Part shown: positions 1 through 64,000 of the stretch, piece by piece
Numbering within the stretch: the first letter of the stretch is position 1
Layout of the letters: each line of letters begins with the position of its first letter
Assembly: GCF_964204865.1 (NCBI RefSeq)
Contig: NC_135252.1
Span: 21,638,001 to 21,702,000 of the forward strand
Direction: 5' to 3'
Length of the DNA: 64,000 nt
Source of the DNA: Styela clava
Lineage: Eukaryota
The notes under the pieces: generated by a model
The model's input: the letters and a program-made list of their open reading frames with translations, nothing else
Told to the model about the DNA's origin: nothing
Database searches by the model: none
Made by a program: the position numbers and the translations under genes

Positions 1-270
1 AACTCAACACTATTTTCAACACAATAGATTGTCATTTTTTTCTTATGTAAATACATGTACGTCAACGGTGCGATATTGCACTTCTTAAAGTAAATAAACA
101 ACGACATTTCTTAGCGGGATATACTGAGGCAAACAAAAAGGTATAACTAACTATCGATGCCAATGTCAATAGCAGGCAAAGTAACGAAGTCGTGGCGAAT
201 ATACCTGGCGCCGTTTATTCAGCTTTGTGGGTAAAGAAAGATAAACAATAATAATAGAGTTGACGCTTGA

Positions 271-473
271 GGTGACCGTACATTTGAACCCATGTACATT
301 TGAACCCATGCGTATATCCACGGGTTCAATCTATATGCGGGTGCTAAAACCCATGGGTTAGGGTGAGTATGGGTTTAACTATCCGTGAAACAAAAAAAAT
401 TCCATAGGTGCAATAGCATACAGGTGCAATTGTCATGGGTTCAAATGTACGTGGGTTCAAATGTAATGGAACC
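271..473. mobile_element. MITE with repeated TACATTTGAACCCA subterminal units and 9-bp TSD (Mutator- or Merlin-like)
   Basis: TIRs of about 40 bp; perfect TSD gacgcttga at 262-270 and 474-482; second copy at 50535-50718. Confidence 0.85.
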
Positions 474-710
474 GACGCTTGATATACATGTCCTAGGCCT
501 TTGTGCAAAATAACGAATAACAATCAAAAACAAATAAAAAACAGTAAAATTCCACTATTCCCACCCCACTAACATAATACATCATCCTGTCTGTAACCAC
601 TATTGTAAACAGAACCCAGGTCGTTTTGAAAATATTTTAGGAAAAACACATCTTTTGTGCTAATCGTCATAGATTACTGAATATTTTAGATACAAACATA
701 CAGAAACAGA

Positions 711-936
711 GGCGCTCCAGAAGTATGTGTGCCAATATGGAGGTAACAAGTTTTGTTCGCCTATTTGCTATTTTGTATTAAGTTGTGTGAAGGGACTGAA
801 ACCTATGGGCAGGGGTATATTCACTTGGCTAACACGGGCAGTCCCCGAACTCGTAATAGAACCAAAACAAAGAAAATCGGAATAAAATTATGGCCTAATG
901 CTACCCTGGTACTGCTGCACATACTACGGGAGTATC
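711..936 (+). mobile_element. MITE family B (~215 bp; GGCGCTCCAGAAGT ... ACTACGGGAGTACC)
   Basis: Seven copies in the window share the sequence end to end. Confidence 0.85.
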
Positions 937-3900
937 CTTTCTTTGGAGAAGTAAGCTTCGGTCACCCTGAAGTACAAGCCTCGTTGTGAACAAGGTCATA
1001 TCATGTCAATTCAGCTGTACCAGTTCATTGCAACGTGCTGCGCCGAGTTACGTTATGCGCGATCTCACGTATATTTGCGCAAGATAACGTTGCAGCAGGT
1101 AAGCAAACAATCGTTAACGATGTAATAAGTCTGCGGAAATGTAAACAAAAAGGAATGCAAGTAGAGCTAGAGGTCGATAGTTGAGCAAATAAGCTGAATT
1201 GAGTCCGATAAGATTTAGCTTATGTGCTGATGAACGCTAATGTAATCTATTTGTCAATTATTGAAAGCTACTTGAGTATGGTAATCTATAATGATGCGTT
1301 ATCGAGTGGTCTTGCATCTCACTTTCAATTTTCAGTGTCAATTTTGTTCTGCAACTTTTCCTCTGATCTGAGTCAGAATTTTTCAGTAACGTTGGGGACT
1401 TTTAAAAAAAAAGAATCGATGGAAGTGGGATGCAAAACGTTTGATGTTGCTTTCAACCTTATCGTTTATCTTATCCTGCTGAATTTTCAGTCAATTTGAA
1501 CAAGTCTGGTATCAATTACTCTCTATTTTACAGCATACTTAAGCGCACTCGCACTGATAAACTAAAACCAGTGCTCTGACATCAACGGCCTCGAACGAGA
1601 TGTCTGATAGATTGCACTTGCTGGGCGAATCAGTCCTCGAAACCAATCATTTAAATCCCACATTGGGAAGCATAAGCATAATCAAAATCCTTTCTTCGGT
1701 TGAACACTTGTCTAATTCTGGTACCCTTCTAATTTTATTTATTCAAAACAATAAAAAGTCGGCTTAGCAACCTCAAACGAATACACATTTATTCAATATA
1801 AATCAGCGCTTTTGAAGAAGATTGAGCTATTCAGACGAATTCGTCATAATTTGATTTGCTTTGTGTGGTAATAAAGGCGGTTTGGTGGGAGTCGTCCACA
1901 AGTGAATAATAAAATACATTCCTTGAATACCAAGGTGCCGTAGTCATTGAATAAGAAGCACATAGACTAAACGAAATGTACCAAAAGTTTTATAAAAAAA
2001 ATACTAAAAAACATGCTCGAGTTAGTTGCGATTTAAAAAATGCGATTTTAATAATTATTTGCCCAAAATTGATTGCAAAACAAAATAATTTAGCCACAGG
2101 GGAACATTATAATTATCAGGTACGCGCCATTACAAAACATGCGATAAATATACTAATATTTGCGCGTTCACAACTTAAACAGCTCAGACAAATTAAAAAA
2201 ATAAACAACGCGTAGCTAAAAACGAACAAATGCTATCAAGGAAAAGTCTAATATACAGTCCATATTGAATACCGAAATAAAACAATTGTTGAATTACATT
2301 GCAATGCCACTTTACCTAACACATTATTCAGCAGTGTAGTATCAAATCTAGTAAATTAAATTGATTATCGTCGGTTTCCTATTTCACATTGTTACAAAAC
2401 AAAGAGTGTTTTCTTTCAAATCAGACAATGAAAAATGTATCTGTTTTATTTGAAAGTGAAATAATAGATTTTAATTTCGACGAATAAAGTTAATTTTGTT
2501 TACGAAGTGTTGTGTATTGAATTTATTATGTCTGGACAGCATAAATCGGAGAAAAAACAGGCGTTTTGAAAGGAAAATTGACAATAAAATTCTGCCAATT
2601 AAAGTTGTTGTCTAAGTGTTGAAATCGAAGGTTAATTAAATATTTTGAGTTCAACGTCCATGCATACCACACCAGAGTTTAATAAATTCGATAGGCAATG
2701 ACAAATAAAAAATATTTCGGGATATTTTGTCTATAAAAAATTATTATTAATTCATGTTAGTCTGAGGAAGTCTGCCGACTTTGTTCAGGCGAAACGCTAT
2801 CGAAATATATATCTACAGAAAAGACTCTTGAATCATTTAAAATAGTTGCTTACGCTCCTTTCTTGCATTAAAGGCATAGTGGGTTAGTGCCCCAACAGCA
2901 CAAAAACGCACCCTAGTGTGGAACAAGAGTATTGTATCAATTAGAAGACACCATTGCTCCATCCTTGAATTATATGCATAGGGTCCCACCAGTACTCCAT
3001 CGTATCCTGAGTATAAGTAGATAGCACCACAAAAGACAAACAATCTCGATTTTCTAAATTTGTAAATCCGAACTTTTCGAGTTCTGATTCCAACTAAATT
3101 ATTTTTTGCAAACTTCAGCGTTTTAGCCAGATTCCATGGTACAAACTAAACATTTTAATCCAAGTATTTTCAATAACAGATGCAAAATCCTACAAAAAAC
3201 AAATATCAAAGCCTAGTTTGTCTACACTAAGATTGGCACCTTGACGTATATATATATATATTTATTCGCTGCAGGCAATATAAAAACCAACGAATTTGTG
3301 TACTAAAATTATATATCCGGCCTTTGACTCTTTATGTAAGATCTCATAGCAGGATAAAAATAATACATATATGCATTCTTTTAATTTAAATTAAAGTGTA
3401 AAATTAAAATCCTTGCTCAATATAACTTCCTTGCATTTTCAAAACTAAAATGTACATTGATTGTTGATGCCACAATTTAGAATTCATTTCATATTCTTAT
3501 TTGGAACTACCATTTAAGAATGGTATTGGTACCAGTAAATTTTACCATCCTTGTTAAGCACATGCGGTGCGACGAATAGGGCGATATAAGTTAGGTTCAA
3601 TGACTACAAAATTGCCTTATATTTCTGAGTTTTGTCACAGCAAAACCTCGAGACGATAATAATAATTGTTTTCGCACGAATATCATGTGACGATCATATC
3701 TGATGATGTGTTTATTGTTCATAAAAGTTTGTGGTAACGTCTTTTGACAAAAGAATAAAAGCTTTGTTCGCTTGTGTCTACAGACATTTTTATAAGTTGT
3801 TCCACGCCTTCTTTCTGAACAAAACTCAAATCAAGCAAATATTTATAAGTAATGAGATACTTCTACTAACTAATGACAGCTGCTGGGACGCCTGACTTGT

Positions 3901-3989
3901 TTGGGGCATAAATGTGGGCGCGCTAATTAAAGTCGTAAAGGATTTTTGCAAGTTTATCTGTATTGAGTACAGCGCAGCCTGAATATATA

Positions 3990-4279
3990 TAGAGTGTTCA
4001 TAAAGTCTTAAAATTTTTCCAAATTGCAAAGGGAATTTATCGATACCCTATATTGTTTTGACCCTCACAGACGTATTAAATGAAGTAAAACTACCGAACA
4101 ATTACTGATTAAAAAACAACAAACCTGGTTAAGATTTATCGAGAACTGACATCATAACAAAATTGAAATTGTAAACTTGAACAATTACTGATTTAAAAAA
4201 CAACAAACCTGGTTAAGATATATTGAGCACTGACTTTATAACAAAATTGAAATTGTAAAGGGACCTCATGGACACCTTG
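3990..4279 (+). mobile_element. Tc1/mariner-type MITE copy with an internal ~83-bp tandem duplication
   Basis: Reverse complement of 36515-36723; duplicated unit starts at 4097 and 4180. Confidence 0.8.
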
Positions 4280-6867
4280 TAGAATTCGCGAAACACATTC
4301 ACAAACTAGATAAAACATTATAGGTAATAAAAAACATAAGTAAGTATAGCCCAGGTCTCTGTACGTAAACCCTCGAATACGCTAACGACATTGCGAACAC
4401 CACAGACTCTCAAAAATGAACGTACATCGACAACTTAGAGCTAAAATGAAACAATGATTCAAAAATGCATTACACATAATACAAACGTAATTGCGCGTAC
4501 ATCTCACGCTTTTTGGCGAAGATAAATACGATGAACGACCTTTATATTGCACGATTATTTGAGAAATAAGCAATCATCAATCATCGTGTGCATTTCAAGA
4601 AATGATATAAAATATTCAACTTTATTCTATGAAATAATGTCTCAAAATAACACCTATATGTCTAACTATATGTCTAAATAACTCAGTATTAAAGATTTTT
4701 TTTTTAATATTTTACAACTACATTGCATGCATTCATCGAGTGTCACAAATCCCTATTTACACCCTTTATCCAAAGATATGATACTTAGTATATATAACAC
4801 TTGATTATATCGTTTACTTAGATATGTGCAACAAATTTCTATTCGTATTGTGTTTTGTACGTCCCGCACTAAGCTCTCAAGTTTTGATCAACTAATTCAT
4901 CGCATACAATCTGGTTTTGTAGCAATTTGAGAATTCGACCTGCCCTATTCCAACAATTAAAGAATTTTTTTCCCTGCTACACAGCGACGTAGTCATGGGG
5001 TTGTGGCGGAGGATTAAGAATCCACCCCTTTTACCTTCCGCTACAAAAAAAAACTAATACCATTATTTCAGGGCTAATTTCTACACGATCTATTTCCGAG
5101 AAAACGTCATCCATGTAACGCTAATAAATCTCGATGCCCACAAAGTATATTAAAATGAATATTGTGAACAAGTAAACAGAAAACTCGCTAAAGAACACGT
5201 ATTTGCTATTAAGCTTTGCTCAAATCATATAGTGGTTTCCTGGGCGAACTTAATTTAGGAAAAAGATTAAACATTGTAGAACAACATTATTAAGTCTTTC
5301 AACATATTAATAAAGTTGTCATATGAAAATAATTTAGAGGTAACGCTTCATGTAAATGAAACCCGCCCAAATAAACAAGGCTTCATAAAAACATGGTACC
5401 AAAGCGCACGTACTCATATCACTCGACCCAACAGCTATTCTGTTCAGTTTTGGAAAAAGTGGGAAATATTAAATTTCTGTCGTTATAGATTTGATATTCT
5501 CAGATAGACGAAAAAATGGACTTTTTTTCCAAGTACCGACAAAATTCTAGGGACTTACCGAAATCTCACTGTTTTTAGCAGCAATGCTATACATAGAGAC
5601 GCGGTATACATAAAACGACAGCTTAAACACACTTGAAAAAAAAACAAGACAGTTTACAAAAACTAGACTAACTCTGATCTAAAATAACGACACCGCCAAT
5701 ATTAGTTTATGAAAAAGCCAGCATAAACTTTGTATATTGACCTGTATATTAAATCATATACTTTCGAAGGTAAAAATACCTTCTTGGTTTATATTGAAAT
5801 AAGTGTTTCCCTGGACGTTTTAACATTAAATTCAACTTCAATTCGGTATTTTCAAAACCCTTCGGCAAATGAGGCTGCAAGTAAACAAACTTGGATCCCG
5901 GAATTCAACTTTTTTCTGTCAAGTGGACGAATTCCCAAACGAAGCGGCATTTTAATTTAGTTGAAATAGGACTGTTGTCGTATATGACTAACTGCTATGA
6001 CGCAAACTGTGGCATTAGGAATCTTATAAAATGTCTATGATCGTATTTAAACCTATGTGGCAAAACAAAAACAATATACTTAATTAGTTTTGTAGCAAAT
6101 TTATGGCTACTTTCTTCCGCAAATATGTAATAACTACAAAATGTCATGCGGAAAATATTTGCGAGAAATCGCGTTTGGTAAAAGAATTGACACCAAAAAA
6201 AGTTCGCGCGATCCATAAACTTAATGATCCCAAACACCAAATTTTCAAACATAATATAGTTCAAACAGCCCGTAGCGCAGAGCATGAAAAACTAAATTTT
6301 TAGAGTGTAAATATAAATATTTCACGCCCAACTTCGAAAAAAAGATACCGACGCCGCATTGTTTACCCAAAAGCGAAATAAAAAACCATTTAATCAACAT
6401 TTGGCAAACGTAGGCCCGAAATATGATTGAAATTCATTCATATAAATGCATTTATTAGCTGCAAAATACATTTATATAACACGTCAAGGCGAAAAACTAA
6501 TTTGCATTCTTTTAATGAACATATAGAGATATGATTGAAATTGTTTTGTTTAAATGCCTCTATTGGACAGCAAAAGATATTTATAACGCCCTAAAAGCAA
6601 CGAATATTTGCATTTTTTTTTAAATTAAAAATATACAATAAATGCACGCAAACGTTCAATGAAAAATAGCGTTGAATTTATCACAAGTGTGTTTGATCTA
6701 TGTCGAAACTACCCGTGAATGTTCCACGTCATTTTCTTGGTATTGACAAAGAATAACGTGTTCGTGTCAGTATATATAAAGGTAACGTAGAATGTCCATC
6801 GTTGCAAATTGATCTATTTTTAGAACTTATAAAACTTTTTGCCATTGCATAAATGCATCATTTCGTG

Positions 6868-7475
6868 AAATTTGTTCTCGTGGAAATAACATTGAATATG
6901 TGGTAATTTGGAATGAAAAAATATTGCACGAATTAGGTAAAAAAAATGCTTCTATAAAAATGGTAAAACCACCCTATATATCCTTAAAGCTGTTTTCCTG
7001 GAAATACATTGAATATTTGGTAATTTGGAATGAAAAATTATTGCACGCAAGGGAAAAAGGGCCGAAGAAAATGCTGCCGTAAAAATGGTAAAACCACCTG
7101 GTATAACCTGAAGTTGGGCTAATGCTTGCTAATCCATTCTATTCCCAAATTCACATAGATATGACTATCCTTCAATTTTGGCGAGTTCTTACGATCTTGG
7201 TTGGAGCAAATTCTCAAATTTACAATTACTCTTAAAACTGAGTGAGAGCGCACAAACTTGCTTTGCGTAAAAGTTGAGCCGTCTTCACGTCTGAATGAGT
7301 ATAAATGTTACCTTGCTCTGACTAATTTTTCAAATTTACAATTCCTCAATTATAAGTGAGAGCGCACGAACTCAGAGTTGAGCCTCCTTTACGTCTGAGT
7401 GAGTACAAGTCACCTTGCTCTGATCAAATTCTCAAATTTACAAACTTTCTCAATTATGAGTGAGAGCGCGCGACC
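6868..7475 (+). repeat. Two adjacent degenerate tandem repeats (2 x ~120 bp at 6868-7098; ~2.5 x ~110 bp at 7207-7475)
   Basis: Repeated tggtaatttggaatgaaaaa...atggtaaaaccacc and ttctcaaatttacaa...gtgagagcgc. Confidence 0.75.
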
Positions 7476-9334
7476 GTGCTTCCCGCCAATTCGTAACCAA
7501 ACTACTCCATCGAAGACGGTACAAACTACACTGCCAGTCTACAAAGAATTGCTCGAGCGAATACACACAACGTCTAGGATTAAATTGGCCAGTTCCGCTC
7601 ATCGCGTGTCGTCTGATGTAAACAATGGATTGGAATGTTTATTCCTGTGTCAGACTGATTGATAACAGAGCAATGAAAAAGCCAATGTCAAATTAAATAA
7701 CGAGTATATCAAAAATAGAATCTATCGTGGTTCATTTGGCTTCAATGGACTCGACAAAATAAACAATTCCGGTCGAATATTGATTATTATTGATATATAA
7801 AAATAATTGGTTAATTAAAGCAAAAAAGTTTATGAAGCCGACTGTATCACACCGTGTTACATATTACTAAGGAAGGACCTCCTACCAGCAGCATATTGTG
7901 TTGGTTCTGCTCAGCGCACGAAATAACGAAACTCGGAATGGATTTCTTATATATATTGTATTCAATATTATTACTAATTCTTTATTTCAGTTCAGATTCG
8001 CTCCATTCAAAACATTCAAAGTTTGGACCTTCATTTTGATCTTGAAAGCGCATAAATGATTACGCAAATTACCCTCTTCTTGCCCGCGAATATTCTACCG
8101 CTTCCAATTTTTGCCAACAACCAAAGTCAACATCCTAAAGCAACCTGGATCGAATCCAATTAAAACATTACATGAAAGCGGGACCTTCGATTGCGGTTAG
8201 TACAATAGTTTATTCATCCAATGCCAACGATAACACTGGCTTAGACTATTCTATTTGTTTTGAACATCCCTACACAACTGCCTTCTAACTAACAGATCCA
8301 TGCTGCTCTTATTCGTTAAAGCACCCACAACGCTGCAGTCCCTACTATAATAAAATATCCTTATTTCTGAGACAAATTTAATAAAATTATTAAAACCCAC
8401 TGTGACGTAATAACAACCAAAAATAAGTTTCAATATTTCAAAATTTGACATTTGGGTGAAAACGAAACATCTTCCCAATTGAATATAACATATGTGCGGG
8501 ACGGGAAACGTAAAATCTATTCTTGTCCGAGTATTGTTTGAGAGTAAGCGAAGCGAAGAGCGTCGCTCAATATCAAGGTAGAGATAGTTTTGATTGTAAA
8601 TAAAACCTATTGTGCGCTTTTGTGTACGAAATAGGAACGCGGGTTCCAAATTTGGGATATTTTAAAAATCGGTTGGTTGGGCGGAGATAGTCATTAAAAA
8701 TTTTATCTCGACCATTTTAAAAGAAATAAAAAAAAATAACCTTGAACTCGAGCTTAATAATTGGAATATTGGTTGTTAAGAATATTGCAATTCCGAAGTT
8801 ACACTTTGAAAAATTTAAAATTTTGTCTTATTCTAAATGCATAGACTTGAAACGAATACAACTTACAATAAAAATACATGTTTAATCTTTCCCGTTATTT
8901 CGCGCCACAATTTTTTTGAGCTGATTATTTTGATTCTATTCCTATGAGGTTAAGGTTAGGCCATTACATCACACTCTTAACTTATTCCTACAGCATCGAA
9001 TTAAACACATCAGACAGTGGTGGGTAATATAAGGACCCAGGCTTAGATTTAGGCTATCACCAATGTGCAATTTCGACTATATATCAGAAAACATATATTC
9101 TTACAAAAACCACCAATTGACGCAGAAGACAATTTCATTTAATTAAAATAAACGTAAATAATAGACGAATATCTTTAAATTACTGAATTATTCATTATGT
9201 TTATCCCAGTATCAAGAACTCATTTGACGCTATAAATTGGTCTGAAAAACGACGATGACAATTTGAAATAAATGCTAGAAAGTATTCCGTAGCCTCTTTT
9301 CCGTTGAATTCTAGCCACATTTATAACCATTTTT

Positions 9335-9548
9335 GGCGATCCATAAGTGTATGTACCAATTTGAAAGTAACTAATTTTGTACACCTACTTTACATCAAGT
9401 TGTATAAAGGGACTGAAACCTATGGGCAGGGGATATATTCACTTCGCTAACACAGAGGGTCCCCGAACTCGTACTAGAACTAAAATAAGGAAAATCGGAA
9501 TAAAATTATTGCCTGACCCTCACCTGGTACACATACTACGGGAGTACC
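9335..9548 (+). mobile_element. MITE family B copy
   Basis: Colinear with 711-936. Confidence 0.85.
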
Positions 9549-11034
9549 CAAGTTCCTATATAAATCATCACATTTCATTGGCAGGATACATCTTACAAAG
9601 GTGATCTAAAAATCAAACCCGCGGTATATGACAGCTCAATAACTATCTATGAATAAAGCCATTCAAAGGGTGATAAGGGCTGTGTATCAAACCCTATCTC
9701 TAGTCCTCCCATCTATATCGCAGTCCAATATCGCTTTCTGAACCCAGTCTGAATTTTGAACAGGTTACTAATATAGTTCATTAAATTTTCCAGTAAAAAA
9801 AATCGAAACCTACCAAACATTCTAAATTATTGTCAACGTATCTACAGGTACACAGAAAGCTCCATACCAACTGAAATACCCAATATGTCTGCTTAGGTAC
9901 TTATATCGCATAACCAAAGGGAAATTTTTGGCATCAATGCTTCGGGATTTCACCGACGATGCTACCGGCGAAAGCACTGGTAAGAGTGTACACAGCAAGG
10001 CCTCATCTTGAATTGTTCAAACAAATTTACTGACGCGATAGATAAGTTATAGATTTTTAAATTCGAAATGAGCATTTAAAGTGAATTAAGAATAAAATAT
10101 AGAAAGCGAAACGAATCTATAGAACGTCGTTTTTCGTTTTATTTCGTGACTAATTGGAATACAATGAAAGACAAAAGAAACAACGAAACTTCTTACTTGA
10201 AAATTTCCACGTCGTCAAATGCACTCGCGTGGATTAGTTCGATATGTTTTATTGATTTATATCTTAGACAGTTTCTATAACGTCTAACGTGACTGGGTAT
10301 GTCCATTAGCTGGTCCTGCTACCTACTTGAGTTCAATTTTTAGTCTAACTCGTACTAAAGCGAAAACTAAAATTATGTTACTTAACAAGCCATATCCATT
10401 CTTGAACAGATATTTTTACCTAGTAGGACGTCTAGTCTATTGAGTCACCCAAAAATGTTCAACACTCTTCGAATTCCATGATTTTTGACATCTATATTCC
10501 CACCCTAAAGCCCTAAATGTATCTAATTCTTTATTTCTGCTAATGACGATCTGTTCCCGATGCTATTATTCAAAATATCTGATATGTAAACGCATATATG
10601 GCGCCTGAGGTAGAAAATATAATCCTTGCGACAGAGAAATTCTAAGATATAACAATTATAAAAAAGTCATTACCAATTCTAATTAAGCAATAACACGGGT
10701 AATTTGATAATTATAAAACTGGATTCGCTAAATATATTTGAAATGCACGTACGTAAGGATTTAAGGGAATTTTTATTCTTTCCCAAATATGAGAGTACTA
10801 AGAATAATGTCAGCTTTTACGTATTAAAAAAGCAACAAAAAAATTAAACGTGGCAGAATTTCCAATAGGTTAAAATGACCTTTGGAATTCTGCCATTCAA
10901 ACGTGATAATTGATTATTATTGAATGTCAGACTCAGTGAAATACGTGCACGTTGTGCAATGATACGTGATACCATATTACTGAATTTGCTGTCAAAAAAT
11001 TCAACCTGCTATTATACGGCCGAGCTCTATGAAT

Positions 11035-11270
11035 GGGGCTCCCGAAGTATGCGAACCAAGATGGCGGACATCGGAATGTAATATGTGTACTAGGTTAGGG
11101 TTAGGCCATAATTTTAGGTATGAATACTACGGGAGGCTCTTGGCTAGTCTTCGAACTGATAATAGGACTAAAAGAAGGAAAATTGGAAAAAAATTATCGC
11201 CTAACCCTAACCTGTTACCCATGTTACGTTCCGATGTCCGCCATCTTGGTTCGCATACTTCGGGAGCACC
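11035..11270 (+). mobile_element. MITE family A (236 bp, ~80-bp TIRs containing TTAGGGTTAGG)
   Basis: Long TIRs; TSD ctatgaat/ctatgaag; near-identical inverted copy at 23698-23933. Confidence 0.9.
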
Positions 11271-11857
11271 CTATGAAGAGACTTATTAATAGCAATTGGG
11301 GCCCACATATCTCTTCTTATTCCCAACCTGCTGTCTATATCACAGGCTGATAGTTCTATGCAACGGAGATTATTCAAATAAAAATTGGGCGCCAAGTTAA
11401 CATCTATATTCCTATAACAGATACTCTCCTGATATAGCACCAAGATGGAGAATTCGACTTTAACGATATCCATTATCTATCGAATGTTCGCACATTGCAT
11501 ATTTTTTTTTCAACAGATTATGTCAATTTGGAATCTGTTACCCATGTTACGTTCCGATGTCCGCCATCTTGGTTCGCATACTTCGGGAGCACCCTATGAA
11601 GAGACTTATTAATAGCAATTGGGGCCCACATATCTCTTCTTATTCCCAACCTGCTGTCTATATCACAGGCTGATAGTTCTATGCAACGGAGATTATTCAA
11701 ATAAAAATTGGGCGCCAAGTTAACATCTATATTCCTATAACAGATACTCTCCTGATATAGCACCAAGATGGAGAATTCGACTTTAACGATATCCATTATC
11801 TATCGAATGTTCGCACATTGCATATTTTTTTTTCAACAGATTATGTCAATTTGGAAT
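11212..11857 (+). repeat. Tandem duplication, 2 x 323 bp, apparently identical
   Basis: 11212-11534 equals 11535-11857 by inspection; matching ORF translations are offset by 323. Confidence 0.95.
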
Positions 11858-14124
11858 ATTCGCAAATGAATACAAAGCAAAAATATTGAAGACCACACTT
11901 CGTAGATATAAATACCTCTTAGTTAGTCCTATTCTCACTCTTCAAAGCATAATCAAAGACTCGTTATTCGGCAGCGTACAACGGAATTATTAATCCTAAT
12001 AGAATGACAAAACAGCTAAAAGGGCAAAAGTCCACGCATATAGGCATATTCGTCAGTTGTTTTTCTGACTTTTTGTACGTCATTTCGTAACTCGCATATT
12101 CGTGGTTTCCACGTTTCCTGGCCTCCAGCGACATAACTCATAAAATAATTCGAATGACATCGCCCACTGAAAACCTCAAATATTCTGGAGAATTCCTGAC
12201 CACTTCTGTCCAATGTCAATGGAGATGGTAATACAAAAAGGTCACAATCGAAATATTGGGTTTGAAATAGAATATCCAAAGTAAAATAGCTGACATCCAA
12301 TGAGTTGATGCTTCATGCTTCAAAAACTGATAAGAATCTCATACCATTCCGGATTTCATAGCGCCATAACTATAACTCAAAATGATAAGTTATATTAAAT
12401 ACATTATAAAAGGTATTAATTATTAATATTATAAAAGTTAAAATTAAACATTATATCATATCAAGAAAAGTGTTGGAGCGATAACGGGGCACAACGATAT
12501 CTCATATCTATCAAACCGTGCCAATTTTTCAGTTCCCACACGTTCAACGAATAACATATGGAATTTAATGTATATTCAATGAATTTTATTTGAAAATGTA
12601 TTTAAGTTAGGATAAACAGTATTTGGTAGATTTTTGATTATACTATATGAGACTTCAATTGCTTGAATAATAATTTTATAAATGAAACTATTCTACAACT
12701 GGCTAGTGACTACCTAGAATACGTTCCCTAAATTTGTATAAACAATCCATTAACCGTGCGGGCTACTAATTTACTAACATAAACTATCACTTCAACCTTG
12801 ATAATATTCTGTTACAAGTCAAGTTTTGTTCATACTGCAAGATTTGAATTTCTCGAAATAACAATTTACACATAAACTATCTACAAAATAGCATCAGACT
12901 GACTATTACCTACTTGAAAATAATCTTCAAAATTTTCTCTAAACCGTCCATATAACGAGAGGGATACTAACTTACTAACATAAACTATCGCTTTACCGTT
13001 AACCGTTAATAATCTGTTATAAATCTAAATGATTTGCCGACTACAAAAGAACCCATGGGAAATAAACCCCACACCTGGGATTAAAGGGAGATCGGTGACT
13101 AAACCGGGGTAATCATCACCCACAATATCCGCTCTCACAGCATGATTACTCGAGCGCGCAAAACTCAAAACAAAAACTCCGGGTTAGGTAATTTGTTACG
13201 CAATGCATCGAAACTGAACGTTTCTCACAAAAATGGATTTCGTAACAAAAAATGAAATCATCTTTGTAGGTCAGGAATTACTGAATTCTATTTTCCGATG
13301 TTAGGACGACGATTAACTGTGCATGTGAATATGATTAGAACTTCGGTTAGCCAGAATAGGCTACGGTAATTGCTGGTGCATTTACTATTTTTTTGGGCAA
13401 AATTTTCAAAAATGGGGCAATAAATCGGGCAATGAATATACAAACACTGCAACAGATCGAAGTTATTCGTCACTCCAAGAAACGGAAAGAGTACAGTAAC
13501 AACGATTCTAGAAGTTAACAATTTCCAATTCCATAGATCTGTAATACAATAGCGTAATGAAACCTGATATACAGTTAGGAATAGGATGGGTACAGTCATG
13601 GTCCAAATCGTAATTTGAATTGCCTATTCTGTATCGGAATAAGGATAGATATGTGGTCCTAGTTGCAATTTTATTGGTTTACGCTACTCAGGGAATATTG
13701 GTATGCCATATAGCAGGTTAGGAATACGCATGTAACTATTGTCCCAATTATCATTTGAATGACACCCTCAGTAAATTTATTGGACTTTCATAACGACGAC
13801 ATGTTGAAAATGAGGACGGATATATAACCAACCAATCGCTAAAGACGACGCCTATTGCGCGCACTGACATTATCATATGTCGCACGAAATACAATTTATC
13901 CCTCTTTGCACTTGAACTATACGTAACCTCAGCATATAAGCGTAGTCAAAACACTCGATGTCAATTAACTTTAACAACGGCAAACAAACCCGGTACTAAA
14001 TATTGACTGCGCATTCTTCACTAACTTGAGCGATTTGGTATTGAATAAACACAACGGTGATGCAATACCTTATCAACAATATTTATAATCTATATACACT
14101 TCGTATGCGTGGGAGATTGCTATT

Positions 14125-14440
14125 TGATTACATTCGTATAGGCTTTCTTCTCCTCGTGGGGAGTCTACTACGTCATCTTGATTGCGACAAGCATAACACC
14201 TGTATATAAAGTCCTGCTTTTACATTCGTATCAGCTTTCCTCTCCTCTTGGGTAATCTACTACGTTGAATTAATTGCGCCCAGAACAACTTCTGCATATA
14301 TAAACCTGCTTTTACATTCGTATCGGCTTTCCTTTCCTTGTGGGGAGTCTACAACGTGGTCTTCCCTAAATTGCACCATGCATAATTCATGCATATATAA
14401 TATAGCTTTTATAGTTATATCGGCTTTCCTCTCCGCAAAA
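14125..14440 (+). repeat. Degenerate tandem array, 3-4 units of ~92-95 bp
   Basis: Recurring ttacattcgtatc(g/a)gctttcc...gagtctac. Confidence 0.75.
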
Positions 14441-17097
14441 TAACACAAAATCACAATCCATAGGCCTAGTTGTGCCAGAGAATTGACAAAGAAGGCATAA
14501 AATCTTTATAAACCAATTTTTACTTTTGCCATTCATATAATATTTTATTTCCACATAGATAAATATGGAAACTCAATCCCATATCAGTTCCGTTACATCA
14601 TGACAGTGATAAATAAAAAAGCAGTCATATTCAAATTAGTAGTAATGTCTTTCATAGCGCAAACACCTGAGCAAGTTAATTGCGCTCTACCCATAACTAT
14701 CCCTGAAACAGATCCATATGGTTACAGCAAACGTATACTCAAGTTCCTATCAGTTTTATTTGTCGTCGTCCTTCGCTACACAAACTTGTGGTTACGTACT
14801 TGGGTTCAGTGACATTTATTATTTAGGTTTATAAACTAATACATCTGCAAAGTAAACACAGTTTATTAACAACTTATGTAAACACAATAATGAACCGTGT
14901 CCCTTAGGTCGAGACCTAATGACGGGCTAGCATAACGAATGTGTATTGGCGACGTCGTAAATCAAATAACCACTATTAAGATACAGTATACAAAGCAGCG
15001 TTCACCTTAAATAAACTCTTAATGTGATTGCTTGTTATAGTCTTGTCAGCAGTACATCCCTGTATAATACGATTTAAGCTAATGAAAAGTTGAGAATCTG
15101 CGCATTGGCGCGTACTTCGAAATGTAGAAAAGAAAGCATTTTTGTTTATCACACATAGAAATTTGCCGTAACTTAGAACGCTGTTTAGACCTCCAAGGAC
15201 TCAAAATTTCGGCCTCCGAAGAGACCCGCTAACTCCCACGGTCCAACTAGGCAATTAGAAATTTCAGAAACCCCAACACCGAATACACGTATAATCTGGC
15301 ATCTATGACAAATAACACTACACTATTACACATATTTCAATCTATTCCTGTCCCAAACAAACCATAGACAACATATTAATACGCGAATCAAACAACACAG
15401 CACTCATCTTTATCAGTTATTCTTTCAAACATTACGACAACAAAACAAAGTCACAAACGTTGAAGGTTTCCATGAGAGAATTCAAGTACCTATTACGTCA
15501 ACACTTCAGGAAGAGTGCTTCAAAGTACGATTTTACTTTTTCAATACACGATGGCTCGCTCACTTGAGAAATAGACGAGAAAAGTGAATAAATATGGTTC
15601 GGCTAGTCTGGCGCAACCTCACAAACCAAAACAATATGTTTAAAACTCCTTTCAAATGTATTCAAATATTTCCCACTGTCTGACAATAGTTTAATGTAGT
15701 CGTGTAGACATTCCATACTATATTCATAACCATTTTTCATTCTTATTATGGACAATTAAATGATTTAAAAAACATTTCTTGACATGAAACACTGCACTTG
15801 ACTAGCAGTACACATCTTGCGCAATTCCCATAAAAATCAAGCTCACCGTCTAAAATGGCAGGGCGATACCCTTCTACACAAATGACTGGCGATTGGGCCA
15901 TATATCAAGTCCATGCTTCCGAAAACATATATAACTGGGTAACTTATCCCATACCCGACATGAACTGGAAACAGGACGAGAGGCGTGGTTCGTCATAAAA
16001 TTAAGCCGTTTTATCGGCTTTCCTCACCCCCGGATCAAATATGTAAATCCTATACCAAATCCATCTCTATTCTTAACCTGCCGTCTATATAGCATACCAA
16101 TAATACTCTACGGATGGGGCCATTTCAAAAAGCGATTGGGACCACACATCCATCCATAGCAGCTATTCTGAAAATTTGCAAATGACTAACTCGAATAACT
16201 GAAGCCCGGCAAAAAACTTTCGATCGTTACTCTTCAGTAAGCACACCCGCGTGAAACGAGCATAAATATCGCAGACGAAGAGAAATTCACAATAATTTGA
16301 GCACGTGGGTGGCTCGTCAATCAGCAAGGTTTAAGGGGGCGTTAATTCTATTACTCAGGAATAGATAAGAAGCAGACTAATTCATCATTGAATAGACAAT
16401 TTGATGAGATACGAATAAACAGTAATCACGACGTTTCTACATGGGAAAAGAATCTAGAAGTCAAGCACACCGGTTCTCAACCTGTGGACAAAGATCCACT
16501 GCTGGATCACGGAAACAAACATGGGCGACAGTCCTATTAAAAATTGCTAGTTATATTCGTGTTACTATATAGTTATTTTTAATTATAGCATTAATTATTG
16601 GCATTGCGGTTTTCGGCTTCTGAGAGTTTATTTTCATTCTAATTTTTAATGTGAAACTGTCCATTTTTGCGGACAGCCAGGCATCCGCACCCTACACACA
16701 TACTGATCCACTGGCGCAGACACATAGGAATGACAGGAAGTTAGCAGCATATAACCATTACTGATAGCAATGTTATCATATCTCGCCGCTAATCATAGTT
16801 ACACACCAAACTATACACTAACATAACCAGATAATACGTGCATTGACTTCTACAAATCAATCCGTCTCAATAATCGTTTTGCATAATTTCATGAAGTTAA
16901 TATTAATCGCCTTCCCTGACATATGCTGATAACACCATAATCCTACATTATACCAAAATAGTCAATTTATAGAGATTATCACAAAGTCCCCATATAAACC
17001 ATGACATTGAGCAGATAAAGGTGTCGCTGCTTGAAGACCTATCAAGGTCCCTTGCGACTATGGCCACACAAATAATACTATTTAGTATATTTATTGG

Positions 17098-17257
17098 ACT
17101 ATTTATTTCAAGAGTGTTGCTACACACTAACATAAATGTATTTCTGTAACGTTTCGTCAGACCGGGGTGAGACTTCTTCAGCGAAGCAGACGGTAAGGCG
17201 AAACGTTACACAAATACATTTGTGTTAGTGTGTAGCGACACTCTTGAATCAAATAGT
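17098..17257. repeat. Inverted pair of Penelope-pLTR-like fragments carrying a hammerhead-like core
   Basis: Inverted arms of about 60 bp; the minus strand reads CTGAAGA-AGTC..GAC-GAAACGTTA. Related copies at 2762-2842, 23228-23328, 26415-26450 and 33995-34072. Confidence 0.65.
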
Positions 17258-19654
17258 ATAGTCATTTTTATTCTTGCCGCAGCATCCCTGCGTTGCACGC
17301 ATACGGATCCACTTCCACAAAGGCATAGAGTAAGGAAAGGTAATTGATTAGTTGCGTAACCCCAACTGACAATATTCATCTGATTCGTGAATTTCTGTAC
17401 ACTTATTTACTATTCGTGATGGCAAATAAACGATTTTGATCCCCAAATAACAACATTCACTCGCTACTTAAAACCTTACAAGTTCCATTGCGACTATTGC
17501 CATACAAATAACATTATTAGTATATTTATTGATGCACGAATTCTTGTACACTTATTATTTATTCGCGATGGCAAATACTGTAAACGATTGACTGACTGAG
17601 TCCTGAACAAAAACAACCTATACCGTCTGTCTGACTTTTTTTTCGCGAATGCAATTTTTATCATTCGGTTTCCGAATTGCGACACTCTGTACTCCTCAAT
17701 TAAAAAGCAACATCGGCTTTTAATTAAAGTGTAAAGTCCGTGTATAAATAAAAATTGTGATAAAGAAGATTGTTTCGAACTTGCTAAATCTTTGGAAACA
17801 AACTTTTGCTTTGTTTACCCATTTGGGCAGGTCTCTCTGAACACGAAACTTGCTGTAAGGAAATTATTATGGGAGAAAGCTTCTAATAATTAGACTCTAA
17901 TTCGATGTCTAATACCTATCCAACCTACTATTCAGTCCAAAAAATTGCCATAGAAAATACCGTCGTCAGTTACTATATTCTCAGAGTAAGAACCGACACA
18001 TCAACCAGCACTGGTATAATTGATGTAATTGATCTTAACGCGCTTATAGCTCTGTACGATAAACACACACGACCAGTCGTTCTGTTCCAGAATTCAGATA
18101 TAGGTTGACTATTGTTCTGATACTTCTCGCCTGTACTATTCATTTTGAGCCACAGCTCTTCAGACAAAAATCATAAATTGCTAAATTGTATGCTTTGTAT
18201 AACTTCTGTTATTTTTAAGAATCACTATCAGCATTATTCATGTTTTAGTAGAACCTCTTTATCCATTGAGAAATCTATAGCTTGGATACTAATTTCCATT
18301 AACTATTTTTAGATGTACTTCCCCCAATGAATACAACACTACGTTGTATTTTTCGCCGAAAGAAATGGAAGCTTTGAAAGCGACGCCTACTTTCTTTAAC
18401 AGAACAGTGAATGTCTCACTAAACTATACATTGGTTACTTCTGGCGATAGAGATGCCGGTAGATAGCGATGGGGTTTGGAAAAATTAGCTACAAATACGA
18501 CAAAAGTATTAATGTACAAATCCGTTTAAATTTACTGAACTAATACATTGTTTTTTACCAATATTACAATAAATTTTAATTTCCTTACGCTTACATTTTT
18601 TTATCGCTCTCTCCTCTAAATCTAAATTAAACGAATGCAATCTCGATCTTGAAGCTTCAAACAAGCTAAGTTAAATGCCTTGGGCAATTCACTCCCTTAT
18701 AATTTGTGGTTGATATCATAGACTGCAGATAGCGCACTTCAAAAAAAAGTCAAATTCGTTAAAAATAGAAAATGACGAGGTGACGTGATTTTATCTTCTG
18801 TTCGTTCTAATGGGTCAGTTGACGTAGTTGTGACCAATTATGATATCGTGTGTTGGTGTGCATGATGAAATGCATTACAAGTACTAATACATGTATATGC
18901 AAGATAGTACGTTATATAACAAAATACGTTGCGTAAAACAACACTGACAATAATATGTAGAATTAGGTATAAAAAGTTGTAGGATGGGTTGCTATGCATG
19001 CGTTTATGAAACCTTATTTAAACGCTGTAACACCATAGACATACGCACTTATGAGTTATACATACAATGCAAACCATTTTAAATGCATTCGGATTGGGGT
19101 ACTGGGCTATGACAAAGTAAAACAATAGACTCGCAATATTTAATAGTACTGTGCAAGCATTTGCAAAAATGCCCGAAAGCCAATACTTATCTGGAAAAAT
19201 TCTCAAAATAATTGCGAAACGTAATAAATATGACCGCAAGGTAAAAAATATGGACAAAATATTTAACAATGCAGATCAAATATTTGCTAAACGTTAGAAA
19301 ATTCTCAAAATAAATGAATAACATAATTAACATAATTTGTTAGTCTGGCCCAAAATCCAATATCCAAACCAAATATCAAATACCCTACACTTATCTAAAA
19401 AAAAATCGAAAAAAAAACGCGCAACTTAATAAATCTGTCCATAAACACGTCATCATAAATCCTAATCTTAGTAAAATCGATCGCTTGCTTTCCCAAATAG
19501 AAACCACGAAACTATAACACAACACTCATATAAATCTCATTTGAGATCGCATCTGCTATCAGTAGGTACAGAATAACCCGTGAAACAACAGCGCATCTGA
19601 GGAAAATCTGTCTTGGCGATTGTCCTAACAGGAACAGAGTGACCCAAAATTAGA

Positions 19655-19864
19655 AGTACTCCCGTAATCAGGCCATACCAGGTCAGGCCATGGTTTTATT
19701 CCGATTTTCCTTATTTGAGTTCTTTCACGAGTTCAGGCATAGTATGTGTAAGCCAAGTAAATATATCCGCTGCTCATAGGTTTCCGTCCCTTCACATAAC
19801 TTGATGTAAAGTAGGCGAACAAAATTAGTTACCTCCATATTGGTACACACACTTCTGAAGCGCC
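19655..19864 (-). mobile_element. MITE family B copy
   Basis: Reverse complement of family B. Confidence 0.85.
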
Positions 19865-22057
19865 CATAATTGTAAAGGTGTATTGAAGATACTATTCTGG
19901 GCACCGCTTCAGAGACTTTATATAGAATAAATATTATTGGAAATTGTTTCGACTACAGCCAAAAAAAATAACGTTTAGTGGTGCGTTTTTAGCAACCACA
20001 CATTATATTTAAACGTGCAATACGCGGTGGGATATACTTAAAGAGTCGTGTTCGCGCTTTAATTTGAATAAAGATAAATAACTCCAAATTTTTGCTTTAT
20101 ATAGAAGGCGCAGCTCGTTCCTTGGGATTAAAACATTTCTGATAATCTCAGGATTTTTACAAAGTTGAAAAAGCCTAATTTTGTGCTTTATCTGAAAGGG
20201 TTTTGATTGCTTATAGCTACTGGGAAGCTCTGGCAAAAGTATAATTCCAAAAAACATTCTGACCGATAAATATTGTGTCGCACGATCTATAGGTGATTTA
20301 GCCCTATACAAATATTATTACAAGTTTGCCCAAGAGTAACAAAATATTATATCAGGCAAACCATCGAAGACCAAAAGCCGCTTTGGAGTAGCAAACATGT
20401 AATAGAATAATATACGAGCAACGGTAAAATTGGCGCAATCATACACAAACAGAAAAACAGAAGTTCAAGTGTTAAATAATGTTAAAATAAATAAGAAATT
20501 TACTCTTTATATATTTCTTGTCCTTAGTCTTTATTCCTTTCCTATTGGCAGGCTATTTCAACAATGTCATTAGAATGCAGATATAGAGCAATAAAACCGA
20601 TTAATTTAATTTTGTTTTCTTACGAGCCTATTGCTTCCCAATAATATTTATGTTGTAACCACAAACCATTTTATTTTAGAATATCGCCAATCGTTTTGTT
20701 ATTTTTGTCAGTCTATTTGTTGTTATAAGACGAGGACTGGTCAATTCTCTACGCCAGTATTAAACCTACACGCATAATTGTCTATAATGGCTAAAACTGG
20801 CGCCGGAACTGAACAAGAGCAAGAAAATTTTATCTGAGCTATTCTGACATACTTTATTCCCGAGACTTGGACTGAAATTTGGAAACATACCTGATAGAAG
20901 AGTCACAAGGGAGATCTGAGCATATATTTATCGTATTTGAAACAGATATATCTGTAATATCGGTTTACACAAACTAGAACTAGCGCCGGGACTGCTTCAA
21001 AAAGCAAAAATCATTCAAATTTATCAAAATTGTAATACTTTGGATTTTATTCCTAAATATTTTCTTAAAAAGCTTATTATAGGCCTGGCATTGATTGTGG
21101 GTTGTTCTGTTTTCCTAAGGTTACTGTTGAAAAAAGCGGTCAAGAATAAATCACTAAAGATAGAAAACAAATCTGATCTCGACTTTGATGGCATGAAATA
21201 TAACTTGGGAAATAACTCATTTCAACATTTTTTTTGCTCACTGAAATTATGCAGCAAATATGTCCCCTAAGTATCTTTACTATTCCCAAAAATTCTTACC
21301 AATACAAACGATCTTATTTCTAATTTGCAAAGAAACTCTGTATATGTATACCCAAGCACATATAAAGCTCGATGAAAAATATTCTAAAATTAAGCATTAT
21401 CAAATGCAGACAAATAAAAAAGTCATCATTAGCATAACTTAATCATTAGCACAATTTGGCCCTGGCACTGCGAATCTGCGATACAAAATGGGAACGATGT
21501 GCACAAATCGATTGCGAAGTCCCTAATGAGATTCTCGATTACGAGGTCCCTAATGAGACTTTCTCACATGAGAAGCAGTTATTAACGCCCGATAAGAAAT
21601 CTCAAGTGATTTTGTAAGCACGAGACAAGTGGATTTCAAAGTACAAGTGTCGTGTAGATAATTAGTTCAAAAAGGTTCAATCAACATAAGCACAGGGGTT
21701 CGCACAAAGAATTTATCTTGCGAGGAAATACCGAGAAATTCGGCATTGGCTATCCATTAGGTCTACCCAATATGTGCCCGACTTGAGACTGTTAGATAGA
21801 TACTAGTCACATCAAGTTCATTTATACTTTTTGAAATTGCAGGGAATTTATCGATATTACATATTGTTTTGGCCCTCACAAATGTATTTAAATGAAGTAT
21901 CAACACTTAAACAATTACTGATTAAAAAACAAAAAACCTGGCTAAGATATATTGAGAACTGATACAACAAGGCGCAATGTCTAATCTAAAACTACATACG
22001 CCATATGCGAAATTAAAATTATAATTTCATACCTAAAACAGCATGTGGTATTTCATT

Positions 22058-22340
22058 GTATATAAACCCGGAAGTGCGTCGTCTTTCACAAAAAGACAGT
22101 AGGGCGGGACCATCGGCTTAAATCCTTCACATTTCATTCATTCGGGATTTACTTTTTGACTTTTGAAGTTCGCTCTATTGTGTTGCACAGCGTGGAAGCC
22201 GACAGATAGAAATCTGGCCTCAATCGCAGAGGCTTAGCTTCCACGCTAGGAATGTAAGTTTGGCGGCAAGACAGTTGGAAATCCCTTCGAAATGAGAAAG
22301 AAATGCGGGCGCGTTACTTCCGTTACTCTTCCGTGATAAC
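22058..22340. promoter_or_regulatory. Promoter/enhancer-like motif cluster (TATA-like, ETS CCGGAAGT, GC box, further CGGAAG sites)
   Basis: tatataaa-cccggaagtg at ~22059-22076, gggcggga at ~22102, two reverse CGGAAG at ~22315-22333; locally higher GC. Motif evidence only. Confidence 0.3.
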
Positions 22341-23697
22341 TCTACTTGCTTCTTATATTTCCCGAACGACATCACTCTTAAAATGCGTTTTGAAAATTCG
22401 TACAAAACAAGATTTTACACAAAGAGGTGCTGAACCATAGGAAGAAACTCAGCTCTCAGAATGAAGATGCTACCGATTTAACATTAATAAACTACAATGC
22501 CATCTTGCTTGAAAACGCCGAAAGATAACCGTAGTATCCTTTACATTCGCTAAACCAGGAGGTATCTGCTAATTATTCGAGATTAACATGTGTGTACATA
22601 ACATACATTAGCATTGGCATAAATAATACTGTATATGGTGCTAATGTATACAATCATACACGGAACCTATCATGTGTAATGTATACAATCTATCTTCATA
22701 CTAATGACTGTATGAAACAAAATATCCCACCCTACGTCTCCTCTGTTCCACAGTTGTAATTCCTTAATGTACCCATCTTCCCTGCACGTCTTCGTAGAAG
22801 TCTAAACTTGAGGTGTGAAATACCTAATTAGAAAATGTATATTCTGGTGTCTCTCTAGTCTCAATTCCACCCAATTCACTAATTTGCAGAATATTGCAAA
22901 TCAAACACCCACAGACACCAGCATACTTGCTAAGTAAACTATGAACTCTCTGCAGACTATATCTTGCAATAAACTTGATACAAACGACCCGAAGAACCGT
23001 CTGTGTTTGATCACCAAAAGCGCCCGTCTGGCTGTCACAATACAAGTTAAAATGACTTCGCACCAACTGCTTTAACTTATTTCAAATCCAATCATATTTG
23101 TGCTATCAGTCGGGTTTCTGTGGGACCAACTATTCATCTTTCGTCTATTCTTTGTGTCTGTGTCGGTGGACCTGTACGTTTACAATGCAACGATGCTGTA
23201 GCAGGAGAGAAGATAAGTATTCTAAGTGATTAAAGAGTCTTGCTGCACACTAACATAAATATATTTATGTAACGTTTTGCCTGGCCATGGTCAGACTTCC
23301 TCAGACGATGTGCAGCAACTCTTGAATCCCTTATGATCATATTTATTTGTATATACATGCCTATCTGTAACATAATATTACTGCGGTACATAAGGACATG
23401 GGAAACGACACGCTAAATTTATACACTCGCTAGTCACACAATGCATACGTGTGCTACGTACTAACGTTTGTATAAATATCTGTTTCCCACAAATGAAAAC
23501 GGTACATGAGGACCACAGGAACGGTAAACGGCTAAATTTTTTACGCTCGCTCGTTTTTCAACTAGCCACTAAGATGATGTGTACTCATTTGTACATATAT
23601 CTGCCCATCTGTAACATACCACTACTGGCCATATACTCACTAGTTATACGAATAAGTGTGTTATGTACTAAATATGTATGTACAGTGTACACATTTG

Positions 23698-23933
23698 GGT
23701 GTTCCCGAAGTATGCGAACCAAGATGGCGGACATCGGAACGTAACATGGGTAACAGGTTAGGGTTAGGCCATAATCTTTTTCCAATTTTCCTTATTTTAG
23801 TCCTATTATCAGTTCGAAGACTAGCCAAGAGCCTCCCGTAGTATTTATACCTAAAATTATGGCCTAACCCTAACCTAGTACACATATTACATTCCGATGT
23901 CCGCCATCTTGGTTCGCATACTTCGGGAGCCCC
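23698..23933 (-). mobile_element. MITE family A copy
   Basis: Perfect 8-bp TSD cacatttg (23690-97, 23934-41). Confidence 0.92.
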
Positions 23934-25699
23934 CACATTTGTATATATCTGTCTATCTGTAGAACATAATACACCAGTAAAACAAGTCAAAAGAAACGAT
24001 GCCCGCTAAATTCAAGTATGCTATGTAATCAGTGTACATACACTCATCTGTGTACAACTGTCTATATGCTGCATGTATTACACTGGAACATAATTGCATA
24101 AAGTACTATACACTAACACTTGCACATTTACACAACGAGCAAGCGAGCTATGTGGTGGATATACGCGTCATGTGATTTGAATAACCTTCTGCACGAGACT
24201 ATTTTTAGAAACTCATGTCCTTCTTTGCACCGAGCATTCCAGAAATCTTACAAATTTGTGCGACTGATATGCCCCACTGCGCGTCAAGACGTTGTGGTTT
24301 TCATATCAGCAGATGGGTTGTCTGTCTAATGTCTTATTTTGATATCGGTTACTCTATTCTACAGTTGTACTTCTTTAATGCACCGTCTTTCGTATAAGTC
24401 TTCGTAGAAGTATATACCGGCAGTTAAGGTGCAAAATACTTAATAAGAAAATGCATATTCCGGTGTCTTTTCAAGTCTCAATTTCACCCAAATCACCAAT
24501 TTGTATTCACAGAATATTGCAAATCAAACAATCAAAGATACCAGAATACTTGTGGTTGATATGACAAGAACAGGTGTCCAGAACTACCGATATGTTTGAG
24601 AAAAGGGCGGGTACTTAGAAGAATTATTGTGCTATCATAGTCACTGATATTTTCGTCCGATATGCTCTCTTTGATTTCGTTTATATTAAATAAAAGTGGG
24701 TTGTAAACTTGTAGTAACGTAACTTCCCTTGGCTTAATCTGGTATGCCCTCCCAAATCTTTTCCGAAAGGTTTCATTTGATGCGCACACCGCCCAAACTC
24801 ATCCTAAGATCCTAGAGAGTTATGAGGGAAAAGACAGAATAGTATATTGTTTATTTTTGAAGAAAAGTAAGGCAATTACAGAGTACCAATATATAAATCT
24901 TCAAAAGTCACCACTTTATACTAACCGCTGGATAAGTTCGGTTATTGCCTCACCTAATCTGAGATACAGATGTGGGGCAATAGCAGTACAGCACCCACTT
25001 AAAACTTCGAATGTTTCCGCTCACTTATGCTTTATACCAACAACTTAATAACGCGACGAAGCAAAATCTCCCCACAAATGGATCCGCTCTTTTTCATCTG
25101 TTCAAACATTATTTCGTCACAATTCAAACAATAAGCGTCTCGCGCGCAATCGCTAACTGGGTTAACTGCTTTACGCAAAAATAACTTTTCCGTCGCTAAT
25201 ATTTCTATTGTGACCCCTAACAAAAAGGACAATGGGGAAAAAATATTTAGCAACGTGACTATAGTAAAGTTTTCGATTTATGTCATAGCCATTGTCGAAT
25301 TTACGAGGTGAATATGACAGTTAAAAAACACTTGACCGCAGATTGATCCAAGTTTCCGATCGTGATAAAAATAAGATTTATACAAAGGCAAGAATGTGAA
25401 TTTACGTCAAATGTCTGTTTGTCAAGACCAAACATTTGTAAACAGAACTTTGTACAAACGAATACACATAGATGATTAGCACGTTTATTGCCTACAAATA
25501 GGCAAATTTGTGACGTCGGATGACATTCCCAAGGATTTGGTGGTTTGAGATCAAATATCAATCGCACGGGATTTGCGTTTGTTGAATCGGGCTCGATTAC
25601 TGCATGTTGAAATTTATATAGATGTTGACGTGAATTTGGGGGTCGAGACACATCAGGTTTCGACATGTCTATTTGTTACGAACATTGTATAGTCCCACG

Positions 25700-26075
25700 C
25701 GCCACACACAAAATACATACAGCATCAGCTTTTAGCACACATTTCTGGGGGGTGTTCTTTGGATCGAAGATTGGGACGCGAAATTGGCTCAATGGGTCGC
25801 GGTAAATTCCCTTTCGACACTAACTTATGTTGAACCAAAACATCGATCAAATTTGAATGATTTGAAACATGTACCTCTCCATCAACGAAATAGAGCCAAG
25901 ACTCGATCTTCAGTTCAAGAATTTGCAAGCACATCGGTCTCATTAATTAACGGCATTGTCAATTTTATTATTCATTTTTAAATATTACTGAATTTCACTT
26001 TTTTTATTATTTTATTCCTTGGGGTCGCAAAAATTTTGGCCGCGCCGAGTGCGTCGTGATTAAAAAAAAGCACTG
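25700..26075 (+). pseudogene. Relic of a hAT Buster/Charlie-type transposase C-terminus plus element 3' end (may extend upstream to ~25150)
   Basis: Frameshifted peptides LSTLTYVEPKHRSNLN and NEIEPRLDLQFKNLQAHRSH* (stop 25944-46) match the Buster/ZBED8-type C-terminal signature; followed by ggggtcgc...aagcactg and an NNNTANNN-type flank. Confidence 0.7.
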
Positions 26076-29000
26076 CTTTAATATACAATATATGCTCATA
26101 CAAAATAGCAATTAGCTTCACGACAATATACAATTACGACGGAGAATCAAATTGCTTGCTTGTTAATATCGCAGAACGTGATTAATTTGCCACTAATTGA
26201 CGCATTTATAATCCCATTGGGCGGCAAAAATACTGAGAAAGCGACTCGATAACTCCAATTACATCTGAAACGGTTTCATAATAGGCTAATATAGACTTTG
26301 GAACAAACTGGATATGCTACTAGAGGCTACAGAAGTTCAATTCAAATAGAAGTCAAATGAAATAACTAACCTGGCTACTGAAATAAAACTAAAATATATT
26401 CGGAAAACACATTTTATTAAGTGATTTAAGAGTCTTGCTGCACACTAACTTCTTCGCCCAGCCCTTCCAATCTTTCTATTTGCTATTGTTCTTGTATGCT
26501 CTCTAAATTTCATGAGAGTTGGACAAAACTAATTACTAATAAACTACAAAGCAATGTTCTTCTTACAAAAAGAATTTACTCAACCTCATAAAAACCTAAA
26601 TTTAAAAATATTTAGGAACACAAACATCATTTACCAGTAATTATTTAATAATAACTACTATTAATTTGTTCAAAACAAAGCCATACCCCTAGCAAGCAAA
26701 TCTATTTTAATTTAGCGAAGATTTAAATGCTTCGTAATATCTACCAATACCAGCATAAGGCATCTTGTTCGTCTGCACGATATAACTATTACGCTTTCCC
26801 TCATTCGAGATGAAGCGGTCACAACGGGACATTGTTCCGTCATATGCGATTTAACGGGTCACTGGGCAGCAATAAAACAAAGTTTTTGATTGGCTATTGA
26901 TACGTCAATCAATATAATCTGTATAAAAATAGCAGATGGAAGATGACGGTAAATTGGACTCAATTAAGCGTACCCCGTTTTATATACTTCAACTAACTGC
27001 ATATGAGAATTGAGAATAAGATAATATCTTTCCCGAAATAGAGTATTAGTGAGCCTTCTTAGAGGTTAGATCACAGCCTTACCTTTCTCAGTTAAAACAA
27101 AATATAACTTCATAACAAATTCAGACCGAACAGCTAATATTACAAATAATTTTTTTGCAAGAATTCGGTGAATATATTCCTATTTATTTATAAAGCAAGA
27201 AAACGTACAAATAATCTTAATAGAAGCAACGAGTTATCCTTACAAGGCCACCCAAAGGTATAAAACCTAGCGAGACTAATCTATCGAATGGGCAATGAAA
27301 TTACCGGTAGATATTTTCTCATTGAATCGCGATCCCCTGATTGCCCGCTTTATTGCCGGAACGTGAATCACTGGTAAACAAAACCTGGATTTCTAAGATA
27401 CCTTTGGGTTACTGAGTAAACACCGGACTCCTTCAAAATCAAACAACACACTCATTTAGAAATTGATTAAAGTATTTTACGATCTATGTGTTTTGTGCAA
27501 TAAATTAAAATAGTGGCAGTGAAAGGATGTTGTAAATTAGTTCACAAGATTGAAATATAGATAAATATATCACTATATTGGAACGACGCATCCGCGGAGA
27601 GTAATTTGGATTGTCATATTGGCAATGCGTATATATGGTTCTTATATCGCCAATTGGAAAGTCTCCTTCGAATAGGTTTATATAAAGACAGCGGCTTGGA
27701 AAAATGGATGTATATATGGTCCCAAACGCAAATTCAAAAGCCTTCTTCATAAAGCCAATAATCAGTGTCAGTATTACATTTTTTCACCATCATGTAAAAA
27801 CACTTTTCGCAAACAAAATAAAAAACAAACGTAAAAATGGTATTACGGGATGAAAAAGGCGCGAAACAGTATACCCAATAGTCAATACTGGTTATCAAGC
27901 AGCGACACCTGCCTCGTTATAAGACAGAAGAGTATATTTCGTCACTAGAAATTTGGGTTACGATGACCGTATTTGAGTATTTTATTTGATAAATTAACAC
28001 AGTGGCGATGAATAGTTGTTGCAAATAGGTAGGTTATCAAGTTAGTGATCGGGATAGATATTTCGCAATGATCGATATTTGAATGACTTTTTCAATAGAG
28101 AGATATGACATATATAGGCATTTATCGCCTAAATGCAAGTTGTAACTATGGTTCCTATGTATTACTTCACAATGAAGTTACCAGACAAAGCATTTAACAT
28201 TTTATGACTTCCTAATTAATGTAGAACTTACTGTCGTACCAAACCGGAAACCAAAGATGGAAAACATTATTTGCCATTCCGGTATTTATTTAAATTCCAC
28301 CGATTATTTTTTAGAAAATCCATTGTGGTAATTCGCACTTATAAGGTGATTAGCGCTCACTTGTCTCAAGAACATAGAATACGACTTGAGTCAGGGTGCA
28401 ATATACTTAAGTACTCCGTACTTATTGCTTCTGCGTAATTTCAAGAGTCATGGTCACCATTGGAATTTTGTGAGTTCCCTGTTATAAATTCATCAAATCA
28501 GTCAGATTTCCGCACATGAATGACCCTAACCACAAATTGAATTCTGTTTTATCCCTTTCAAACGTTATAGATCATCAAATACGTCTGAATTTCGTACTCA
28601 ATGACCCTTACCCTAACCACAAGCGGAACAGGAAGACCTCTTCTTACGTTTTTATACGAGGCGTTTTCACACATTCACCTCGAATATGGTTCTGGACAAA
28701 TTCGTAAGAAATATATCACGTAATTTGACTAATCTTCTTAATTTCCTAATTTTTTTTACAATTATCTATTTAATCACACTTAGGAAAAGCAAACAAAAAC
28801 TTGTTTAGAAATCTTTCATCAACACTATAAAAACAATCATACGCTGGAACCCACCGCGCTTGTAAATTCAAGCAGGAATTAATTCAGAAGCTCATAAAAC
28901 CTAATGAGATGGTTAGCAAGAGACTTAAATATTTGACTTGTAATTTCAACATAATTGAGTTTTGATCGCCAAGAACGCCAATCATGGCCATAAAAGATAA

Positions 29001-32000
29001 AATATTATTATATATTTAAAGTTAAATTCTTTTAGTACTCATGTACTATACAAACGGTAATGAGGTCAGATTATTAACAAGTAATAGATTTAAACCCCGT
29101 CGCTCCTTTGTCCCCATAATATTTTGAAGGAAACTTGTAAACAACTTCGTGGCACCGACAAAAAGCCTACTTTTTTCGAGGAAGCGACTCCTATTGTATC
29201 CCTTGTACAAGCACTCAATCTGAATGAGTAGTCACTTCAAAGGAATCGCACCTTTAAGTCTGTTTTGATGATTTGTTTATGTACACAAATCGTGGGTTAC
29301 TCAACTCCTTTGGATTTACATGCCTTTTTCTCGGAAATAGTCAATCTTTTGTAAGTAATTTGTATTTTTGCTTTCCTAACATGGCATATACCTGATCATA
29401 GCCGAACCAAAAAATCTCAATAAAATTTTTTCAATTTTATGAACATGATAAAGGAGAACTGCGTCATTGTCGTAAATAATCAGTTTTTCGCTGCCGTTAT
29501 AAACTTCTCCATAAAGCTATGCTGTATATTATCCTATATGCTTTCTATAGTACAAATACATGGACCTCCAACTCTGGAATTTTAGTACGTATGTACCATA
29601 TATCTTGGTTTTATTTGAGTTATGAAACGATTCCTTGTTTTAGTTATTCGTTATATTATATTATGGAGTGTCCGTCCACTGACAAGAAAGGTGCTACTAC
29701 TATTGTAAATACCTAAATGTTCCACGGCATCCAAAATGTTCGGCATCGCCTACCTTATATATTACATCTTGGGTGATGTGAAGGACATAGAATTCAATTC
29801 TGAGTTCCATCAGCCCCGACACAAACGAAAGTCGAACGATCTATCCAAACGAGACTTAGTTAAAAACTCAACACGACTACTAGCAACAGATATGAGCTGA
29901 GTACGGCTATCGCTAGTCTTTCTGAATATGATACTTTCTATATCAATCCTGGCCCAGAACTGCAGGGATTAAGTAATCCGTTAGAAATTGCTGTATTCGC
30001 CTTGCTGTGCACTGCATTGGTTCTGAATACCTAAATGAAAAATAACTTACTACATTGGCGAAGACACTCGGCACTCGCCCAGTTATTCGAAGCAAATCAT
30101 AAGACGAAGATTTAAGCAGCCAAGCATTGCAGTTTGAAGTCTAATTAATTCATTAAACTTCTAAAGCAAGAATAATTAAATTACAATCAAATCCAAAGCG
30201 CAATAAAACCTGCTTAAACGCGACTCACACAGGCAGAATATATGCTACAGCGCTAGGAGCGTGCCAATTAAATATCAATTGAATCCAACACAACAGGCCT
30301 TTCTAATAAAAAAGCGCGTTGTGTGGCTTCAAGGGCGGCTTCAGGTTTATAATCATCTCTGAATTTATGATGACGCACGTTAAGTCAGTCAATTATAAAG
30401 CATCCATAATTAATGAGCGACCTGAATCGTTGAAAACTTGAACAACGTCAGCTGGTAAACAAGACAAGATCCCGGCCATCGCACGTGATGCCAAGGGACT
30501 CAAACCCCGAACGATTTGCAATTCTCATTATATTCTGAAATAAAATGCCGTGAATGCGTAAGTTCAAATTTAGTCCCAGGATCCCAATCCTATTAATTAT
30601 TCTATGTGATTCGGGAGTCTTCATATATACACTAGACTAGCCTAAACGTAAACACTAGACTAAATGTATTTCTGTAATGGAGGTCAGGCATAGCACATGA
30701 TGCTAAGGGATTCGATTTGTCATTCTTGATATATATACCTCAAAAGACACTTGTGTGATGCAAAGTGTAGCCTATCCCGGGATTTGAAATATTGTCACAA
30801 AATCTCTAGCGCAGTCAGATTTATTAATTTACCTTTCTCGATATATTCTGAATTATAATTATATATCACTCCAAAGATTTCATAACTAGTCACAAACTCT
30901 TAAACCCTGGCAAAACCGAACGATTTGCCATATTCAGCATATTCTGTGATTCGGGAGACGTTATATGTATTTCTGGAACGTACGTCAGACAAGCATACTG
31001 AACAGTTCGTCATCCCTGAAACATCCCGATGCCGACGATCGCCGTCGAGAGATTTAGAATTTAGACCTGAAATTCTAGCCCTGGTCAAGTTTGAACAATT
31101 TAATACTGTCAATACATGCTGGAAAATACTTATGACGCAAATGGTTCCCGATCAGGAATAAAATTCAGTCTCAAATCCCAAAGTCGGTGACAAAAAAACA
31201 AATTCAATTAATGCAATTTCGTGCAGGGGACCATCCAGAAATCTGAATATCGCACGCTAAGAATTTATATTGGACTGACCTGATATCGCTGGCCCATATC
31301 GGTTTTCAGTTCACATAACGTCTTAGGGAAATGTGTGAATCCGAATTATATAAACTCAATTTATTTAAATTTATGGAAAATGAACGACTTGACTTTTGAT
31401 ATTCCTTGTGATGAAGCGCCAGTGCATTCGCGTGAAATCTCATTTTCATCGACGATCTTGTTGTGGCGTCATAATCATCACTTACGGCTACTTAACCAAT
31501 AAGAAAGCAGAAAACAGCGATATTGCGTGATGAAGTGCGTGAGGTCGAAAGTTTGCTGGACAATAGAGTGCGTGCTAAGGCATATAATTTCAGTGTTTTC
31601 TTGATACTATTTTGACTGGTGTGCACTATATGGGATCGAATCAAAGAACATATTTTTCAAGCTTGTCTAAAATTCCAAAAATGAAAAAATGGGGTACTTA
31701 ATGGTGGGGATAAATGGATATGCTATTTTTAGACTGTGCATATGAATATTCAAAACGAAACTGGGGAAATTCTGAAAAAAAATATCACAAAGCCATGTAT
31801 CATAAAGCTAGATTTGAGTGTTTGTACCTTTTAGTATATGAAACACGGCCAGAGCATACGACTTAGACCGGAATCCAAATTACGGCTATTCGAACAAATG
31901 TACCTTAAATAATTCTGAAAATGCGAATTGTTGTTCTTTTTTTGAAAATTTATCATTTTTTTCCACAAAATATGACACCATTTAGATTTAATGGCCACGA

Positions 32001-35000
32001 TATTTAGTTTTCCACCAATAGTTTTCTGATTCGAGACCCTTGATTCTGTTTATTTGGCTTAGATTAGGTTGACTACGTGGTAATACCTTATTCGAATGTG
32101 GCTATTTGAAAAACTAAATAGAATTTAATCATACTTATACTAGACCCGAGACCTTCACATATCTAAAACTATCTCCAATCTCCACAACAACTGAAAACAC
32201 GTGTCCACTTCACTGCAAACTCATTCTCTTGATAAATCTTCGGTCATAATGCTACCATTGTGATATGAAAATGTCGAGGCCTGAGGGTAGATAATAACTT
32301 CTTCGTGATAGGTTTCTTTGTTTAATCATAATTGTAGGTTTGATAAAGCTCTGTTCCATTCAGGACTTTTATTAGATTTCACTGTGAGATAATAATCGCT
32401 CGTCTACGAGCAGATGTGGACCTACAACTTACTTTGTTTGTGTCGACAAATTAAACATTTAATTTTACAATAAATACAATTCTTAATACACCTGGCTGCT
32501 TTAAATATTGTAAAAAAGACTCATAAGGTTAAAGTCGTGAGAGAATTAGGCTTGACCACACGGTTAGATTATACTAATACCGGATATGATTGCAAAGATG
32601 GTCAAACGGAATAATTTTGCAGTCTTGCATATTTTAGAACGCATCTAACATATTTCTAATTGTGGAATTTGTAAGCAGTCTTTGCAGAAACCGAATATTC
32701 TACCTTTTTCAAATACAATCTGAGAAAATATTTTCGAATACATCCTGAATTGGGGGCAAAATTACATAAATAGATATATCTTCACGTTGATCTGAAACTA
32801 CATAAATATAGAAGTCATTAGTTGATCTGTGTTGTTTGTTACCAGTTGAAATATAGTACGTTTCGATATACTTGCTTGTCCTAATTAATCTACTTGTTTC
32901 AATTGTTTCGATCCACCTGTACTTTAAATTCTTGATTTCTAAATTAAAAAGTTTATCACGGTAATTTAAAAAATTACTACAGACATATCCAATATAATGA
33001 CTTTCGAATGTATGGACATCCCTGTTTTTAAGTAGTATTTCCTTCCTAGAAACAATAATAATTTCTCAAGACCAACACACATTCGTTAAATATACTCATG
33101 TGCAAATCCCTTAATTTTGCCGCTCAACTTCATATATCCACATACTAAGATCATATTGTCAAAAGTGCTAATATTTATTCTTATCCAGAATATAACACCC
33201 ATCGGAATAAGTATTCCTTTAAGCCTCGAAATCATTTTCTCCCAGAAAAGTCGTTTTTCTCCCAGTCTCCAGAAATTGCCGCAAATGAATTTTCGCTTTG
33301 AGCAACCCCATTTACACCCACACATAACACAATCAATCAATCACACTCTCGACAATTACTGAAAATGGATCGCGTCTAAAATTAAGAAGTTTATTTTGAC
33401 TGAAAACATAAGATCTAAGACCAGAAAGACCGTCTATGGATTATAATGACAGACAGGATATACACCTTGGAAATACACACACTTAACTGAAATATATATC
33501 ACAAAGTATATTGCAGTTTATTTATATTCAGAATATTGGAAAACGCTGCATTTGCAATACAGAATTTCAAAATAGCGGGCAATTTGGATGATGAAGGCGA
33601 TAAAGGCATTTAAATTCTCAAAAAAGTCTGAAACATTTGCGAGAGACACCAATACATTCATTCCAATTTAGGAACTGATGAAAGCCGAGTGACACAAAAC
33701 GCAAATACAATTTTTTCTTGTCAGGCGAGCTTGCATATTCAGCAAATGTGATGCATCAGACGAAAACATTCGAAATAATATACTCGAGGGTCGAGATAGA
33801 GTTTTGAATAGCGAGCAATTAGCAATGAACTGATGTATGTTAAAACATAGACACACCTTCCACGATTAACATTAAATCTAACAAATGACTTTGAAACAAT
33901 CTTTATAACTATCCGTACAAGTTACGCGAGACTCCCACTCTATCGTGGATCCGAATCCGTATAATGCAAGGCTACTGTACCATACTATGTACCGTAATTC
34001 AAGAGTCCTACTGCGCACTAACACAATTGTATTTATGTACCGCTTCGTCGGACTAAAATCAGACTTCCTCATATTTTATTTCATTGCGATTTTTTAACCT
34101 TTCAACAAAACAGTCATTTCTAATCTGTCAAACTTTCTACACTTCAGCAAACGCGATGCACACAATCCGGAAACCTGGCGAGGCAGCGGTGCCATTCGCA
34201 TGAATGCACAAATGAGGATTATTTGGTCCAATGTGTGTCAGCTTGCGTTGTAATTGTGTTTTCATTTCCGCGGAAAATTGCTAAAATGCATAATTTTTAC
34301 ATATAAAAGACCAAGAATAACGTCATCGTGACGTGACCATGACGTCACGAGGTAAAATGAAACAGGATATCGATGTCTAAAGATATGCATTAATATGTAA
34401 AATATAAACCGGAACTCAGTTGATACTAGCTCTATTAATAATACCCGATAACAAAACTATATTTAGAAACTCAATAAATAAATTTAAACAGTTTATTGAT
34501 CGCCTCCTCAATCTTCGTTGCTTTCAGAAGGGAATAAAGTTAAACGAATATATTAGCAAAATATTTTAATTTTAATATAGTAAAATACCAAGCATATATC
34601 GTTCGTAAGTGATTTCGTGAGTGATTTATGGAATGATTTACCGGTTTATCGAATATAATACATGTAACAATATAATACATTTAAACGTTATCATAGAAAT
34701 GAATAGGCATAAAACAGTAAAAACTGCCAAAGCGAATCACGTGGCTATCAAGTTCCAGAAATAAATGTAATTAACTGTTCTTGGTATAAATAAATGACGG
34801 TCAAATAATCAAAATAAAAAACACATAAAGAAGACTATTTTCGTTTAAAATAAAGTCTCGTTTAACTGTTCTCAGCTTTTTATTTAAATAGACACCCCTA
34901 TACTCGCGTGTCAGATGATATATATGACCAATAATCCGTTTTAAACTACTAAATAATTCTAAAAGGGTTCTTACCACGAAAGGATACATGTTATACTAAA

Positions 35001-36514
35001 ATGTATATGCCGGAAAGCGCAACTTCTGCTTTCAAAATAATCACGCGGCAGGAAAACGTCATCTTACCAAATTTGGAAATACGGGGCTAATGATCTAAAA
35101 GGGTCGAATACATAACTAGCTATAAAAAGGAACATTACCGTTACAGACTTCGCAGGTTCAGCCGATAATTGTATTTGGTAATATAATAATCGATAATTTT
35201 TGCTTTGAGGATGTATTTTATGAAAATGAACCATCAGTGGTGACAGAATTAGCGGTTTTAATACTTACTTATTTAATACTTAATAATTACTGTCTTGATA
35301 GTTCGAGCGGTGTCGTAATTCTGTAATGGTCTCATTTACACGTGCACTTGAGTATGTTTGCATGATTACAGTATTCTTCCGGCGGAAGAACTTGGTGGCA
35401 TCGTTATTTTTAATCCCGTCTAGATAAGAGAGACCGGATAGTGAATCTCGCATGAGCACTCGTCCAGTCTGTATTTGTAAATAGCTACCGGTAGTTAATA
35501 TAGTAACTTTCACACTTTAACTTCGAACTGGACAAGTAATGAACGCTGATGCAAAGACTTGAATGGCGGAGGAAGGGATTTTTGTTTGTGGTTGCGTGAT
35601 AAAGCGATATTTTCAACATATATTAATGATAAGCAAACATGTAAGACTTCTTTTTGTAACACGTTTTAATTAAAGTTTAGTACGTTTCAAACCAGAGAAC
35701 AATATGCAGCCGACCACAAACCCAAAATCTATTACAACCCTATACACAGTCTATAAAATAAGGTCCTAATATTCAAAACACCTAAAAACAATTCTTTTGG
35801 CAACACACTTTTACTAATTTTTGCACGTTTCCAACATCACTTGAGGTTTTGTTTGACCTTGAAATGGCTTATATCATTTTTTTGATCGCCCGTTATGGTG
35901 ATTAATTAAGGAGTCGATATATACTCACTCTTATTATACCTACGACAATAAGGTAATGGAATTACGGAAGTGATCAAGACCTAGAATTTGAAAGTAATTG
36001 GCCGCAACGTATACAATATAGGGTCAAGTGAAATTTAATAATTTAAACAATTCAGAAACGACGGAATTCCTCAAAATGCCCTCGTCAAAATATGAACTTT
36101 ACATATAAGAAACCATTACAATAATATATTCTTTTGCTAAGTGACCAAGTTCCGCTTAGTTTGTTCATCTGATTATGTGATCATTTCATATTTCTTTTTA
36201 TTGAGTATTTTATCGCCCGTTGTGCTGATAAAAGAGTCGAAATATACCTACACTTATGCAACCCAAGCACAATATGTAGACGATCATAAATTCAAAATTT
36301 GACTGTAACCGTGAACAACGTCCACCTAATAGGGCCAAATGAAACTTGATATTCTAAACACTTCAAAAATTACGAAATTTTTAAATGTAACTCGTCAAAA
36401 TATGAACCTGGTTGACACTTATGAAACCATAAACGCCTGGGAAAGTTCAATATTGGTGAAATTGACATTTGAGAAAGTCAAGAGCAAGCACTGGGTTCAA
36501 CATCCGCAAATACA

Positions 36515-36723
36515 CAGGGTGTCCATGAAGTCCCTTTACAATTTCAATTTTGTTATGAAGTCAATTCTCAATATATCTTAACCAGGTTTGTTGTTTTTTT
36601 AATCAGTAATTGTTTTAAGTATTTTTACTTCATTTAATAAATCTGTGAGGGCAAAAATAATATAGGGTATCGATGAATTCCCTTTGCATTTTTTGATAAT
36701 TTCAAGATACGATGGACACCCTA
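36515..36723 (-). mobile_element. Tc1/mariner-type MITE (CAGGGTGTCCAT ends)
   Basis: TIR cagggtgtccat / atggacacccta, TA at the right flank; related copies at 3990-4279 and ~21830-21965. Confidence 0.8.
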
Positions 36724-37503
36724 TATTTTTGCCGTTTGTAATTGCCTACATCGCAGCTGAAGTGTGATATTTACTGGATATTCTAAAATGCATATTCGCT
36801 TCTGCAATCATGGCTAATTATAAAGTGTCGCTCAGTTTGGTGACGGTGACGTTTATACGCCTTTGTTCCGAACAAGGCCATGTGCAAGTAGTCAATGATA
36901 CGTAAACAGGCTGATATTTCCCGGAAAGGCTGGAGTCTTCCAATTCGGTATTGTTACCCAGCCTACCCAGTGTAGTAAGTCTTAGGTAAAGAAGATGGGC
37001 AAGAGATCGGTCAGAAATCTTCCAACTATGCATTGTCAAAACCCCAAAAATTCAATTTAAGGGTACCATTCGAAAGCCACGCCAACCTTCACAAATGTGT
37101 CGATATCGTATCAGCTCAAAACAAGAACAAATCGAAGTTTTTGTTATTTAATTTATTTAGAGTGCCTTTCAAAAATAAATTTTCACGCTTTTCAATTTTT
37201 TCGATATTTGTAGGATAGTAAATTTTCACACCCTTTATATAAATACCATCCAATAGTGTGGTATTGGTATATATACTTTAAAAATACAATTAAATATGTA
37301 TATAGTGAACACATATTGAATTTGTGGTGTTGTGAGAAACGTCGCGACGATAGAATTTAAGACCGAGGAACATTCATGGCCATAAATAAAGATAGATAAA
37401 ACATGGGGCCGAGACATGAACCCTGGCTAAGTTCAAGTGCGAACTCTTTAGTTGGAGATATACCAGACACCAATTGTGGGTTAGTTTCAATTAAGAGCTA
37501 GAC

Positions 37504-38006
37504 GGCACTCACGCAGTGTGTGTACCAGGTTCGGGTTAGGCCATAATATTATTACTTATCGATTTTAATCGGTAAGTATGTTGATAGGTATTTGTCTGTC
37601 TGTATGTCTGTTAGATACATGTGATATCTCACGAAAGCGAGATTGAATCTGCTCCAGATTTTGCATGTGCATTCATATTATCTCGGACCAGAAGCCTATT
37701 GATTTTGGGCGAATTATGTCGTATAATTAGCGAGTTATCAATTAATTAGTGATGGAACACAAGGTGTCACTATGGAGTAAGAGCGCTGTTTTGGGGGATC
37801 CCCTAACTTTCGATCGATAAGTCTTCGGTCTCTGACCGATATTCTCGTTCTGATTTTACTTATTTTAGTTCTACTACGAGTTCAGGGACTGTTTGTGTTA
37901 ACCAAGTGAGTATACATAGGTTTCAGTTCCTGTACACAACTTGATGTAAAGTAGGCGAACAAAATTAGTTACCTCCATATTGGTGGTACATCACTTCTGG
38001 AGCGCC
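37504..38006 (-). mobile_element. MITE family B copy interrupted by a Helentron-like insertion
   Basis: Family B halves at 37504-37550 and 37850-38006 rejoin across the insert. Confidence 0.85.
37551..37849 (+). mobile_element. Non-autonomous Helentron/DINE-1-like element
   Basis: Subterminal inverted repeat acttatcgat/atcgataagt, (GTCT)n microsatellite, 3' hairpin tcggtc..gaccga, insertion at TT without TSD; three copies. Confidence 0.75.
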
Positions 38007-38505
38007 CTACCTTGAACTGTGATAAGTTCTGCTTGCAATTTTTAAGCTTACTAATATTAAAAACTTTCTGTTTGCTTTCCTGACGTCCATATTCATGCTC
38101 TTATCCTTTTTCAAGAACCCAAATGAGATTATGAAGCCAAAATAAGCTTGCATTCAATAAAACTCTAGCACAGTGTATGTAGCATACGGAGTATATGGAA
38201 GATCATCAATAATTTATAAATACATATCGACTGTCTTAGCCACAGACCGCGCAATTGTGACGTAATTAATTTTGTCTTCTGATACAAACTTGAAATCCCG
38301 CTATTCTTGTTGACACATTTAAACTACATATATTATTTAAAGGTGTCGCCGATGGATAACCAGAATTCGTTTTCGGCGTCTCCTTCATCCTAAACTGCAA
38401 TTTTTCTTTAATTTCTTCTTTAATTTGTGTATGTATACTTCGTTTTTTCAGTATGATAAAGAAAATAATTACTAATTACTGAATTCAAATAAACTAGGAA
38501 CTCAC

Positions 38506-38628
38506 CACAACTTCCAAATAAAAACGATCGAATTCCACTCTTTGTTTTCTCAAATCGTTCAATGAATCGGCGACTTCTCCAAACTTCTGATGGAGCTCGT
38601 CACGACGATCAGATGCCCATGACAATAT
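38506..38628 (-). CDS. Exon: ILSWASDRRDELHQKFGEVADSLNDLRKQRVEFDRFYLEVV, spectrin repeat with conserved Trp
   Basis: ctatag acceptor, GTGAG donor, 123 nt, phase 0-0. Confidence 0.85.
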
Positions 38629-41600
38629 CTATAGATGGATAAGAAATAAATGCACATTTTAATGGAAGATTCTAAAAGTATTGCCCGGATCTTTTTTGTT
38701 TATTTTATGTGCTTTCACTTTTTGGTAATTGGAATCCTACTTTTTGTACGTTTCAAATTTATCCCAATTCACAGGTAAATCTGCATTTGATTTGTTTGTT
38801 TGGTATTGTTATGTTGTTTTGTGTTATGCCAGAGCGACCAAAATGAAATTGATTGATTTGTTAAGATTTTCATATTTTCCTTAATGGAAATAAAAGGCAA
38901 CTTTCCTGATTAGACTGTTCTAAATTATTCCCTCGATTAAGAACTTGGAATGTTGACAATAACTCATATCGATTCGTTTTGGACATCCCTGACTGAAACA
39001 GCATCAACGATATATGGAAAACACTCGATAACATGGCATGAAAAATTACACCCTTACTCTGTCACAGGATTCTTCAAATTGTTTGACCAATAGATGTCGC
39101 TCAAGAGCAAGCAATCTCTCGTCAGCAGCCTGGACAAATCTCTGGATTGCAGAACAAACTGATTCATAACTGGAGTGAATCCGATCAGAATAAGATCTAA
39201 ATAAAGAAAAGTAATCATTGAGCAAGTATTTAAAATTAAATTTAACTGCTTGTGTCGAATAAGTTCAAACTAATTGCAGTTCTATCAATAAAATGGAACC
39301 TAAGTCAAGCATGGAAAAAATAAGGAGGTTAATTAACAAAACCGGTCAGGGCTAATAACCAAGTAAGGGGCTTGGGTGTAGGTGAGTGAATACGTACCAC
39401 TTCTTTTGGCAAAACCTTCCATTTTTGTTCCGTACGTTTTAAACCTTATCCAAGGTTTTGTTTGCTTTCCTGATTTCATAATCAGTTTTTATTTATTTGT
39501 TTTTATCAATCATTTAATCGGCTTTCATGCTGATTATGAAGTCGAAATAAACTATTTTATATACTTGAGCAATATTATCAGTTTTTCTTTCCCAAAAGTT
39601 AATTACAAAAATCTAATGATAATCATCCTGTGCCTCTGGCACAAATAACTGGTTAACTATTTTATACTCAACATGAACCGAAAACAAGACGAGGGGCCTC
39701 AATTCGCCATATGATCATGTCATGTCGGCTCACAAGTTTTCCTATCTCCCAAAATAAACGAAATATAAAACTCTACTCTCCTAATGCTGATAAATTCGGA
39801 AGCAAACACGTAGACAAAGGTTGTGAGATTGGACATCTGTCTTGTGTTCTTAGGCCTGTTATTCCACACAGGTGAAATTCTGTGGGTCGGTCGAGATATA
39901 GATATGATCTTCAGCAATTTAAACTGCTGTACTGCTATTGCTATTTTCATTATGACTCCCTCACCCAACAGATTCATGCATAAGGAAATAAAAAACTATT
40001 AGTCAGACAGTTGGACCATGGCTCATGAATTTTCCCTCCCATGGGCAAATATGAAATTACTATCCGATACAGAAGTGGTACGGCTTGTGACCCCTTCAGA
40101 AAGCTTTTAGCACTCATGGCCACCTGTCTATTATACCACTGGTATTTCATAGTGTTTTTTAGATTAATAGACGCCAAATCCCATTGTGTTCAAAAACTTG
40201 TAACAAAGAGAAAACCCCTGTGAGGAGGTAGTGATGAACTAGGAAGAACGGGAGGTTTACTTGTGAAAGAATAAGTAAAATTAGTTGTATGCTTAGCATT
40301 GTGCTTCCCCGCTCCAACTGCTCTGTGGCCTCGATAATGGGACACGGGCCCCCTCTGCGCCATACAAATAAAAAGATGAAATTTAAAGAACAATTTCATA
40401 GAAAGAACACAACCTCCAATAAAGTTGGGATGATAAGAAATAAGTGTGCTGGTCAATCAACCACACAATATGTACATTCACACGAAGCAGAGCAGCTTTC
40501 AATTATTCAAAAAAAATGGAATTCAACTCTGTCCACTTACTGGTTTTCTTGCTTAACACTGCCGTTCAAATCTGTAATGAATCGATGACCCGAATCATGA
40601 AGGTCACGAACTCTTGGGTCGTCAAGCAAACTGGTCATGGTTGACCGATGTCGGTTCAACATATCTGAGGTATCGTTCAATGTAGTAGGCAATGTCGCTG
40701 TTGTCATTGACACTGTGTTGCTTGCAAAGTTGTGTTCCAGACGTTCACAAAGTAGTACATATGACTCGATGTCCTGATTAAAAAAAATATATTCAATCAC
40801 GAGCAATTAAGGTTTATTTCTCACGAAGAGAGGGAAGCTGATGAGAAGGATTGGTTACATGTAGAGTATAAAAATAGTTAGAATAGTTTCATATTTATCC
40901 AGAGAGAAGGAATTGAGTAAAATGGATTAAAATTCTGGCAAATCGCGACCTCTTGTCGGCTAACAGACTACTCGACTACACGGACAACTTACCAGATACA
41001 ACTCGACTACCGAAAGGACTGGTGTGGTAATTGTCTTGTTGCATATTCTACGGCGACATTATTAAGATTATAGGGGTTCAATTTTGTTCCTTTCAGGGCT
41101 ACAATGACTCTGAACTATGTGGGGTAGATATGAGAATAGTTAACGAAATTTCCATATTTATATCCGGAAAAGAAAAGATGATAGAAGCATTAGAAGGGCC
41201 TTAAAGCATATGGCAAACCACAGCCTTTCGACCGGATACTGGACTATGTGGGGTGAAGAAATAGTTATAAGGTGATTTAGTATATCTGTGAGACTGTGAA
41301 TTCTCAACCTTATATTCGACCATGTTGGGTTTGTGATTGCCTAACAAAATATTTGTTTCAGATGCATAGACTTGGTGATGGGGTAAGCTCTAAAAGACTC
41401 AGTTTTGTGTTACGAAAGACATCATATGACATTTATCTCGGCAAAGGTATTAATTGCTGTAGTCAAAGCTCGGCTATTTAAAGCTAATGCATGAATAAAT
41501 AAATCAGACGTAAACACTCATTGGCACCAAAGTATTGACAACAAGATCAATAGGAAGCAATCAGGAAACCATCAAAGATATTGCTGATTAAAATGAGGCT

Positions 41601-44600
41601 ATGATCAAATACTCAAGGGAAATAAATGTGTGATGGAGAATATAGGTGCAATGACCTAATGGTTGAAATGTCAGACATTGGAGTCTGAGGATAAAGAGGA
41701 TGATGGAGTTCAACCTTTCTATAAACCAGTCGTACTCAGGTGTAACAAATGCCAAAAATAGCGGCTACTTTGTTGTAGTCTTATTTGGAGTAAGGGTGTT
41801 TTAATGCCCCATGAATGCTCTTATTTTGTGGGTTATTTTGAAATATTTACAGCATTTTATTGAAAAGTACAGAACATGCCTGATCTGACATTTATTTTAA
41901 TTTTAATGACTAATCACCACAGCCTAAGCTCAAATGTAGCCGTAGTATCTTAAAATAAAATAGAACGGATTCTGGTAGAACGGTAAGAACGCAAGGGTGA
42001 CCCAAAATGAGGAACCCGAACGATATGTACTGGATCAGACATGGGCATAGTTCGGCCCGCTAGATAATTCAATTTGGTCTGCCTGATGCTGCCACAACCA
42101 AACTGAAACCAAATTTTGATGTTTTAGTTAAAAATAGCTCAAAAACTTTGTTGAGATTGCGGTTAAATTTAGTTTGGGCACGAGGTTTATTGTTTTCCAC
42201 TGTTGCTTTTGTAACACTGTAAACATTGTTCATAAAATGCAACTCTTTACGTCATACTTAGATGGCCCGCCAAGAGTGGGTGGGCAAAATATTTGGGCCC
42301 TGATCCAAAAACCATACTCACCCCTGTTCTAGATAGACAATTTTTTTTTTTGGGGGGGGGGGGGTCACCCTATATCAGAATATCATATCAAACAATAACT
42401 TTCCGTACCAGCCTCTGTTGTACCCATAGTTTGTGATCATACTCCTTCAATCCACCGAAGGCTAGCGGTAAATTCTCAACATCGATGAAGTCAAGGAGTT
42501 CTCCATAGCTGTGGATGACATTATGCTGCATAGATAAACAAATGTTAACCCAGTAATCAGAGGTGCAATGAAAAGCATGTTCCCAATATGCCGACTGTTG
42601 TGTCATAGGTCAAAGAGTGGTAACAAAAGGTAAAAGTATATAACTGTATGCAACGGTAGTTGTAGCTCCTTGCATATCAATGTCTGCTTATACAGAACTT
42701 TGCTTGTAGTGAAAGGCGTCAGTCATATAGGAGTTTCATATAAAAAAAAAGTACACATTCTCCATGTTACCAGGAAGAGCATGAAAATAATAGTTACAGC
42801 AAAGAACAAAATACTAAATAATAACTAAATAAAATTGTGTTTTATTAACAAGATAAACCAATGTCAAAAGTCCGTAATATTTCAGTAATATGAGAAAATT
42901 ATGCAACCGTGTTCTTAATGTTCCTTCCGCCATCCCATGTACTGGAAAGCCATTCAATGCACATTGTTTTGTATGACTGTATTTTTATATGAAAATATGG
43001 ACATATTCTCCATATCACCAACGAAATGAAACAAGTCACAGCAAAGACCAAAGTATTATCAATAAATACCTAAATTGTGATCGATTCATATTAAATCACA
43101 AAACCACATTATAAATCACAAAATTCTTACCTCAGCTTTAATAGCATCAAACTCCGAATGTAAAGATTTGTCTTCAGCGAGAAATATTACCTTTGATATG
43201 ATGCCGGGTCGATTCCCCTGTAATATAAATTATGGGTTTAGAATGACATCAAATTATATGAAACATGGAGCTTAATTCGGTAACCACATATTCTGGGTCA
43301 GACTAAGGTTAAGCCAATTTTGATATTATATGAGTGTTTTTCCAGCATTGCATTTTCTAAACATTTTTGGGAAAACACACATGGTTAATAATGCAGTCAT
43401 AATTGATACAATGCTTGTACATATACGGATTTAAGAATTTGTTCTAGGTTAGGTATTAAAGTTTAGGTAATTTATTAGGTGTAAATATTAATTGAGGTTT
43501 TCTTGTAAAAAGCACCGGTGGGAAATGTCAGATACCTAAAGTATGAATTTTAATAATAAAGTTAAGCGTAAAAAATTCTTCCAATAATAATGAATTTAGA
43601 TAGACAAATGACATCAAATTATATGAAAAGTAGAGCTTAATTTGGTAACCACATATTCTGGGTCAGTTTAGGTTAAGCCAACTTTAATATTGTATTGCGG
43701 ATAGTATTGTGCGAGTATGTTTCGAACATTTTTATCCTAAAGTTGAGAGTATTTTTGTGCAAACGTTTTGCATGAATCCTGATTATCATATAAGCATAGT
43801 GCTTATAGGCTAATTAGATTTAAGGACATTCGTGGTTCATTCATACACCAATGAGTTGAAAATGACATATACTTTTAAAAGTATTAATAATTTATTATTA
43901 AATTTAGTCAAAAAAAAAAATAGAAATAATCAATAGGCTATAGTTTGAAGTTTGAAAACAACTTTGGAGATTTGTTCAAATTCTGGCAGATAAGAAAATC
44001 GATTAAAAATAAAGTAACTATTCTACAATGTCAATTAGTAAATTGTTCAATTCATCCTGGTTTTATATTGAAGTTAGTATATCAAGAAACAAATGAAAAA
44101 ATTCATAGCAAGTGTATATTTTGAACCAAACAGACAAGTTTTTAGGTATTATGTAACTCAACTATATCATATTACATAAAATTAGAATCAAATTATTGAC
44201 AATAATACGTCTAGGGTTATCTGTAAATCATAATTACGAAGATTAGAAATTGTTGGTCTAGTCAAAACACACATTTATCAGTTGTCTTACCAGTTGCCAT
44301 CACCCTGAAGAGAAATGGTAATACTAAAGTCACTTTTTATAAAAAGTAATAATTTAAACTCACTCAGACAGACGGACATAATATTATGAGACTTAGGGAA
44401 GGTTACGGCATATTTGAATTAGAAAGTTGCAAAATTCCTGGCGACTGGCGTGGATGTTACCATATTCCTCCACTCATGATTTGCAATAGGTAGTAGTAGA
44501 GTACATATAAAAGACGGAAGGGAGTACACCAGAGATGTCAAAAATTAAAGAAATTTTCGAATTTATTCAAAATTAACAATATTTGATATTGCATTGTTCG

Positions 44601-47600
44601 ATTCTAAGAATAATCCAGACTAGTTTAATTTGGAAGAATCATTTTGAGCAATTGAGGTTTCATAAAAAATAAAGAACGAATCACATTTTTGTTAATCTTA
44701 ACTTCCCGAAAATGGAAAGGCCAAGTCTAATTTAAATTTGTGGATTTTAAGTCAAAGTACAAAGACTCACTGTAAAAAATGACAGCATTTTAATTATTTA
44801 TATAAGACCAAAATCTAAGCTGAATAAAAAAGTAATTCAATATCTATTCATAAATAATGTAGCAATGAATCTTTCAAATCTTGACTTAGGTGACCAAGTG
44901 ACATACCTAATACCATGAGCTATCAAATTTCATTAGTTAGAAGTAAAAAGCCCTATGAAATATATTCACAGCATAAATAAGAGAAATCTTCATGTATGCG
45001 AGAACATGAGAAAAAAACAGGCATATTGCTGACAAAGAGGCGCTACAGAAGTTTGTGTACCAATATGAAGGTAACAAATTTTTTCGCCTACTTCACATCA
45101 ATTTGTGCAAAGGGACTGGAACTTTTGGGCAAGTTTATATTCACTTGGCTAACACAGACAGTCTCCGAACTAGTAATGAAATAAAACAAGGAAAATCGAA
45201 ATGAAATTATGGTCTAACTGTAACCCTAACCTGGTACACACACTACGGGAGTACCGACAAAGATTTATATTGTTGTGTCTTACTTCTGAAATATACTGCA
45301 AAAGATGAAGGGAGCCCAAAGCCGGTTCCCAAGGATTTTGAATACCTGACATAATAAACTGAAAGTCTGCTATGAAAGTCAAATTTAGTTTTGTTATGTC
45401 CTACCTATATGATCTCTCACTTCCTGCCTCATATAACGATAACAAACTTTTCTTCTTTCAACAAATACCTTGCTCTCCTTTTTTCGACATATGACAATGA
45501 ACCTTCCACGTTTGTAAATACATCCTGGTTATAACGATTAAAAAAAGCTACACCTTCCAATAATCAGACGCATGAAACTTGAGTTTCTAACATCTATATA
45601 ATCTGTTTTTTCTTCTCTGGTAAATGACATAAGTCTTGGTAGGAAAATTTTCTTCATTCGGAATTATCATAATAAGTATTCAGGCGAAGGATAGAGCCAG
45701 GGATGGCCAAAACCGTTCAGAATACACTGTTCAGAATAAATTCTAACAAAATATTGTCGAATATGGTATATCGAATACATTCTAAATTGGGGGAAAATTG
45801 CATATATCACTATATCTCCATGTTGATCACATCTGAAACAGCATAAATATATTGTTTATTGTTTTCTTATGTTGTTTGCTATCAGTTGAAATTTCTTACT
45901 GTTTGATCTGCTTGTCTGACAGCTAACAATCTCTAATTTTTAAATAAAAATATTCTAAATTATTTCTAAATTAAAAAATGTTTTACATTGAATATAATGA
46001 AATTTAAATGTATTCGAATATTTGATTCACTTTGAACATCCTTGGATAGAGCATCAGTTGTCACCAAAGCGCAGAAAACTGACAATAAAACCGTTGATTA
46101 CTCCTGTGCTTAAAACTTCTACTTTCTTCCAAAATATCATAACACAATCATAGCACAAGATAAACTACTTCATGATAGCAATACAAATGTTTATCCCAGG
46201 ACATTGCCAAACTTTGCTTTGCAAAATATTTTTTCTAACTGAAATCATGCATCATTGATTATTGTGTTATTAACTTTGACACGATGCAAACTTGGAGAGG
46301 CCAGATCTAAAAACAATTTAGGCATTCCTTCAAAAGAAAAGATGGTTTAACTTTGGTAATTCTTGTCTGGGTTATCAGTGCACTTCTTTATCAATCCCAG
46401 AAGAAGTTGCATTTTCCTACAAATTCTCTCAAAAATTAAAAAAAAATTATAGAATAAAATTTTAACAATAATACCTGAAACAAAGAAACAGAATCCATAG
46501 TGGTTTCCATGTTTTCCTCATGTCGAATACTAATAACAAGAGTGACATATGAAGCCGATGATCTGAATAAAGTACATAAATTGAATAATTTTGTATAATT
46601 TCAATAACTTGGTATCAAGGATGGCCAAGACGGAATATATTGCTATTTTTGCTATTTCGGATACTTTCTGGAAAGTTAGCATATTTTCAAAGTAAAAAAT
46701 TCATGTATAATTGCGGTATTTCATTTTAAAGGAAAATTTTAATTTTGTGATAGAAATTTTTTTTATAATAAGCATGGATGACCATAACCAATTGCCGGAA
46801 GGCAGGATATTTAATATAGATAGATAATCATAACCAAGGAAACGGAAATCAGCCAATCAGAGGAGATGAATATCTTGAAAAAATTTAAATTTACCCCAAT
46901 TATATTTAATAAAGTACCGTAAAGCGGGGTGACTATGACCCATTTTTGGTCTTTCAGTCAAAATATCTCGAATATTAAAAATCTATGAATTGCTATTCCG
47001 GGTCCAAACTATGCATTTTAGAGGGGGTATACGTCGTGCATAATCATTGAACCAAAATATTTGTTTTTTCTATATTATTTTTTTTAATTTACGGTGGGCC
47101 AAAGTCACCAGCAATTTCGGTACCACTTTGGCCCAGTGCCTATTTCTCCCCATAAATTAAGCTGTACCCATACTGAGACAAAGAAAACATTTATTACAGT
47201 GGGCTTTGGCCCACAGAGACTTTTTAAAAAAACAGAAACCCCAAAAAAATTAGAACACTCAACGAAATCGGCCATTTTATAATGGCACTGCAAAAATCAA
47301 AATTAAACATGTCTGTATTCATTCATAGCAGTTGATATCATGGCAAAAAGGTCAGTTCAGTTCAATTCAGACACTTTATAGATGCCTCGCGCATTTATGA
47401 GATCTGGGGGACTGATACAACGTTTTATGCTGCTCCAGTCGTAAAAAATCTGATCTTTCCGAAATGGCCATCTCCAGTTACATCCAGACTTCTCCATGAC
47501 ACTCACCTCGCACCCGTCAGTTGTGCGGGTTTTGACAATTCCAGGGTATAATTCACCCTCATACGAAATTATAACATAATCACCAATGTTGCATTCTTCA

Positions 47601-50600
47601 AATGGCAAGTGATGAGCAGTTGAAACTACAGAGTGAGAGTTGGATGATTCAGGAGTAGAGGCTTCATCGCATTCATCGTCTGAGGAAACAATTTCAACCG
47701 TTGAATCTGAATCTTCAATATTTTGATTTGCTTGAGCTTTTTTTGAAACCGTTTTTTCAAGTCTTGCCACATCTTCCTCACATGCGCTTTTCCCAGGTTC
47801 TACCTGAACCTTCTTTCTTGTTTTAGTTTCCTTTGCCACAGAAGATCTTAAATCTGAAATTTTCTCAAGAAATTTTTCACTGATAACATCAGAATCATCA
47901 TGACTCGTAGTTCTTGGTAATCTACTGAGAACTTCTTCTTTATTGAGCGGAACAAGTCCTGCTTTTTTAAATCCTGCAACTAGGTTGTTTGCTCCCCTGA
48001 CATCAAGAGCAAAGCAGAGTTTGTTCAAAAGTGCTGGAAACTCATCTTTTCTTAGCGTTGCGGATGTCTGCCTTCTTTCTTTACTTTTCACAGAATTCAA
48101 TATCGATCTCCAAGCGACTTTCATTGGCCTGAAATAGGCAATATCCAGGGGTTGGGTGAGGTGCGTCGAATTAGGCGGTAGACATATGAAAGCTATATTG
48201 TGATCAAGACATGATTTCAGAACATCTGGACTGATATGGGAGGATAAATTATCCCCAATGAGAACTTTTTTCCCATTTTGACGCTTCAGCCTAGGCAGCA
48301 CCATTCGATTAAACCAATCTTGAAAACTAAATCCATCAAACCAGCCTGATCTTGATCTGTTGTATAGTGTCCCTGGTGGTCCTCCTTCAACCCAAGTGCT
48401 CCACAGATTCTCGGCTTTGTACACTACATACGGTGGCATCACTGCTCCTGCTGCATTCCCACAGAACATCAAACTTATTGCAGATTTTGTCGAATTCAGG
48501 ATTCTTTCTGGGTATTTGCAGCCGCGCTTGCATATTATCTTCTTTTGCCCTAAAAATAAATGCTTTGATCACAATACAGTAATATTTATTATCCATACTA
48601 GACTGCAAGCCAAAGTGAAATTTTACATAACACCATAAATAGTTTAAAATTTGATTTGACGCAGTAAATATTTTAAAAAAGGGGATTAACAAAGAACGCT
48701 TGAAAAATTGAATACCGTAGTACTGTATATACTTAAAAGCAAAGTCACTCATACCTGGGTCATCAGTTAAGTTTGTTTCATCATAATTCCAAATATTTTC
48801 CGGGGGCACATCATCCAACTCTTCTTCGATGTTTTCAAAATATTTTTCAATAGTCTCACTCGATACCCCTGCCCTTTTCTTTTTTATATTCGTTGCGAAT
48901 CGCACCGTTAGTTCTGAGTGCCTTTTTAAGAATGCTTTCACCCATTCAACTCCAGGATAATTGCTGTGAAATTTACTGACAGTCACTCCTTTTGCATCAA
49001 GATAAGCTTTAACTATGCTTCTCAAATCTTCCTGTGCTATCGGAAAACCAAAACTGCTTACGGCTATGCAGTGCTCCACTAGAATTTTCTCAGTTTCTGC
49101 AGATAAAACTGTTTGCCCACCAAATTTTTTCATGTGCCTCAGTTTCAACTTATTCTTCAAAGTACTCCTAGGTATATTGAACTGTGCTGCAACGTTTCTT
49201 TGCGATTCTCCCCTTTTAATTGCTTCCAGAGCTCGCTGAAGTTTTTTCTCACTATAATCATGGTATCTTCTACTGCCCAAAACACGACTGAATTTTCTCA
49301 CCATGATTTGAAATAAACTGTTTACATTTATAGATTAACTGGATGACTAGAATGAGAAAATAAATTCGTTTTATTTCTGAAAAATAAAACAAAAAAGTAG
49401 GTTTGTATAGGGTAATAAGGTGGGCCAAAGTCAGTACCATATTACATGGAATTTTGCATTGTGGGCAAAAAACCTCCCTCATACGCCCCCAACTAGTTTA
49501 AACTTGTTCCAAACACCATAAAAACCTTCACAGAGAATATCTCTTCCAACCTGTAAAGAATAAGGACAATTGAATGTTTCTTTTTTGGACTTCTCAATAA
49601 AAGTACTGAGTTGCGATTTTTTTTTCAATTTTTTTATTTCTGACCCTCCAAATGAAAAAGTTTTTTTTCCCAAATATTTTTCATAAAGTGACAAGATTTT
49701 TTGTTGTATAATTATTGCTGCTGTTATTAACTACAGTATCAAAACAAAATAAAATGGGAAATATCAAATAAAAGTAGATTTGGGTGGGTTTTAAACAAAT
49801 TCTCAAAATGGGGCCAAAGTCAACCCGTGAGGTCAAAGTCACCCCGTTTTACGGTACTCAGACCAGCAAAAATGGGAATCTATCAAAGTACATAAATATA
49901 TATTTTCAATTTATCCTGGGAGAGAGGAAAGCTGACAACACGATTGAATCATATGGTGAACTGTGGTCCTCTTCTAGGTACCAGTCCATGTCGGGTATTA
50001 TAGGATGATTTAGCCAGTTATTTGTTTCAGATGCATGGTCTTGATGGTGGAGGAAGCAGCAAATGACCAGTAGGTACAGTACGCGAAACACCCTACAATG
50101 GCGAGGAATCCAGCAATCCTCTTGTACATAATTATCTCTTCGGAGGATTTGAACTAGCGAACCTGCTCAGGGTTATCAGAAGCGCAATGGCAATTATATT
50201 CTTAATAATGCTTAGAACAGTCCATTACCATTTCTTGCTAAAAACTTCAAAGTATGAATAAAACTAATTTGAAATCATAACTTACACAAAATACAACATC
50301 AATCGTGCAATATCAAGTTTTCCATGTTGAAATTCATTTATGATGTCACAGTGTAGAAAAATCACGGGTCGACAATTCTTGTCATAACAGCCTATAGAAA
50401 GAATAAAACAGAGAAAGTAAGAATGAAACATAAAAGGTGGTTGTTCACTCTAATGCCTTTCAAGTAGTTAAAAATGTGTGCATAGATTAGTATTATGGCA
50501 ATAATAAATACCACAACTAAGAATATAATAGGGTGGTGACCGTACATTTGAATCCACGTACATTTGAACCCATGTGTATATCCGCGTGTTCAATCTATAT

Positions 50601-53389
50601 GCGGGTGCTAAAATTCAAGGGTTAGTGTTAGTATGGGTTCAAATATCCGTGAAAATTTTTTTCCATAGGTGCAATTGTCGTGGGTTCAAATGTGCGTGGG
50701 TTTAAATGTAATGAAATCAATAAGGTAAATACAAAGCCAAAGCAAAACTCCTTCTCAAGAGTGATGAATTCCTCACCGATTGGGAGATATTGTACTAAAT
50801 TAATGTAACTGAAATAATGATGATCAGAACTAACAATTAAAATTGATACAGAAAATTTTTTATTTTTTACATTTCAAAAGGGGGGGATCTGATCCTCCCT
50901 CAACCTCCCTCTCCAACACTGGGTCACCTACCTGGATAGGTAACAGCTCCTGAATATAAAACATCTTGACGAACTTCCTTTGCACATCTAGGTCGGCTTA
51001 ATTTGACAAATCCATCTGAAAAATAATGAAACTGGTGATAAGGATATAAAACGTTGCCACCGATGAATATTTGAGAAATTTGAAAACTGGGTACTCCTGA
51101 TTCCTGAAGTATGCGTACCAAGATCGCAGACACCGGAACATACTATGTTTACCAGGTTAGGGTTATGCCATAATTTTATTCCAATTTTCCCTATTTTAGT
51201 TTTATTAAGAGTTCGGGAACTAGCCAAGTGACTCCCGTAATATTTGTACCTGAAATTATAGCCTAACCCTAACCTGGTACACATACTACGTTCCGGTGTT
51301 GGCGATCGTGGTATGTATACTTCAGGAGCACCGAGGATTGTACAAGGATCTTTTATGATAAAAAAAGTTAAATATTTACTACCGCCAAGCAAACTGCATT
51401 TGAATACTTCAAAAATGGTGTAAGATTCTTGGAGCATTTCTCCAAGGGTGAATGAATGAGTCATAAAAAATTTGAAGATTATTGGGAAGAGCATAATTGA
51501 TACAGTGGATTTGACTATGGTGAAAGTAATTTTTCTTTTGAGAAAACTCTCTGGAAAAAAAGAAAAACAAAAAATACCACTTCTAGTGGTTCTAACTAAG
51601 ATTTGTACACATGATAGAAATCCTCATTTCAAATTTATCAAGGATAATGAATTAGAATGTAATAGTGCTATCATCACTTAGCAAAAATTTTAAACCCAAC
51701 CTGATCTGCCAGTAAGATTAGATCACACGTTCACACTAATTCTATATTTACTATTTCAATTAAAATAAAAAAAAGTAAATATTAGAACGGTCAATAATCA
51801 ACATAGCCACTCCCTTGTGGGCTGTGGCCCATCTGATTACATTTTAAAATCAAATTATAAAATAGTTATCAAATGACAACTTAATAATGTCACTTTTTTA
51901 GTCAAGATCAAATACCGTAATACTCAAAAATCGTTTCATATTAAATTTTTTTTATAAATTTCAATAAGTGATATATTATAAAAATCTCACACTGAAACTT
52001 CGAATTTTCCTCAAAATTAGGGATAATAAAGAATATAGAAAAATAGAGCAAGATTTTCATGATTTTCTACAAAAAAAACTTTCACAGGAGACCACTTTGT
52101 GTAAAATAAACACTCTGTCTTGTGTAGAGCAAAAATGGTATTCAAAAGACAAATAGAATGATCATGCTTGGCTTTATATAAATACACATTAATTCAAATT
52201 GAAATATATTTACCTTTGTCTTCTTCCTCATTGTCAAGTTCCTTGTTCACAGGAAGGTCAAGTGTCAAACTTGAAAGTTCTTTGCAATATTCTGGGGTTT
52301 GGCAAGAATTTGACTTTGAGTCGGATAATTTAAAATCGGATTGTTCAGTGTTAAATTGTTCATTCACATTGCATGATAAGTCCTCTTTAGAATAGGCAGG
52401 CGATAATGATTCTGTATAAACAGAAGGAGAATGGCTTGGAAAGAAAATTTCATTCTCTAAAACGCTGTGTAAAATACTGTTTACTTCCTGGCTTGTGGGT
52501 GAAAGGTCATTGTCGTTATTATGATTTCGATATTGTGTCGTAATTTCAGGAAAATCTAATTTTCTTTCAAAAGGAATTACTCTACCGCTATCCTGTGGCG
52601 TTTCTGACTCGTCATTGTTAAAATTCGTTGGTTGTTTTGCCGAGGGCAATATTTGTTTATTTATGGCTTCGCCAATTGTGGGCGATTCACTGTCATCGAG
52701 AGTTTTCACAGTTAAACTGAAAATTTGATTTTCTTTGTCGTCTTTTATGTAATCTTCGGAAAAAACAGTTTCTAAATCATTTGAAATTTGTTCATTCTCA
52801 GCAAAATTGGGTGAATCAAAGTTTGATGTATTAAAGTCACTTTTTTGATCGTTTTTAGTCAGATTAACTGGCGGACTTTCTTGGTTATTTACTCCTTGTA
52901 GAAGTTCTTCCAAAGAAATACTCAAACTTCTGTCAAGATCTTCAATTCTTTTCGTTTTCTTTGCTGTTTTCTTCGATTTTTTTGACGATTTTTTAATTTC
53001 ATTTTGTAAAATGTCACTTGGCTCTACTATTTCTAAAGTAGGTTCAAAATTTTCGTTTTGCATAGGATCTGATGGCTTATTTTCTACTAGTAATCCATTT
53101 TCCGTAAGTAAATCCGTTTCATAGCCAACTTTGTTGGCATAAGATGATTGTTCGACAAGATAAGAAGCATCCACACTTGAAGTGTCTGATTTATTGGCAT
53201 ACTCCATTGCATTGGAGAGTATTGGTACTTGAGGCGGTAATTGACCTTCACGAAAAGTCAATTCGAGTTCGACGGGTAATTTGAGTTCATGGGTTATAAT
53301 AAATGACGTATTATCGTACAACCGTGATCCATCCCATGAGAGCTTTGTCGCGGTTGATTGATTTGAGATTATGATGCCATAATATAAGC
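38506..53389 (-). CDS. PLEKHG4: Puratrophin-1/PLEKHG4/ARHGEF40-like RhoGEF gene, partial multi-exon model: exons 53389-52214, 51015-50932, 50391-50286, 45400-45284, 43217-43131, 42525-42409, 40773-40541, 39196-39058, 38628-38506
   Basis: Manual splicing gives GT-AG junctions with matching phases, except 50286->45400. The peptide ...VLYSGAVTYPGCYDKNCRPVIFL...IARLMLYF...LTFIADF...GIISKVIFL...LLDFIDVENLPLAFGGLKEYDHKLWVQQRLDIE...HRSTMTSLLDDPRVRDLHDSG follows the SEC14-like plus spectrin region of PLEKHG4/4B as I recall it. Exact orthology not tested. Confidence 0.8.
39058..39196 (-). CDS. Exon: SYSDRIHSSYESVCSAIQRFVQAADERLLALERHLLVKQFEESCDR, spectrin-like helix
   Basis: tctttatttag acceptor, GTAAGG donor, 139 nt, phase 2-0. 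Confidence 0.85.
40541..40773 (-). CDS. Exon: DIESYVLLCERLEHNF...HRSTMTSLLDDPRVRDLHDSGHRF..., spectrin-like repeat
   Basis: tttaatcag acceptor, GTAAGT donor, 233 nt, phase 0-2. Confidence 0.85.
42036..42326. mobile_element. Decayed hAT (Charlie-like) MITE
   Basis: cagacatgggca ... tactcacccctg ends, GGCCCGC motifs, degenerate TSD tactggat/ttctagat. Confidence 0.6.
42409..42525 (-). CDS. Exon: HNVIHSYGELLDFIDVENLPLAFGGLKEYDHKLWVQQRL (C-terminal SEC14/CRAL-TRIO motif)
   Basis: L..FID...LP..FGG...YDH..W motif; cag acceptor and GTACG donor; 117 nt. Confidence 0.9.
43131..43217 (-). CDS. Exon: GNRPGIISKVIFLAEDKSLHSEFDAIKAE
   Basis: attacag acceptor, GAG|GTAAG donor, 87 nt, phase 0-0. Confidence 0.8.
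45039..45255 (+). mobile_element. MITE family B copy
   Basis: Perfect 8-bp TSD gacaaaga (45031-38, 45256-63). Confidence 0.92.
45284..45400 (-). CDS. Exon: DITKLNLTFIADFQFIMSGIQNPWEPALGSLHLLQYISE
   Basis: LTFIADF matches the conserved hydrophobic-D strand; GAA|GTAAGA donor is in phase with the next exon. 5' boundary uncertain (weak acceptor, phase conflict). Confidence 0.6.
45698..46044. mobile_element. Short hAT MITE related to 61274-63624
   Basis: cagggatggccaaa ... tttgaacatccttg; perfect 8-bp TSD gatagagc. Related remnants at ~32594-33024, ~38969-38991 and ~46616. Confidence 0.88.
46917..49854 (-). mobile_element. Full-length pogo-superfamily (Tc1/mariner-IS630 group) DNA transposon, 2938 bp, DD35D type
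   Basis: 24-bp TIRs ccgtaaagcggggtgactatgacc / ggtcaaagtcaccccgttttacgg (2 mismatches), TA on both sides (46915-16, 49855-56), transposase gene inside. Confidence 0.95.
47357..49304 (-). CDS. Pogo-like transposase, 580 aa, two exons (49304-48755, 48549-47357): HTH_psq + CENP-B/Tc5 HTH + DDE_1 domain + C-terminal beta-barrel-like module
   Basis: The two ORFs join through a 205-nt intron (CCAG|GTATGA ... tttttag|GG) into ...NYDETNLTDDPGQKKIICKRG...; catalytic Asp in YDET, GDN and QPLD, with 35 residues between the last two; no in-frame stops. Confidence 0.93.
49895..50230 (-). mobile_element. tRNA-derived SINE, longest copy in the window
   Basis: Pol III B-box GTTCAAATCC (50154-50145); 3' half recurs at ~15900-16060 (+), ~39620-39780 (+) and several times in 40810-41420 (-). 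Confidence 0.65.
50286..50391 (-). CDS. Exon: (G)CYDKNCRPVIFLHCDIINEFQHGKLDIARLMLYF(V)
   Basis: ttctttctatag acceptor, GTAAGT donor, 106 nt, phase 1-2; matches the GxxDxxGRP...L..LL.YF pattern of SEC14-like domains. Too short for the ORF track. Confidence 0.8.
50535..50718. mobile_element. Second copy of the 271-473 MITE
   Basis: Colinear similarity; decayed TSD aatagggt/aataaggt. Confidence 0.85.
50932..51015 (-). CDS. Exon: (D)GFVKLSRPRCAKEVRQDVLYSGAVTYP(G), start of SEC14-like domain
   Basis: ttttttcag-type acceptor, CCAG|GTAGG donor, 84 nt, phase 1-1. Confidence 0.8.
51090..51332 (-). mobile_element. MITE family A, diverged copy
   Basis: Same TIR architecture, with some CG>TG/CA changes. 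Confidence 0.85.
52214..53389 (-). CDS. Large 1176-nt exon (phase 1-1), acidic/Ser-rich low-complexity region of the PLEKHG4-like gene
   Basis: The 375-aa ORF extends upstream to an acceptor aatag|GC at 53389; donor GACAAAG|GTAAAT at 52214; splices in frame to the 51015 exon. Confidence 0.8.
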
Positions 53390-54323
53390 CTATTATGTTG
53401 TAACAAACTTGCCCGTGGGTTCACCAGCTCACGATTTAACAAATAAATAAACTTAGAAATTTAATGTCACACTGTGAACGATTAACAACAAAGGTTAAGA
53501 AAGTAAAGGACGATGGCAATGAATCATATTATAATATCTTCGATATCTCTTGGGTAATTTGCATGATATAAATAGTCACTATATTTTCTATACTGAAAGG
53601 TTATTTTAGCAACCTAAATAGTTTCCTGGCTGACATGGAAATATACATACATCCCATTTCCAAATTGGTATTGACTTCATTGGTTATGTTTTCAGTTATG
53701 AGACAAAAAGACTATAATAATAATAAAGAATAAAAGACCATAAAATAAAATAACAAGAATTGTATTTAATAATGAAATGTTTTGTTCACAATTCAATTAT
53801 TAATATTTTAATCCAAATTAAATTTAAAAATAATGAAACCTAAAAAAAGATTATTTCTGAAGTGTTTCTGCAATAAAAAACATACCATTGAATATGAAAT
53901 ATATATATATATAAATCTCATAATATAAGAAAAATATATGATGATAATTTATAAACCTCTGCCAAATTGCTAAGAATTTGCAGGTTGGCGACAGACGACA
54001 GTATATCAAATTTGGATAAGTTACTCAAAGAATATACAAGAGTAAATTATATTAACAAAAAATAAATCATTTCATCATTTATTATAAAGTAAGATAACTT
54101 GATTTCGTACATGAATCCATGTTATTCACATAATAATATATTAGTTGTCTACTTATTTTATAATGAGATATCTAAGTTGATTTTGTTCTCTTAACAAGGC
54201 TCTCTACAAGCATCCAATGATAATTTCACTATGATTCGTATCCAGTTTAACTCTGACAACCTGTACCTGCTCTATTTAATAAATTTCTTCATTTCACAGC
54301 AACGACAATCCAACACTGACATT

Positions 54324-54478
54324 GGTACTCAGTGTGTGTACCAGGTTAGGATAAAGCCTGTTTTAGCCAAATGAATATACTCCCTCTTCATAGGTTTCAG
54401 TCCCCTTACACAACCTGATGTACAGTAGGCAAACAAAATTAGTTACCTCCATATTGGTACACATACTTCTGGAGCGCC
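54324..54478 (-). mobile_element. MITE family B copy, internally deleted
   Basis: Perfect 8-bp TSD ctgacatt (54316-23, 54479-86). Confidence 0.9.
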
Positions 54479-56049
54479 CTGACATTTACTTGAGTGGTAT
54501 TTCAAATTTTTTTATGAGCTATGACATAATGCTGTCTCCATAAAAGAAAATTACATTTCACAGGTAAACAGACCACACAGATTCAACAAAAACCATCAGA
54601 GAGGAAAAATCTATTCAATGCTATAGGCAAAGTAAATAAGCTACGTTTGTTTGAGTTTGACAAAAGCTATCACGCCTACTTGATATTAAATTTTATAAGT
54701 CTAGGTTGAGTGAAGAGAAATTGGTTCTATCACGCAATGTAAAATAAATTTTAACTAGGGGTGTCCAAATAAAACGATTTCTTGTAATAAACACTTCCTC
54801 AAAAAATATTTGAGAGATACATACATACATACAATGTACGTTTCGATAAGTCAAATAGTTTTTTTTTTTTAAATAAATACCACAAACAGACAGAGCACAT
54901 GCTTTGCATATCACCAAGAACAAAGTGTCCTTTTACAGCTGAATGAATGGTGTGACCATTGACCAAGTGACCAATGAGGCATGCAGTGAAATAACAACAT
55001 GACAGTAAGGATTACTGTAAACAAAAACAGAGCATTAATGTGAAACTATTGAACTATCACGTTTTACCTACATCAAATAATTTAGTATTCTAAATACATT
55101 CTAATATATTTTTGAATATGGAGAAGGCTTTATTAAATGAATAATTTTCCGTTGTATTTATATATGATATTTTGAATATGGAATACATTTAGTACACAAT
55201 TCAAAACGAAAGTTTAACTGGAGATCTGGAGATGCAGAAATAAATAATTTTTTATTATGGAATATCAAAGACATTTTAAATTTGGTTTTTAGAATCTGTT
55301 TGAAATAAAATCGTACCATTTTAATAATCAGTAATTTATGTTTACAAAATACATAAAATACTTTGTTTACTTCCTGGCTTGTAGGTGAAAGGCCACTGTC
55401 ACTACACACAGCAGATACTAATATTATGAATACATGTGCATCATCACACCTCAGTGTTTGCAACACAAACAACAAAACCGCTAAGTGTGGTATAATACAT
55501 TATGTATGATTCGACACATAATTGCATGATTTTTCTTGAGGTAATGAGAATAAGGTTTTGACGAAACTAAAATATTAGAAAAAATTATGGCCGGGTAATG
55601 TTTAAATTAATGTTATCAAATTTTTTAGACAGAAAAATAAAATGATAGTACACTACCAAAATTTCAAATTCAAAATTTTCATTTATCATAATAAACTGAA
55701 ACACAAACGACAAAAACGTTAAGTGTGGTATAACTTATATTACATTCAGTATGATTCAACACATGTGACATAATTGCATTATAATTTTCTTGCAGTACAG
55801 AGAACAATAAATACTGATACCAATACTCAGAAAAAAACAAGGGTAGAAGAATATGGAAATATTGTACAATATCACAAACATAAAACTGAAAAGCCGAAGA
55901 AAAATACAAGATGTTATTTTTGATTTTCCAATTATCAAAGAAGTATCTGAATGTATAATATATTAATGCACAATCTGGTGTAAATTTTAATTGAAACTCG
56001 AAAAAAAAGAGATTATTATGAACCTATTATATAGGTAATATGTGTAAAC

Positions 56050-56131
56050 CAGGGGTGTGCCCAAGTGTGGCCCATGGCTTCATTCAATCACTTGAATCTG
56101 GCCCCCATGTAATAAAGGTTGCACTCCCCTG
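56050..56131. mobile_element. 82-bp hAT (Charlie-like) mini-element
   Basis: caggggtgtgc ... gcactcccctg ends, GGCCC motifs, TSD gtgtaaac/gtgaaaac. Confidence 0.7.
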
Positions 56132-56389
56132 GTGAAAACTACTAATCTCACTGATTGAATTGATGCTGAGTATCAGTGCAAAAAAATTTTCAACGAATAA
56201 GAACAGCAGATGGAAATTACCCAACGATTCAAGTTGAAAAACAAAATTACCAATTTCTTGTCCTATACTTTAAACAAATTTTACAAATATACCATATTCT
56301 ACCCTTCACTTAAACTAAATCCCTTGAATATACCTTGAATAAAGCGTACGTGATATTCTGCTGATCAATCCATTAAAATTATTTTCACC

Positions 56390-56826
56390 GCATTTGAATT
56401 ATAGACATATGATTCAGGTTTTACTGACGTAACTCTTCTATTTCGGTTGAGATAATTTAACCAAAGATGAGTAAACAAACTATATTATGTGCTTGTTATT
56501 CCGAAGTGTTAGATTTCAATAAAATTTGTACTACGGTAAGTAATGTTATCAGAAAAAAAAAGTTTTTTGATGATGGCAATATTTTTGTTGAATTACCGTA
56601 AATGGGAGAGTTTAAAAAATTAATTTAGACAATTCAAATATGAAATGATTTCTAGCTCAATTTGCACACAGATATCCCTCCCTGCCTTTATCAAGTTTTC
56701 AGAGTAGAATATGGCACTAGTTTTACAATATATACAAATATGACTGCAATACCCATACAAATCAATTTTAGTTTTGAACATCTGTGCCTCCAAGTTGATT
56801 TCATCAGTTAGGAATCCCACTATACT
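56390..56826 (-). CDS. Candidate divergent N-terminal-domain exons (SIVGFLTDE... from 56826; LFTHLWLNYLNRNRR near 56478-56434)
   Basis: ttttaccag acceptor at 56826 is in phase with the 60084 donor; LFT..WL..+N..R resembles a PLEKHG4B/ARHGEF40 N-terminal motif. Internal boundaries unresolved. Confidence 0.35.
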
Positions 56827-57079
56827 CTGGTAAAATTCGCTGACATTAAAAGTGTTATTTATTTACAAATTCTAATTTGATAAAATGCTTTTGGTGTATA
56901 AATAGACTAGATAAATCCCAAGATAAATAAATAATGAATGACCAGAGGGCCTAAAAAAATGACCAAATTTTAAATATCAATCTATCAATTGAAAGATGGA
57001 AAAGTATAAACTGTGATAAAATCAGAAGATATATCAGTGCCTAATATCTTAGTATTCAATGTTCATATAATAAATGAGT

Positions 57080-57273
57080 GGCGCTCTAGAATTGTGTGTA
57101 CCAATATGGAGGTAATTAATTTTGTTTGCCTACTTTACATCAAGTTGTGTAAAGGAACTGAAACCTATGGGCAGGGGGTATTCAATTGGCTAACACGGAA
57201 TAGAACTGAAGTAAGGAAATTTGTATAAAATTATGGCCTAACCCTGACCTGGTACACACATTATGGGAGTACC
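57080..57273 (+). mobile_element. MITE family B copy
   Basis: Colinear with family B, small deletions. Confidence 0.85.
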
Positions 57274-57913
57274 GTTCAATGTACATATATAATAAATATT
57301 ATATAATAGTACCTGGTTGTATAAAGTTAATGCGTGTCAAAGTCATGACACAAAGAAATCTTATATACATAATTATGTGAATTAAATTATAGCCCATGTT
57401 GAAGATGAGCATTAAATTGTTGAACATTGTTTCATAGCAAACCATTTAATAAAATTGTGAAAACATCGCTACGAAGATTCAATATAATGTATTACCAATA
57501 AACAATCGGCTAAAACTGCGTTGTTAACGCTGAGTTAGAGATTGAAGAGGAAGGATTAGTCTAATGACACATACTCAAGTGGTTTTATGAGCAATCGATG
57601 AGCCAGTCTATTCAAGAGGATTATTACAATCTCCCAGCATTTGATAATGAAACACCAGTCAGCTTAATTAAAAGATTTAAACAAATTGCTTTAAACTCTG
57701 AGTGTGAAAAATTTGAAAATCCACCTGAACCCTTCCTGAAAACCCACTTTTTACGGACTCAGGCCAGAGTCGATAGCTGTTATGGTGTAACTTGGCAATA
57801 GGAAATTTCAGAATACATCCCCCTGCCTTTGAGCTTAAGATAGTGAAATCACTGTACTATACTGGCAAGCACCTGGTTGAAAACCACTGGTTTAACACAA
57901 AGTAAATATAAAT

Positions 57914-58286
57914 AACGAGAATATCGGTTGGAAACCGAAGACTTATCGATCGATAGTTAGGGGATCCCCCAAAACAGAAACTGCAGTTTCGATTCATCCG
58001 CTCTTGTAACTTGCGCACTGCGCATCGCACACACACACTCGGCGGGTCTCAAAAATTCTCTCGCTTTACAAAAATCTAGATCACTAAATCAATAATTGAT
58101 TGATAACTCGCTAATATACGACATAATTCGCCCAGAATCAATAGGCTTCTGGTCCGAGATAAGATGAATGCATATGCAAAATCTGGAGCAGATTCAATCT
58201 GGCTTTCATGAGATATCGCGTGCATCTAACAGACAAACATACAGACAGACAAATACCTATCAACATACTTAAAATCGATAAGTAAT
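57914..58286 (-). mobile_element. Helentron/DINE-1-like copy
   Basis: Reverse complement of 37551-37849 with a variable middle. Confidence 0.75.
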
Positions 58287-60083
58287 GACAATGGCTGGCT
58301 GTCCACTCCAGTGCCTTGCTCAGAGAGAACATTGAGGAATGTAGTTCATGAATGAAAAACATTCTTTCATCTGTTCCAACGTCAATAAATCATTGATAAA
58401 AGTCAAAAACATAATTTTAAATTTATGAGTTCTGACTGACAAAAGTAATAAAGTTTTACGACAGTTTGATCAAGTTTATTATAAATTTATAAAATTAGAT
58501 TAGGTAACGACCATATATGGGTAATTAATAAAATAAACACTGATCATCCATGATGTATACTTGATGAGGGATAATTTGACGGCAAACAATGAATGTAAAA
58601 TGGAAGGCTTCCTAGATTATTAAAACACAAAATTTTCAACGAAGTCCATGTATTTCAAATAGTAATCTAGTAAAATTAACTATAAACAATCGAGGGGCGT
58701 GGCACAGGGATTCAATACAATTTACTATTTCATTCTATTGTTCTAGACCAGGTTGTGCCACATTTTGTCAGTGGGCCATGTGGAACTTCAGACATCTAGC
58801 TGGATCAAATAAAAAATTTAGGACGAGTTGTGGCTCTAGATTATTATAAATTTCATAAATCGAATTACACAAAATTGTCAACAAAGACCTTGAATCTGGA
58901 ACAGCAAAGTGCTAAAAATCTGACTTGAAACTAGACAAAGTGTATGATTAAAACCACTACCTTTTTGACTATACTCTCCTAGAAAACTATACTCTCCCAC
59001 TCCTAGAAAATCCTATATCCAATTTTTCTTGAACATTCAGTATAATTCTCTATTATAAATACTGCTATATTCTCCGCACTCAATCTACCGTACATAAAAA
59101 ACATTGACATACTAGTTTAGAACCTAAATTTTAGCATAAAAGGTTAGATCTGAAGTCTAGAGTTAGTGCTAATTCCTAAAAACACTCTAGAATAGAGTAG
59201 AGGGCCTGAGTGAGCCTTACAAGCCAGACTTCAAAAACAATAATGTACAAGATGCAATAAAGAACAACGCCAAGGCAGAGTTAAGTCTACATTTCACGCA
59301 TATATGAGAAAAAGAATATTATTAGACGAAAGAGAAAATGTTTCTCATCAACCAGAAAACCGTAACCATGACAACAAAAATAAAGTTTTTAAACAATACT
59401 TTTTATAAAGACTTAGAGACAAACAACCAAAAAGGGTCAAATAAGTCAACCAGTGTAAAGATGCTATGAAACCCTTCCCAGCCTATCCTATGCTATACAA
59501 CTTTCGCAGACAATCTAAAAAACAAAAAACAAAAATCCAGCGCTCAAGTTCATATCTAGATAATACACAAGTTAAGACATGTTTAAATATTACTTCTTAA
59601 ATATAAACTTAGATACAAACAACCCTAGGGGCATAAGATTATGATTGAGGCGTCCCACAATCCTTCGCAGCACAAATCAACAAATAATTGACAAATAAAA
59701 ACTCATAGTTTAAAATAAAACACTATTTCATGATTTAAATTCTGTATATTACGAGAAATTTATTATAATTTAAAAACAAACAAGAATGATTCTTTCAACA
59801 GGAAAACACTGTTTTTTAATTTTCAGTAAATTTACCTTAATAAGTCATATTTAGATACCTTATTTTTATAGCATCTTATTAAAGGACAACCTACATAACA
59901 TGAAAAGTGAATGCATTGGTGCCACACATACTTGAAGTTAAATTTTTGTAGAAGAAATTGATGTTACGTCAACCAGAAAACAGTAACCATGACTTCATAG
60001 AATTCAGTTTTTAAGCAGTATTTTTTATATAGACTTGGAAAGCTTGAGGTCGTACTGCTAAAACCCCTCCCATCTATTATTAC

Positions 60084-60209
60084 CTCATCTTTCACTAATA
60101 ATTCTAAAACAAACAACATCATAGCATTCAAGTTCATTCCTAGATGCCACCCAAGTTGAGACAGATTGATTTTCAAACATCTTATTACGTGGGGATGCTT
60201 CATTGACAT
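60084..60209 (-). CDS. Candidate first coding exon of the PLEKHG4-like gene (MSMKHPHVIRCLKINLSQL...VLELLVKDE)
   Basis: ATG at 60209, GAG|GTAATA donor at 60084, possible acceptor at 60230; hydrophobic pattern resembles the ARHGEF40 N-terminus (V..C+...L..L). Weak similarity judged by eye. Confidence 0.45.
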
Positions 60210-60914
60210 TGTATTGCAATTGTAAAGGATCTGACATTTAGATTCTATTCAAATCCAAGTCGTATGACATCAAACAATTTAGCAAACGTGCAATTTGATA
60301 AGAAAGAAGAACAACATTGACAAACATCATTAACGTATTAAAATAAACTTCTCCCGTATATTTCATAACATACTTTTTCTCTATACAAGACTCTTAGACA
60401 AGAAATCCTCAAAATCAGAATCATGATTCACGTAGGTTAGGCTGTAAGGAATTGAAATCAGACATTTTTTGTGATTTATATGGAAGCTCTAAACAAGTCA
60501 CTGGACCAGTGATTCTCAACCTTTTTTGGTAAATTACTCGCTAGGTCTATTTTTTATCTCATTCTTTCTCCCTCACTAAGCATAAAGCCGCACGATCACT
60601 TTTTGAGTAGAAAATAGAATTAAAAGTGAGCCTTATGGTCCGTGAGATAAGGTAATTCATTTTAAACTGACTCTATCATCCTTTTAATTGTGAACAACCA
60701 CCTTACTCTGTGTGAGCCTCTAGAATTATAAAGAGTTAGCTTATATTAATAGACAACGGATAAGCCTATCAATGCAAACTTGTAGCAGCATGGTTCTCTC
60801 TACACTACATAACTTGTTACCAACAATATAAGAACTTTTCAGCAACATTTCATTCTATATATTAGTACAGACATTTATTAAACAGCAGCAGTAATATGAA
60901 TCAAATAATAACTA

Positions 60915-61197
60915 AACGAGAATATCGGTCGGAGACCGAAAACTTATCGATCGAAACTGCGGTTTCGATTAATGACTCTATAGTGACACCACGTGTCCCA
61001 TTGCTAATTAATTAATAACTCGCTAATTATACGACATAATTCATCCAAAATCAATAGGCTTCTGGTCCGAGATATGATGAATGCACATGCAAAATTTGGA
61101 GCAGATTCAACCTCGCCTTCGTGAGATATCGCGTGCATCTAACAGACAGACAGACAAACAGATAAATACCTACCGATCTAGAGATCGATAAGTAATA
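60915..61197 (-). mobile_element. Helentron/DINE-1-like copy
   Basis: Reverse complement of 37551-37849. Confidence 0.75.
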
Positions 61198-61273
61198 AAC
61201 TAAAAGGACAGGAAGCATTTACAATACCAACAATAGTCGATAATTCATCAATAAAGCAATAAAGTGCGACAGA

Positions 61274-63624
61274 CAGGGATGGCCAATATCGAATAGTTCA
61301 CTATTTCGAATACATTCGAAATTATTTTTTTCGAATATGAAATTTCGAATACTTCGAAAATAAAATCCACTAATTGAAGCTCATCTAAATGTATGTAGGA
61401 ATTTCCATATAATAAGCAATGGAATAACTGCTATCTACAAGTTAAACCTAGCTATATTACCAGACATTTCATATTTGCAGATTATTGCAGTATATATTTT
61501 ATATACCACGAGTAATGTTAACAGAATTAAATTAATACGGCAATAGTGGTATCGATGATGGATTTGAATATTTGCGTAACACAAAATCATCTTAGTAAAA
61601 CGCCCATACTTTTAAATACCAACCATTATCCGAATTATTTGCCAAAAAGTGGGATAAAGTATGAGTCATTTTTCCGACTTGTGACAACTTTTTCGTGAGT
61701 ACAAAAATACGAATCAAAAATTAATTATATTCGGGAACTTTACCACACATTTCAAGTCCGCAGATCGCCGTTGTATGTTTGAGTAATAATACTTTATTAT
61801 TTTATAAATATGAAAATAGGAATCAAAAACTATTTATAATTGGGTAGTTTACCACACATTCGAAGTCCACAGATCGCCGTTGTATTTTGTAAATATGAAA
61901 ATAGGAATCAAAAGTTAATATTAATCGCGAGTTTGCCACACAATTTATGTCCACAGATTGCCGTGATATTGTGCCGAATATATTTAGTTTTTGATTCTTA
62001 TTTTACGAAAAATTGTCACAAGACGGAAAAAAAATTTATACTTTATCCTCGCTGTTGGGAACTAATTTGGATAATGGTTGCCATTGGTTTGTATTTAAAA
62101 GTATGGACTTTTTACTAGGATGATTTTGTGCTGCGCAAAATATTCGAATCCATGACCGATACCACTATTTAAAATGCCTGACCGTGTTAATTTAATTCTA
62201 TTATCACAACTCAAATGTTGGTAAATCGGGCAGTTCACCACACATTTTAAGGCCACAGATCGCCGTTGCATTTTAGAATTATAATAGTTTTATTATTTTG
62301 TAAATACGAATCCGAAATTAATTATAATTGGGCAGTTTACCACGTATTTCCTGTCCACAAATACCGTGGTATTTGGTATTAATACTTCCATTATTTTATC
62401 AATATAAAAATGGGAATCAATATTTAATAATATCGGTCAGTTTACCACACATTTTATGTCCACAGATTGTCGATACAACCATGAGTTACATTGAACAGAA
62501 TTAAATTAATACGGCATGACATTTTAAATGCTGGTACCAGTCATTGATTGGATTATTTAGCGCAACAAGAAATCATCCTGGTAAAGGATCGATACTTTTA
62601 ACTATCGTTATCAGAATTATTATGACTTGTTTTTCCAACTTGTGACAATTTATTGGATATCGTAACAATGACGGCTATAAATACCGTATTTCCCGGCTAA
62701 TAAGTCCACAAGGCAAATAGGACGATGTCTATTTTTAGCACTCAAATAAGTTTTTTTCCATACAGGCCTCCAATAAGACGGGTAGAAAAATTGTGTTCCT
62801 GTTGTTCAGTTATGCTGATATGCGCTAATAATTTTATATGTTTAGAACCAGATCAAGTTAGTTTGGTAGAATCGATTCTACCAAACTAACTATTTTTAAC
62901 AATTGAGCGGTAAATTTAAGTTGTAAAACGGCAATCATTTTGGACAACCTATTAACCCGAATGTTGAAATAATTTTGGAATGTGATAAGTAATACACTGT
63001 ACGTCCACGGGTTATTTCACAGCTGTGTTTTCCTGTCCCTGTCGTGTTCTGCTGAATCGGCAAAACGAAGGGGTCACAAATCACTTTCTCGGTGGCCGTG
63101 TTTCTCATATTAAAGTAACCATAACCGGTCTGCGATTAAATATCTTGATTGGCAGACCCTAAGACCCAAATATAAAGTTACACAAATCATGCTTGAGAAG
63201 ACTCATGCGAATAAAAACAGACCACATAGAACTACATACTTTCTCAATTAGACGCCTCCCTAGAAAAGCGACTTATTGGCGGGAAATACAGTAATTGTCA
63301 ATTTTTCGACGTAATGGAAATGAATTTGTAAATTAAAAGCCTCGTAAACGAATGTCGGCAATGTCCACCCACGCAAACGTGCAAATGTGTCGCAACACTA
63401 TGCGACGTACGGTCGCACAGAATATAAACAATCAAAGTGCCGATCGTCATTACAATACGTGAGACAGCGTAAAACGTCGTTTGAAGATTCCCATAAAACG
63501 AAACACCACGATTACGGCGAAAAGTGGCTACTATTCGGAATTATTCGAAAAACAGCCGAAAAGGTATTCGAATACTTTGATATTCGAATACATTCGAATA
63601 TTCGATTCGTTTTGGACAAATCTG
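61274..63624. mobile_element. Composite non-autonomous hAT element, 2351 bp, with TTCGAATA subterminal arrays
   Basis: Ends cagggatggccaa ... ttggacaaatctg; perfect 8-bp TSD gcgacaga (61266-73, 63625-32). Confidence 0.88.
62684..63291. mobile_element. Tc2/pogo-type MITE nested in the hAT element
   Basis: TIRs ccgtatttcccggctaataagtc / gacttattggcgggaaatacag, flanked by TA. Confidence 0.8.
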
Positions 63625-63897
63625 GCGACAGATATTACATTCTCAAGTACCATTAACAACGTGAAATATCTCAAGTAGCTAGTTAATAAAAGCTCTCTAC
63701 TTTGACTGTTTTTCTTTCAGTGGTTGTGTTGACATATATATTGTGCAAGCTTGACTAGATATTAAATCCTGTCACAAATAAACACATGCACGCCTTGATG
63801 AAGTATGGTCAATATATGGACCGCCTATGACCGGGCAGGCACAATTATTTACAGCACAAATCAAGTCAATTGACAAACAAAAACGTAGTTTAAAATA

Positions 63898-63992
63898 CCG
63901 TGTTTCGGCGAAGATAAGACTGGGTCTTATTTCAATTTTCTTTCGAAAAATAACACTTGGGCTTAATTTTGGGGGATGTCTTTTATTTTCAT
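63898..63992 (+). mobile_element. Left end of another Tc2/pogo-type MITE (partial)
   Basis: TA|ccgtgtttcggcgaagataagac terminus with internal ataagac/gtcttat inverted repeat. Confidence 0.5.
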
Positions 63993-64000
63993 TTATCAAA

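Follow-up and report, generated by a model that had tools for sequence, protein, structure and literature searches.

A predicted SH3-like barrel at the C-terminus of a tunicate pogo transposase, shared with some Sola2 elements and possibly a chromatin tether

The 64,000-nucleotide stretch of Styela clava DNA analysed here (the window) holds a pogo transposon whose transposase continues, beyond its catalytic domain, into a small module that had been proposed to read chromatin. This raises the question of what such a module is, and of whether it could influence the choice of an insertion site. Elements of the Tc1/mariner type are generally regarded as inserting almost at random into TA, and chromatin choice by cut-and-paste transposons is little understood.

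A complete element in a host-gene intron

The minus-strand region 46917-49854 is a complete pogo element of 2,938 bp, with inverted arms at 46913-46940 and 49831-49858. It is organized as follows.

46563..50285, minus strand: host-gene intron holding the element, in the same orientation as the transposase; joint 46562->50286 (CT..AC)
46915..46916: left TA target-site duplication (TA on both sides in 11/11 sites)
46917..46940, plus strand: terminal inverted repeat (TIR) at the gene's 3' end, about 24 bp, 2 mismatches against the other arm
46917..49854, minus strand: whole pogo element; the TIR core recurs as short subterminal repeats near 47101, 49427 and 49816
47357..47593, minus strand: C-terminal SH3/Tudor-like barrel, residues 503-580 plus stop
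47563-47561 (Y513), 47548-47546 (Y518), 47476-47474 (W542) and 47470-47468 (W544), minus strand: barrel aromatics
47594..47722, minus strand: acidic and Ser-rich linker, residues ~460-502, preceded by a basic stretch; probably disordered, from its composition
47357..48549, minus strand: transposase exon 2, DDE_1 with D283 (48253) and D319 (48145), then linker and barrel
48550..48754, minus strand: predicted transposase intron, 205 nt, GT..AG
48755..49304, minus strand: transposase exon 1, HTH_psq, weak Tc5-type HTH and first catalytic D175 (48782)
49831..49854, plus strand: TIR at the gene's 5' end
49855..49856: right TA target-site duplication

Joined, the two exons encode a 580-aa transposase that contains a DDE_1 catalytic domain (PF03184, E 6e-20) and a DDD triad made of D175, D283 and D319, with 35 residues between the last two (DD35D). 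Together with the TIRs and the TA duplication, this bears out the sequence-only reading, which had called the transposase intact. The module that it had quoted corresponds to the last 78 codons of the minus-strand ORF (C503-N580, 47593-47360, stop 47357), after the acidic linker. An identical splice junction is found in P0001, a tunicate database protein named 'jerky protein homolog-like' that differs by 1 residue. The transposase splice was not seen in 7 contig sets from 6 different RNA-like runs, where the element is unspliced; contigs drop rare forms, and the RNA status of the 6 runs is a guess, none being recorded as RNA.

The DDE_1 domain with its DDD triad, the TIRs and the TA duplication are features of the pogo superfamily, and the combination of DD35D and HTH_psq, with or without HTH_Tnp_Tc5, is that of Fot/Fot-like elements. 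By the domain and motif features listed in Gao et al. 2020 (PMC7386202), the element is Fot-like, being similar in its DD35D, its HTH_psq/Tc5-type HTH, its TA duplication, its short TIR and its length, which is in range. In the available part of this hmmscan-based survey, DNA-binding and DDE domains are given and no C-terminal barrel, whereas the present element has one.

The minus-strand joint 46562->50286 skips the element in 6/6 RNA-like runs, which indicates a spliced host transcript. The copy is thus intronic, and it lies in a block of low CpG o/e (0.51-0.66 over most of 40-60 kb, versus ~1.0-1.1 over 1-38 kb of the window), as expected from the earlier statement that it sits within the CpG-poor body of a host gene. 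This gene (window 40541-53354, minus strand) has at least 7 exons, including a large acidic exon (52214-53207), and one exon may resemble the CRAL-TRIO region found in SESTD1/Trio-like proteins. Host introns also contain short inverted-repeat elements of very high copy number, at ~45136-45255, 50543-50710, 51102-51327, 54440-54478 and 57117-57225.

Across the genome, 22 TIR-pattern matches correspond to 11 insertion sites, all TA-flanked: 6 identical 2,938-bp solo copies (that of the window included), 1 copy of 2,932 bp, 3 internally deleted copies and 1 head-to-tail hexamer. In contigs of other samples, element flanks were found that match none of the 11 sites (compared by eye), as well as 1 further deletion form. 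Because of these identical copies, new flanks and extra deletion form, the family is considered recently active. The hexamer (G000:C6:21823672-21841294, L037-L039) consists of 6 identical copies with a single TA duplication around the whole array, and each of its internal junctions lacks the TA and is minus one terminal base. Such junctions look as if an element had been excised as a circle and multiplied afterwards; the copy number of the array could be an assembly artefact. In another database model, P0002, the transposase part ends mid-barrel and is fused to a HERC3-like E3 ligase. P0002 is probably a chimeric gene model, the alternative being a real splice from an intronic copy; it did not map to any of the 20 flank loci.

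Fold and conservation of the barrel

An AlphaFold2 model built on 110 sequences (pLDDT 92.7) predicts a small antiparallel barrel with a short helical turn at its end. Among the 50 chains listed by VIA-align (Z 6.4-8.1), the best are the Tudor of PHF19 (Z 8.1, rmsd 2.0, 53 aligned) and that of MTF2 (Z 8.0, rmsd 1.2, 48 aligned), a Z near 8 being a level that VIA-align calls common. Chromatin-associated barrels account for most of these 50 rows. Non-reader barrels are tied with PHF19 and MTF2 (UBE2O, Z 8.0; Hpy99I, 7.4; NusG KOW, 7.3), and chromo-barrel, Agenet, BAH, PWWP and KOW rows stand within ~1 Z unit of the top. Because Tudor, BAH, PWWP and KOW matches are tied, the model supports an SH3-like barrel fold well and does not support Tudor identity over other SH3-like barrels. 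Of the Tudor/SH3-like module initially proposed, the SH3/Tudor-like fold is supported, and a Tudor domain proper, with tied Z values and no profile match, is one candidate among several SH3-like barrels. Foldseek on the predicted structure of residues ~505-580, suggested as a check, gave a similarly divided answer: the SMN, PHF1 and PHF19 Tudors lead, but there is no match at E<=0.001. A viral fold search returned one unnamed match (E 6e-4). PWWP domains have their PWWP motif at strand 2 and end in a bundle of helices. The barrel agrees with them in neither respect: its WxWP motif follows strand 3, and helices of at least 4 residues are absent from the elements listed by DSSP.

An aromatic cage had also been anticipated. 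In PHF1, the cage is formed by W41, Y47, F65 and F71, and MTF2, with three aromatics, is a weak binder, according to the available part of PMC7492083. Positions 1 and 2 of the PHF1 cage correspond to Y513 and Y518, each 98% aromatic in the 110 sequences, and positions 3 and 4 to the small V534 and to I551 (aliphatic) or F552, Y513 and I551/F552 being placed from end-to-end aligned ranges without internal gaps. The strand register that puts Y518 and V534 at positions 2 and 3 is in part our assumption. Half of the expected cage would be in place, and the remaining two positions are apparently not aromatic. W542 and W544, both 100% aromatic, belong to an inserted hairpin beside the putative cage site; they might supply the missing walls of a new cage, or else occupy its pocket. 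Compared with the Polycomb-like Tudors PHF1, MTF2 and PHF19 (6wau, 5xfr, 2m0o; PMC7492083, in part), the barrel is alike in its predicted five strands and in the first two cage positions, but it differs by the WxWP hairpin inserted between strands 3 and 4 and by a C-terminal P..RG.Y arm, and it has no detectable sequence similarity to them.

Out of 1.84 billion representatives searched, 946 clusters match the barrel at E<=0.001, of which 141 pass E<=1e-10, and it lies within 25 residues of the C-terminus in 145 of the 150 matches listed. Among 110 barrels, W544 is invariant, and Y518, P519, G520, M535, W542, P545, D549, Y553, P565 and R571 (91%) are conserved at >=90% by the aligner's own counting, both Y and F occurring at position 518. 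Because of these numerous clusters and strongly conserved positions, the barrel can be considered as beyond chance. No Pfam family matches the 78-residue query, so that no earlier Pfam annotation speaks against the first reading, and no Tudor family occurs among the 25 listed of the 45 Pfam families for the 110 members. A HAS-barrel Pfam match in 11/110 members (best E 1.6e-4) was taken as fold-level noise. PDB sequence searches with the barrel gave no significant match, and a word-based search with the barrel alone gave 9 candidates, the sole true match being the protein itself. Named carriers include beetles (28 matches, 7,991 candidates scored). Atlas clusters with the barrel, mostly from arthropods and molluscs, share no single Pfam family, and rows with DUF7869 scored <0.8. 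One protein, P0027, has two barrels in tandem.

No description of the barrel was found in the full-text literature searched; subscription papers, Repbase entries or supplements may hold one. In the available parts of the pogo surveys PMC7325037 and PMC7386202, 'Tudor' occurs solely as an author name, and those of PMC5751038, bioRxiv 2021.09.26.461848 and PMC8149907 contain nothing on the barrel. Judged from its sequences, the barrel is a large unannotated domain family even if it is no reader.

The net charge of the barrel is 0 (median 0 of 110), which makes it unlike a typical basic DNA binder. Retroviral integrases have an SH3-like C-terminal domain, and resemble the present case in that a DDE enzyme ends in a small beta-barrel. 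Unlike that domain, the present barrel is neutral in charge, longer and optional. The integrase C-terminal domain is absent among the fold matches listed by Foldseek and VIA-align, which need not mean that the two are dissimilar.

Carriers of the barrel in two transposon superfamilies

The upstream parts of the 150 matches listed were sorted with seed profiles hand-chosen from the matches themselves: 28 and 21 belong to two pogo subgroups, 13 are Sola2-like, 10 fall in none and 78 are too short. The fusion first noted as a single case is real, but the barrel proves to be a widespread module common to two transposon superfamilies.

In S. clava, the second carrier (L034) is a 3.85-kb element present in 3 near-identical copies, with 4-bp duplications at 2/3 copies and a 687-aa protein. 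Compared by eye, this protein has the Sola2 motifs DFAENY, SDG..SQ.KN and FFATSHGKG. It shares alignment motifs with the Sola2 elements of Bao and Jurka 2013 (PMC3627910) and is also alike in its duplications, but, unlike the second carrier, the Sola2 of that article have no barrel described in the part available. Between the pogo and the Sola2 proteins, the barrel alone is shared (43% identity across 76 aa, E 4e-17, all further HSPs being non-significant), so that a self-contained, host-aimed function would fit. When 77 barrels were placed in a tree (80 columns; the bootstrap did not converge), 16/18 Sola2 barrels form one supported group; of the remaining 2, one (P0010) is nested in a supported pogo group and one is unplaced. 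This suggests one main exchange between pogo and Sola2, in either direction, and perhaps a second with P0010, although this outlier could be a gene-model chimera. Sola2 probably acquired the barrel at least once. In this genome, the barrel was found in 3/20 Sola2-related loci.

The C-terminal slot of other pogo loci was also considered, using 40 of 126 DDE_1 matches, hand-picked in favour of long frames and multi-copy families. Among these 40 loci, 4 families or singletons end in a Pfam PHD finger above cut-off and 5 in a divergent barrel, mostly with F-x-F-P instead of W-x-W-P. The divergent barrel is homologous to the focal one (hhalign 97%, E 4e-11), and its own model is barrel-like (pLDDT 82.9, best Z 7.2). 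Two pogo families have neither barrel nor PHD, and the rest of the 40 are truncated or without a clear end. Curators are probably familiar with PHD fingers at the C-terminus of pogo-like proteins.

Insertion sites and the candidate role of the barrel

If the barrel steers insertion, the sites should not be random. CpG o/e was measured in the flanks of the 11 sites and, as a background, in 60 windows of 10 kb taken at random from 15 large contigs (330.6 of 376.8 Mb, with lengths as lower bounds). With 2.5 kb per side, the 11 sites, a small number of surviving insertions, range from 0.39 to 1.13 with a median of 0.72, versus a random median of 1.00 (one-sided Mann-Whitney p 0.0018). With 1 and 5 kb per side, the same test gave p 0.0019 and 0.0011, and masking of repeats gave p 0.0035. 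The sites also differ from 34 multi-copy pogo control loci with defined ends (p 0.002) and from the 16 young ones (p 0.010), the 34 control loci themselves matching the random background (p 0.50). A ratio below 0.75 was found at 6/11 sites versus 11/60 windows, 5/11 sites being above; these counts are secondary because the cut was set after some flanks had been seen. When the background is weighted by TA or GTAC-like sites, its CpG-poor share is 17-18% (7/11 versus 0.184, binomial p 0.0012). New flanks from RNA-like runs were left out of the test, since such runs favour genes. The element's own low CpG (0.62) was discarded as evidence, PHD families in CpG-rich flanks having likewise 0.61-0.69. 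The CpG-poor bias of the focal pogo family is real, and the insertions are not distributed at random.

What the CpG-poor sites are is less uniform. Pfam searches on 76 of 584 flank ORFs placed host-type coding sequence within 6 kb at 6/10 other sites; of the remaining 4/10, 1 is inside a Gypsy-type pol, 1 is near a Baculo_FP-type ORF and 2 are without match. One of the 11 sites sits between two BTB-Kelch ORFs. Because of this site and of that in the Gypsy-type pol, CpG-poor cannot be equated with gene body. At the Gypsy-type locus (L042/L043, G000:C4 ~20.10 Mb), the copy interrupts a CpG-poor Gypsy-type gag-pol region. Long BTB/BTB-Kelch ORFs lie within 6 kb of 3/11 sites (L053, L054/L055, L058) versus 0/60 random windows (Fisher test, post hoc, p 0.003). 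In Ciona, it is gene bodies that carry methylation, not transposons as such (PMC3827831, in part), whereas in cnidarians transposons are targeted by methylation (PMC8857917, in part).

It should be noted that pogo loci without a C-terminal module (6 loci, two families) have a median of 0.76, close enough to the focal sites to give p 0.29. Divergent-barrel pogo loci (16, median 1.06) are not CpG-poor, and the 11 PHD-bearing loci have a median of 0.90. For Sola2-related elements, 17/20 loci, of which 3 are known with a barrel, gave 0.86 versus 0.95 (p 0.013), 2 loci without an end and 1 duplicate being left out; the flanks of the 3 young Sola2 copies have 0.58, 0.84 and 1.34. Barrel and insertion bias are thus correlated, but the low CpG around pogo elements that lack a barrel is a counter-example. 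Of the steering that had been proposed, the bias stands, and the barrel is a candidate cause of it.

The distribution may thus have another cause, whatever the role of the barrel: a general bias for transcribed DNA, a target preference of the AGTA/TACT type, survival filtering or chance in 11 sites. This possibility, to which we give somewhat less than an even chance, agrees with the behaviour of the barrel-less and divergent-barrel families and with sites of mixed kind. However, TA/GTAC-like weighting leaves the CpG-poor share low, most other pogo loci match the background, and selection would be expected to eliminate copies within genes, not to favour them.

In a second explanation, the barrel would bind a non-histone host protein, such as an elongation, repair or replication factor, for activity, stability or gap repair, any gene-body bias being a by-product. 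The canonical cage is incomplete, yet aromatics and prolines are strongly conserved; the best structural matches include the Spt5/NusG KOW and UBE2O barrels, and host-factor tethering is established for integrases (PMC8149907, in part). The alternative occupant of the slot is, however, a PHD finger, and most structural neighbours listed are chromatin readers, so that such a partner appears unlikely. Slightly less likely again is a role without targeting, in which the barrel would help build the transpososome or contact DNA, as the integrase domain does: the KOW, PWWP-ssDNA and nuclease barrels tied in Z and the conserved R571 would agree with it, and the W542-x-W544-P hairpin may just pack against the barrel, but the barrel occurs on two unrelated cores, comes after an acidic linker, lacks net charge and, in related pogo families, is either missing or replaced by a PHD finger.

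We therefore return to the barrel as a swappable, built-in chromatin tether that would help steer insertions, a proposal which we hold with even odds. The HTH would bind the TIRs and the DDD core would cut and insert at TA, while the barrel, on its flexible linker, would bind some feature of the nucleosome, such as a histone tail with or without modification or a protein of chromatin, and so make insertion nearby more probable. In this genome, its target would be methylated, gene-rich chromatin. The slot is modular, accepting a divergent barrel or a PHD finger in related pogo transposases. Chromovirus integrases, which carry chromodomains, provide an example of reader-guided integration. The PWWP of LEDGF/p75 tethers HIV-1 integrase to H3K36me3 (PMC8149907, in part), and the predicted function would likewise couple a DDE enzyme to a chromatin mark. 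Unlike both systems, the present module is inside a cut-and-paste transposase and is common to two superfamilies.

H3K36me3 is the leading candidate as a ligand, though a minority bet. It is equally doubtful, in its full form, that the barrel represents an unnamed, transposon-borne family of methyl-lysine readers with a cage formed by Y513, Y518 and the W-x-W hairpin, reading H3K36me3-like gene-body chromatin and swapped between pogo and Sola2, where barrel subtypes and PHD fingers would be interchangeable address labels. Since the element is young and intact, its 78-residue module is detachable, and its natural relatives have a divergent barrel, a PHD finger or no module at all in that slot, the question of targeting can be tested by deletion and swap. 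If true, the proposal would mean a new reader family and the exchange of modules between transposon superfamilies, and it would offer a compact natural targeting part for gene-delivery vectors.
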